IMG/VR virus record: IMGVR_UViG_3300037137_001027
Location: 1 to 64,000 of that record
Origin: a virus
Direction: 5' to 3' (one strand)
DNA length: 64,000 nucleotides
In this document: piece after piece, positions 1 through 64,000 of the stretch
Layout: every line of letters begins with the position of its first letter
Position numbering within the stretch: position 1 is the stretch's first letter
Translations under genes and position numbers: made by a program
Notes under the pieces: generated by a model
The model's database searches: none
What the model was told of the DNA's origin: nothing
The model's input: only the letters and a program-made list of their open reading frames with translations

Positions 1-315
1 ATACTGCTAGCTTTACTTAAAGAAAAAGAAAGCGTTGCAATTCAAATCCTAACTAACTTTGGGCTTAATATTGAACAAATAAGGAAAGAAACTTTAAGTT
101 TGTTAGGATATTATGACAAAGATTACCAATTCGATCCTACCACCGATGAAAAAATTAAATCAGTAGTTATTGTAGAAAATGAAATGAAAGATATAATTGG
201 TCGTTATGATACAAGTAATGACGAATTGTTCTTCAACCGCCCTCTTTCTGTTGAAGAAATACAGAGAATTATCAGCGTCCTTAGAAGGATACAAAATGAC
301 CAAAAAGATCGGTGA
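1..315 (+). CDS. Clp N-terminal (repeat) domain protein, 5'-truncated by the window, with no AAA+ domain following
   Basis: Frame 1 from base 1 reads ILLALLKEKESVAIQILTNFGLNIEQIRKETLSLLG, matching the end of a ClpA/ClpC N-domain repeat. It is in frame with ORF 100..315 and stops about 70 aa later. Confidence 0.7.
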   Translation: MLLALLKEKESVAIQILTNFGLNIEQIRKETLSLLGYYDKDYQFDPTTDEKIKSVVIVENEMKDIIGRYDTSNDELFFNRPLSVEEIQRIISVLRRIQNDQKDR

Positions 316-324
316 CGCACCTGC

Positions 325-657
325 TTAACCACCCGTAAATCTCGTTGGACCACCACGAACAGTCAACCATTTGTTTAGGTCACTAGCATAGAACGACATA
401 AACCCGCCAGGAGTAAATGTCATTGGACCAGGCAATACTCCAAGTCGGTCCCACGGACAAGGACTGCCAGGTATAAACCAGGAAGGGTATACAAAATTAG
501 AAAGCTTATTAGATTGATAGCTAATTTCACTAACAGGATCACACACTTCTACTATAAAAACTCCTGGCTCGCCCATAAATGTTACTGTTGGTCCGTATCT
601 CCCGTTGGCAGTTGGCTGTGGGTCGGCAAGTATTTCTAATACTTCATGGTCTAACAA
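325..657 (-). CDS. Hypothetical protein with HExxE motif (HEVLEILADP...EVCDPV...SNFVYPSWF); possibly N-terminally truncated
   Basis: ORF track; TTG start overlapping the upstream stop; motif begins at residue 4. Confidence 0.5.
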   Translation of the reverse strand: MLDHEVLEILADPQPTANGRYGPTVTFMGEPGVFIVEVCDPVSEISYQSNKLSNFVYPSWFIPGSPCPWDRLGVLPGPMTFTPGGFMSFYASDLNKWLTVRGGPTRFTGG

Positions 658-2071
658 GAATATTGTTTTCTAAAAATTCAGGATTAAACGGAGCCGCTGG
701 TTGCGCCAGCTTCCCGTTACAATGACAATATTGTAGTCCACGCTCAAGTAATGTTTGACTTCTACTAATTACCTGCCCTGTTCCAGTGAAAGACTGTTGA
801 ACTCTTACTTTATATCTACCAATACATACAACACACCCTGTTGTTGGCGTAATAGGCGTAATTGCTGCCAATCCTGCCGCCCGCAATGTCATTCTTAAGT
901 ATTTCTTGGCCGTAAATGGCTCTGGTGGAGGCGTTGGCTGACTTAATCCTGCCGCCCGTAGGGTCGCCCTTCTATATTTAGGTGCCGCAAACTTTTTTGG
1001 TCCAGGTGGAGCTTCCATTACCTCAAAATAAACCTGAGTAACTCTAATCTTTGGTGTTGATGGCGCAGGATCAACATTAAATACTTCTGCATACTGCTGA
1101 GTTATTCTTAAATCAGAAGGGTCTGCATACTTTATCCTTCTTATACTGATGCCCTTGGTGGTTGTATATTTGTTTATTGGCGTACAATGCATTATGGAAT
1201 AATTGGTTTGACCCGTATTGTGGAACTGGTGAATATCACCGCGTAAACCATAAGTGCTTGGATAAGTGATTTTCATTAAGCCATCTGCACCACCGCCGCC
1301 GCCGCCAACACCAAATGTACTACCACCACCACCTGCGCCAGCACCTGGATAACCGCCTGGATTACCAGCAGTATTTGGAGCGCCACCAGCACCACCTAAA
1401 CCACCACCTGGCGCAGAACCACCAGCGGCCCCACCAACTGGTGGCACCGAACCTGTCGTTCCATTAAACCCATCAATACCATCAAGTGTTACATTGCCAA
1501 CACTGCTTGCAGCTAATCCACCAGTGCCAGCCGTACTACCAGTAGCACCAACACCGAAATCTGCTAGAACTTGACCGCTGTTAAAATCAGTTGCTGTGCC
1601 ATCAACGCCATCGCCAGTACCACCAGTGCCAATTTGAATTGGATATATAGTAGCAGGTATTACATTTAGAAAAGATGCTGCATAAGCACCCGCTCCACCA
1701 CCGCCGCCACCATTTTCGCCTGCACCGCCGTCTCCACCACCACCGCCACCAGAAACACATTCAACATATATTTCTGTAACTTTAACAGGGATTATCCAGC
1801 TTGTAGTTTCAGTGAAAGTAGCTTGAACCACTCTTCCACAGAATGGAGGAATTGGGGGTACTTCTGGAATAAATGCAGTTGCTAATGCAGCAGCATAATA
1901 AGTGTATTTTGTATACAATGGTGCCGTAAATGGTACAAGAGGAATTGGCGATTCAAGAGGCAACTTCCTTCTCATACCGATGCCTTTGGTCGTAGTCCAT
2001 CTATTAAGCGGCTGACAATGCAGTATGCTTAAATTGGTTTGACCAGTAGTATGAGTCTGATGAGCAAACAT
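644..2071 (-). CDS. Glycine-rich virion/tail-fibre-like protein
   Basis: Poly-Gly modules (GGGGGGxGG...GAxG); two copies of the HQ..T.QTN..C.PLN..TTTKGI..RR linker. Confidence 0.65.
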   Translation of the reverse strand: MFAHQTHTTGQTNLSILHCQPLNRWTTTKGIGMRRKLPLESPIPLVPFTAPLYTKYTYYAAALATAFIPEVPPIPPFCGRVVQATFTETTSWIIPVKVTEIYVECVSGGGGGGDGGAGENGGGGGGAGAYAASFLNVIPATIYPIQIGTGGTGDGVDGTATDFNSGQVLADFGVGATGSTAGTGGLAASSVGNVTLDGIDGFNGTTGSVPPVGGAAGGSAPGGGLGGAGGAPNTAGNPGGYPGAGAGGGGSTFGVGGGGGGADGLMKITYPSTYGLRGDIHQFHNTGQTNYSIMHCTPINKYTTTKGISIRRIKYADPSDLRITQQYAEVFNVDPAPSTPKIRVTQVYFEVMEAPPGPKKFAAPKYRRATLRAAGLSQPTPPPEPFTAKKYLRMTLRAAGLAAITPITPTTGCVVCIGRYKVRVQQSFTGTGQVISRSQTLLERGLQYCHCNGKLAQPAAPFNPEFLENNILVRP

Positions 2072-2084
2072 ATTATAAACCTAT

Positions 2085-4685
2085 TTACGAACAAGGAATC
2101 TTTAATCCGAAAAGATTACCCCAGCTAATGCTTACAAAAGCCCCACCGCCAGCGCCAGGAGTGCCACCTGGACCTACGCTTCCACCGCCTCCACCACCGC
2201 CTCCACCGCCATAATTACTGCCAGGATCACCGCTTCCCCCAGCACCAGAGTTGGAAGCAGCACCAGTACCGCCGCCGCCGCCTACACCATTATAAGAGTT
2301 ACCCCCTTGACCACCAGAGCCGCCATCGCCAAATCCAGCATCAAAACAACCACCTGGGTTTCCTAAATTACCATACCAACCTGGATAACCATAGAAAACA
2401 AAATCACCTGTTGCTGTACCGCCTATTTGACCACTACTTGCCTGAAGAATAGGACCAGTGCCAAATTCAGTTACAACTCCAATATAAATGTTTACAGGAT
2501 AAACTTGACCTGGAATTACATTTATAATAGACGCTGCATAGCCACCACCTCCACCGCCATCGCCACCAGTTCCACCAGGACATGGAAAACTGTCACCCGC
2601 AATGCCACCATCAAAACCATTTCCACCATCTGCTTGACATTCAACTAATATCTGACAAACGCCTTCAGGCACGGTCCAAGTTGTGTTTAAATCTCCACCA
2701 CCAGTTGGAACATCAAAGCTTACTGTTGGCATATTTCTAGTTCTGACACAAGGTAATGATAATCCAGGCGGAAGTGGAGGAAGTAATAAAGCAGCACCAA
2801 GAATATACTTCCTTCTCATGCCAATACCTTTAGTGGCTGTAAATTGATTTAATGGAAGATCGTGTGGTATTGTATTAGTTGTTGGACCTGTATTAATGAA
2901 TTGATGGAAATTAAGCGCATACCCATAACCTGGGCCGATCTTAACTATACGGGGCTTTGTATTAATGTTGACAGGAAGTATAAAGCTTATTGTTTCAGGA
3001 TTGTAACCATTTTTGAGGTACAATGTAGGAGTCATCCCAGCTTTCCAAGCTAACCCATAAGGGGTATTGGTAGGCAAGGACATCACCCCCGTCAAAACGC
3101 CGCTAGTGGTGTTAATTGTATTTAGTTCGAAGTCAGGACTTGCTACAGCCCCGTATAATGTATTATTGGTTGGATGAAAAGATATATCAGGAACCTGTTT
3201 ACTGAAACCTGATCCAACAGGAGTTGCGGCACCAGTAATTTTACTAATAGTTACTAAACCTTCCGTGGCACTGCCGCTTACATACCCAAACAAAACAGAG
3301 TCAGAAGGTCTAATAGCAAGAGCAGTAACATGACTATATCCAGTCGCACCAATAGTTGATATTACTGCACCGTTAGCAGGATTAAGTTCATAAAGGGTAG
3401 ATGGATTATTGCCTGCACCACTCACTGCATAAAGGGTTGCCCCGTCAAAGGCCAATGCCGAAATATTGGCGATACCTATATTGCCTAGTTCAGTTGTAGC
3501 ACCCGTAGAAACATCAACAGTAAGTAAATAAGTAGTGCCTGGTGTCGTAGTACGATCAATAGTATAACATATACCGCTACCATCAAAAGCTAATGAATTG
3601 TCAGTAGTTCTAGTAATTGTAACTGAAGCTGCTACCGCGTTTTGTCCTACAAACAAAAACCCACTGGTACTATCCCAGGACATTGCATTAGCTGATTGAT
3701 ATATTCCACCACCAGTATCTAACTTGATTACAAGATTTGATGTAAAGGTAGAATAAATTAATTCATATATTTCTGTACCAGTTACGCTTGTCAAGCCATA
3801 ATACAAGCGGTCGCCAGCATCAATAGCACTTAAAACTGTACCGCCAGGGCTAAAAGAATTAGATGTAGTTAATGTAGATTTAGAAACTTGACGGAGGACA
3901 TTATCTGTCCCCGTCATTAAGTATAAGTTTCCATCCCCGCCATTTTCAATCCAATATGTATATCCAATAGCGGCATTGCTGGTAACAATGCTGTTTAGAT
4001 TGCTATTTGCTACTTTGAATAGAGCATCAAGGGCTGGGACAGCGAAAGTAGGATTTGCGGTTACATAGAAATGGCTTCCGTCATTAGTCATCCATTGACC
4101 AGCCGCCAACAAACCAACCGCTTCACTGTTTCTTGTTCCGCCACCAGAAGTCGTTGCTGAAGTAAAACTAAAGCTGGATTCTGTAAGGGTAGAAAGCCAG
4201 CTATTTTTACCTCCATCAAATCTCAAGCCATAGACTTTGCCGCCAAGAATTCTAGAATCATACCAATCACCAGATATATCATCGCCGTCGTCACCAGGCG
4301 AATAAACAAATGGAGTGCCTGGTTCTGTAAATGTAGAAATAGTTAATCTTCTAATTCCGTTTTGGTTAAAAAATGATGTTGGATTAGCCCAAATACATGT
4401 TATGTAAATGGTATCATTGGTAGGGTCGGCGTTATAAGTAGTTAAGTAGTAATAATCGCCGTTATCAAACGTCGGGCCTGGTCCCGTAAAATGTTTATAC
4501 GCAGTAATGCTCATGGATGATTGGTTGATCCTCAATAATCTAAATCCACCATATCCATTACCACCAACTGTATTAATAGACGCAAAAACATTGGTTCCAT
4601 CTACAGATAGCCGTGGCCAACCACTGTACGGATTAATCCCATTGGCTGCGTCAGTTAAAATTACAGAACCGAGTACGCTCCACAT
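2085..4685 (-). CDS. Large virion/receptor-binding-like protein: beta-propeller-like repeats plus C-terminal Gly-rich domain
   Basis: Repeats such as LAFDGATLYAV...LYELNPANGA and LAIRPSDSVLFG...ISKITGAATPVG; Gly-rich C-terminus. Confidence 0.6.
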   Translation of the reverse strand: MWSVLGSVILTDAANGINPYSGWPRLSVDGTNVFASINTVGGNGYGGFRLLRINQSSMSITAYKHFTGPGPTFDNGDYYYLTTYNADPTNDTIYITCIWANPTSFFNQNGIRRLTISTFTEPGTPFVYSPGDDGDDISGDWYDSRILGGKVYGLRFDGGKNSWLSTLTESSFSFTSATTSGGGTRNSEAVGLLAAGQWMTNDGSHFYVTANPTFAVPALDALFKVANSNLNSIVTSNAAIGYTYWIENGGDGNLYLMTGTDNVLRQVSKSTLTTSNSFSPGGTVLSAIDAGDRLYYGLTSVTGTEIYELIYSTFTSNLVIKLDTGGGIYQSANAMSWDSTSGFLFVGQNAVAASVTITRTTDNSLAFDGSGICYTIDRTTTPGTTYLLTVDVSTGATTELGNIGIANISALAFDGATLYAVSGAGNNPSTLYELNPANGAVISTIGATGYSHVTALAIRPSDSVLFGYVSGSATEGLVTISKITGAATPVGSGFSKQVPDISFHPTNNTLYGAVASPDFELNTINTTSGVLTGVMSLPTNTPYGLAWKAGMTPTLYLKNGYNPETISFILPVNINTKPRIVKIGPGYGYALNFHQFINTGPTTNTIPHDLPLNQFTATKGIGMRRKYILGAALLLPPLPPGLSLPCVRTRNMPTVSFDVPTGGGDLNTTWTVPEGVCQILVECQADGGNGFDGGIAGDSFPCPGGTGGDGGGGGGYAASIINVIPGQVYPVNIYIGVVTEFGTGPILQASSGQIGGTATGDFVFYGYPGWYGNLGNPGGCFDAGFGDGGSGGQGGNSYNGVGGGGGTGAASNSGAGGSGDPGSNYGGGGGGGGGGSVGPGGTPGAGGGAFVSISWGNLFGLKIPCS

Positions 4686-4709
4686 TAAATTTCCTTATAC
4701 AGCATTAAG

Positions 4710-5138
4710 TTATACAGTTGAAAGCTTCTTGCCCTCGAAGATAACGCTGAAGTTAGCGCCAGATGCATCCAAAGCATCACCTGTGCTATTAACAACCATT
4801 AGCTTCCATCTTGAAGGTAATACTTCAATGCTCATGCTTACAACCTGAGTTGTAGCTGATACTGTAGCTGGGAAATTGTCGATCAAGGTGGCTGTTGCAG
4901 CAACACCATCATCATACAAAGTGCCAGTACCATCAAGACTTCGCACCATGTAAACATCCAAGGTGCCGCTGCCTGAAACCGCTGCTCCTGTCTTGAACTT
5001 AATCTGAACATCAGCACCAATGTACAAAGTGGTGGAGTTGTCGATTGCGCTGGATAAAACGGTTGCTGCGTTTGCCAAGCTAGCTAGAGTAATCGTGATT
5101 GATTGATTACTCGTTAAATTCTGCTGAATTGTTGCCAT
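4710..5138 (-). CDS. Hypothetical beta-rich virion structural protein
   Basis: 142 aa, AGGAG RBS, host-like codon usage suggesting high expression, within the structural cluster. Confidence 0.6.
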   Translation of the reverse strand: MATIQQNLTSNQSITITLASLANAATVLSSAIDNSTTLYIGADVQIKFKTGAAVSGSGTLDVYMVRSLDGTGTLYDDGVAATATLIDNFPATVSATTQVVSMSIEVLPSRWKLMVVNSTGDALDASGANFSVIFEGKKLSTV

Positions 5139-5194
5139 ATATCTCCTTATTAATACTGTTGGCTTAACCTATATATCTACTTCTTATTCTATTT

Positions 5195-7876
5195 TTAATC
5201 AAATTGACAATTACATGATCGTTTATTTATATAAATAGGTATAGGAATAATAGGTGGAGCGGGCAACATAGCCGCTGCCAAAATATACTTCCTTCTTAAA
5301 CCTATACCCTTAGTAGTTGTATATTGGTTTAATGGTGTGCAATGTAATAAACTAAAGTTAGTTTGAGTAGTTGTATGAGTCTGGTGAGTATCTCCCTCAA
5401 ATCCGAAGAAACTTCTCCAGCTAATACGAATAAAAGCTGCACCACCAAGACCCCCAAAGCCAGGAGTTTCCATACTGCCACTACCGCCGCCGCCACCACC
5501 ACCACCAGCACCCCAATTGCTACCATTTGTACCATTGGTAGCTGGTGGACCTGGAAATGTTATTGAGCCAGCACCGCCACTGCCGCCAGCACTAGCATAA
5601 CCACTATCACCACCCGCACCACCATTACCACCATTGCCAATTGGCGTAGGGATACCTGGCTGGCCTGACCAACCAGGAGTGCCTGGAATTGCAAGATCGC
5701 CACTAGCACCACCACCAAGTCCACCACTACTTGCCTGGACAAGTGGAGAAGGACCAAATTCTGTTGTAACCCCAATATTACTGGTTAAGGTATAAGTAAC
5801 ACCAGGAATAACATTTATAATAGAAGATGCATACCCGCCACCAGTACCACCAGTACCACCCTGACCACCATTGCCATCACTGCCCAAATCACCATTATTG
5901 CCGTTTGCCCCGTCTGCTTGACATTCAACCAATATTTGGTAAACGCCAAATGGAACAGTCCAAGTGGTTTCTCCCTCTACAAAATCTTCAAATGATGAGT
6001 AAAGTCTAGTGCAAAGCAAAGTAAGATGAGGTGGGAATGGAGGAGGCAGCATCGCCGCCCCCAAGATTGCTTTCCTTCTCATACCAATGCCTTTAGTGGT
6101 TGTATATTGGTTTAATGGCGTGCAATTAGATACGGTAAAATTAGTTTGAGTGGTTGTGTGAGTCTGGTGAGCAAATCCATTTAATCCAAAAGGATTACCC
6201 CAACTAATCTCAATAAAACCAGCACCACCAACGCCGCCAACACCACCGCCAGAACCACCACCGCCACCACCACCGCCTGACCCTAATGTACCAGGCAAAC
6301 CAGGATTACCTGGAGTACAGGAACCAGCACCACCAGTAATTGTGGCAGATGCGCCACCAGCACCATATAATATGATATTACCGCAAGTGTTACCCCCATC
6401 TGGTATTAAATAAAATATAGGAGCTTCAAATTCTATAGTTATCATACCCCAGCCGCCGCAACAACTACCACCACCCCATGAAGTAGCATCTTTTGGGCAA
6501 GTACCATAATCTCCATCTCCAACAAATTCACTACCATTCCAGGTTAAAGTCTTTGTAAATGGACCGCCACAACCAGCTAAGTCGCCCGCATCATTAAAGA
6601 CAACTGTTACTGTCGCGCCGAAACTACAGCCTGGAAAGCCTATTCCACCAGCACCACCAAATGCTCCACTTCCAGCAAAACCACCAGCAGCGCCGTTATA
6701 AGGTGGTGGAACAAACGAATTACCGCCATTTGCCGTATATTGACCTAATGCACCACTACCTGGACCAAAATTAACACCTGCATAACCAATAACAGTACCG
6801 CCTGGACCGCTAAACAAAGTATCTGTGCCTGTTCCACCACTACCAACTGTAATATTATAAGTTTGTCCTGGCAGAACTGGTAAAAGGGAAACAGCATAAC
6901 CACCGCCACCGCCACCAATAGTACCACCAGCACAACTACCAGCATCACCACCATTACCACCTTCACCTTGAGCTTTTACCAAGACATTATAAACTCCAGG
7001 TGGGACAGTCCATGTAGTTGTGGTGGTGGAAACATGACTAACTGTTTGGGTATTTATACACTCAGGTAAGCTAGGTGGTAAAGGTAATAACCCAACACTA
7101 CCAAGGAACCACTTCCTTCTTAAACCAATACCTCTGGTTACTGTATATTGGTTTAATGGAACATCATGTGGTATAGGACCATAAGGGGAGGAAATCGGAC
7201 CAGGATTAGGTCCGTGAGGAGAAGGTCCGCCATGTCGTTGATGTGGTGGATTAGTAGTAAATCCATAAACTGTATAATATGATATTTTAACCGCGCCATC
7301 TGCGCCAGTGCCGCCGAAACCATTGCCGCTTAACCCACCACCACCACCACCACCACCACCACCATAAGGATTACCAACGCTACCATTGCCAAAAATAGGT
7401 GCGCCGCCAGCACCACCTGTGCCACCTAATCCGCCTGCTGCTCCACCTACAGAGCCAGCGACAGAAACGCTTTGAACACCATCAATGCCATCAAAACCGT
7501 TAATTGTAATATCACCAACACTATTACTGGCAAGACCGCCAGCCCCACCTGTGCCACCTATATCGCCAGCACCTATGCCACCATAAACCCCAAAATCTGC
7601 TAAAATTAAACCAGAATCAAAGCTAGTTGATCCCGCATCGTTAAATGGTAGTCCACCAGCACCAATCTCTATAGTGTGTGTATTGCCAGGATATGTAACT
7701 ATTGTTGATGCAGCATAAGCACCACCACCGCCACCTGCACCACCACCACCACTGTCATCATCAGTAGAATCATTGCCATCACCACCACCACCACCACCAC
7801 CAACGCATTCTACAAAAAGTGAGAAAACGCCTGGAGGAACTGTAAATATCCCATTTGTTGTAAACAATACTTGCAT
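5195..7876 (-). CDS. Glycine-rich virion/tail-fibre-like protein with three Gly-rich modules
   Basis: Three (F/W)TVPxGV...GGGGG...ISW/Y modules, each followed by the conserved linker. Confidence 0.65.
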   Translation of the reverse strand: MQVLFTTNGIFTVPPGVFSLFVECVGGGGGGGDGNDSTDDDSGGGGAGGGGGAYAASTIVTYPGNTHTIEIGAGGLPFNDAGSTSFDSGLILADFGVYGGIGAGDIGGTGGAGGLASNSVGDITINGFDGIDGVQSVSVAGSVGGAAGGLGGTGGAGGAPIFGNGSVGNPYGGGGGGGGGGLSGNGFGGTGADGAVKISYYTVYGFTTNPPHQRHGGPSPHGPNPGPISSPYGPIPHDVPLNQYTVTRGIGLRRKWFLGSVGLLPLPPSLPECINTQTVSHVSTTTTTWTVPPGVYNVLVKAQGEGGNGGDAGSCAGGTIGGGGGGYAVSLLPVLPGQTYNITVGSGGTGTDTLFSGPGGTVIGYAGVNFGPGSGALGQYTANGGNSFVPPPYNGAAGGFAGSGAFGGAGGIGFPGCSFGATVTVVFNDAGDLAGCGGPFTKTLTWNGSEFVGDGDYGTCPKDATSWGGGSCCGGWGMITIEFEAPIFYLIPDGGNTCGNIILYGAGGASATITGGAGSCTPGNPGLPGTLGSGGGGGGGGSGGGVGGVGGAGFIEISWGNPFGLNGFAHQTHTTTQTNFTVSNCTPLNQYTTTKGIGMRRKAILGAAMLPPPFPPHLTLLCTRLYSSFEDFVEGETTWTVPFGVYQILVECQADGANGNNGDLGSDGNGGQGGTGGTGGGYASSIINVIPGVTYTLTSNIGVTTEFGPSPLVQASSGGLGGGASGDLAIPGTPGWSGQPGIPTPIGNGGNGGAGGDSGYASAGGSGGAGSITFPGPPATNGTNGSNWGAGGGGGGGGSGSMETPGFGGLGGAAFIRISWRSFFGFEGDTHQTHTTTQTNFSLLHCTPLNQYTTTKGIGLRRKYILAAAMLPAPPIIPIPIYINKRSCNCQFD

Positions 7877-7915
7877 AATTTACCTATATGTGGATTGATA
7901 GACTTAATGCTGAAA

Positions 7916-8905
7916 TTATATATCTACCTCTGCACCTATTTGTAGGCTATTAACTAAAGTCTCATCCCAAGGATTATTAGTCACAGGTTCCCGCTCGAAA
8001 ATATATTGATACTCTAAATAGCTACTGGTCACAGGGGTAGTTGTGCCAGACCCTAAATTTATGCCACTTTTAGCCAAAGGTATAAATCCTATAGAACCAG
8101 TATTATCTTTTCTGGCTACTGTATTAACCGCAATGCCTGGAATAACAATCGTTTGTCCAACAGGCATATCAGCTATTGTGTATAAATCCTGGTCAGTATC
8201 AACACCACTATAAACATAACTTGTATCACCATCAAAAGGTTGCTCAATAACTGCCTGCCAATTAGTAGCGGCTCCAAACAAACTAAAATCTGTTACGGCA
8301 CCTGGGCCATCAGGGAATAAAGTTAATATCTCGCCATCTTCTATAAAGCTTGTATTATATGTTCCTGTGTTATCACAAATATATAAATCATCATAACCTA
8401 TGGTATTGACTCCATCGCCATTTAGTACAAAACCACTTCCTGAACCCGAACCTAGTAATACAAAACCTGCTGGAGAAGAAAATATCTGTTCTCCGTTCAT
8501 ACGAACTAAAATATTTCCTGCTGCACTCGATGAAAAATTCAATATTGAGACTTCAAAATATATCCAGGTATTTAATGGAATAGGGGAACTTGAATAGGCG
8601 ACGGTACTAGAGGTTATAAATAATAAGGAATTGGTAGGATTGGTTCCTATATCCATTATGTAACTATCGGTATTATCACGCCATTGCATGAAGGCTCCAC
8701 CAGCTTCAGGCAATATTAATGAAAATCCAGCAGTCAAACCCGTTGATGCTCCTACTAATTTCTTAAGTGTGGTTGTACCAAGAAATGCCGCATTGCCACT
8801 AAACCTTCCACTTCCAAGTGTAACCACATTGGCGTTATCCCACTTATATGAAGATTGGAAACTTACAGCACCATATGAGTCGAATCCTTCTAAAAATTTC
8901 ATCAT
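7916..8905 (-). CDS. Virion protein with lectin/ConA-like beta-sandwich; paralog of 8902-9918
   Basis: Shares EGFDSY, DDLYICDxTGxYN and RKD motifs with its neighbour. Confidence 0.55.
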   Translation of the reverse strand: MMKFLEGFDSYGAVSFQSSYKWDNANVVTLGSGRFSGNAAFLGTTTLKKLVGASTGLTAGFSLILPEAGGAFMQWRDNTDSYIMDIGTNPTNSLLFITSSTVAYSSSPIPLNTWIYFEVSILNFSSSAAGNILVRMNGEQIFSSPAGFVLLGSGSGSGFVLNGDGVNTIGYDDLYICDNTGTYNTSFIEDGEILTLFPDGPGAVTDFSLFGAATNWQAVIEQPFDGDTSYVYSGVDTDQDLYTIADMPVGQTIVIPGIAVNTVARKDNTGSIGFIPLAKSGINLGSGTTTPVTSSYLEYQYIFEREPVTNNPWDETLVNSLQIGAEVDI

Positions 8906-9918
8906 GTTATTTTTACTCCAGCTTGCAAATTGTTTACATCAGTTTCGTTCCAAGGCATTGTGGTTATTGGGTTTACATCTAAAAGCCTTTGAAAAGTTTG
9001 ATAGCCAGATGGAACATAATGGTTATTACCATCGCTATCAGTTGCGGCGACTCTTACAGGGAGTTTGACATGGCCATAGCCAGATTTATCTTTTCTGACT
9101 ATTGCATTAATTACGACTGCTGCTACGGAGTCACCTGGGGTTAAAACTAAACCACCGCCTTTATACAAATCTTTATCTCCAAGTACATTTGATTCTACAT
9201 AAGTGGCATCTGGTGTAAGTACAGGATTATTTACTGCTTGATAATTAGTTCCAGCACCGACAGGGGTAAATTGGGTTATAAATCCATTGGCTGTTGGGAA
9301 GAAGGTATTTATCTTAACCGCACCAAGAAAATTGTTATTATAAGAGCCAGTGGTATCGCAGATATAAACGTCGTCATATTGTTGATTACCACGGGCATAA
9401 AATACACAACTGCATACTTTATTGTTAGCTCCGCTATTAAAATTTCTGGTTCCAGGGCTGGTATAGAATGTAGAAACAAGCGGCCCAACAGTACCCCTTG
9501 CTAATAAACTGCCAGCAGGAGCCGCATTGATAGCATTAAGTAATTTTACTTCTAAGTAGCTCCATTGATTAAGTGGCAAAGTAAAAGTTGTAATATCAGT
9601 ATTAGCGTTTAGGTAATCTGAAATATAAACAGTGTTATAGCCCATCATACCTATAGTGGCTACTGCTTCGTCTGCTTGGTTATTAAAAGTAGCTACCACG
9701 TAATTAAGGTCGCCAGTGTTGGTTGGTTTGATTGCAAAACCTAGAATTAGGCTTGTGGAATTTGTTATAGTTTTAGGGACAACATCGGCATAGGCGGGTT
9801 GCATACCATAGCCAGTTCTGCCTGTAATACGGGGTGCGGTTGTTTGACGATTCCATTTATACCAGAGGGGAATTGGGTTAGGATATGAGTCAAAACCTTC
9901 TGTAAATAATAAAGCCAT
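8902..9918 (-). CDS. Virion protein with lectin/ConA-like beta-sandwich; paralog of 7916-8905
   Basis: MALLFTEGFDSY start, DDVYICDTTGSYNNNFLG; 4-nt overlap with the next gene. Confidence 0.55.
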   Translation of the reverse strand: MALLFTEGFDSYPNPIPLWYKWNRQTTAPRITGRTGYGMQPAYADVVPKTITNSTSLILGFAIKPTNTGDLNYVVATFNNQADEAVATIGMMGYNTVYISDYLNANTDITTFTLPLNQWSYLEVKLLNAINAAPAGSLLARGTVGPLVSTFYTSPGTRNFNSGANNKVCSCVFYARGNQQYDDVYICDTTGSYNNNFLGAVKINTFFPTANGFITQFTPVGAGTNYQAVNNPVLTPDATYVESNVLGDKDLYKGGGLVLTPGDSVAAVVINAIVRKDKSGYGHVKLPVRVAATDSDGNNHYVPSGYQTFQRLLDVNPITTMPWNETDVNNLQAGVKIT

Positions 9919-9944
9919 ACCTTATGTATGGTGAAAAATTCCTT

Positions 9945-9972
9945 TTTACAATTAGAGAATTTGTAGTATAAT
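9945..9972 (+). promoter_or_regulatory. Sigma70-like promoter, class B (TTTACA-N16-TATAAT)
   Basis: Same 16-bp spacer and (T/C)GTnG before the -10 also at 11883-11910, 16859-16886, 27934-27961, 36657-36684 and 53405-53432. Confidence 0.6.
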
Positions 9973-9989
9973 GGTGTAGGAGGACGACC

Positions 9990-10379
9990 ATGAAAATTAA
10001 ATTATCCAGCCGAGTTAGAAAATTAATCGAGAAGAACAGTCTGAGTGGTGTGATAGACGGGGTGCTACGGACTACTACGTTGGATAAGCTCCTTATGGAG
10101 TTTTCCAATCAGTGTATTTTTCGCGCCAATGCAGAAAAAGTTAAGAAACGGAAAGCCAGTTGGTATAAGATGGCCCGCGTTTTTCATCGAGCTTGCGACG
10201 AGATGACCCTTGAAAAGACGAAAAAACACGTCTTCAAGGTTGCACGGAGAGACATTTACTTGTGTCCGAAGTGCAAGAAGAAGTTCAAGGTGGATTACGC
10301 AAAAGAAGAGAATTGCAAATTTGAGTTGGATCGCGGCTTGATTGTGGTAAAATGCCCAAATTGTAGTTTCTGTGAATAG
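9990..10379 (+). CDS. Hypothetical zinc-ribbon protein
   Basis: CPKC...CPNC; AGGAGG RBS. Confidence 0.6.
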   Translation: MKIKLSSRVRKLIEKNSLSGVIDGVLRTTTLDKLLMEFSNQCIFRANAEKVKKRKASWYKMARVFHRACDEMTLEKTKKHVFKVARRDIYLCPKCKKKFKVDYAKEENCKFELDRGLIVVKCPNCSFCE

Positions 10380-10681
10380 ATAGAAACATGTGCTGTGGAA
10401 AACGAAAACCAAAAACTAGAGTAAAAATGACCAGAAGTGGATTAAAAAAGAGGTGGCAAAGTCAGTCGGATGACCTTACCACCCCTCATGGAGAACCGAC
10501 AAGTAATACTACAATTACTTCATCTGAAAATCAAGAAATTAATTCTAATTTACCTAATCCTCCTCCATACGATGCGCAGTCATCCCAAGGTTAATAACCA
10601 AAAGGGTTTATGGCAGGTAAATCTCAAAGTTGTAGAAAGTTCTGGAATCCCGTATCATATTTAGATTCTAAGGATTAAGTT

Positions 10682-11197
10682 ATGCGTGTGAAACCAGTCG
10701 AAACGGTTTGTGATGCTTTTGTTTGTGATGCTGTTCGCTACTACGATCACAGAGGTTCTTTTCAGGAATTATTCTCTCACAAAGACTTGCCTGCTTTCAG
10801 AGTGTCACAAATCAATTGTTCCATATCCAAAAAGAATGTTCTGCGTGGACTTCATGTTGTGCCTTTTGCAAAATTGGTATATTGTGTGAAGGGCAAAATA
10901 TTCGATGTGGTAGCCGATGTGAGAAAAGGATCGAAAACCTATTTGAAATGGTACGGAGTTGAATTAAGTGGCGAAAATCAAAAATCACTTTTCATTCCAC
11001 CTTTCTGTGGGCATGGCTTTCTAGCAATGGAAGACGACTCAATTGTAGTGTATGCACAGGATGCCGTCTATAATGCCCATGCCGAGAGCAGTGTGAACTA
11101 TGCTGATCCTAAACTGAATATTAAATGGCCGAATGTAATTCTTTCTGATAAAGATGGTGCCGCGCCGTTCCTAGATAGTTGTGATGTTGAAAGTTAA
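10682..11197 (+). CDS. rfbC: dTDP-4-dehydrorhamnose 3,5-epimerase
   Basis: DHRGSFQE, NVLRGLH, KLVYCVKGKIFDVVADVRKGSKTY, GHGF and LSDKD motifs. Confidence 0.93.
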   Translation: MRVKPVETVCDAFVCDAVRYYDHRGSFQELFSHKDLPAFRVSQINCSISKKNVLRGLHVVPFAKLVYCVKGKIFDVVADVRKGSKTYLKWYGVELSGENQKSLFIPPFCGHGFLAMEDDSIVVYAQDAVYNAHAESSVNYADPKLNIKWPNVILSDKDGAAPFLDSCDVES

Positions 11198-11855
11198 AAA
11201 GCTAGTAATTAAAGATAAGATATATGGTTATTCAGAGTTGTGTGGATTCGGTGACATTTGGGCGATGACTAATTACCTTTTAAGGGTGTCACAAGAATTA
11301 GGTAAGCCAGCCAGGTTCTCTAGTAGAGCTAAACATATTGGCAATACAATTAAAACAATTGTTCCATTATTAAAGTCTAAATGGTCTGTGAACATAGTTG
11401 GCCATCCACATGAGAAGATACTTAGCTATTGCGAGCCGTTCTCAATTAAGTTTTTGCCGACGATTAAAGAGTGGAGTCCTACTAGCAATGTTGTAGCTTA
11501 TCAATTTGATGGTCGGCATTTACAACATCAAAAGAATCTTCCTTGTATAAGATTGGCCTATTTGATTAATTCTTTAATGGACATGGGTTATGATCCAGTG
11601 GATGTGGGCGGCTATAAGCCTTTAGAGTATATCATTGACGTTCTCTCAAAATGTCAGTTTTTTGTAGGATGTCCAAGTGGTTTAAGTGTGGTATCTTTAA
11701 GCGTGGGTAATCCAGTTTTTTTGATAACTCGGCAGATGGACCCGCGTTTCCTATTGTTTATGCACCATTGTCAGTACCGCAATAAGGATGTTCAAATGTA
11801 CACCACTGTTGACGAATTTTTGATTCAGATAAAAAGGATGCGAGGCAGCTTGTAA
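11181..11855 (+). CDS. Putative glycosyltransferase (GT9/heptosyltransferase-like)
   Basis: N-terminal GFGDIW and C-terminal FFVGCPSGLSVVSLSVGNPVF; adjacent to rfbC. Confidence 0.5.
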   Translation: MMLKVKKLVIKDKIYGYSELCGFGDIWAMTNYLLRVSQELGKPARFSSRAKHIGNTIKTIVPLLKSKWSVNIVGHPHEKILSYCEPFSIKFLPTIKEWSPTSNVVAYQFDGRHLQHQKNLPCIRLAYLINSLMDMGYDPVDVGGYKPLEYIIDVLSKCQFFVGCPSGLSVVSLSVGNPVFLITRQMDPRFLLFMHHCQYRNKDVQMYTTVDEFLIQIKRMRGSL

Positions 11856-11951
11856 TTGCGGTTGTACTAAACGGATCAACGTTTTCCAAAGTCGAATTTT
11901 GTAGTATAGTAGTAGATGCAACGTACACCGCAACCTGAACAGGAGTGAACC

Positions 11952-12242
11952 ATGTCTGATGGGGAAGATGAACGCATTGAAGATGGGCCGCTCGAATGCC
12001 AGCTATTCAGTTGGGATGGATGGGATGGGGACCACGAATGTATGACTTATTATAACCCTGTTCTTAAAGTCCAAATTGGCAAACATCCCGTTGGCACAAA
12101 GTTCGATAGTGCCACTATTCTTTTTGATAAGGGTGTTCTACAACTAGCTAATCATGGACCAATGGTTAATGGGCATGGTGCCGTGATTCCTGCTGGCGAG
12201 TATAATCTAAAGCTGAGTGTTGCGGAAACGCTCACCGAATAA
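11952..12242 (+). CDS. Hypothetical protein
   Basis: AGGAG RBS; lies between two motif copies; stop codon inside the motif. Confidence 0.7.
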   Translation: MSDGEDERIEDGPLECQLFSWDGWDGDHECMTYYNPVLKVQIGKHPVGTKFDSATILFDKGVLQLANHGPMVNGHGAVIPAGEYNLKLSVAETLTE

Positions 12243-12293
12243 TTGCGGTTGTACTAAACGGGGCAGACCCAAACTTAAACCAAGGAGATTAAC

Positions 12294-13244
<951 letters not shown>

Positions 13245-13251
13245 ACCCATT

Positions 13252-13286
13252 ATGCGAGGGTTAGGAAACTAACCCTCGCATTCTTT
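13252..13286 (+). terminator. Intrinsic terminator-like hairpin
   Basis: ATGCGAGGGTTAG-GAAA-CTAACCCTCGCAT followed by TCTTT. Confidence 0.7.
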
Positions 13287-13616
13287 ATGATTAAACTCCT
13301 AATTGATGAAGAATATGGCTATCGCACCTGGATAGCCGAATTGACGCAAGATGAATACGCTCAACTACTTACGCGGTGGGAAACCATGCGGGGAATGTCT
13401 TGTTTGGTGGCGGTTCGTTTGGTAATCCCGCAGGCGGTAGAAATCTCTGATGAAGAGATATGCAAGATGTATGATAAGGGAGAGACTTTCTACCGTTGTC
13501 ACATGCACGAAGATGACGACTCCTATTTGGAAGGGAGTAATTATACAATTCCAAAGGACACGCATTTCTGGATGGAAGGCCGCAAGTATGAAGAAAGTGA
13601 ATATTGGCCAAACTAA
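13287..13616 (+). CDS. Hypothetical protein
   Basis: ORF track; sits between rIIB and rIIA. Confidence 0.65.
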   Translation: MIKLLIDEEYGYRTWIAELTQDEYAQLLTRWETMRGMSCLVAVRLVIPQAVEISDEEICKMYDKGETFYRCHMHEDDDSYLEGSNYTIPKDTHFWMEGRKYEESEYWPN

Positions 13617-13693
13617 GGAATTGCGGTTGTACTAATCAGTCTGTTGGCACAATGGAACAATAGAACTTTACTAATCCTATCAGGAGAACCAAC

Positions 13694-15814
13694 ATGAAGG
13701 TTGAAACCAAGGTTGGCAACGTTATTCTTTCCGAGGGCATGGTTACTCATAAGTTTCGCGTCAAGATTAACCGCCAGTCTTTCAAGTTGCTGTACGGCGA
13801 CTTGTATTCCGATCCTATCTCTGCTTTCATTCGTGAATTGTCCACGAACGCACACGATAGTCACATCAAGGCAAAGACCGATAATCCGTTTGAAATTCAC
13901 CTTCCGAATGATTTGGAGCCGTGGTTCTCCGTCAAGGATTTCGGCACGGGTCTTTCGCACGATCAGGTTTGCGGTGAAGATGGTATTTATATCACCTTTT
14001 GCGAATCTGATAAGGTGCATTCGGATGATTTCACGGGCTGTCTTGGCCTGGGTTCCAAGTCTCCGCTTGCTTATACGGACAATTTCATTGTCCAGAGCAA
14101 TTATAACGGCACGCAGTATAGCTATGCGGTCCACATGGACGAGGAAGGCAACCCGTCGCTGGCGGAATTGGGCAGTGCGCCGACTGACGAACCGAACGGT
14201 ATGAAGATTGAATTGCCCGTTCAGGAAAAGGATTTCGATACCATTCGCGGCAAGGTTGCTGAAGTTCTCAGTTGGTTCAAGGTCAAGCCGAACGTTGTTG
14301 GCGATGGTACGTTTGAATTCACCAACCGTGAATATCTTCGTAGGACGGATCGTTATGGTATCTGCAAGGAACGCGGTCAGTCTCACGTTGTCATGGGCAA
14401 CGTGGCGTATCCGATTTGCGCCAGCGATTTTAGTTACAATAAGATTGATGACACTGAACGGGCAGTGCTGGAATATGGTGTCGATTTGTTCGTGGGCGTG
14501 GGGGACGTTGAATTCGTTCCGTCGCGTGAAAAGCTGCGTTACACCGATAAGACGATTGCAGGCGTTAAGAAGTTCCTGAAGGATGCAATTAAGTCTATTC
14601 AGGATGAATTGGAATCGCAAGTTCAGGCGCAGCCTTCGGTTTGGGCCGCTCGCCGTATGATGCACGATTTTAAGCATAGCATCTTGGGCAAGGTCCGCAG
14701 TCTTGGCACGGTCATGTATCATGGCAAGGAAATTGCTGAATACATCAATCTTCATAATACCATGAAGAAGGTGCATCCTGCCCTTGACCGTACTATGGTT
14801 GGCTATCCGAAGCTGGAAATCCTTTCCAAGAAAAAGGAAAATTATCGTCGTCACGATGAAGACGTGCTTCATTGCGATACGACGAAGATTTACCTGAACG
14901 ATATGCAGCACGGCGGCTATGCTCGCATCAATAAGGATTTGCGGGAGAATGGTTACAGTAAGTCCGCTTACATGCTGTCTGGCGTAAGCGCTGAGTTTCT
15001 TGAAGAGACTGGTATCGCTGAGGTTGCTATCAAGGCGTCTACGCTACCCGCGCCTGAGCGTGTGAAGCGTGAAGTTGTCAATAGCGACGGCACGCGAACC
15101 TATGTCAAGCGCACCGTGTTGCAGCAGTATCGCGGTGAAGGCGGCAATTACATGACCGATTGGTGGCATGACGTGGAGGTTGACCCGCGTGCGGGCGGCA
15201 TCTATGTTGTCTGCTCTTACGGTCAGATTATTGACGGTGAACGGAAGACTCTGCCTTCTGAGATTAAGAGGAAGTATAATGCTGTCAAGGCGCTTCGTCC
15301 CGATTTCAAGCTTATGGGTATCCGTCCTGCCCATATGGGTCGGATTGAGAAGTACAAGAGTCGGTGGATGAAGTTCGATGACTATGCGGATTTGGTTTTG
15401 AAGACCGAATTCCCGCTGGCGATTGACAAAATCAATCTGCTTCGGCAGCATGATAATGTCGATAACAGGGAACGTTATCACACCTTCCTCAATGAGGTGT
15501 TTGAGGAATATTCGGTTTTCGGTCAGTTTATCGCAAAGCTTCGTGAAGCTAAGGCGGTTGCTGATGACCTGAAAATCAAGGCGGTTCTGGCTCTTAATGA
15601 CCATGTTAAGAGTCCGATGCCTTTGGATGGCGATGCGGGGGAATTGTGCGCCCTGGAGAATAAGTTGGATGAAGCGTATCCGATTCTCCAGTATATTGAC
15701 TGGTATCGGTGCCATCGCGGTTGCGAATTCGCTCAGCACTTGGCAGAAGTCCTCCGTGGCCTTGATGATCGTAATTTCAAGGCCAGTCTTCAGCCTATCA
15801 AGGAGGCAGTGTAA
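13694..15814 (+). CDS. rIIA: RIIA-like protein (N-terminal GHKL/HSP90-like ATPase)
   Basis: LYSDPISAFIRELSTNAHDSH, VKDFGTGLS, GCLGLGSKSP and PSREKL motifs. Confidence 0.88.
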   Translation: MKVETKVGNVILSEGMVTHKFRVKINRQSFKLLYGDLYSDPISAFIRELSTNAHDSHIKAKTDNPFEIHLPNDLEPWFSVKDFGTGLSHDQVCGEDGIYITFCESDKVHSDDFTGCLGLGSKSPLAYTDNFIVQSNYNGTQYSYAVHMDEEGNPSLAELGSAPTDEPNGMKIELPVQEKDFDTIRGKVAEVLSWFKVKPNVVGDGTFEFTNREYLRRTDRYGICKERGQSHVVMGNVAYPICASDFSYNKIDDTERAVLEYGVDLFVGVGDVEFVPSREKLRYTDKTIAGVKKFLKDAIKSIQDELESQVQAQPSVWAARRMMHDFKHSILGKVRSLGTVMYHGKEIAEYINLHNTMKKVHPALDRTMVGYPKLEILSKKKENYRRHDEDVLHCDTTKIYLNDMQHGGYARINKDLRENGYSKSAYMLSGVSAEFLEETGIAEVAIKASTLPAPERVKREVVNSDGTRTYVKRTVLQQYRGEGGNYMTDWWHDVEVDPRAGGIYVVCSYGQIIDGERKTLPSEIKRKYNAVKALRPDFKLMGIRPAHMGRIEKYKSRWMKFDDYADLVLKTEFPLAIDKINLLRQHDNVDNRERYHTFLNEVFEEYSVFGQFIAKLREAKAVADDLKIKAVLALNDHVKSPMPLDGDAGELCALENKLDEAYPILQYIDWYRCHRGCEFAQHLAEVLRGLDDRNFKASLQPIKEAV

Positions 15815-15991
15815 TCATGGATGGGAAGGAAATTGTTGCCTTTCGGTATGATGGTGAGAAGTATTGTCGAGCGTGCTTTCACCAGCTACCGCCGAAGGAA
15901 ATTAAGTTCCTTCCCATCCCGTTTGCCTTGCAACGAACCAGTTGCGTAGAAAATTGTTCTAAATGTGGTAGGAATATAATCGAGGATTATA

Positions 15992-16528
15992 ATGGCCAGA
16001 ACAAAGCTGGAAATTAACAAGGTTGAATTTCAAAAGGTAGTCACCGACCTGGAAGCTGCCCAAACATTTGAGAATCCATCGGCGCTATGGAAAACAGTGG
16101 AAGCCAGCGATTGGGGTAAGAATTTGAAGCCGCGTGCCTTGACAGCGGCAGTTGCCTATGTCCGTGCCAAAGAGCTAGGCATTGTTTATAAAACTCCTGC
16201 TGGTAAGCGTGGTATCCAGGGTGGCCCTATCGGTGGCGGTGTTCCCCGCGTTCGCGTGCCGCGTGCTAAGAAGATGAAGGCGTTTGCTGATACCTTCGCC
16301 AGTTTACGGAAGTCAACCCCGCTGCGGCATCTGCCGTTGGTTGATAAGGCAGAGAAGGGCAGTAAAAACGCTTGCATTAAATTGAAGTGTCTTGAGTGTT
16401 CTAACTGGCAATCGACCGAAGTGAAGCATTGCGTTATCATTGGTTGCCCGATGTATCCTATTCGCCCATTCCAAGGAAAAGGCAAGGAAGGCGAACCAGA
16501 GTCAGACGGGGTGCCGAATGTTGATTGA
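15992..16528 (+). CDS. Hypothetical protein with C-terminal Cys4 motif
   Basis: IKLKCLECSNWQSTEVKHCVIIGCPMYPIRP. Confidence 0.7.
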   Translation: MARTKLEINKVEFQKVVTDLEAAQTFENPSALWKTVEASDWGKNLKPRALTAAVAYVRAKELGIVYKTPAGKRGIQGGPIGGGVPRVRVPRAKKMKAFADTFASLRKSTPLRHLPLVDKAEKGSKNACIKLKCLECSNWQSTEVKHCVIIGCPMYPIRPFQGKGKEGEPESDGVPNVD

Positions 16529-16934
16529 AAAAGTTAGATAAAGGATTCTCAAAATGAACGAGAAATACCAGACTTTGGCTGATTTGCTGCGTGCTGATTC
16601 TAGTAAAATTACTGGTGGTATTAACAATGTATATTATTACAATGGTCAAGCCTATTGGGTAGTTAATGATTCGGAGAAAGGAAAAGGTCCAGGCACTCAA
16701 TGGCGATGGATCGGTCAGTTAGGGAACACCCACGTTTTTAGAAAGAATTGAGATATATAAGCAAAAGGAAAATTATAGAGACATGCGCGGCAATCAGCGA
16801 AAGCTTATAAAGCGGCTTTAATGGAGCATGAACGGTTAAAGAAGAAGTAAGAAATCTTTTGACAATGGCGATTTTCGTCGTATTGTAGTGCAGTAGTCCA
16901 CCAAAGGGCGAGCAAGTCTACCAAAGGGCGAGCA

Positions 16935-17288
16935 ATGACTGAGTTAATGAAAATTGCGCGGAAGAATCGTCATTATTACTTGTCGGAGCATAAAGCGGAC
17001 AATGCCGCTAATCCGTGGTATCGCTATGTAAAAACGATGGATTCGTACTCGGAAGCGGTGTTGCTTTCCCCGTCAATGGCACGGGTATTGCTAGACTCCG
17101 ATACCGATTCGGCACTGAGGAAGCCGACGACTGCAAGGTTGGAGAATGTGCGACCTCTATCTATTAGTTTTTCTGGAAAATTGTTAAATGGTCATTCGAC
17201 CTTACAAGCGGTCGCAATGGGTGAGAAATCGGCAATTGTTTATATTTCATTTAATATTTCAGACAAATTGAGTTTTTTGTTTGGATAG
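16935..17288 (+). CDS. Hypothetical protein, possibly a degenerate ParB-like N-domain
   Basis: GKLLNGHSTLQAV resembles the GxLxDGQHRLxA motif. Confidence 0.4.
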   Translation: MTELMKIARKNRHYYLSEHKADNAANPWYRYVKTMDSYSEAVLLSPSMARVLLDSDTDSALRKPTTARLENVRPLSISFSGKLLNGHSTLQAVAMGEKSAIVYISFNISDKLSFLFG

Positions 17289-17350
17289 AGCATTAGTTTA
17301 TTTCCCGCTAAATTAGTGCTTATTGAAATGCGGGTCTAAAAGGTGCCGAA

Positions 17351-17800
17351 ATGGATAATGAAGAATTTAATGAGCAAGTAACTTTCGAGCAAGTAACTTT
17401 CGAGCCGAAGCCTGGTTTCGACCTAGTTAAGTATGGAAACGTTTTTACGTTTAATTTCAATCAGGAGTTTGCGCAACGACTCAATAACGTCTTGGCCGAC
17501 TGCCATAGGAATGATCTTATTCAAAGCCAAGTCCTATGCTTCTTTAAGAGGCTTAGGAACGTGATGGACCTTCCGAACGAAGACCCTGGCTGGGCCACAC
17601 AATTTATTCTGGAACGTTTTCAACACGTTTTCACCGTGGTCTGCGAGCGGGAGTTTGTTAAGACGCTTAATCAGCTTATGACTCAATTCCTAGTTCAGAA
17701 GCGGGTGTCTCCTGCGATGTTCAGTTTCATCAAACAGCTTGAAGGCGCTCTGTATCCTAAGCGGTTTGACCCGAAGACTAGCTACGCTGATGAATTCTAA
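17351..17800 (+). CDS. Hypothetical protein with an internal duplication
   Basis: Two similar halves (VFTFNFNQEFAQRLN and VFTVVCEREFVKTLN). Confidence 0.65.
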   Translation: MDNEEFNEQVTFEQVTFEPKPGFDLVKYGNVFTFNFNQEFAQRLNNVLADCHRNDLIQSQVLCFFKRLRNVMDLPNEDPGWATQFILERFQHVFTVVCEREFVKTLNQLMTQFLVQKRVSPAMFSFIKQLEGALYPKRFDPKTSYADEF

Positions 17801-17807
17801 CCGTTAA

Positions 17808-17834
17808 GACCCCCGAAAGGGGGTCGAACTTTTT
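17808..17834 (+). terminator. Intrinsic terminator
   Basis: GACCCCC-GAAA-GGGGGTC followed by a T-run. Confidence 0.65.
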
Positions 17835-18449
17835 AGGACGTGATATGCGATCACCCCATGCCGAGAGTATTGAAGAAGCGGTTCAGCAATTGGCCGAAGC
17901 TGAAAGCACTTTCCTGTTTGCAAGGAAGGGCATGGGCATGTATCCCCCAAAAGATGCCTGGGATAATTTTAAGAAACACTGTCAGCAATTATCCCAATGG
18001 ATTGAGCATGGTCGGGGCGTCACGGAAGAAATGAAGCCCGAATTGGTAAAAACACTTTTTGCGTCTGAGAAAATACTGCTAGACAACAAACAATATGGTG
18101 GAAAATGAACCTTGAATCAATCCGCAAAGAATGGGAACGAAAACAGACCACGATTTTGGTGGTCACAAAGAAAACTGGCGATTATTCTGCTGTGTTTATT
18201 GTCTTGAAAAACACGGACGAACAGTATAGACTACACCGATATTTCCCGACTGGAGAACAGTGGAATGTCAGCGTGGACAAGCAAAGCGTGTCTTTGGAAG
18301 ACTGCCTTGCTCAACTGACGAAGGCTTTTAAGGAAGTTTATCCGAAGGTGTAGTATGTCTTCCAGAATTAACCGCATTGATTTTTGGAGCCATCCTCAGT
18401 GGTAGCGGAGCGTCTTGGCTAACAAACTTGTTGGTAACTGGTGATCCTA

Positions 18450-18878
18450 ATGAAAGCTAAAGTATTGGCTAAATTCCTTGAGTGTTCAGTTGGCGACCTT
18501 GAGCAAGCCAATCATGACCAAAATCTATTTGAGCATGGAATGGAATCTTACCTTGTCTTGAGTGACGGCGAAGCGGATGAATATACGGCACAACGCATTT
18601 TAGACAGTCTATGGGCTTTTAATGCTGATTTCATTCTGTCTAATAGCCGTATTGAAGTGAAACCAATGCCCGATATTCTCAAGGCGTTAAAGCAAATGCA
18701 AGAAAAGCTTTGCGAAAACGCTAACCCGCTAGTTCGTGCGCTGCTTGAAAATGAAGAAGAATTCATTGAAGCGGCAGTGGAAGCTGACGGTCGCGGCCAC
18801 TTTCTTAGCAGTTACGATGGCGAAGAACATGAGGTTACTCACGGCGAGGAACCCTTCTATATTTATAGACAAAACTAG
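18450..18878 (+). CDS. Hypothetical phage protein
   Basis: Acidic; C-terminal DGRGHFLSSYDGEE. Confidence 0.7.
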   Translation: MKAKVLAKFLECSVGDLEQANHDQNLFEHGMESYLVLSDGEADEYTAQRILDSLWAFNADFILSNSRIEVKPMPDILKALKQMQEKLCENANPLVRALLENEEEFIEAAVEADGRGHFLSSYDGEEHEVTHGEEPFYIYRQN

Positions 18879-19173
18879 GTGAAACATGAATCAAACAGTG
18901 CAATTCGTGAGTCCTACGTTCCCTGCTTCTTTCATGGTCGATGAAGCGGTGGTTAAAGACCTGTTTGCAAAGGCAAAGGAATCGGTGGATTCTGGCAAAA
19001 CTAAGACGGCATCCGAGTATGTCAATCGCCTGGTTAGGTGGGCAGTGGATAATTACGAAGACAACGCGAAAAACTACAAGGAATGAAAATGCGGTATGAA
19101 ACGATCTGGAGAAACAAGTTTCTAACCGTTAAATGTAAGAGCATTGATGAAATGGTTGAGAAGCTGATCTTAC

Positions 19174-19986
19174 ATGATTAAACTCGCCAACTATGAATGT
19201 AAATACTTTTGTGCGAGCGGAGCGTTGGGGTTTGATGGACGGGGTTATTGGTGGGAGCGACCATTCATTACCCCTGACTGCCTGGCAGTTATAACAAAAA
19301 CCCTGACGTTTCTCCCAAGGAAAGGCAACTATCGCTGGTGGAAATTCTGGAAGACATTTAGAATTAACCGTAAGTATACGCTGAACGCTCTCGGATTGCC
19401 GAATCCAGGCTATGAATACTGGATTAAGAAGATATATCCGAGAATCCGACATAAGAATATTATACCATCCATCTGCCCATTCAATACGGACGAAGCAAGA
19501 GCGATGGTGTTAGCTCTGAATCCCCTTAGTATTCGGGCAATTGAAGTAAATATAAGTTGCCCGACCATAGAGACATTCGACCCAATCGAAATCATTCAGG
19601 CTGTATTGGTGGCTTCCAAACATCCAGTGATAGTCAAAATTGGCGTAAGTCATAACTATCTAAGGCTTTGCGAAGTGTTCCGCAACCGTATTATAATTGA
19701 CGCAATCAATACAGTGCCGTGGGGAGCGGTTCATAAGATACAATCACCGCTTTACCCACTTGAAGGTGGTGTTTCAAATGCTGATACGGCAAAGACTGCA
19801 CGATATGTTTTAACAGACATTAAGAAACGTTACCCTGGCATTCAGGTAATCAGTGGTAATGGTATCTTTGATTACGAAGAAGCGAAGTTAAGGTTTGATT
19901 TAGGTGCTAACGGAATTTCTTTTGGAACAGTATTTGTTCTGACTCCGTGGCGTCCTGAACAGATAATTAAAAGGTTAGAAAAATGA
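19174..19986 (+). CDS. pyrD: Dihydroorotate dehydrogenase-like flavoprotein
   Basis: ASGALG, TKTLTxxPRKGN, NALGLPNPG, EVNISCP, INT and GGVS motifs. Confidence 0.85.
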   Translation: MIKLANYECKYFCASGALGFDGRGYWWERPFITPDCLAVITKTLTFLPRKGNYRWWKFWKTFRINRKYTLNALGLPNPGYEYWIKKIYPRIRHKNIIPSICPFNTDEARAMVLALNPLSIRAIEVNISCPTIETFDPIEIIQAVLVASKHPVIVKIGVSHNYLRLCEVFRNRIIIDAINTVPWGAVHKIQSPLYPLEGGVSNADTAKTARYVLTDIKKRYPGIQVISGNGIFDYEEAKLRFDLGANGISFGTVFVLTPWRPEQIIKRLEK

Positions 19987-20239
19987 AAATAGGTGACGAT
20001 GTTTATTATTGGGAAGCTTCCGAGGGGCTAAGACATTGCGATGTTTCCATAAAAAAAGGCAACGTTCTTAGCTTCGATGAGAATAGCGTTATGGTAATCA
20101 CTACCAAATTCTTTTTCCTCCAAAGGATTGAATCCTATCCCATTAAGAACTTATTTTCTAATCCTTATGAAGTTATGGAAGAATTAATTACTAGGTTGAA
20201 GAAAGGCAGTATTAGAAATTTTAACATAGGCTTCCGAAA

Positions 20240-20392
20240 ATGAGAACGCTCATTACAATGCAGATGTTTTTGCGAGTTAAAGACCTGGCTGGCGATGCTA
20301 TTGAGTTGGGTGTCGCCAGGGGCGATACTACTTTCCCCTTAGCAAACTTAATGCGGGCGTTTTACAATGAAAAAATCCAAGAAAATGTATAG
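20240..20392 (+). pseudogene. N-terminal fragment of a TylF/MycF-like O-methyltransferase
   Basis: 50-aa ORF MRTLITMQMFLRVKDLAGDAIELGVARGDTT..., which stops shortly after SAM motif I. Confidence 0.5.
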
Positions 20393-21101
20393 ACTTGCTT
20401 TAGCCATTGGCTTATTGATCTGTCCTGTTATGATTATGACGGACAGAGAAAGTCTTAAAAACATCTGGCTTGTTGGCATTCTTGCCGCCGTCACATTGGT
20501 TATGGTAAGTATCGGTTTCTACGCAATTAAACTTGAAGAACGAGGTGAGTGATGGGCTGGTTATGCAAGAAAGGTGATACTGTACAGGCGTTGAAAGGCT
20601 GGGAAACATGGCTAGAGAAACCATAAGGGAACATGGAAGACCTTGGTACGCCCGTAGGCATAGACTAAAAAATAATGTCGAGCCTGGCGATCAACCACTG
20701 GTTGAGCCTGGCGATCAACCACTGGTTGCACCAAAATACAGTAGCCGTGATAAGGACATTGAGCGACTTCGCCAAATAGAAATGTTAAGTAGGCAGCATG
20801 AACAACATCGTCTCTTAAAAGAAGCGGGTAAGCCCCCACAACATTGTTTGTTGTTTAAGCAACCCAAACGACGGCAAGAATTAAATAAACCATTACCGCC
20901 GATTCCCACAGATAATAGGATATGTTGTAAATGCAAGGATCATTTTCCATTCCATTTGTTGTCGATTATAGAAGGAAGTCCTGTATGCGGCATATGCTTG
21001 TTAAGGGAGATTTATAAGGACTTTCATTTACTGTCTGTGCAACAATTAAAAATGTACGATGCTACTATCAAGTACAACAAACACAGAAACGATCTTTTTT
21101 A

Positions 21102-21371
21102 ATGGAAATTTGGCACGGCTACCCCCGCAAGGTAGTCGGAAATAAACAAGCCTGTGTGTTCCCTATGACCTACGGCAAGGGCCGCGTCTGTATAGGTCCA
21201 AAGGATGCTCTAACCTACGATAAAGGTTACTGATATGAAGAACATGATGCTGCGGTCGCAGCACTAGAATCCTGGGATGGCAAAAGCGAACCTGATGGCT
21301 GGTTCAGGTGTCCCAATGATGGAAGACGTAGACCAGACGGCGATCCTACTAAAGAGTATTATGAACCATGA
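21102..21371 (+). CDS. Candidate selenoprotein A (89 aa, in-frame TGA at codon 44)
   Basis: TAATG overlap at the start and ATGA overlap at the end; single internal TGA at 21231-21233 followed by a SECIS-like hairpin. Confidence 0.72.
21248..21263 (+). promoter_or_regulatory. Bacterial SECIS-like hairpin
   Basis: TGCTGC-GGTC-GCAGCA; loop starts +21 after the UGA. Confidence 0.68.
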
Positions 21372-22086
21372 GCGCACTTTTGAAAATTCCATCGCTCGAA
21401 GACTCAGACAAAGAAATTTCTGTTGAGATTATGCAGGGCGATGGTTCTGGCGGTCTTTCTTATACGATCTTAACTATTGACGATGGTAAGAAAGAACATA
21501 AAATTGTTTTAGACCTTAAACAAACTGAGATATTAGGTTTGTTTTTGATAGATGGTGTGAGAACCGAACAGGAATTAGTAGACAAATAAGAGGCTACCAG
21601 ATGACTCCCCAAGAGATATTTGAATTCATTCGGGATAATTTGAGCCTGGATTTGGCCGAAGATAGTGGGCGTGACTATGGGGGGCCAAACGGCATGTATA
21701 ACTTCCGTAGTTTTAGGCTAAAGTTAAATTTAACTAACCCAGCCACGGGGAAAGTGGAAGTAATATCTGAACATCAGTTCAGTATCGACTCTAATTGAGG
21801 TTGTACTAGATCAGACATTGAGGTGTAACATGAAAGCACACGAACTAACTCGTCCTGGTCACGGCGTCAAGAAGTTTTGCCTAAAGAATGGGCGGGTCTT
21901 CTGGACTAAGGCACACATGAACGGCGACCGTCGCCGTGTTTGTATCTCCCGCAAGGAAAAGGGGCAAGAAATTAAGCGGTATATTGGACCGCACACTGAG
22001 GTAATTCCAGTATGACCAAAGAAGAATTAGATCGGCAAATAGCGCTAATTGTCACGCAAAAATTCATTGGGAAGAGAGACGGGAAT

Positions 22087-22620
22087 ATGATAAGGGAATT
22101 AGCGAAAAAGTTAGCAGAAAAAGCACACGAAGGACAGTTTCGGAAGTGGTCTAATCCGCCGCAACCATATATTGTTCATCCTATTAGGGTTGCGGACAAG
22201 GTTGCTTCTCTTAAAGGTACAAACGACATTGATGTATCGGCAGCTTACCTCCACGATGTTCTGGAAGATTGTGGGGAACAATACGCTCCGAAAATCTTGG
22301 AGTTATGTGGTGAAGAAGTCTTGAATTTAGTACGAGAATTGACCTTTGAAACGGAAGGTGCGGAGTGGGCGGGTAAGCCGCGAGCGGAAAAGAATAAGGT
22401 TCGCTTCGCTCACATGCGTTCGATGAGTCCCCGAAGCCAAGTCATTAAATTGGTTGACCGCTGGGACAATCTGCTTGATATGAAGAACGCGCCGCACAAG
22501 CTGATTCATAAGACCGTGGACGAATCTTATGTTCTCTTGGAAATCTGCGGTCCTGCGGACCCTGATATGGCAAAGGAATTAGAGACTGTTATCAAGAAGG
22601 TCGAGAAGGGGCGTGCATAG
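22087..22620 (+). CDS. Stand-alone RelA/SpoT-type HD hydrolase (small alarmone hydrolase/Mesh1-like)
   Basis: AHEGQFRK, PYIVHPIRVA, AAYLHDVLED and IKLVDRWDNL; alternative start at 22012. Confidence 0.85.
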   Translation: MIRELAKKLAEKAHEGQFRKWSNPPQPYIVHPIRVADKVASLKGTNDIDVSAAYLHDVLEDCGEQYAPKILELCGEEVLNLVRELTFETEGAEWAGKPRAEKNKVRFAHMRSMSPRSQVIKLVDRWDNLLDMKNAPHKLIHKTVDESYVLLEICGPADPDMAKELETVIKKVEKGRA

Positions 22621-22878
22621 TGCCATACTTAGGTGACATATACACCTTTGAAGAAATCGTAGAGAAGTTCCGCACCAAGGAATGGGACGTGAACAAGTGG
22701 AACTTCTGCATCTGTTATGAGCGGAATGACGCTGGCGAGCGTGTATTCGGTGCTTATATCATGGGCGAAGGTGCTGAGCAGCGATTGACTAGCAAGCATG
22801 GATTCGCTACTGAACAAGAGATTAAAGACTTGTATCATTCCTTGGGTGTCAAGCGTATATTGCCAATTTGAGGACAAT

Positions 22879-23247
22879 ATGAAGTACGTTAATCTGACTC
22901 CCCATGAAATTTCGGTCGATGTAGACGCTGTGCGTATCTCTATTCCTTCTACGGGGGACTGCCGTGTTGCTGTCACAACCGTTGATGAAGGAAAAACTTT
23001 AGAGCTTCTGAACGAAGCTGGTATGAAATTTAAGGTGCCTTTGGTCCGTAATAATTACGGCGACATTGAAGGACTGCCAAAGCAGGAACCTGATACTGTC
23101 TATATCGTTAGCCTGATCGTCCTGAATGCTCTTAAAACTAAGGGGCGACTCGGCTACCGTCCCGACGTGGTTGCGCCTGATAGTGGTCCTTCGGCTATCC
23201 GAGAAAATGGTAAAATCGTGGCTGTGAGACAGTTTGTAAGAAATTAG
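22879..23247 (+). CDS. Hypothetical phage protein (NLTPH-start type)
   Basis: GAGG RBS; MKYVNLTPHEI...YIVS...DVVAP. Confidence 0.7.
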   Translation: MKYVNLTPHEISVDVDAVRISIPSTGDCRVAVTTVDEGKTLELLNEAGMKFKVPLVRNNYGDIEGLPKQEPDTVYIVSLIVLNALKTKGRLGYRPDVVAPDSGPSAIRENGKIVAVRQFVRN

Positions 23248-23632
23248 ATATCATTTCTATAGTGGCGGTGCTGACGAGAAGGAAGGATACGCTGAGTGGC
23301 AAATGATGGAAGAAGCTATCAAGAATTGCCGTAAAGTAAAGAGCGAATGGTATCGTTGTTACACTTTTGATGCTATTTGCCGTCAGGCCCGTTGCCGTAC
23401 CGCTCGTAAGTTGATCGAAAATAAGGAAATTACACCTGAACAATTAGAGGATCATCGGTGAGCGAAAGATCAAAATACAAACGAAGCAAAATGGGTCACT
23501 TGCCTGGCAACATTAGCAAGGGTAAGAAAGTCGCCATGTTAGAAGGCGAGAATACCAACGTCGCCAAATCGTATCGTAAAGATTTCCAAAAGAAGGCGAA
23601 TAGAAAGTTTCGCCACAATAAAGGGACCAATC

Positions 23633-24571
23633 ATGAGTGAAATTGTCCTAGTATTAGGCTATAATGCTGCTGGCAAAAGCACTTACGTCAAGGAATATAC
23701 CGATAAAGGCTATCATCGCCTTAATCGTGATGAGCTAGGTGGTAAACTCGACTCCCTACCGCAAATCCTTACAGATTTGTTTAAGAAGGGAACAAAGAGT
23801 TTCGTTCTCGATAACACCTACGTCAACGTCGAAAGCCGCAAGAGCATTATTGATTGCGGTAAGAAACTCGGTATTCCTGTTCGCGCCGTCTGGCTCACTA
23901 CGTCCTTTGAAGATGCTCAATTCAATGCTTGCCAGCGCATGATCCGCAAGGCTGGCCGTCTGCTTGATCCTGTCGATTTCAAGACAACTAAAGACCCCAA
24001 CCTCTTCCCGCCTGTTGCTCTCTTCACCTATAAAAAGAACTTTGAAGAACCAATGAAGAAAGAAGGGTTTTCGGACGTAGTTATAGTTCCTTTTGTCCGT
24101 AAGAAAGACCCCAAATACTGCAATAAGGCACTCATTTTGGACTATGATGATACGCTGCGGGTGACGGACAACAAACATGGTTATCCGACTAAGCCAAGCG
24201 AAGTAAAGATTCTTCCTGGCCGCAAAGAAAAGATTTCTGAATACGTTAAAAAGGGTTATAAGCTCTTGGGCGCATCCAATCAATCTGGTATTGCTAAGGG
24301 GGTTTTGACAGCGCAAGATGCAGTGGATTGTTTTGAAGAAACAAATCGGCAATTGGGGCATGAAATTGACTATTTCTTCTGCCGTCATTCGATTCCGCCT
24401 GTCGTTTGTTATTGCAGGAAACCCCACACAGGAATTGGGGTTCATTTCATTGAAAAGTATAAGTTAGATGCTTCGCAATGCTGGATGATCGGGGACGCCA
24501 CAAGCGATAAAACATTTGCGGCGCGTTGCGGGTTCAAATATATTGACCAAGCGGAGTTTTTCAATGGATGA
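23633..24571 (+). CDS. Bifunctional polynucleotide kinase / HAD phosphatase (PNKP-like)
   Basis: P-loop GYNAAGKST, VLDNT, HAD DYDDT, SNQSG, RKP and MIGD motifs. Confidence 0.88.
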   Translation: MSEIVLVLGYNAAGKSTYVKEYTDKGYHRLNRDELGGKLDSLPQILTDLFKKGTKSFVLDNTYVNVESRKSIIDCGKKLGIPVRAVWLTTSFEDAQFNACQRMIRKAGRLLDPVDFKTTKDPNLFPPVALFTYKKNFEEPMKKEGFSDVVIVPFVRKKDPKYCNKALILDYDDTLRVTDNKHGYPTKPSEVKILPGRKEKISEYVKKGYKLLGASNQSGIAKGVLTAQDAVDCFEETNRQLGHEIDYFFCRHSIPPVVCYCRKPHTGIGVHFIEKYKLDASQCWMIGDATSDKTFAARCGFKYIDQAEFFNG

Positions 24572-24753
24572 AACCACAGCTATGCAAAGTCTTGAGGCTG
24601 CATTGAAGTCTGTTCAAGACCTTAAAGAAGAATATATCGCAATACAGGATTTTGATAATGCTGCCAAGTGGCGAGACATTGGCGATGCTATCAAGAAAAG
24701 CATCCTAATGACTAAGAGGCCAGTTAAATGATTGCCTTACCCATAAATAGGGT

Positions 24754-25371
24754 ATGAAAAGGATATTCATAGGTGGCTATGCTACAAGCGGTAGCAGAGT
24801 ACCAGTAATGCTTTTGAAGAAAGCTGGTTACTATGTTGGTAAGGGTGTTAATGTAAGTTATGATTGCGGGGCAGGCACATTCCCCAACATCTTTCGTACA
24901 TGGATTTTAGATCAATCCGAAGAAAACGAAACAAAGTTAAAAGACTTTTTTGACGATCAGGTGCTTGGAAGGAATAATTGGGCATTGAAGCATGGACATA
25001 TGATGCTTATTATCCCCAAGTTAAAGAGTTGGTATCCTGGGAGTGAATTTATTTTAACGGTTAGACACCCACTTGACCAGATGAATAGGTGGCGGGGGTT
25101 TGATTTCCTAAAAGAAGAACGGTTGACCAGCGATATAGAACGACATGCTGAACTACATAATGAAGCCTTAAAACATACCGATTTACTTTGGAGATTGGAA
25201 GACGCATGTTTCGACACTGTAAACGCCATTGAAAGACTGTTTAAGTTCGCAGAAATAAACGATGATCCGAGTAAGTATGTGGATTTAATTAAGGTGTCGG
25301 AAACAGTAGGAACGTTCCGTAATCCAATTATTAAAAGGCTAGGTTATGAAAGTGACAGTGGATGGCGTTGA
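24754..25371 (+). CDS. Sulfotransferase-family protein
   Basis: IFIGGYATSGS (5'-PSB-like loop), WALK and FILTVRHPLD; preceded by TAAATA-GGGT-ATG. Confidence 0.7.
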   Translation: MKRIFIGGYATSGSRVPVMLLKKAGYYVGKGVNVSYDCGAGTFPNIFRTWILDQSEENETKLKDFFDDQVLGRNNWALKHGHMMLIIPKLKSWYPGSEFILTVRHPLDQMNRWRGFDFLKEERLTSDIERHAELHNEALKHTDLLWRLEDACFDTVNAIERLFKFAEINDDPSKYVDLIKVSETVGTFRNPIIKRLGYESDSGWR

Positions 25372-25582
25372 GATGGATATTCCCCGTAAAATCAGTGCCG
25401 AAACACTGATAACGGAATATGCAAAAAGGTCATTAACAGGCGTTAGAGCCGTTCTTCACTATTTTGTTGATGGTGAAAGGCAGCGATTCTGGCCTATTGG
25501 CTGGAATGAGGTTATTGATAGTATTGAGGATGGCGACCGATTCGAGATAGAAATGGGCGAGTTAATTCCACCGCCTAACTAA
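25346..25582 (+). CDS. ThiS/MoaD-like beta-grasp protein lacking the C-terminal GG
   Basis: MKVTVDGVEMDIP...W...IEDGDRFEI. Confidence 0.45.
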   Translation: MKVTVDGVEMDIPRKISAETLITEYAKRSLTGVRAVLHYFVDGERQRFWPIGWNEVIDSIEDGDRFEIEMGELIPPPN

Positions 25583-25591
25583 TTTAATAGT

Positions 25592-26140
25592 ATGATTAGA
25601 ATACCATTAACTGCTAGAACAAACAATCTAGCCAAAGTCCTTGATAGAGTGATCTTCGATCATAAGATATTAAGGGAAGCAAATAACGCTGGTAGAATCG
25701 TTGGGGCATCTAATGATGCTCCAAAGTTATCAGAAGTAGACTTGGCGGAATGCAGGCAAAAAGGTGATATTGTCGTCGCTCCTGACGTTTATGCTTATTA
25801 TATCGAGAAGTTCGATGAGAATAAGGTCAAGGGAGCGGCAATGGCTTTATTCCCTAATAGTCCGTTAAAGTCTATTTCTGGCAGGTTCTTCTACCCGCCA
25901 AAAGGGTTTATGGGATGGCATACGAATTCCAATATGGAAGGTTGGCGGGTGTATGCGTCCTGGGCCGAAGAAGATAAACAGAGCTTTTTCCGCTACTCGC
26001 ACAAGAATAAGGTGCTGACAGAGTGGGAAGATAAGGGCTGGAACTTCCGAGCGTTTCAGGTAAAGAAACCAAACCTTTACTGGCATTGTGTTTACACCGA
26101 TTGCAACCGATATAGTTTTGGGTTTAGATTCGAGGGGTAA
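25592..26140 (+). CDS. Cupin/2OG-Fe(II) oxygenase-like protein
   Basis: YPPKGFMGWHTN...WHCV...RYSFGF. Confidence 0.6.
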   Translation: MIRIPLTARTNNLAKVLDRVIFDHKILREANNAGRIVGASNDAPKLSEVDLAECRQKGDIVVAPDVYAYYIEKFDENKVKGAAMALFPNSPLKSISGRFFYPPKGFMGWHTNSNMEGWRVYASWAEEDKQSFFRYSHKNKVLTEWEDKGWNFRAFQVKKPNLYWHCVYTDCNRYSFGFRFEG

Positions 26141-27841
26141 ATGAAAACACTTATCTGTCAGACTAATCCTACCCCTAATGATTTTCATGGCAATTGCCAG
26201 CAAATTGTCACTGGACTCCGCGAAGGATATAAAAAGAATGCTGACCTAATCGTATTTCCAGAGTTGGCTATCCCTGGCTATCTCTGTAAGGATATGATGT
26301 TCCGCAAGGGCTTTGTAGATCAAAACCTGGACTGTCTACATAGTCTTCCAGGTTATCTTGAAGCTGATTATGAACCGCATATCGTGATTGGTTATATCGA
26401 CCGTAACTACAGTGGCATGGGCAAACCGTTCCGTAATATGGCGGCGGTATTCCACGGTCGTCGTTTAATTGCCACCTATCAGAAACATCTATTGCCGTTC
26501 TATGACGTTTTCGATGAAGGGCGATACTTCCAGCCTGGTACTGACCTAGCGGTGGTTGAAATCTGCGGTGAAAAATGGGGTATTTGCATTTGCGAAGACC
26601 TATGGAATGACAAAGGTAGTGACGATTACAATTACCAATGCAATCCCCTAGAAGACTACCGCAAGCGTGGTGTTTACAACATCATTAGCATTAATAGCTC
26701 ACCATTCGTGCGCAACAAGCCAAAGAATCGCATGACTATGGTAGCTAAAAGCGCTGATTTGGGGACTATTATCTATTGCAATCAGATTGGTGGTCAGGAC
26801 GAATTGGTATTTGATGGCAATAGTTTTATTGTTGAAAAAGGTCATGTTCGTAGTTGCGCTGGCATGAAGACTTATCAGCTTTATGATAGCGATAACAAGC
26901 TCGATCAATGGGGTTCTATTCTACGCGAAGAAACCTATGATATGCTCCAATTGGGCTTGAAAGACTATATCCGAAAAAGCGGTTTCAAGGAAGTGGTGGT
27001 CGGCTCCAGCGGCGGTATCGACAGCGCATTAGTATTGTCGCTGGCGTGCGATGCTATTGGGCCAGAGAACGTCCACGGTATTCGTATGCCATCCACCATT
27101 AGTAGCGATCATTCTAAGAGTGATGCTGAGCAATTGCATAAGAATTTGGGCTGTCACGATCATTTGGTTCCTATTGACCATGAGCCATTTGTCCAGAATA
27201 TCCTTGGACATTTGTTGAATATGGAAGAACCAAAGCCTATCGCAAATGAGAACATTCAGGCTCGCTTGCGTGGCATGATCCTAATGTATTACTCAAACGC
27301 CTTTAATGCTCTATTGCTTTCAACGGGCAATAAGACTGAATTGGCGCTAGGGTATTGCACACTTTATGGGGACATGAATGGCGGTTTCTGTCCTATTAAT
27401 GACCTGTATAAAATGCAGGTTTATGAAATGGCGCGGTTCTACAACAAAGATGCTCGCATGGGCCGCAAGCCTAATATGATCCCTGAAAACATCTTGAATA
27501 AGGCTCCAAGCGCTGAACTAGCGCCAGGGCAGACGGACGAAGCAAGTTTGTTACCATATCCTGTTTTGGATGCGATTGTTCAGGGTTACGTTGAGCATTT
27601 TATTGGGGATTTCAAAAGCTTTTGGATACATTGTTTTGGTGCAGACATGTTCGCGGCTAAGCATGTGGAAGATGGCGTTCTTGGCAATTGGTTCAAAGGT
27701 AAGGATGCCGAGGAACAATATAACAGAATGCTTCGCTTAATCAATAATAACGAATTTAAGCGGCGGCAAGCTGCTCCTGGTATCAAGGTCACACCAATTG
27801 CGTTCGGTATTGGGCGCAGACTTCCTATCGTTAAAGGTTAA
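26141..27841 (+). CDS. nadE: Glutamine-dependent NAD+ synthetase
   Basis: Nitrilase domain (FPEL, ICEDLW) plus SGGIDSAL, ENIQARLRG, TGNKTE, PSAELAPGQTD and EFKRRQ. Confidence 0.96.
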   Translation: MKTLICQTNPTPNDFHGNCQQIVTGLREGYKKNADLIVFPELAIPGYLCKDMMFRKGFVDQNLDCLHSLPGYLEADYEPHIVIGYIDRNYSGMGKPFRNMAAVFHGRRLIATYQKHLLPFYDVFDEGRYFQPGTDLAVVEICGEKWGICICEDLWNDKGSDDYNYQCNPLEDYRKRGVYNIISINSSPFVRNKPKNRMTMVAKSADLGTIIYCNQIGGQDELVFDGNSFIVEKGHVRSCAGMKTYQLYDSDNKLDQWGSILREETYDMLQLGLKDYIRKSGFKEVVVGSSGGIDSALVLSLACDAIGPENVHGIRMPSTISSDHSKSDAEQLHKNLGCHDHLVPIDHEPFVQNILGHLLNMEEPKPIANENIQARLRGMILMYYSNAFNALLLSTGNKTELALGYCTLYGDMNGGFCPINDLYKMQVYEMARFYNKDARMGRKPNMIPENILNKAPSAELAPGQTDEASLLPYPVLDAIVQGYVEHFIGDFKSFWIHCFGADMFAAKHVEDGVLGNWFKGKDAEEQYNRMLRLINNNEFKRRQAAPGIKVTPIAFGIGRRLPIVKG

Positions 27842-27997
27842 TGGTGCCATAAAAAATAACTCGTTGGCAGGCGGATATGGTTTTGTCCTGGGTGCGCCAA
27901 GAAAACAACTGTCAAAGAAATGATGGATTCAATCTGACATTGGTGTTTTTTGTGGTATAGTAGGGAGTGACTTTGACAACCCAAAAAGGAGTTTGCC

Positions 27998-28495
27998 ATG
28001 AAGGATGTTGACTTTGTGCAGTTTTCGCGGCTTTTGGATAGCATCAATGCTGTTGGGTTGACTGAAACCCAAATCAAGGCAGTCGCAACCAGCATGGAAA
28101 TTGAGTCAAAGGACGTGCGACAGCTTCTTAATCGTGCTGCGGCACGATGGGAAGACCTGAAGCCCTTGGTCGAGAAGACGACTCCGCTCTCCGAAGATCA
28201 AGTCTCTGAAGAATTGGCAGAAAACGGTAAAGTCGTTGCATTGGTCAAGGTGGACTTTGCCGAGATTATCGGCAAGTTGGATGAAGAGGCGCTTGAAGAA
28301 TTCATTGATGACGTTACTCTTCGTGCGTCTCAAGTCGATTTCTCCAGTGTCGATCATAAGGTGCTGTTTGCTGAAAATGACACCTTATATATCAAGGTAT
28401 CGGCCACTGCGGAAGAAGTCGAAGACGACGAAGACGACGAAGACGACGAAGACGACGACATTGAGCCAGGCGACCCACGGGTAGGTCCAGGCTAA
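27998..28495 (+). CDS. Acidic hypothetical protein with EDD-repeat tail
   Basis: Class B promoter and AGGAG RBS; (GAAGACGAC)n repeat. Confidence 0.75.
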   Translation: MKDVDFVQFSRLLDSINAVGLTETQIKAVATSMEIESKDVRQLLNRAAARWEDLKPLVEKTTPLSEDQVSEELAENGKVVALVKVDFAEIIGKLDEEALEEFIDDVTLRASQVDFSSVDHKVLFAENDTLYIKVSATAEEVEDDEDDEDDEDDDIEPGDPRVGPG

Positions 28496-28501
28496 ACTAC
28501 T

Positions 28502-28540
28502 ATGGGCATGACCCTATTATAGGGTCATGCCCATTTCTTG
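28502..28540 (+). terminator. Terminator-like hairpin just upstream of a class A motif
   Basis: 15-bp perfect stem ATGGGCATGACCCTA/TAGGGTCATGCCCAT. Confidence 0.7.
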
Positions 28541-28601
28541 TGGCCAGCTTGTTGAGGTTGTACTAATGGAACCGTCTAGTTGAACAATACAGGAGGTTGT
28601 A

Positions 28602-29270
28602 ATGGGAAGGGCGTTTAGTCTGAAAGCAGACAGCAAGTGCGGAGAATGTAACCAGCCAATTCACGAAGGCGACATTTACACTATCATTTATGAAGATGAT
28701 GATAGCGGAAAGATTAAGTGCCTGCAATGCGATAAGTGCGAAGTAGATGATGAAATTGCCTACTATCGCAAGACTGGTGAAATCTCTAGCCATTTGTCGT
28801 TGGAAGCGGCGATGGCTAATTATCATTATACTGAGGGCGGTCCTAATTCGATGGACAGTCTTCGGGCTGATGTGCGACGGTTCTTCATCAAGTATAAGAA
28901 GGAATTGGTGGAAATCGCTGCTGGCACTGATAGGATTCATGATGTAATTCGTGCTTTTGAAGAAAAGCACTGGCTTCCATACTTGAAAAAGTATTGGAAT
29001 GATACTGACCAGCGTGGACACGAAACCAAGGTCGGTGACATTAAGTTAATGTTATGGGGTTGCGCTGGTCGTGTCCTTATCACTGCCGAACGTGGTAATA
29101 GCGATATTACCATGATTTTCAGCGACTATGAGAGCCAAGTGACTGCCAATGGTGGGCAGCAAGGTATCCACGGCTCGCAAAAAGCGGCACAAGAAATCCT
29201 GCAAGAGTTGGTGGATGCAAAAAAGATTAAATTCAAGCATAACAAATCTGTAACAATGGCGGGGCTGTAA
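28602..29270 (+). CDS. Hypothetical protein with N-terminal Zn-finger
   Basis: CGEC...CLQC; AGGAGG RBS. Confidence 0.7.
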   Translation: MGRAFSLKADSKCGECNQPIHEGDIYTIIYEDDDSGKIKCLQCDKCEVDDEIAYYRKTGEISSHLSLEAAMANYHYTEGGPNSMDSLRADVRRFFIKYKKELVEIAAGTDRIHDVIRAFEEKHWLPYLKKYWNDTDQRGHETKVGDIKLMLWGCAGRVLITAERGNSDITMIFSDYESQVTANGGQQGIHGSQKAAQEILQELVDAKKIKFKHNKSVTMAGL

Positions 29271-29292
29271 AAGCAGGTTTATGCCTGCTTTT
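29269..29292. terminator. Bidirectional terminator between convergent genes
   Basis: AAAAGCAGG-TTTATG-CCTGCTTTT. Confidence 0.7.
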
Positions 29293-29795
29293 TAAGTTCG
29301 TCTAGGCGGTGGTGTTGGCATACCAGAAGCTAATGGATTTCCAATATAATCAATTGTTCCAGGGTCTTGTTGAGGCTGTGGTTGTTGAACCCGCAATTGC
29401 TTTAATCCTTGTTTAGCCTGGTATCGTTTCCACATTGCGTGTCTTTTTTCATAACGAGGATCAAATACATCTGGATCAATAATGCTTCCGAAAGCCTGTT
29501 TTTCTTCTGGTCTTTCAATACGCGCTTCGGGTTTATCGAGTCCCATACGGGCGTAATGAGCGCGTAAAATGTTCTCTTTATCTTCCTCTAATTCAGGCGG
29601 CAAATGAAGTTGACCATTACTAATATTGTAGGTCCACATACCCACAGGATTATTAGCACTTTTAGCTGATTGCATTGCCGCTGGTAATTCTTTGGCTGAT
29701 CGTGGACCTATAACCTGATACTGGCCCGCACCATTTTTCATTAGGATATAAGTATAGGTGTCTTCGTGGAGTCTATAATATTCTTTGAATTTCAT
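29292..29795 (-). CDS. Putative capsid-internal protein (T4 CTS-like leader MKFKEYYRLHE)
   Basis: Leader pattern; AT-rich; antisense to neighbours; TAGATA 6 nt before the ATG. Confidence 0.5.
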   Translation of the reverse strand: MKFKEYYRLHEDTYTYILMKNGAGQYQVIGPRSAKELPAAMQSAKSANNPVGMWTYNISNGQLHLPPELEEDKENILRAHYARMGLDKPEARIERPEEKQAFGSIIDPDVFDPRYEKRHAMWKRYQAKQGLKQLRVQQPQPQQDPGTIDYIGNPLASGMPTPPPRRT

Positions 29796-29861
29796 ATGAT
29801 GTATCTAGTTTAGTCAAACTAAAAAATTGAGGTTGTACTAATTGGCGTAGGAGGAAAGACT

Positions 29862-30710
29862 ATGCGACGTGGAAATGATAGTGCTTGGATGGAAGACGAA
29901 AACAACCAGATGATTGCCTGCAATCTTGGCGCAGATTTCACCGCCGAGCATGAATGGGGCATCAAAGAATTGTATCAAACCCTTGGCGTTAAGAATGATA
30001 AAAACGTCATGGGTATTGACCGCTACCGTATCTGCGAACCAAAGATGGATAACATTGTTCTTATCGAAGAGAATAAGAACAATGTCGCTTTGATTTGTCT
30101 CCATTATCAATGCGATATGAAGTATCTTGTTGGTCAAACGCTAGACAAGATGTTTCATGGCGAGCTTACTATGCGGGGCGAGAGTGAGCTTGCAACTGCT
30201 TGGGACGGCAAAAGCTTTGGTATTCGGGTAAAGCGGCCAGTCAATATTAAACGTATCAAGCGGCTTTATGACACGATCAAGAACAAAGAAGCTGCAATCT
30301 GGCTTGGCGGCGGCGGTGTTTTTCAGAATGCGGGGCTGGTTATTGGCCTCATTAATGCCATTCCTGAAAACCTGAAACAACAAATGTATGAAGCCCACGT
30401 CGATACTAAGAAGTTATATGACGCATCTGATAAGACGGGTATTAAGGCCAAAATTGATGCTCTTAACGAGGCTCATCAGAAAAAATATAAGGATGATTTT
30501 AATACTTATTGGCGCACTCCGTTTGGTTATTATTCCTTGAAGCCAGGTTGGATTTCTGATAAGAGTAAGAGCGACTATCCCGTAATTTACTGGCTCAATC
30601 CACGGGAACAGGAAAAGAATCAATCGGGCTGGTATACCGTTGAGCAATTGGAACAGTGGATTGAAGGTAAAGGTCCAGTGGTTGAGAAGAAAGAAAAACA
30701 ATTTGCATAG
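29862..30710 (+). CDS. Hypothetical protein
   Basis: 282 aa; AGGAGG RBS; follows a motif copy. Confidence 0.75.
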   Translation: MRRGNDSAWMEDENNQMIACNLGADFTAEHEWGIKELYQTLGVKNDKNVMGIDRYRICEPKMDNIVLIEENKNNVALICLHYQCDMKYLVGQTLDKMFHGELTMRGESELATAWDGKSFGIRVKRPVNIKRIKRLYDTIKNKEAAIWLGGGGVFQNAGLVIGLINAIPENLKQQMYEAHVDTKKLYDASDKTGIKAKIDALNEAHQKKYKDDFNTYWRTPFGYYSLKPGWISDKSKSDYPVIYWLNPREQEKNQSGWYTVEQLEQWIEGKGPVVEKKEKQFA

Positions 30711-30719
30711 GAGTATTTT

Positions 30720-31034
30720 ATGAAGCAGCTTATGGAGTATGTTCGCAAGCAGCGCAAGGGTCAGCGGCTCAAGGTTGGCGTTTTGCTTGCTCAGAAGATC
30801 AAGACCAAGAAGGGCAAGCGAATCTTGATCGGCTGGAGTAAGTGTAAACTTACTGGCAAAAATGCCGATAAGTTCAATCGCACACGCGGTCTGGAAATCG
30901 CAGAAGGCCGTATCCAGAGTCGCCTTGAAAAGCAAGCCAAGACTAAGGTTCCACCGTCTATCAAGGAACAGGTGAAGGCGTTCGTGGAACGATGCAAGGT
31001 TTATTTCGAGACGAAGGAAGTGAAGGTGGTGTAA
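30720..31034 (+). CDS. Basic hypothetical phage protein
   Basis: IGWSKC...DKFNRTRGLEIAEGR. Confidence 0.7.
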   Translation: MKQLMEYVRKQRKGQRLKVGVLLAQKIKTKKGKRILIGWSKCKLTGKNADKFNRTRGLEIAEGRIQSRLEKQAKTKVPPSIKEQVKAFVERCKVYFETKEVKVV

Positions 31035-31044
31035 TGCCACCGTC

Positions 31045-31189
31045 TGTTAGGGGCGGGAGAATCCTGGTTGCAGAATCGTACTCTGCTAGGGGCGCGCGAC
31101 CCTATAGGACTGGAATCAATAGGTTTATCAGAAGGCTAACCAGATTTAGAAAGCGGAGCTAAAAGGCCGCTGAATCCCCAACCCTAACA
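31045..31189 (+). ncRNA. Candidate multi-stem structured RNA (~145 nt)
   Basis: Closing stem TGTTAGGG/CCCTAACA; internal stems CTGGTT/AACCAG, GCAGA/TCTGC, TAGGG/CCCTA and AGCGG/CCGCT. Confidence 0.45.
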
Positions 31190-31205
31190 ATTGAGGTTGT
31201 ACTAA

Positions 31206-31367
31206 ATGGATTACTTAAACAGTAGCCACTATCTCCATCGTGCCTGGGCTAAAGGCTTCTATGCCGTGGATGACAATTGCCCTTATTGCGTTGGCACGCA
31301 TAAATGGGCATGGTGGTGGGATGGATGGAGTAGTGGCATTCCACATAAAAAGGTGAACAATGCCTGA
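31206..31367 (+). CDS. Ribosome modulation factor (RMF/CrpP-fold)-like small protein, 53 aa
   Basis: HRAWAKGFYA...CPY...WWDGW matches the RMF pattern RA..xGyxA...CPY...WLxGW; below the ORF-track cutoff. Confidence 0.55.
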   Translation: MDYLNSSHYLHRAWAKGFYAVDDNCPYCVGTHKWAWWWDGWSSGIPHKKVNNA

Positions 31368-31686
31368 TTTGACGATTGAGTATTTCTATCATTGCGAATC
31401 CGCTGAGTCTTTTTCCACTCAAGTTGAAGGGAGCAATGGTAAGAAGTATACCGTCAGTTATGGCTTTGCCTCGCGTGGTCCATATCAATACGACTACACT
31501 TGCACTTGCGCCGCTTTCAAATTCAGCAAGGGACAACCTTGTAAGCACATCGAACAAGTCAAAGCATCGGGCAAGCATTGCAATTGGCAACAATTTGATG
31601 AAGGTGGGGAATTGTCTGAACAAGGTGGCGAGAAGTGCTGTCCGAAGTGCGGCTCGCCTGTTCGTTCTCAAGGGCATGGTGTTTAA
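31360..31686 (+). CDS. SWIM zinc-finger protein
   Basis: YTCTCAAF...PCKHI plus C-terminal CPKCG. Confidence 0.75.
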   Translation: MPDLTIEYFYHCESAESFSTQVEGSNGKKYTVSYGFASRGPYQYDYTCTCAAFKFSKGQPCKHIEQVKASGKHCNWQQFDEGGELSEQGGEKCCPKCGSPVRSQGHGV

Positions 31687-32628
31687 TGATAATTCGAGTC
31701 ACTGATCCCTTGACGTTTAGAATTAAGATGGCCGAGGCACGCCGCTTGCGTAAACAGGGCAAAAAGGTTATCATTTGGGTAGATGATCTTGATGCTCTTT
31801 GTAAGGTTTATGATACGGAAGTCATCTGCGATATGCTTAATGGCATCCCATTGCATGTTGAGATTGATGAAGAAAACTTGAAGGTGCGTGATGAAAAAGA
31901 AACTAACCAAGGCACAAGAAGTCAAGCAGACGGAGGAGTATATCGCCTTCTTGCGGAAACGGCTCGACTCGAAGAACTATAAGGCGAATGTCTCTGCTGA
32001 AGAATACGAGAAAGAAAAGGGGAAGCTGGACAAAGCTAAATTCCGTCTCAAGATTATGAAGGGATAATATGGAAATCGAATACAACCTAGTAAATTACAA
32101 AGGCAACGTGGAGAAGGAAACGTCACGCATAGGTGACTACCTTTATAATGCGATTCTCTATAAAGAAGAGAAGATTCGGCTTGAGGATCAACCGAAGGTC
32201 GTTTGCGAAGCATTGGGGCGGTTGGTTGAACGTCTCTTAGACAAAAATGTATTGAATCTGGATGATTTCAAATACATTGCAGATTGTGGGTGGGACAGGG
32301 AGAGCGATTCGCTCAAGCTAAAACCTGCTGAGAAGGAGGAATAATGTGGCTACTGTAGTTTGCCAATTGTGGGAAGAAAGCGAAGCGGGGTGGGGTTGTC
32401 GGCCTGATGGCTGGACGGTACATAAAAGCGAAGCCGACCGCGTAGCTTTTTGTAAGGCGTATTGGGCGCGGCAACCTGCTGGTCCAGCACCAGATGAATA
32501 CACACGCGAATGCGGCGACCCGTATTTGATGGACCTTGACGCATGTTCAAAGCTTTATGAGGCTTTGGAAAAGTCTAATAATGGGGTTTGGGGCGAAGGA
32601 AATCGCCCGCCAACGTCTAAATAACGTT

Positions 32629-33153
32629 ATGGAGATGAATTTTAGGGAATATGCGGAAGCATATTGGGGCAAAGCATTAGGGGCTATTGGCGGCGGTATG
32701 TTGGGTGGAGTGCCTGGCGCTATTGGTGGCGCTTGGCTAGGACACAAAGCCGATCAATGGTATGATAAAGCAATGAACCCCCAACAGTACAGCAAACCAG
32801 ACCCTAAGTATTTCGTTTACTATAAGGATATAGGCGGGAATGTTAATAAGGAATTGTTGCCAAACGAGTATATTCCTATTGACAGAAAGTGGGAGAAATT
32901 AAACGCAGACCCATCACATCCTTATTATTACTATGGCGATGAGAAACAGAATAAGATTGTTACGAGAGTAAAGGCGGGTTATCAGAGCTATCAACGACAA
33001 TCAAAGCAAGGTCAATACCCAAGGGGTTATTTCAACCCACGTTATCAGCAAGGCTACGGTCAGCAAGGCTACGGTCAGCAAGGCTACGGTCAGCAAGGTC
33101 AGCAAGGCTACGGCGTGTATGGTCAACGTGGTTACGGTCAAAGCTGGCGATAA
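32629..33153 (+). CDS. Putative capsid-internal protein with glycine zipper and QQGYG repeats
   Basis: TAAATA 5 nt before the ATG; leader MEMNFREYAEA; GAIGGGMLGGVPGAIGGAWLG. Confidence 0.55.
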   Translation: MEMNFREYAEAYWGKALGAIGGGMLGGVPGAIGGAWLGHKADQWYDKAMNPQQYSKPDPKYFVYYKDIGGNVNKELLPNEYIPIDRKWEKLNADPSHPYYYYGDEKQNKIVTRVKAGYQSYQRQSKQGQYPRGYFNPRYQQGYGQQGYGQQGYGQQGQQGYGVYGQRGYGQSWR

Positions 33154-33389
33154 TTATGCAGTTTCCAACTTTACATTGTCATTGCGAGAAAGGCCATATT
33201 TGGGCGACATTGATCCCTGAATATTGGTTTGAGGTTAAGGACATTCAGTGTCCAGAATGCTATGGCGTCGTAGTTAAAATGAAGGCTGGAAACTGGAAAA
33301 CTCTGGAAGAAATTCAGCAAGCCTACGGGAATCGAGGTTGTACTAATCCTCCTGACGGTGAACAACAAAAATAGTCAGGGGGTATTCAA

Positions 33390-33548
33390 ATGTATCATTG
33401 TACAACTTGCGGAGCGCCAATTTCGGCAAATGCTCCAATTTGCTTCAACTGTGGTGAAACGGCAAGCGACGGCTGTAGTGGCTGTTTCGTTATCATCGGC
33501 TTCATTTTATTCCTCATGTTTGCTGGATGTTGTGGTGGGTTTCTCTAA
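33390..33548 (+). CDS. Small zinc-ribbon membrane protein (52 aa)
   Basis: MYHCTTCGAPISANAPICFNCG followed by a hydrophobic helix; not in the ORF track. Confidence 0.6.
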   Translation: MYHCTTCGAPISANAPICFNCGETASDGCSGCFVIIGFILFLMFAGCCGGFL

Positions 33549-33671
33549 TGGAACACGTTGGAACAGCGAGAGTAGTTAAGGCGTTGGTCGAATGCGCTGA
33601 AAAGCTTAATGGAGCGTTAAGCGGCGCACAACTGGCCAAGTATGAACCTTTGTTCACACTATTGGTGTAAA

Positions 33672-34160
33672 ATGCCATTCTTCCTAAATGATAAGGAAGT
33701 TCAGCCTGACGATGAAGGCTGTTTTGAGGCGAATTGCAGTGTTTGTTTTTCTGACAAACAGTGTCATTCGATCACTTATCCTAAGATTCAGGAGATATGT
33801 GCCGCCTTCAAGATCACTCCGCATTCATTTGCAGTTTGTAAAGATTGCTTTAAGAACGTGGATAAGCGATCCTTACAGACTAATATAATGGATTATTTCG
33901 TCATGGACGAATTATATCGTTGGACAATGGGTGCAAAGGATGGTGTTGTAAGAAGCGATTTGGAATTTCGTACTTTGATACAGGTGGCTATGGATCAAGG
34001 TATTCTTTATCGTGAAGAGAAGCGAACCCGCCATCGCTATACAAAAAATGAACGTATAACCCACACAGGGCTTATTAGTATGCTTAGAAGGGAAAATACA
34101 GGTGATTTTACTCCTAGCTCGCTTTACCAAAGTTTGTTTAAGAAGTTGTATGATGGATAA
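33672..34160 (+). CDS. Hypothetical Zn-binding protein
   Basis: CSVC...CKDC. Confidence 0.6.
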   Translation: MPFFLNDKEVQPDDEGCFEANCSVCFSDKQCHSITYPKIQEICAAFKITPHSFAVCKDCFKNVDKRSLQTNIMDYFVMDELYRWTMGAKDGVVRSDLEFRTLIQVAMDQGILYREEKRTRHRYTKNERITHTGLISMLRRENTGDFTPSSLYQSLFKKLYDG

Positions 34161-34172
34161 ATAGAGAATATT

Positions 34173-35510
34173 ATGAAAGATTCTAGGTCACAAAAATCCT
34201 GTAAAATGAAGAAGAAAGAGCTTCGCGCTAAACGCGCTGCGATCATCGAACGGGCCGAGAAAGATAAGACCCCACCTAAAATCTTCATTTTGTCTCAAAA
34301 AGTCCGCAATATGCCAGTAGCCATTGAAGCGGCTTTTAACGGGGAAAATTTCCCTTATAGTGAACGTAAGATTCAGAACGTTATTCAGGCAAAAAACAAA
34401 CATCCCGACCCAGCTTTCTTAAAGCGAATCTTCCTTCATTTCGCTAATTTGAAAATCGAATTTGCTGACAAGAAACCAACCTACGCTGCAACAGGTTCCG
34501 CCCCTATTGATATACTTACGAATCTGGCTCACTATCAGGGTGATGTAATTCGTGAAGTAGAAACGTGGAAACCCAGCAGTCATAATCTTCAAAAACAGGT
34601 TTATTCTTTCGCACGGCATTTGTTTGCAAAATACTACATTCCAGCTTTCATGGACTCCGCTTGGACGGGTGGCCCTGGCAGCTTGTATATGAATTGGTTC
34701 GTTCAGATTGGGCAAGGGCATAACATTCGCACAATGAATGGACTGCCTATTCCCTTGACAAAGAAAGAAGCCCATCTGACAATGGAAGCGCCGAAGGATT
34801 TCACCATCCCGCAAGCAATCCGTTATGGGCAGGTTTTGAATCTCGGTGGAGACGAGCGGTTAGTTCGCCAGCTTCTTCGTACCCGAATTGGAGTGAATTT
34901 CGAGAATAATGAATTTTGGGTGAGCGTGTTTCGTTGGCTGCTCTTACACCCCATGCTTGACGTTGCCCATTATGCTCCTGTTGTCGATTACATTTTCAAT
35001 CAGAAATTCGTTCCGTATCGCATGGATGAGAAAGGATATATGGTTTGCGCTCAACCTAATTTAAGCATGAAAGGCCGCGACCCCGAAAGCCTGCTGCGTC
35101 AAGTTGAAGCGTGGCATAAGCAATTAGGGAAGGAAAAGAAGGGCAGCTTTTCTCAGTGGGCATCTTCGGGCATTAAGGGCTTTTATAGCAAGAATGACCG
35201 CGAAAATGTTATTCGTATGATTCAGGAGATTTGCACGCAAAAAGAATTGATTAACGAAGGTCGGGTAATGAAGCATTGTGCGGGTTCCTACGCTGGTTCC
35301 TGCGCTCAAGGGCGTATCTCCATTTGGAAGTTTGAAGAAATGTCGGCGGAAGGGATAGAGAAGAGATTGACAATCGAAGTCAGCAACCGCGATAAATCTA
35401 TTACTCAGGCTCGCGGTAAGTATAATGCTATTGCAAATGCCAGCGATAAATACTGGCTTAACCAGTGGGCAAGAGAAGCGGGATTAGGTGTTTCTCGCTA
35501 TATGATATAA
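34173..35510 (+). CDS. PcfJ-domain protein
   Basis: VEAWH...ELINEGRVMKHCAGSY...RLTIEV...QARGKYN. Confidence 0.85.
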   Translation: MKDSRSQKSCKMKKKELRAKRAAIIERAEKDKTPPKIFILSQKVRNMPVAIEAAFNGENFPYSERKIQNVIQAKNKHPDPAFLKRIFLHFANLKIEFADKKPTYAATGSAPIDILTNLAHYQGDVIREVETWKPSSHNLQKQVYSFARHLFAKYYIPAFMDSAWTGGPGSLYMNWFVQIGQGHNIRTMNGLPIPLTKKEAHLTMEAPKDFTIPQAIRYGQVLNLGGDERLVRQLLRTRIGVNFENNEFWVSVFRWLLLHPMLDVAHYAPVVDYIFNQKFVPYRMDEKGYMVCAQPNLSMKGRDPESLLRQVEAWHKQLGKEKKGSFSQWASSGIKGFYSKNDRENVIRMIQEICTQKELINEGRVMKHCAGSYAGSCAQGRISIWKFEEMSAEGIEKRLTIEVSNRDKSITQARGKYNAIANASDKYWLNQWAREAGLGVSRYMI

Positions 35511-35960
35511 TGGAAAAGATTAAACCTGGAATAGTAGTTAAAGACTACTATGGTAATGAAACCACAATATATCCCACGGGGATAGAGTGGCTTTTTGCAT
35601 TTGCTTTTAAGGGATGCGATTGGGCTATTAAGCAATTGGAGAGTTTAGAACCACATAGATATGATGCCGAAATCTGGAAGGGTGACGGCATTTGAAGGAG
35701 GATTAACATGGACGAAAACAGAACACTACAGGACGTACTGGCGGCTTTGGATGAATTCCTGATTTACCGTACTGATGGTAAATTGCAGGATTTGTTGAAG
35801 GTCCGTAACAAATTGCGTCAGGAACGACAGGAGAAGGAACATGCTGGACATGCTACTCCGCTTTCCAGTGGCTGGCCTTGCGTGTGGCCTTGGTACGGCG
35901 GTTATTAACCTCTAATTGAGGTTGTACTAATTGGGTTGTAGCTTGCACAAAGGATCGAAC

Positions 35961-36266
35961 TTAGCGTTTCCATGTAGGGTCGTTGTATTGACCATAGGTG
36001 CGTGGTGATGCTCTTAAACCATGTGGCGTTGTTTCTGGTGGTACGAAACTTTGATAATACCGTAATTTATTTTTAGGTTCACTTAACCACCTTTGAAAAG
36101 CATCAACAAGCGAAACTCCTCGCCCTTGTCTTATATCATCAATTTCCTGAATGGCCTTCGGGTCAAGAAGATCATACAGGTTTTTCAGCCTCTGAGGTAA
36201 ATCGCCATATTGAGGGTTCCATTTACCTTTAACATACTGTTTGAACCCTTCATTGAAAGCTTCCAT
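35961..36266 (-). CDS. Putative late/capsid-internal protein
   Basis: TAAATA-GGTT-ATG; MEAFNEGFKQY leader; antisense island. Confidence 0.45.
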   Translation of the reverse strand: MEAFNEGFKQYVKGKWNPQYGDLPQRLKNLYDLLDPKAIQEIDDIRQGRGVSLVDAFQRWLSEPKNKLRYYQSFVPPETTPHGLRASPRTYGQYNDPTWKR

Positions 36267-36337
36267 AACCTATTTAGCCGATGGAGAATGATATTCTAAT
36301 GTATAAATACAACCAATAAAGAAGCCTAAATTATGTT

Positions 36338-36628
36338 ATGAAAAATGAATTAAAAAGTTTATTAATCGGTGACGATAAGCAGCAATTACTCAAAGAACTA
36401 ATAATGTCTCTTAAATCTATATGCCAGGAACTAGACCTGGATTTTGATTTAGCCTTAGATAAATCTGATCCGCCTGTTGAATTTGTCTCAAGTGATTGCG
36501 AACATGTAAAAGCGTTCCCCTGTGGCGGCGACTCGGTTTTTTGTCCAACTTGCAACAGTTTCATTGTGAAGGGTAAAATGGGGGGCATGGACGTTTCTGA
36601 TTACCTGAAAATAAACCACTGGCGGTGA
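36338..36628 (+). CDS. Hypothetical protein with Cys/His cluster
   Basis: TATAAATA at 36302-36309 upstream; CEH...CPTC. Confidence 0.6.
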   Translation: MKNELKSLLIGDDKQQLLKELIMSLKSICQELDLDFDLALDKSDPPVEFVSSDCEHVKAFPCGGDSVFCPTCNSFIVKGKMGGMDVSDYLKINHWR

Positions 36629-36689
36629 ATTGCGGTTGTACTAATCAAATCGGAGCTTTCCAAAGGCAAAATTCGTGGTAAAATAAACT

Positions 36690-37007
36690 ATGTTGCGCAC
36701 TGACGGAAAATATGAAATTTACATTCTGGAGTTTAGCGTCAAGGGTGAGAACAAGTGGCATACACTTAGCTTCGACGCTGCCTGGGTGTCTCCAGAATTG
36801 TATAAAACCAAAAAAGAAATTTGGAAGACGTTCAGTGCATGTGGTCAATGCTGGCAAGAAATAGGTATCCACGGCACTTATGACGTGGAAATTGCGATTA
36901 AGTTATATGTTTTGCTTACACAATATGGCTTGCAGAAAGAACGGTATATGTACCGCGTAACCAAGAAGACCATTTCGCAAGAAAGCGAAGTTTTATGGTG
37001 TGGATGA
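36690..37007 (+). CDS. Hypothetical protein
   Basis: Downstream of tandem class A and class B promoters. Confidence 0.6.
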   Translation: MLRTDGKYEIYILEFSVKGENKWHTLSFDAAWVSPELYKTKKEIWKTFSACGQCWQEIGIHGTYDVEIAIKLYVLLTQYGLQKERYMYRVTKKTISQESEVLWCG

Positions 37008-37316
37008 AATGGACGAATTAGAAAAATTGAAAAAAGAGAACGAACAGCTAAAGCTGACCATCAAGCAACTGCGTCAGCAGTTAGAAGCTTATCAGCAGCA
37101 GTCGCGGCGTCAATTCCATGATGACTACGACCACGTTCCCTATCACGAACATGACCGTGACTAATTGAGGTTGTACTAAATCATGGTAGGAAGATCGGCG
37201 TGCAATGGATTTGTTGGAAGGACGCTGGCCCTAACCTAGACTAGCCTATGGTATGTCTGGATTCATTCCTTTTAAGAACATTTACGGGGTAGTAAAACAA
37301 CAAATGGAAAATTCAA

Positions 37317-37775
37317 ATGGGGCTAATGGGTCCAAAACACCCGACTGTTCGGGTTAGAGTCCGATATATGGACGCAAGGATTGATGTGATTCTTGCGCCA
37401 CTAATCAAAACACTCTGGCAATATGGCATTGTGACACTGAATTGTTGCCAGGAGAACCGTCCAGGCATTGCCTGGATTCAGTTTCAAACTCCGTGGGACG
37501 CAACCAACTTTCTCAACGTGGTAGCTGACCTTCCTACTAAGCAACAGCTTAAAACCTACCAATTTTGGGATACAACGTATGGTCGCATTACCCGCGAAGG
37601 ACAATTTGGCGAATGGGAATATAAATGTCACGTTCGCAACGAAAATGAAAACATTGGAAAAGCACTATTTAATTTCGCTATTTCTGTTCGCTTTCCAGTG
37701 ACCGATCTTCCTGCAATTATGAAAGCATTTGGGGACAAACAAAGAGTTTTGGAGAGAATTCGTAATGTATATTAA
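37317..37775 (+). CDS. Hypothetical protein with TYW3-like N-terminal motif
   Basis: IDVILAPLIKTLWQYGIVTLNCCQ. Confidence 0.45.
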   Translation: MGLMGPKHPTVRVRVRYMDARIDVILAPLIKTLWQYGIVTLNCCQENRPGIAWIQFQTPWDATNFLNVVADLPTKQQLKTYQFWDTTYGRITREGQFGEWEYKCHVRNENENIGKALFNFAISVRFPVTDLPAIMKAFGDKQRVLERIRNVY

Positions 37776-38269
37776 TAGTTGGAATACCGTCCCCGATGGG
37801 GCGAGAGTAATTGAGGACACATACAACGAGGTATATGTAGTCTTTACCAAGGATGACAAGAAATGGCTACGGCAAGTCGGCTGGCAGGTTGGCGATAAGC
37901 CTGTGCCTGATTGTGAGCGACCATGCGATTTTGAGCCTGATTGCATTTACGATCAACCCTGGATACGCCTTGATTGAGGTTGTACTAAACCATGTATGAT
38001 CCAGAAGCAAGTTTTACCGCTAACACTGAATTTGACAAAATGGCAGCAAGAGTAGAACAATTTGCCCAAACTCTTAGAGCTACTACTGATGATTTACCAG
38101 CGGCAATACGGGTTGGTGATGGCTTGAAGCAAGCTGTTGAGTTACTTCGTCATCAATATGACGAATATCTCAATGAATTTGATCCTGATAAGAAAGCAAT
38201 GCTCCACAAGCGATGGCACGCGAAAGTTGATGAATTTCTTGCAATACTAAAAGGAATGGCTGAACAACT

Positions 38270-38626
38270 ATGATAAGCGGCAAACTAGACCATGAGTATG
38301 ATACCGAGGAAGGGGAGCTATTCGAGCTTGAAATCGAATACTCCTATGTCCCATATACCCCCGCCAAACTGACTGCTGATCCCTATTACAGTGAGCCAGC
38401 GGACGGCGGCGGCTGTGAAGAAATCATATTCAAAGTCGTAGGCTATCGTCAATATGATGAAAACAATGATGTTACTCAGGATTTGCCAAAGCTGACTCCT
38501 GAACAGAGTAAGAAACTAACGGACAAGTTTGATAAAATGGTAAGTGATAGTCAGCGATTGCAGAACTATTTCCAAGACCTTTGTAGCAGAGACGCTGAAC
38601 GATCAAGGGAGCCTGATTATGAGTAA
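38270..38626 (+). CDS. Hypothetical acidic protein
   Basis: ATGA-coupled to its neighbours. Confidence 0.65.
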   Translation: MISGKLDHEYDTEEGELFELEIEYSYVPYTPAKLTADPYYSEPADGGGCEEIIFKVVGYRQYDENNDVTQDLPKLTPEQSKKLTDKFDKMVSDSQRLQNYFQDLCSRDAERSREPDYE

Positions 38627-39303
38627 TATCCAATACTACTACGGTACGAAAAAGGTTCGCCAAGCAATCGGCACCATTTATCGTGGTGACTTTGAAGGCG
38701 ATTTTGGCGAAGTCCTTAATAGCTTTATGGCAGAGTATGCCAGTTATAAGAAGTATCTTGATGAACCGCATGAAGTAACGGAGCGAAGCGGTTATGGAAA
38801 GCATTTGTATCTTGACGGCACGGATAAGAAGACCGTCAAGTTCGATAGCCTGCATCTTGACTGGCAAGACACTTATGACGACGAAAAGGAATTGCGGGTT
38901 GTCGGTGAGCGGGCAATGGATGCTGGTGAACTAGCTGCCTATGAAGCAGAACTTGAAAAGTCCAAGGAACGTGAAATTGAGCAACTGCGCAAGCTAAAGG
39001 AAAAGTACCCGAATGTCTGAGGCATTAAAGAGCGGTCAGACAGTACAAATTGAAGGGGAGTCGCCGTTAATTGCGGTTGTACTAATTCAGTCATGAACAT
39101 CAATCAAAAACGAGAAGTCATCCTTGAAACTCTTTGGAGTGAATATGATTTTGGGGATGAAGTAGTCAAAGACGTTAATGGGTGGGAGCGCACTAGCGTT
39201 GACGACTACAACCGCGTGGTTTTCCTCGAAAAGGGCGACGAATCTTCGACGCGGGCCGTATTTCATGTCAAGTTTAAGAAAGGCACCGTAGAAGTCGAGA
39301 GTC

Positions 39304-39831
39304 ATGGCTTTTGACAAACTGAGAATTCATATGGAGGGCTATATGCTTGAAGGCAACAAGATTCAACTAGAAATGGTTGAAGAGTTTCAATGTCCTGGCT
39401 GTATCAATGGTCATGGTCCTGAAACTTGCAAGTCATATAAACTGAAAGAAGACTACCTGGGTGGCAACCCACGTTACTTTCAGTGTGAAAACTGGCGTCC
39501 ATCGACGTTCATGAGTGGCGTGGGGCGTCTTTGTCTTGGCTTGCCCAAAGGTTTTTTGCGCACGGGTAGCGTGGAATTTGGTGAAAAGACACCGAATTAC
39601 TTGCGGCTCTATGAGAATCCTGAAAATCGTCCCCAATACAACAGGTTTAATATCCCTGTTTGGGCAATGGAGAAAGACGGATACCTCTATGTCCGTTGTT
39701 TCTGCCCACGAAGTTGTTGGGTATTCGTGGATGTAATCAAGGATGGCAAGGTTGAAATGGCGTCCTTTAAGGATGGCGCATACGAGCATAAAGCTATCAA
39801 CGTGGGTGAGTTTTACGATGAAATCGACTAA
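39304..39831 (+). CDS. Hypothetical Cys-containing protein
   Basis: ORF track; operon context. Confidence 0.7.
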   Translation: MAFDKLRIHMEGYMLEGNKIQLEMVEEFQCPGCINGHGPETCKSYKLKEDYLGGNPRYFQCENWRPSTFMSGVGRLCLGLPKGFLRTGSVEFGEKTPNYLRLYENPENRPQYNRFNIPVWAMEKDGYLYVRCFCPRSCWVFVDVIKDGKVEMASFKDGAYEHKAINVGEFYDEID

Positions 39832-39843
39832 CAAGGGGACAAA

Positions 39844-40257
39844 ATGATTAATTTCTTCATTCTCAACGGCGATCAAAAGCGAACCTGTACCGCTTCCGAC
39901 GTGAGTAAAGCGACTCAAATTTTGTCGCTTATGTTTCCTACCAGCAGGGGTTATATTGTCGAAGACAATAAGGTTGTCTTCGCCCATAATATGACCCCTG
40001 ATGAAGCTGAAACTGTCGCTGGCTTGAAGCCTATGCAATCCATTACGCTTCTGGCTCCAAAGGCCGCTCTGGTCAAGCCGAAGAAAACTAAGGCTAAGAA
40101 GCCTGTTGTCAAGGCCAAGAAGACTAAGCTCAAGAGCAAGGTCGTGGTCAAGAATAACAAGAAGCCCGTCGTCAAGAAGACGGTGGTTAAGTCCAAGGTC
40201 AAGCCGAAGATTAAGGCTAAGAAGTCTGTCAAGGCTAAGGCGAAAGGCAAACGCTAA
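39844..40257 (+). CDS. Protein with histone H1-like Lys-rich tail
   Basis: KPKKTKAKKPVVKAKK... C-terminus. Confidence 0.7.
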   Translation: MINFFILNGDQKRTCTASDVSKATQILSLMFPTSRGYIVEDNKVVFAHNMTPDEAETVAGLKPMQSITLLAPKAALVKPKKTKAKKPVVKAKKTKLKSKVVVKNNKKPVVKKTVVKSKVKPKIKAKKSVKAKAKGKR

Positions 40258-41242
40258 TGGCCATATCTTGGGAGAATCAAAATGAAAGCAATAGAAAAGA
40301 ACTTGCGAGAGATTCTGGATAAGATGGATGTTCCTGCCATGCGGAAGGAATTAACGGTTCCTAATCTCCGCTGGTTGCAGAGAAATCTGTTCATCCGTAA
40401 TAAGGATAAGGATGAATTTCCATCTGCTGTCCATTTTATCGCTACATTGCTGACGTTCCACGGTGAAGACCCACGGATTGGAGCAATTGATGCTCACTAG
40501 ATTGAGTCCAATGATTCCTGAAAACGGAGAAGGCATCAAACGGAATTCATTGCTTTGTATATCTGATTTCATTTTCTGGCTTAACAAGAATAAGCCCGAA
40601 GTGTTCAAAGAGGCTGTAAAAGCTGTTGACGATTGTAAAACAGCTTTTAATGACCTTGATAAGCACGTTGAACTTTGGAGAAAGTAATGAAAATTGTATC
40701 AAATTAATTCGTAGGGCTGTGGGCTGTTCCGTGCGATCATCCCCGTGATTACGCTGAAATTAGGAGCTAATATGCACCCGTTTCATCGAGACATGCTTAA
40801 CAAGATTCAGGAGAAGTGCCTGAATTACCCGACCAATCATCCTCTCAAGCGGAGTAGCAACGTCGCTTTCAGGGATTTGTTTGATCCTTATTGCGACGAA
40901 TACAAGGGTATTGATGACGATACTCGACTTGCCATTCTCCGCGAAATGTTCAAGGAAGGCATGATTACAAGCCTTCTGGTGTTTTATAAGTGTTTCATGG
41001 ACATATTTGCGGAGAAGCGGCCAGACATTGCAAACGCGGCACCTGATGCACTAGCACTACTGCTAGAACACGCAGTCGTAACTCCAATTGTACCCAAGAA
41101 GGTGTAAGATGACCCAAGAAGAAGCTGCTAAGGTTATCGCAATCCTAAAAACCGCCGATGGTGGTTGTAAGTTTTGTGCAGCAGAACTATTGAAGAAGTT
41201 TTTTAAGGATTTCCCTGAGTGGAAATCATTGGCTAAAAAGAA

Positions 41243-41617
41243 ATGAGCGATTTCAAAATTAACGGCGTACCGTGGGAAAATTGTATTAGGTCGCCATACG
41301 AAGATCGAAGTATGCCTAAAGGAATTATCCTCTGGCTTGATGACGTGCGTGAAATGCCTGCCCATTATACGCATTGGGCCAAGACTGCCCGCCAAGCCAT
41401 TGAACTTCTCCAAACAGGGGAAGTTAGCGAGTGTTCGCTGGACCATGACTTAGGCAATCAGATTGAAACTGGTTACGATGTTGCGAAATGGATTGAAGAA
41501 CATGCCCATGACGGGACACTCAAACCGATTCGTTGCAGGGTTCATAGTCAAAACCCTGTAGGCGCAAAGAACATTAAAATGGCACTGCAAAGTGCTTATA
41601 GGGCATGGGGAACATGA
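41243..41617 (+). CDS. Cyclic-phosphate-processing receiver-domain protein
   Basis: LWLDDVR, SLDHDLG, TGYDVAKWI and HSQNPVG motifs. Confidence 0.8.
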   Translation: MSDFKINGVPWENCIRSPYEDRSMPKGIILWLDDVREMPAHYTHWAKTARQAIELLQTGEVSECSLDHDLGNQIETGYDVAKWIEEHAHDGTLKPIRCRVHSQNPVGAKNIKMALQSAYRAWGT

Positions 41618-41922
41618 AATCATTGCCATTATATCCTGGTGCTAGACAATGTGTGCGAAGTGGGTTTTGTTGTAAAGTCGCACCTTGTCCGTTCGGTACT
41701 TGGGATGAATTAGCCCATCAATGTAAACATCTTGTAAAGGATAAAAATGGGCAATACGAATGCGGAATCTATGAACAAATCGTTAGTAACCCGCACAGTG
41801 GATGGCAGTTCGCTCCAGCGTTCGGTGCGGGCTGTTGCTCCCCCTTCAACTCCGACCGTCAACGAATTATCAAAGAAGCAATTGATCGTGCTAATGGCAT
41901 TGTTCCAAGCACTCCTGAATAA
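41614..41922 (+). CDS. YkgJ/CxxCxxCC-like cysteine-cluster protein
   Basis: CVRSGFCC...CKHL...CGIYE. Confidence 0.6.
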   Translation: MKSLPLYPGARQCVRSGFCCKVAPCPFGTWDELAHQCKHLVKDKNGQYECGIYEQIVSNPHSGWQFAPAFGAGCCSPFNSDRQRIIKEAIDRANGIVPSTPE

Positions 41923-42720
41923 CACCATGAGTCCTGATGTACGAGAACTATCCATTGGCGCGACGTGCGGCGCATTGCGGGGCATAATGGACGAAAAAGA
42001 AGTGGAGCAAATTGCGCGGCGTCTTATGAATTTCCGTCAAGGCAACATTATGGACTCAATGTTCTAGGAGGTAGAATAATGCACTGCCGCGACGAAAAGT
42101 GTCTTATATTCGCCAATGCAATCCTTTCCATGATGAAAGGACTAACAGCAATGGAAGCCAAACCATTGCACGGCGAAGCCCAATTAAACTTTTGCGTGCT
42201 GCCAATTCTTAATGCAGTCCAAGCAAAATTGGAGCAATTTAGAGAAGGCGAAGACGTTAAAGTGGACGATTTTGATGACCTTTGGAAAGGTAATGTATAA
42301 TGGTCGCTCTGGCTGATAGATTGGCTATTCCTAACGGCCCGCGCTATGGCTGGCTCCAAACCAATGATACCTATTTGCTCTGCGAACTAAATAACATTTT
42401 TGGTAAGGAACTATTCATTCGCGGCGCAGTAGAGAGTAAGCAAAAAGGCTCAGAAAAAGCCAATGAGTATTTCGATAAGCATTTAGAAGTGGATTACTTC
42501 ATCTATTCCACTGACGCGCCAACGCAGTGCGACTTAGTTTATGTGGAAAAAAGTCGTATATTGTTTTATCGGCCTAGTAAAACTTGGTCGCGTGGTCGAA
42601 GCGGGCGGTCCCATTTTAGACCAGCTTCATGTAGGTTTGTTAGGCTGAAACGGCAAATTCTGACGATCTTTGATGAAGAGTTGTACATCAAAAAGTAATT
42701 GCGGTTGTACTAATCCAAGC

Positions 42721-43206
42721 ATGGACACACTCAAATCCTACCTGGAATCTTCCATCTTGGCCTGGAAAGACTCGGCTATTGCAGCTTACAATAAGCTGAT
42801 TCTCGACCACGGCGAAAGGTTCTGTGGAGTAGTGCCTTCTGACTCAATCGAGGAGACAAGAAAGTGGCGCAAGGCTCGCAAGCCTAAGATCAAGCAATGT
42901 TTCTATAATTCGCAGATGTTTATACTAACCGCTGACAATGGCCTGTATTATGAAGGCTATTGCTTTGACGGTCTAATCCCATTTCATCATGCCTGGGTTG
43001 TCATTGATGGCAAAGTGGTCGATTTCACCCTGGAATCGCGGGATAAGTCGCTCAAACGTCAAAAGATTAAGAATACTGCCAGTAACCCTGTATATCTTGG
43101 CGTGGTCGTACCGAAACGGTTCATTATGACTAATATTGTCAAAACAGGCGTGGCTGAACCTTTGGCACACAAACACTATCTTAAATCAGAATTAAGATTT
43201 TTGTGA
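42721..43206 (+). CDS. Hypothetical protein with a possible Cys-His-Asp triad
   Basis: QCFYNS...YYEGY...HHAWV...VVDFT; SD-less start 7 nt after the motif. Confidence 0.65.
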   Translation: MDTLKSYLESSILAWKDSAIAAYNKLILDHGERFCGVVPSDSIEETRKWRKARKPKIKQCFYNSQMFILTADNGLYYEGYCFDGLIPFHHAWVVIDGKVVDFTLESRDKSLKRQKIKNTASNPVYLGVVVPKRFIMTNIVKTGVAEPLAHKHYLKSELRFL

Positions 43207-43215
43207 GGTAATTTA

Positions 43216-54569: not shown

Positions 54570-54588
54570 CTGTAATCAAGAGGTGTAT

Positions 54589-55455
54589 ATGGCTATTCAT
54601 ATTAGGGAAATCGCTGTCTCTGCTACTCCTACTGAACAATGGACTAAGTTCAAGTATGCCCGCTGTCCATTGTGGATTGATGAAACCCAAGGTCAATGGC
54701 TCGCACGTTTTAATGGCATGGTGCTACCTACGCTCTCAGGCGTTGAGCCTACGCCGCCGACTGTCCTTGCCCTGGAAGATGAATTTCCATCGCTTCGCCC
54801 CTATCTGGCGAATTCCGAAGACAGAAAGAAGTATAATCTCTGCAATGATCCTAAATTTGCCAAAGAACTTCTATCTGTCCTTTCTGGCCTTGTAAGCAAG
54901 AATAAGAATTGCGTCTTCTTGCGACCTGATAGCCGCAAGAAAAATTGCCGCAAGCTGACCGAGATTTTAAGTGGAATGGACCAGCATATCAAGTTTGATA
55001 TGCTCACCTACTTTGGAGCGCTGGATAAGGCTCTCTTTGGTGACAGCACTAAGAATCAGATGAAGACGGTAAAGGAAGTTCTGCTTGACGGATACCGCAA
55101 TAAGGATGCTTATGCAATCTTGGTGACTGGTAGTGGTCGCAGTAAATACGGGGATTCCTTCCCGAACATCATGTCTTATCATTTTGATTTCTATAATTCT
55201 CCCTTTAATTGGGAGAGTTTGCGGCAAGCAACGATTGGCCGCTCTTGCGGATTCTTTAAGGATTCTTTCGTCTACATGCGAAAGAATCTGGTCCGTGAAT
55301 GGAATTATTATTATGCCAATGGTTGTAAGGACGACCGCGTTGATGGACGCGACCCTAGCAATCGTTCCAGGCATTATCTCAATAAACGTCGTCGTGGTCG
55401 GGCTTCGCTAACCGCTCGCATTAACTTCCAAGATTGGAGTAGCTTCAATGCGTGA
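54589..55455 (+). CDS. SF2 helicase-like C-terminal half
   Basis: GAGGTG RBS; AVSATP (motif III), GDSFP (V) and QATIGRSCGF (VI). Confidence 0.6.
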   Translation: MAIHIREIAVSATPTEQWTKFKYARCPLWIDETQGQWLARFNGMVLPTLSGVEPTPPTVLALEDEFPSLRPYLANSEDRKKYNLCNDPKFAKELLSVLSGLVSKNKNCVFLRPDSRKKNCRKLTEILSGMDQHIKFDMLTYFGALDKALFGDSTKNQMKTVKEVLLDGYRNKDAYAILVTGSGRSKYGDSFPNIMSYHFDFYNSPFNWESLRQATIGRSCGFFKDSFVYMRKNLVREWNYYYANGCKDDRVDGRDPSNRSRHYLNKRRRGRASLTARINFQDWSSFNA

Positions 55456-56233
55456 TATTAACTCTTCTGATATTCAGACCGATTTGATTAAGGATATTCA
55501 GAAGAACTTATGGGAGAATCTGAATAATTCTAAATTTAAGCGGCTGCAAGCCCCCGCCCAAGTTGGCGCTGCTGATATGCACTTTTATAAAAAAGTGTTT
55601 CCTAACGACGTTTTGAAAGCGTTGGAGTCTACAGGCACCGTCTTTTCTTTATGGGGAACAGTAATCACGCTTAAAAAGCGTAATCGTCCTAACCAAAAGC
55701 TTTATATTGGGTGCGGTCCTGATGGCTTTGCACCTGTCGGCCTTCGGTGGTGTCGGGACGCCACGGAATGGAAGCAAACAAATAAGCAGACTCGCCAAGT
55801 GGATAAGAGAGGCAATATCCAGATTTGGCGACCGCAGATTATCGTTACCATGCGGCCACAACATCTTTATGATAAGTGGCGCAATGATTCTTATTTTACT
55901 TCCGACAATGACAAAAGTGGCGGAAGTCGTAAATTCATTACAAGCCGTATCATCGCTCAACCCGAATGGAAAGATGTTAAAATTGTGCCGCTCCAGGTAA
56001 CACTCAGGATCACTAGCCATAGTAGCCACAGCTTCCCCACAGAAGCCTTGCAATACTCTAAAGGTATTGAAACCACAGAAGAGAGTCGGCATCATCATGA
56101 TGATGAAGAGTTTCTTAAGGATTCAGATTTCAAATCAAGACTTGGCAACGAAGAAGGACATATTAACGGGATGCTGGACTACCTGCGTAAGATTAACAAG
56201 CAGTATAACGAAGAGGTTGGCGTATCATGGTAG
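55448..56233 (+). CDS. Hypothetical protein
   Basis: Overlaps both neighbours (operon). Confidence 0.65.
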   Translation: MRDINSSDIQTDLIKDIQKNLWENLNNSKFKRLQAPAQVGAADMHFYKKVFPNDVLKALESTGTVFSLWGTVITLKKRNRPNQKLYIGCGPDGFAPVGLRWCRDATEWKQTNKQTRQVDKRGNIQIWRPQIIVTMRPQHLYDKWRNDSYFTSDNDKSGGSRKFITSRIIAQPEWKDVKIVPLQVTLRITSHSSHSFPTEALQYSKGIETTEESRHHHDDEEFLKDSDFKSRLGNEEGHINGMLDYLRKINKQYNEEVGVSW

Positions 56234-57174
56234 ACTGGACATTACGAAACAATAAACGTTTCCAAAGAGAACAACTCTTCGTTGGCGTGCCGCCTGTCAC
56301 TAACTACCTGACCCTTCCAGGGAACCAGGCGCTTGATGTGATTGAAGGGGCAAGCGAAGGAATTCTTACTAAGGGAACGCATATCTGCGCTGCCGAACGA
56401 GATAAGGAAGCCTATAAGGAAGCCAAAATTTGGTTCCGTGACAATTGGCCTGGGACAGTAAGTTTTTTCTGTGATGATTTACACCAGCTTAAACTAGACC
56501 GTCCTTATGATCTAGTCTTTCTGGATTATTTGGGCAATATCAGTCGAAGCGGAATTACATGGATGGAATCGGAATTACAGAATAATTTGGCTCCACTGGC
56601 ACGGGTTGCTCTTACCACTCTCAAAAGTTTTCGTGGCAATAAATTCTTTGCTCATTTGTATGGTAAACTCCATCAGGAATTGCCAGCACTAATGAAAAAA
56701 GATGCTATTACCTGGAGAGATAGAGGAAGTTATCCGATAAGTATGCTAGGGTATTTGTCGGTCTATAGCGTCTTGCTAAAGACGTTTATTTTCACCAGGA
56801 ATGTTTACCATATTTCTGCTTATTTTTATGGTGAAAACACTGCATCGGTTATGATCTTTTTCACCATTGATTTTAAGGAAGGGGTCCGCTGCCTAACACC
56901 AGAAGAAATACACGCTCAGCAAATAATTAGTGGCGTTTTAGGTTGTTCTGTTTCTAAACCATTTTCAGGAGAGGTTCCAATGGCAACAGCTAGTGAGTAT
57001 GTGGATAAGTTCTTGGCCGCTCCCAAGACTTATGACAGTATGCGGGGCTTGAAAGCAAGCCTCACTAAGTTCTGTGAGAAGAAAGAGCGCGAGACTGGTA
57101 CACCCGCTCGACGTTTTCGCGCCGCTATCAAGGCGGTCATTACCCGTAAGGGTGGCGACTCAAGCAGCTTGTAA
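56227..57174 (+). CDS. Class I SAM-dependent methyltransferase-like protein
   Basis: YLTLPG, CAAERD and YDLVFLDYLG. Confidence 0.55.
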   Translation: MVDWTLRNNKRFQREQLFVGVPPVTNYLTLPGNQALDVIEGASEGILTKGTHICAAERDKEAYKEAKIWFRDNWPGTVSFFCDDLHQLKLDRPYDLVFLDYLGNISRSGITWMESELQNNLAPLARVALTTLKSFRGNKFFAHLYGKLHQELPALMKKDAITWRDRGSYPISMLGYLSVYSVLLKTFIFTRNVYHISAYFYGENTASVMIFFTIDFKEGVRCLTPEEIHAQQIISGVLGCSVSKPFSGEVPMATASEYVDKFLAAPKTYDSMRGLKASLTKFCEKKERETGTPARRFRAAIKAVITRKGGDSSSL

Positions 57175-57231
57175 TTGGGGTTGTACTAAACGTGATGGGC
57201 AATCACGTTAAAAGGCCCATAGGAGTTTGAA

Positions 57232-57463
57232 ATGAAAAAAGACCCAATGGTTGTCCTAGAGGAACTTGTCATAAAACATGGCGTTCCTGCTGTAATTAGT
57301 GCGCTGCAAAGCGCTATAACTATGGAATAACAATTACGAAGTATTACCTATTGTAGCAGATGCTTTAGAGGAAGCTGGCTGTACAAATCAAAGTATGTTA
57401 GATCACTTTAGAAATAACAAGGAATGGACAAGGGCTGATTGGTATGTGAGGAAACTTAATTAA
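57232..57463 (+). pseudogene. Frameshifted remnant with an LPIxADALEEAGC domain
   Basis: ORF 57232-57330 stops; the +1 frame continues EVLPIVADALEEAGCTNQSMLDHFR...W. Confidence 0.5.
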
Positions 57464-57559
57464 CGAAGAACTGCCCGAAGCACTCACTGAATATGAAACC
57501 GAGATTACTGAGTAATTGAGGTTGTACTAATCAGGGCAGAACAAGTCACCTAACTCTTA

Positions 57560-58960
57560 ATGGAGAATAGAACAATGTCTTACCTGATGATTAGGAATCC
57601 TGGCGTTGCTGATCCCTCCGCTTTTACCCTGTTGGGCGTTTCGACTACCCGCTACTCTGGCACCGCTGGCACCATCGGCCAGTATGGTAGCGGTAGCAAG
57701 AATGCCCTGGCCAAGTTGCTGCGGGATAATCATAATCCCGTTATCGTTCCTGGCAATTTGAAGATGGAATTCTTCTCCCGTCCCCGTATCATCGGTGGAC
57801 AGGAATTCAATCAGGTTTGCGTTAAGTATTCGGGCAAGGATTTTGACGGCACTAGCCGCACCTCTACCGAAGACCTTGGCTTCACCCTGGAATGGGGCGT
57901 CCAAGATTGGACCAACATTGCAATGGCGTTTCGTGAATTTGTCGCTAATGCAATCGACGGTGCTACCGTGTCTGGTGGTACTTATAAGGATGTGGAATTC
58001 GAGGTGGTCGATAAGCCCCGCGCCAAGGCTGGCTATACCGCCGTCTTCCTGCCCCTTACTCCTGAAATTCAGGAATGCTGGAAGCAGTTGGGTACTCTTT
58101 TCCTTCATTTCTCTCAGCCGCATTTGCTCGGCTCTAAGATTCTCCCGAAACTCAGCACTGGTAAAAATGTCCTAATCTATAAGAAGGGCGTCCTCGTCTC
58201 CCGCGTCGAAGAGGAAAGCGTCTTTGATTACAACTTGGGCGATGAATTGAGCCTGGATGAATCCCGTAATGCGCAAGTTTGGGACGTGCGTTATGCTTGC
58301 TCCAAGGCAATCGGCACCGCTGAAGCTGGCGATTTGGCGAAGATTCTCAAGGCGCAAATTGAAAATCGCAAGGTTTTTGAGAGCAAGTTTGAAACCAGTT
58401 ACGTCCATAATGAATATGATAACAAGGACGTAAAGGATAAGCGAAAGGAAAAGTTCCAAGCTGCCTTCAAGACCGTCGCTGGCAATAATGCCGTCCTTGT
58501 TTCTGGCAAGAAAGCTGTGTCTGATTTCGTCCAGAAAAAGGGTTTTGAGCCTGTTAAGATCGAAGGTAATTGGTTCCAAACTCTTCAGCAGCTAGGCATT
58601 ACGACCGAAGATAATGTCTTGGATGGACTGGAAAAGGAAGGATTCGCTGAGTCCGAAGCGTCTCCCGATATGCTCAAAGCGCTCGATATGGTCTGGAATT
58701 TGCTCGAAACCTATGGTAAACTGAATGGGCGTGAAAAGCCGCCTGTCAAGGGTTTCAATCCCATTATGAGCGCCGAAGCACAGACGGGCGGTATGTACTA
58801 CAAGGGAACCGTATACATTCATACGGACCACGCCACGATGGGTTATATGCTGCTCAAGGTCATGCTGGAGGAAGTTAGCCACCATACGACTGGAGCTACG
58901 GATATGTCCCGCGACCTGCAAGACTACCTGTTCCGCCTGATTGTAGAAACCGCCTTCTAA
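57560..58960 (+). CDS. GHKL ATPase-like protein with degenerate C-terminal zincin-like motif
   Basis: TIGQYGSGSK, AFREFVANAID and EEVSHH. Confidence 0.65.
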   Translation: MENRTMSYLMIRNPGVADPSAFTLLGVSTTRYSGTAGTIGQYGSGSKNALAKLLRDNHNPVIVPGNLKMEFFSRPRIIGGQEFNQVCVKYSGKDFDGTSRTSTEDLGFTLEWGVQDWTNIAMAFREFVANAIDGATVSGGTYKDVEFEVVDKPRAKAGYTAVFLPLTPEIQECWKQLGTLFLHFSQPHLLGSKILPKLSTGKNVLIYKKGVLVSRVEEESVFDYNLGDELSLDESRNAQVWDVRYACSKAIGTAEAGDLAKILKAQIENRKVFESKFETSYVHNEYDNKDVKDKRKEKFQAAFKTVAGNNAVLVSGKKAVSDFVQKKGFEPVKIEGNWFQTLQQLGITTEDNVLDGLEKEGFAESEASPDMLKALDMVWNLLETYGKLNGREKPPVKGFNPIMSAEAQTGGMYYKGTVYIHTDHATMGYMLLKVMLEEVSHHTTGATDMSRDLQDYLFRLIVETAF

Positions 58961-58966
58961 TTGATA

Positions 58967-59027
58967 TGGCTTAGAGTTAGGTAGTCGCCCGCCGTTAGGA
59001 GGGGAGAAGACGCCTAACTCTAAGCCA
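58967..59027 (+). other. 15-bp perfect inverted repeat immediately upstream of a class A motif
   Basis: TGGCTTAGAGTTAGG ... CCTAACTCTAAGCCA. Confidence 0.65.
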
Positions 59028-59987
59028 CCATAATTGGGGTTGTACTAATTGCGGTATGGAGGTAACAATGGAAATTTCTCGACTCCGCGATTCTCTGGTA
59101 GGCAAGCGTTACCGCATCTGCGGTGAACCCGAAAACAAAACCTGGACCGTCCGCGAAGGCAAAGAACCTTGGTGCGAAATCACCGTCAGCGAAGAAGTTT
59201 ATAGTGACAATAAGCCCACTGGCCGATTGCTCGTTACTTCTTTCGGCGGCGAACTCTGGCCTTCCGCATGGCCGTCAATGTTCGCCTGCCACCCCAATGC
59301 CATGACCTCTAATGGCACCATCGTTACTGAAAATGGACGCAAACTCTTGGAGAATGCAAATGAACCGTCGCAAGCTGGAACAACTTAGAATGCTGATGGA
59401 TTGGCAACTTCGTCAGTTGGGCTATGATCCAATTGAAATTACGCGACTCTGCATGAAAGCCGATGAACGGGATGAAAAGGCCACACTAGATGATTTGAGG
59501 AGAAACTAAAATGATCCGTGAAGCAACCTATACCAGCGTGTTCGATGACTCCATTACCTGCACTTCCAAGTGCAAGTATGATACCGATACCAAAACGGTA
59601 ACAGACATTGAAGACGCCGATAACACCGAAGAAGCGGATGACGCTAATGGCCTGACCGATGAATATGTCACCATTGACGGACACCAGCTTCGGGAAGATG
59701 ATGGAATAACTTTCGAGTATTAAGAGGATCAACGTGGTTGTCAAAGCAAAAGACCTGAAAGTAGGAATGAAAGTAGTTGTCGTTGAATTTGGAGAGAGAA
59801 AAGTCTACTCCCTGACCCATGTTCAAGAATTTCCTTCTCTTGCCAAAACCTTTGGTCCAGGCTTTATCGCTGTCGGCACCGCAGAATGGGACCAAGGCAT
59901 TCTAGGCTTAGGTTGCACTTTTGACCTGGATGAAGATATTGAAATTGAATAGTAATTGAACTATAATAATGGGAAGGAGTCTTCAAA

Positions 59988-60305
59988 ATGTTCACTTTAC
60001 TACTCGTAGCGTTCCTTGCACCCGAACCCCTTCCCATGCCCACCCCTGTAGCGGCACCAGCATATTTTGAAATCACCGTTGAGGCCCGCACCCCTTACTC
60101 TCTATTTATAGACGGTAAGCCTATTGAGGCTAATGCCTGTTATAAGACTGAACCCATCACCGAAGTACATTGCGTAGAAATCGAAATTCGATATGTCTGC
60201 GGCGAAGAAGTGATTAAGAAGAAATTCTTTGTGGACCTTGAACCTGGATATAAACATCGCTTTTTAATTTCACTCTCTGCCCGACCTTCTTATGTCTGGT
60301 GTTAA
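59988..60305 (+). CDS. Secreted beta-rich protein (PEGA/TIGR03000-like)
   Basis: Hydrophobic N-terminus, Pro-rich linker, SLFIDGKP...YKTEP...LEPG. Confidence 0.4.
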   Translation: MFTLLLVAFLAPEPLPMPTPVAAPAYFEITVEARTPYSLFIDGKPIEANACYKTEPITEVHCVEIEIRYVCGEEVIKKKFFVDLEPGYKHRFLISLSARPSYVWC

Positions 60306-60826
60306 TTGAGGTTGTACTAAACGAAGCATGATGCACCATAAGAAGTTCCAAACCAAAAAGGACCAACAAAAAGACCATGCAAAACGGCGGTTTGCCGAAC
60401 GCCTGCGAATTAAGTTCTCCCAATACCTAAACGATCTGCTTCTAAACAAGATTTATACTCAACAGTGTAAACTGGTAGAGAGGCAGTCGCATCGCGTTAG
60501 CGTATTTGAAGTAACTTTTACGCCAAGACCCGTCGATATGCTAGATGGCGCTCCATCCGAAATCACTGTCCATCTTGTGTTTGATAAATTCAGGAAGACA
60601 ATCGTTACCGTTGCCCCACCTGGCGAACCTTTTGATTGTGAGGAAACCTAAATGCAAGATCGCGTTGATACTTTGGAGAAAATCTCTGGCCTTGAAGTTC
60701 GCTGCCGCAAGGAAAAAGCTCAAAATGTATTTGAGTTTTATTCTAATAACAAGTGTGTGAAAGCCTGCTTTACTTACGATAAAGCTAAACTGTTCGCAGA
60801 AGGCATTTGCTTTGGAAAGGAAATCA

Positions 60827-61813
60827 ATGTCCATTCATAAAATCCCCGTCGTCCCCGTTGTCCTTGAAAAACACCCGAACGCTGATTCCCTGTCTCTTGT
60901 CAAGGTGAATAACTTCACCTACGTTGCCCGTACCGAAGATTGGGTTAATAATCCACTCGGCGTCTGGATTGAACCTGATTACATCGTCCCCGCTGACCGA
61001 CCTGAATTCGCTTGGCTTGAGAAATCCCATAAAGTTATTGAAAACAATGGGGTTAAAGGCTACCGAATTAAAGTCAAACGGCTCCGTGGCATTATGTCTA
61101 TGGGCCTCATGGTTCCCGCTCCAGAAGGCGCTAAATTGGGCGATGATTTGATGGAGCATTTTGGTATCGTTCGCTATGACCCGCCTGTGATGTCCACTGG
61201 CGGCGAAGCTACCAAACCGCCCCCTGGCATCCGCTATGTCTATGACGTGGAAAATGCCTATAACTTTGCCCACCTCTTCACCGATAATGAAGAAGTTGTC
61301 GCCACCGAGAAAATCCACGGTGCAAATGCACGCTTCTGCTACACCACCGAAATGCACGCTGGCTCCCGTACCGAATGGAAACGTAATGATCCTAATATCA
61401 TTTGGTGGAAAGCAGTCTCTAATCACCCCGAAGTTGAGGAATTCTGCAAGAATAATCCCAATATCACTGTCTATGGCGAAGTCTACGGCAATGTCGGCGG
61501 CTTCCAATATGGACTGAAAAATAAAATCAGTATCCTCGTCTTCGACCTGCTCCGCGATGGCAACTGGATCGACCATGATGAATCGCGGGAAATTGGTAAA
61601 AATCTTCCTTGGGTTCCCGTATTGTATCGTGGACCGTGGAACAAGGAAGTGCTGTTTGCTCTGGCTGAGGGAAAGTCCGAAGTGGCTAAGAAGAATGATG
61701 CTGACCAGATTCGGGAAGGCATCGTTATTAAGCCTATCAAGGAACGTGGCAACCTTGAGATTGGCCGCACCCAATTGAAAATTGTCTCTAATGCGTATCT
61801 GGAACGGGGATAA
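60827..61813 (+). CDS. ATP-dependent RNA ligase (DRB0094/Rnl2-like)
   Basis: KHPNADSL, TEKIHGAN, YGEVYG, VFDL, REGIVIKP and LKIVS motifs. Confidence 0.9.
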   Translation: MSIHKIPVVPVVLEKHPNADSLSLVKVNNFTYVARTEDWVNNPLGVWIEPDYIVPADRPEFAWLEKSHKVIENNGVKGYRIKVKRLRGIMSMGLMVPAPEGAKLGDDLMEHFGIVRYDPPVMSTGGEATKPPPGIRYVYDVENAYNFAHLFTDNEEVVATEKIHGANARFCYTTEMHAGSRTEWKRNDPNIIWWKAVSNHPEVEEFCKNNPNITVYGEVYGNVGGFQYGLKNKISILVFDLLRDGNWIDHDESREIGKNLPWVPVLYRGPWNKEVLFALAEGKSEVAKKNDADQIREGIVIKPIKERGNLEIGRTQLKIVSNAYLERG

Positions 61814-62280
61814 GGCAATTGCGGTTGTACTAATGATGGCAGGAGGGGAAAAATGGATTTTGAAAAACGTAAGCTGACTGATGCGGAATTGTCTGATACC
61901 TGGGAAGCTATCGAAATAATTTGTGGTCAAGTCTATAGGGAAGGACACCGCAACCTGGGCCAGTTTTCTCAAACACTAGACAGGCTCCGTGAACTTGAAA
62001 AGAAAATCAAGTGGCATGAAGTGGCCTGTACCATCGAAAAGGGAGAACAAAAGTGAACGCCACTCTTACCGCTTGCGACAAGGATTCGAGCGCTGGCTAT
62101 GTCGATACCCTTCGGTTTGAGAATAAGGAACAATTCCTTGAACGATATAATGAATTCAAGGAAAATGTCCCGTTTTCTCGCTGGTATGTCGAAGTCGAAA
62201 GCGAAAACGACGAAGTTGAATCTTGGCTGGAAGACTAATAATTATCCTTCTTATCTGCATAAATACAATAAGGAGGATAT

Positions 62281-62469
62281 ATGAAACTTAAAATCGCACC
62301 TGATTCACAGGCCCACGTTTTTGAACTCGCAGTCCTAGCCGCCCTTGGCGCTGGATTGACAGTAATTGCTACTAACCTAGCAGGCTTGAACTTGGGCGCA
62401 TGGTCAGCAATTGTCTCGGCGGGCCTTACAATCGCAATGTCCCTAATCAAAAATATCGAAAATAGCTAA
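62281..62469 (+). CDS. Small two-TM protein (holin-like)
   Basis: Two hydrophobic helices; TAAATA at 62260 and AGGAGG RBS. Confidence 0.45.
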   Translation: MKLKIAPDSQAHVFELAVLAALGAGLTVIATNLAGLNLGAWSAIVSAGLTIAMSLIKNIENS

Positions 62470-62535
62470 TGTAAGCTATAATCACCCCATGAACAAGAGT
62501 ACACCACTCTTGTTCTGTCGTTTAAGGACGCAATA

Positions 62536-62838
62536 ATGCTTTCTAAACCCATTAGAGACGTGGCCGAAACCATTGGCCAATTCTATCTCCAAAAGAATAA
62601 CGGCGACTATGCCGCTACTGCCCAAGAAATCGCCAATCTCCGCATCGTTAAATTAGACCCAACAGGGGATTCAGTATCAATTACCACTGGTCGCCCTGGT
62701 ATCCTAATTGGCCGACGTGGAATAACCATAATTGCTCTATCCAAATTCATCCATGAAAAAATGCAGTTGAAAATCAAAATCATCGAAGATACCGATAATC
62801 TGCAAGATTGCCTGACACCACGAAGAGATGACTATTGA
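62536..62838 (+). CDS. Type II KH-domain protein resembling the ribosomal protein S3 N-domain
   Basis: VSITTGRPGILIGRRGITI. Confidence 0.7.
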   Translation: MLSKPIRDVAETIGQFYLQKNNGDYAATAQEIANLRIVKLDPTGDSVSITTGRPGILIGRRGITIIALSKFIHEKMQLKIKIIEDTDNLQDCLTPRRDDY

Positions 62839-62873
62839 GGTTGTACTAATCAGAGCATAGAAAGGAGGACACC

Positions 62874-63563
62874 ATGAACATTAAGTTGTACCGTGTTGGC
62901 GGATTTGTTCGGGATGAACTCCTGGGCGTCCGCTCCAAAGACCTAGACTTCGCCGTTGAAGCTCCGTCCTACGAAGCTATGGTCGAATGGGTCCGAAGTC
63001 AAGGTGAGATTTATCTTGAATCTCCCCAATTCTGGACCGTTCGCGCCCACATCAAGGGCAAATTGCCAGCAGACTTCGTTCTCTGCCGTAAGGACGGCCA
63101 GTATTCTGACGGACGTAGACCCGATAGCGTTAGTGTCGGTACTCTATTCGATGATCTTTCGCGTCGAGACTTCACCATGAACGCTATCGCCGTGGACGAA
63201 ATCACTGGCGAATTTATCGACCCGTTCAACGGTAGAATTGATCTTGAAAACCGACTCATTCGTTGCGTCGGTAAGGCTTATGATCGTTTCTTCGAGGACT
63301 CTCTGCGTCTTCTTAGAGCTATCCGCTTCAAGATTGTTAAGGGTTTCAATTTGCACGAAGATGTTGTGGATTGTCTTCATAATGAAACGCTTGCGGAACG
63401 GCTTGCTAACGTGAGCGATGAACGCAAGCGGGAAGAATTGCACAAGTGTCTGGCAAATGATACTCCCGCCACGCTTGCTCTACTGGCCGAATTCGACCTT
63501 ATCACTAAGGCTGTTTTCGGCTCTAGGAAGCTGTGGCTCATGCCAACCATGCGTGATGCGTAA
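62874..63563 (+). CDS. cca: tRNA nucleotidyltransferase (CCA-adding / poly(A) polymerase family)
   Basis: VGGFVRDELLG, DLDF, DLSRRDFTMNAIA and EDSLRLLRAIRF. Confidence 0.9.
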   Translation: MNIKLYRVGGFVRDELLGVRSKDLDFAVEAPSYEAMVEWVRSQGEIYLESPQFWTVRAHIKGKLPADFVLCRKDGQYSDGRRPDSVSVGTLFDDLSRRDFTMNAIAVDEITGEFIDPFNGRIDLENRLIRCVGKAYDRFFEDSLRLLRAIRFKIVKGFNLHEDVVDCLHNETLAERLANVSDERKREELHKCLANDTPATLALLAEFDLITKAVFGSRKLWLMPTMRDA

Positions 63564-63608
63564 AAACAGGGCAGGGGACCGCAAACCCTGCCCCATTTAG
63601 GAGAACAA

Positions 63609-64000
63609 ATGAAAACCAATTTGATTGGCGTTGCTGTTAAGACCCATTTGACCAGCACAACCGATGAAACCGTTGCCACCATTCGCGGTATCTATCGCAA
63701 GAATGGTTATACAATGACCATCCTTGTCGATGGTAAGGGCAAACTTTACGACCATATCCCTGTCGAAAAACTTACCCTTATTATGGATGAACGCCAATGG
63801 AGCGTCGTCCTTTATTGGGGTATTAACGACAAGATTAAGGCTATTAAAGCCATTCGTTGTATTACTTCAATGGACCTGAAGGCCGCAAAGGAACACGTTG
63901 AAGCACATCCTAATTGCGTGCCAATCAAGGATAAATTGACCCACGAAGAAGCCCAAGAAATCAGGCGTCGTATTAGCCAAGATGAAAGAATGGAATGCGA
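63609..64000 (+). CDS. Protein with ribosomal L7/L12 C-terminal-like domain (runs off the window)
   Basis: AGGAG RBS; DKIKAIKAIRCITSMDLKAAKEHVE...LTHEEAQEI. Confidence 0.7.
   Translation, partial: MKTNLIGVAVKTHLTSTTDETVATIRGIYRKNGYTMTILVDGKGKLYDHIPVEKLTLIMDERQWSVVLYWGINDKIKAIKAIRCITSMDLKAAKEHVEAHPNCVPIKDKLTHEEAQEIRRRISQDERMEC

What the first reader, a model, noticed from the sequence alone, without database searches (positions are those of the whole stretch)
21102..21371. Candidate phage-encoded selenoprotein A: in-frame UGA plus an fdhF-like SECIS
Seen: this apparent 270-bp gap is one reading frame coupled to both neighbours (TAATG at 21100-21104, ATGA at 21368-21371). A single TGA at 21231 interrupts it: MEIWHGYPRK...LTYDKGY-U-YEEHDAAVAALESWDGKSEPDGWFRCPNDGRRRPDGDPTKEYYEP. 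The hairpin TGCTGC-GGTC-GCAGCA follows, with its loop at +21. Known: bacterial SECIS elements lie just 3' of the UGA with a G/GU apical loop, and E. coli fdhF has a GGUC loop bound by SelB. From memory and unverified, related phage hypothetical proteins read W-C-Y at this position, the typical Sec/Cys pairing. Inference: the phage uses host SelA/SelB/tRNA-Sec to make its own selenoprotein, which I do not know to be described for phage accessory genes.
Basis: partly seen in the sequence, partly recalled or inferred. Interest (0 to 1): 0.93.

Follow-up and report, generated by a model that had tools for sequence, protein, structure and literature searches.

The report
Phage-encoded selenoprotein gene with SECIS hairpin
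A small gene of an uncultured giant phage has an internal UGA "stop" at the position where many relatives have cysteine, always followed by a co-evolving RNA hairpin of the bacterial selenocysteine-insertion type, so it most likely encodes a selenoprotein, which no paper I could search reports for a virus of bacteria.

Summary

**The gene.** Window 21102-21371 is one 89-codon frame with a single TGA at 21231-21233. A 6-bp hairpin with a GGUC loop lies at 21248-21263.

**Close relatives.** Relatives about 85% identical, from other samples, keep the TGA, the open frame and the hairpin. dN/dS is 0.07 before the TGA and 0.10 after it. No in-frame start follows the TGA.

**The family.** It is large (752 representative clusters).
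- In IMG/VR contigs, codon 44 is TGA in 56 loci, TGC/TGT in 40 and Asp/Glu in 4. It is never TAA or TAG.
- The hairpin (loop at +21, G-U at +22/+23) is in 43 of 49 distinct TGA sequences but only 2 of 36 Cys sequences (Fisher p about 4e-15). Its stem covaries.
- Metagenome contigs replicate the pattern.
- All four published bacterial SECIS criteria are met.
- TGA also ends most of these genes, so it is not globally reassigned.

**A second case.** An unrelated gene in the same window (43216-43527) has the same UGA-to-GGU geometry, and a relative keeps it.

**Limits.** The host is unknown, the protein's function and fold are unknown, and nothing has been tested at the bench.

**Prior reports.** Two reviews (2021, 2026) mention no phage selenoprotein. 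This scan has noted similar phage selenoprotein candidates on other DNA (at least 45 genomes). I could not tell whether any is this family.

The parts
21102..21371 (+). Complete candidate selenoprotein gene A. It has 89 sense codons, with UGA at codon 44, plus a terminal TGA. It is translationally coupled to both neighbours: TAATG at 21100-21104 and ATGA at 21368-21371.
   Evidence: dN/dS against L007 is 0.07 upstream and 0.098 downstream of the TGA. AlphaFold2 models one compact domain across both halves, with pLDDT 94.8.
21231..21233 (+). In-frame UGA, the proposed selenocysteine codon (U44). It sits in the family motif [W/Y]-[C/U]-Y.
   Evidence: Cys is at this column in 111 of 150 representatives. 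The codon is TGA in 56 IMG/VR loci and TGC/TGT in 40, and never TAA or TAG. The ~85%-identical relatives L006-L012 keep it.
21248..21263 (+). SECIS-type hairpin. The 5' arm is 21248-21253, the GGUC loop is 21254-21257, and the 3' arm is 21258-21263. Twenty nucleotides separate the UGA from the loop. It encodes part of D-A-A-V-A-A-L.
   Evidence: MFE is -9.1 kcal/mol. It meets all four bSECIS criteria quoted in PMC13188914. Covariation: 67 double-sided changes against 27.3 +/- 4.6 in shuffles. The hairpin is in 43 of 49 TGA forms and 2 of 36 Cys forms.
43216..43527 (+). Second, unrelated candidate selenoprotein gene B in the same phage. It has 103 codons, with UGA at codon 22 (43279-43281).
   Evidence: The relative on L013 (independent JGI sample, 623-kb contig) keeps the TGA at the same codon. 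dN/dS is 0.14 upstream and 0.27 downstream. No Cys-form homolog was found.
43294..43312 (+). Hairpin of gene B. The stem is 7 bp and the loop is AGGUU, with G and U again at +22 and +23 after the UGA.
   Evidence: MFE is -9.5 kcal/mol. All 19 bases are identical in L013, although dS of the flanking codons is about 0.8-1.5.

Best explanation
Gene A (21102-21371) is an intact phage gene whose internal UGA is decoded as selenocysteine.

Proposed mechanism: as the ribosome reaches UGA-44, the hairpin 14-30 nt downstream presents its GGUC apical loop to the host's Sec-specific elongation factor SelB. SelB delivers Sec-tRNA(Sec), and translation continues for 45 more codons to the real stop, which is also a TGA. 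The product is a single-domain protein of about 10 kDa. Sec lies at the end of a beta-strand, just before the main helix, at the position where many relatives have cysteine.

What is shown in silico:
- the frame is one gene under purifying selection on both sides of the UGA;
- the UGA is ancient and specific (TGA only);
- the hairpin is a conserved, covarying RNA structure found with TGA and not with Cys;
- the hairpin fits the bacterial SECIS model.

What is inferred:
- the inserted residue is Sec;
- the factor is the host's SelB, since the held part of the phage has no tRNA-Sec, SelA or SelB;
- the residue is a redox or nucleophilic active site, by analogy with other Sec/Cys families.

The biochemical function of the protein is unknown.
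For: 1. One gene, not two. There is no ATG, GTG or TTG in frame after the TGA. dN/dS against L007 is 0.07 upstream and 0.098 downstream, with dS 1.08. AlphaFold2 gives one compact domain, pLDDT 94.8.

2. Not an error or a recent lesion. The TGA is in independent assemblies: SRR13759114, six ERR139506xx runs, and JGI 3300036828 and 3300036785.

3. Sec/Cys pairing. Cys aligns to U44 in cultured-phage homologs and in 111 of 150 representatives. Trp appears in only 3.

4. Codon specificity. The IMG/VR census gives TGA 56, TGC 26, TGT 14, GAC 3, GAG 1, TAA 0, TAG 0.

5. Coupling of hairpin and TGA. A hairpin with its loop at +20 to +22 is in 43 of 49 TGA forms and 2 of 36 Cys forms (p 3.8e-15). G-U at +22/+23 is in 44 of 49 against 2 of 36 (p 4.8e-16). 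The metagenome replicate gives G-U in 22 of 23 TGA forms against 1 of 11 Cys forms.

6. Covariation. There are 67 double-sided changes against 27.3 +/- 4.6 in shuffles (0 of 500 reach it). All slid registers score lower.

7. All four bSECIS criteria are met. The loop tetranucleotide is the same as in E. coli fdhF.

8. TGA is a normal stop in these phages. 41 of 55 TGA-form genes end in TGA, and 77 of 277 long ORFs of this record end in TGA.

9. A second unrelated gene in the same phage has the same geometry, and a relative keeps it.

10. The only bacterial genome bin found to carry a TGA form has SelA, SelB and tRNA-Sec. The cultured phages with Cys forms infect Caulobacter, whose genome did not match SelA in the control set.
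Against: - There is no direct evidence of selenium in the protein.
- The host of this phage is unknown, so the presence of selABCD could not be checked.
- The held 159.5 kb of the phage has no tRNA-Sec, SelA or SelB.
- Cys is not invariant in the family: 39 of 150 representatives have another residue or no residue aligned there. The closest uninterrupted relative, P0002 (62% identity), lacks the residue altogether through a two-residue gap. Position 44 is therefore not essential for the fold.
- The hairpin overlaps an Ala-rich helix (A-A-V-A-A) whose GCN codons pair easily. Part of the stem potential is therefore cheap to evolve, although Cys forms with similar peptides lack the hairpin.
- No Rfam SECIS family matches.
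- The stem has no bulged U, and the loop lies 2 nt further from the UGA than in E. coli fdhF.
- The genome-bin evidence for Sec machinery is a single case, and its 154-kb contig may be a mis-binned phage.
Confidence: 0.85

Rival explanations
1. Hairpin-stimulated read-through of UGA by a near-cognate ordinary tRNA (Trp, Cys or Arg), independent of SelB. This would give a mix of a 43-residue and an 89-residue product, as in the Q-beta A1 protein.
For: UGA is the leakiest stop codon in bacteria (established knowledge). The frame is conserved on both sides. No Sec machinery is found in the phage record, and the host is unknown.
Against: The loop sequence is conserved at fixed positions: G-U at +22/+23 in 44 of 49 forms, GGUC in most. 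That points to sequence-specific recognition rather than a mere roadblock. TGA alternates with Cys, not with Trp. The geometry fits the SelB-dependent model. To my knowledge, a downstream hairpin that stimulates read-through has not been established in bacteria.
Confidence: 0.06
2. SECIS-directed insertion of cysteine rather than selenocysteine. A tRNA(Sec)-like tRNA charged with Cys would be delivered by a SelB-like factor. From memory, such systems were proposed by Mukai and colleagues for some bacteria.
For: Sequence evidence cannot tell Sec from Cys at a SECIS-dependent UGA. Cys is the alternative residue in the family.
Against: This would be a rare special case, whereas TGA forms occur in phages of 38-76% G+C, which implies many hosts. 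The one associated genome has SelA, the enzyme that makes Sec-tRNA.
Confidence: 0.05
3. Nonsense mutation or pseudogene, assembly or sequencing error, or two separate small genes.
For: TGC or TGT to TGA is a single-base change. Gene callers split the gene, giving 43-residue products in the protein database.
Against: The TGA is in many independent assemblies and in deeply diverged lineages. TAA never occurs at this codon, and TAG only once in both collections. dN/dS is 0.098 downstream. There is no in-frame start after the TGA. The model shows a single domain.
Confidence: 0.01
4. Global reassignment of TGA (code 4 as Trp, or code 25 as Gly) in the phage or its host, or a phage suppressor tRNA.
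For: Stop-codon recoding is known in some large phages (established knowledge). The nearest GenBank relative is a 595-kb phage with many tRNAs.
Against: This gene and 41 of 55 TGA-form relatives end in TGA. 77 of 277 long ORFs of the record end in TGA. The only tRNA in the record is tRNA-Glu. Trp and Gly are rare at this column. A global code change would not need a hairpin.
Confidence: 0.01

Closest known systems
[quoted passage not shown]
   Same: An in-frame UGA at a position where homologs have Cys, with a hairpin just 3' of the UGA inside the coding sequence. The apical tetraloop is GGUC, as in fdhF. Loop size, stem length, G in the first loop positions, spacing of 16-37 nt and MFE of -7.5 kcal/mol or lower are all met.
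   Different: The gene is encoded by a phage, not a cell. The protein family has no Pfam, PHROG or PDB relative. The loop lies at +21 to +24 rather than +19 to +22. The stem is a perfect 6-8 bp helix without the bulged U of fdhF. The spacing is rigidly fixed across hosts of very different G+C content. No Rfam SECIS model matches.
Poxvirus selenoproteins (the glutathione peroxidase genes of molluscum contagiosum virus and fowlpox virus), the only viral selenoproteins listed in the 2021 recoding review PMC8310308
   Same: A virus-encoded gene that relies on the host's Sec machinery. In fowlpox the SECIS lies in the coding region.
   Different: Those are eukaryotic viruses with captured cellular GPx genes and eukaryotic SECIS elements. 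This is a virus of bacteria with a bacterial-type SECIS and a family that is mainly viral.
Cys-form homologs in cultured jumbo phages (Caulobacter phage CcrBL9 gp257c, phage C2 gp253c, Sinorhizobium phage Phosso protein 736), all annotated as hypothetical proteins
   Same: The same family at 32-43% identity, with the same W-C-Y and G-R-R-R-P motifs.
   Different: They have TGC or TGT at codon 44 and no SECIS hairpin. Their Caulobacter host did not match SelA in the control set.
Programmed UGA read-through, as in the phage Q-beta A1 protein
   Same: A phage gene in which ribosomes pass an in-frame UGA to make a longer product.
   Different: In Q-beta the identity of the inserted residue is unimportant and no SelB-type hairpin is involved (established knowledge). 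Here the UGA replaces a conserved Cys and is tied to a sequence-specific hairpin.

Membership tests
Bacterial-type selenoprotein gene (UGA plus in-ORF bSECIS) | An in-frame UGA inside a frame that is conserved and under purifying selection on both sides | tested here: met
   dN/dS is 0.07 upstream and 0.098 downstream.
Bacterial-type selenoprotein gene (UGA plus in-ORF bSECIS) | Homologs with Cys aligned to the UGA | tested here: met
   Cys in 111 of 150 representatives. 40 Cys against 56 TGA loci in IMG/VR. Cultured-phage homologs read W-C-Y or Y-C-F.
Bacterial-type selenoprotein gene (UGA plus in-ORF bSECIS) | Apical loop of 3-9 nt on an upper stem of 4-16 bp (PMC13188914) | tested here: met
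   4-nt loop GGUC on a 6-bp stem.
Bacterial-type selenoprotein gene (UGA plus in-ORF bSECIS) | At least one G in the first two loop positions, usually G[G/U] | tested here: met
   The loop is GGUC. Across the family the loops are GGUC, AGUU, CGUGC and CGUGA.
Bacterial-type selenoprotein gene (UGA plus in-ORF bSECIS) | 16-37 nt between the UGA and the apical loop | tested here: met
   20 nt (21234-21253).
Bacterial-type selenoprotein gene (UGA plus in-ORF bSECIS) | Hairpin MFE of -7.5 kcal/mol or lower | tested here: met
   -9.1 kcal/mol. The TGA-class median is -12.3 and the Cys-class median is -7.05.
Bacterial-type selenoprotein gene (UGA plus in-ORF bSECIS) | The hairpin is conserved by covariation and present only where the codon is UGA | tested here: met
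   for covariation. for 43 of 49 against 2 of 36. for the replicate.
Bacterial-type selenoprotein gene (UGA plus in-ORF bSECIS) | The decoding organism has SelA, SelB, tRNA-Sec and SelD | not testable with these tools
   The host of this phage is unknown, and the phage record has none of these. For one TGA-form relative, binned with a Dehalococcoidia MAG, SelA, SelB and tRNA-Sec are all present. That is a single case.
Bacterial-type selenoprotein gene (UGA plus in-ORF bSECIS) | Selenium is actually incorporated at the UGA | not testable with these tools
   Needs 75Se labelling or mass spectrometry.
E. coli fdhF-type SECIS specifically | GGUC apical loop | tested here: met
   fdhF was read directly in NC_000913.3. 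The window has the same loop.
E. coli fdhF-type SECIS specifically | The same UGA-to-loop distance as fdhF, and a bulged U in the upper stem (the importance of the bulge is from memory) | tested here: not met
   The loop is at +19 to +22 in fdhF and at +21 to +24 here. The stem here is a perfect helix with no bulge.
Rfam bacterial SECIS families | A match to a curated covariance model | tested here: not met
   cmscan at E up to 10 gave only a chance snoRNA hit. These models cover particular lineages and do not define SECIS elements in general.

The most novel reading that the evidence does not exclude
Viruses of bacteria encode their own selenoproteins, and do so widely. This family has a fold with no detectable solved relative. 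Its selenocysteine form is the commonest state among the IMG/VR loci recovered, is ancient, and occurs in phages of 38-76% G+C. Every TGA form carries a minimal GGUC hairpin at a rigidly fixed distance from the UGA. This one giant phage carries at least two unrelated selenoprotein genes. Phage fitness would then depend on host selenium metabolism, and the presence of such genes would mark hosts that use selenocysteine.
Probability: 0.75. Interest if true: 0.88.

Novelty: new variant of a known kind. Interest (0 to 1): 0.82.

Why it matters
In the literature I could search, selenoproteins are known from cells and from two poxviruses. A 2021 review of viral recoding and a 2026 review of the prokaryotic selenoproteome mention no phage case.

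- **Scope.** A large phage family that alternates between Sec and Cys would extend the 21st amino acid to viruses of bacteria.
- **Annotation.** Standard phage annotation would be systematically cutting such genes in two. The protein databases hold the 43-residue fragments.
- **Host prediction.** A TGA form would imply a host that uses selenocysteine.
- **Tools.** The family provides a very compact natural SECIS, a 6-8 bp stem with a GGUC loop at a fixed distance, that seems to work across many hosts. That is of interest for selenoprotein engineering.
- **Open question.** It is unclear what a 10-kDa Sec protein does for a phage.

Tried and rejected
- **Reads.** Independent assemblies stand in for that check.
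- **Rfam.** No SECIS family matched.
- **Function from sequence.** Pfam and PHROGs gave no family for A, B or two homologs.
- **Function from structure.** Foldseek against the PDB gave nothing at E of 0.001 or lower. VIA-align wide gave a best Z of 4.8, which is within noise. The atlas fold search failed twice. The protein atlas returned only viral hypothetical proteins.
- **Function from context.** No gene neighbour is conserved across about 90 loci beyond near-identical contigs.
- **Host inference.**
  - There is no nucleotide match in cultured phages.
  - The nearest GenBank record, LR756511.1, is an uncultured 595-kb phage without metadata. It lacks A, B and tRNA-Sec.
  - No paper cites that accession.
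  - Typical TGA-class queries hit no cultured phage with a TGA form.
- **Bacterial genomes.** A profile search of 401 genomes of that member's class found the family only in that same genome. A TGA-versus-SelA association test was therefore not possible.
- **Tool limits.** The 623-kb contig behind L013 could not be searched.
- **Artefact.** P0006, a 782-residue protein listed in the same cluster as the 43-residue fragment, is unrelated.
- **First scan.** My first genome-wide script was too permissive to be useful and was replaced by the stricter one.

Full report
**1. The observation**

The stretch 21102-21371 is one reading frame on the + strand.
- Its ATG overlaps the stop of the upstream gene (TAATG at 21100-21104).
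- Its terminal TGA overlaps the start of the next gene (ATGA at 21368-21371).
- A single in-frame TGA lies at 21231-21233, which is codon 44.
- No ATG, GTG or TTG follows that TGA in frame, so the last 45 codons cannot be started independently.
- The hairpin TGCTGC/GGTC/GCAGCA occupies 21248-21263. Its loop begins 21 nt after the A of the TGA.

To see whether this is more than chance, I scanned both strands of the whole 159.5-kb record to which the window belongs. That record is an IMG/VR viral contig estimated 79% complete, with 43.6% G+C. I looked for hairpins with a stem of at least 6 bp and GGU in a small loop.
- There are only 39, about 1.2e-4 per position.
- Exactly two lie behind a TGA with long open frames on both sides, and both are at precisely +21.
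- They are this gene and a second one at 43216-43527. An earlier first-stage note (e1-5739077) had flagged that second gene, and I checked it myself.

**2. Close relatives**

The protein database holds the 43-residue N-terminal fragment as a separate "gene" from several assemblies. Their DNA shows the full arrangement.
- The relatives are about 85% identical in nucleotides. They come from six ERR139506xx runs and from SRR13759114.
- They keep the TGA at the same codon, and the frame stays open to the same ATGA overlap.
- The hairpin differs by a single A-to-G change that turns a U-A pair into U-G.
- Between the window and L007, dN/dS is 0.07 for codons 2-43 and 0.098 for codons 45-89, with dS 1.08 downstream.

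The part after the "stop" is therefore under the same strong purifying selection, in that frame, as the part before it. AlphaFold2 on a 41-sequence alignment gives one compact domain across both halves (pLDDT 94.8). Residue 44 sits at the end of strand 41-45, just before helix 48-57.

**3. The family**

An exhaustive HMMER search found 752 representative clusters. Among the best 150:
- column 44 is Cys in 111 and Trp in only 3;
- it lies inside a [W/Y]-C-Y motif;
- Y45, A51, W58 and a G-R-R-R-P motif are also conserved.

Cultured-phage members all have Cys and are annotated as hypothetical proteins. They are in the Caulobacter Bertelyvirus phages and in Sinorhizobium phage Phosso.

Gene callers split TGA forms, so I searched DNA instead. 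I used a degenerate pattern for the C-terminal motif, which lies downstream of codon 44 and is therefore blind to its state. Among the true family members in IMG/VR, codon 44 is:

| Codon 44 | Loci |
|---|---|
| TGA | 56 |
| TGC | 26 |
| TGT | 14 |
| GAC | 3 |
| GAG | 1 |
| TAA | 0 |
| TAG | 0 |

. A stop codon that is always TGA, at the Cys column, in lineages with gene G+C of 38% to 76%, is not decay.

**4. The hairpin goes with the TGA**

| Measure | TGA forms (49 distinct) | Cys forms (36 distinct) | Test |
|---|---|---|---|
| Helix of at least 5 bp with loop starting at +20 to +22 | 43 | 2 | Fisher p 3.8e-15 |
| G-U at +22/+23 | 44 | 2 | Fisher p 4.8e-16 |
| Median fold energy (kcal/mol) | -12.3 | -7.05 | Mann-Whitney p 4e-8 |

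.

- Among the TGA forms, 35 have a 4-nt loop exactly at +21. The loops are GGUC, AGUU, CGUGC or CGUGA.
- On the gap-free alignment of the 49 TGA forms, the helix shows 67 cells with changes on both sides, against 27.3 +/- 4.6 in shuffles (0 of 500 reach it). One pair occurs as GC, CG, UA, UG and AU. Every slid register scores far lower.
It gave 11 Cys forms, with G-U in 1.
- The conserved A-A-V-A-A peptide of TGA forms is thus largely the protein-level shadow of the RNA element. The Val codon GUN supplies the loop G-U.

**5. Comparison with the known signal**

The 2026 review PMC13188914 quotes four criteria for the consensus bacterial SECIS:
- a loop of 3-9 nt on a stem of 4-16 bp;
- a G in the first two loop positions;
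- 16-37 nt between the UGA and the loop;
- an MFE of -7.5 kcal/mol or lower.

The window's element has a 4-nt GGUC loop, a 6-bp stem, a 20-nt spacing and an MFE of -9.1 kcal/mol, so it meets all four.

I read E. coli fdhF directly. Its Sec UGA is followed by a GGUC loop at +19 to +22. The phage family therefore has the same tetraloop 2 nt further out, on a perfect stem without a bulge. No Rfam SECIS model matches. That is unsurprising for so short an element outside the lineages those models were built from.

**6. Rival readings**

- **Global TGA reassignment.** This is excluded. This gene and 41 of 55 TGA-form relatives end in TGA. 77 of 277 long ORFs of the record end in TGA. The only tRNA in the record is tRNA-Glu.
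- **Error or pseudogene.** Sections 2 to 4 exclude this.
- **SelB-independent read-through.** This cannot be formally excluded. It does not explain the conserved loop sequence at a fixed position, or the alternation with Cys rather than Trp.
- **SECIS-directed Cys insertion.** Sequence alone cannot tell this from Sec insertion. I consider it unlikely as a general explanation.

**7. Evolution**

I built a tree with the SECIS columns removed. TGA forms and Cys forms each cluster: 5 and 3 changes are needed, against about 30 in shuffles. TGA forms are separated by long branches. The tree is poorly resolved, with only 79 columns. The safe conclusion is that the TGA state is old and stably inherited, with few switches.

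The closest uninterrupted relative, P0002, lacks the residue through a two-residue gap. Position 44 is therefore dispensable for the fold.

**8. Host and machinery**

This is the weak point.
- The held part of the phage has no tRNA-Sec, SelA or SelB.
- The nearest GenBank record, LR756511.1, is an uncultured 595-kb phage. It shares 65-76% amino-acid identity on two large proteins but lacks A, B and tRNA-Sec.
- Gene B's relative lies on a 623-kb contig. The window is therefore probably part of a very large phage, most of which is not held.
- Only one bacterial genome bin with a family member was found. It is a TGA form on a 154-kb contig of a Dehalococcoidia MAG.
- That genome has SelA (463 bits), a SelB winged-helix domain (76.5 bits) and tRNA-Sec (66.4 bits). 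This is consistent but is a single case, and the contig may be a binned phage.
- Conversely, the cultured Cys-form phages infect Caulobacter vibrioides, which did not match SelA in the tool's control set.

**9. Gene B**

Gene B spans window 43216-43527.
- Its TGA is at 43279-43281, and 81 open codons follow.
- A 7-bp hairpin lies at 43294-43312, with G and U again at +22 and +23.
- Its one relative, L013, comes from another JGI sample. It keeps the TGA at the same codon (L013 3998-4000) and an identical 19-nt hairpin, while the flanking codons have dS of 0.8-1.5. dN/dS is 0.14 upstream and 0.27 downstream.
- No Cys-form homolog was found, so B rests on less evidence than A.

Two unrelated genes with the same geometry in one phage fit a single host factor reading both.

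**10. Function**

The function is unknown.
- There is no Pfam or PHROG family.
- There is no convincing solved structural relative.
- There is no conserved gene neighbour.
- Atlas neighbours are viral hypothetical proteins.

A redox or nucleophilic role for residue 44 is only an analogy with other Sec/Cys families.

**11. Novelty**

The mechanism is the known bacterial one. What is new is the carrier (phages), the family, and its breadth.
- The 2021 review of viral recoding lists only two poxvirus selenoproteins.
- The 2026 prokaryotic selenoproteome review does not mention phage, prophage or virus.
- Four full-text searches found no paper on phage selenoproteins.
- This scan's own notes describe similar phage selenoprotein candidates in at least 45 other genomes. 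A look-up by sequence found no copy of this gene among them. I could not tell whether any of them is the same family.

Noticed in passing
window 43216-43527: A second, unrelated in-frame-TGA gene (B) with a 7-bp hairpin whose G-U lies at the same +22/+23. A relative on a 623-kb contig (L013 3938-4240) keeps the TGA and an identical hairpin. No Cys-form homolog was found.
   Followed up: partly
L292 (metagenome contig Ga0066703_10020688): One family member has TAG, not TGA, at codon 44, with an intact GGTCGC/GGTC/GCGGCC hairpin. It may be a recent lesion or an error, or the host's tRNA-Sec may read UAG. This is a single case.
   Followed up: no
L006 6001-6400 (SRR13759114): In this close relative the start codon of gene A is replaced (ATG to AAA). 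The gene is fused in frame to a 63-residue upstream part with two CxxC pairs, which looks like a zinc ribbon. The window's upstream gene (20608-21102) also ends in a Cys-rich stretch.
   Followed up: no
Family loci L073, L109, L112, L049, L071, L040, L054: A sub-class of TGA forms has a 5-nt loop, CGUGC or CGUGA, encoded by A-V-R or A-V-S instead of A-V-A. The G-U stays at about the same position. This is a second flavour of the same element.
   Followed up: partly
P0002 (SRR11849544, no DNA available): The closest uninterrupted homolog (62% identity) has neither Cys nor a stop at position 44. A two-residue gap removes the U-Y, and W58 is lost as well. It looks like a lineage that gave up the residue.
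   Followed up: no
Whole record G000; LR756511.1; L013: The 159.5-kb record is probably a fragment of a phage of about 600 kb. The nearest GenBank relative is an uncultured 595-kb phage with a large tRNA set, and B's relative lies on a 623-kb contig. The CheckV estimate of 79% complete therefore looks too high.
   Followed up: partly
window 19174-19986, 22012-22620, 23633-24571, 26141-27841: Metabolic and repair-type accessory genes surround the finding. They are a dihydroorotate-dehydrogenase-like gene, an HD_4 domain gene, a polynucleotide kinase/phosphatase gene, and a glutamine-dependent NAD synthetase (NadE, 215 bits).
   Followed up: partly
Protein cluster of the 43-residue fragment (P0004/P0005): The 90% cluster also lists an unrelated 782-residue peptidase-like NCBI protein (P0006). 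This is a clustering artefact in the protein collection.
   Followed up: yes
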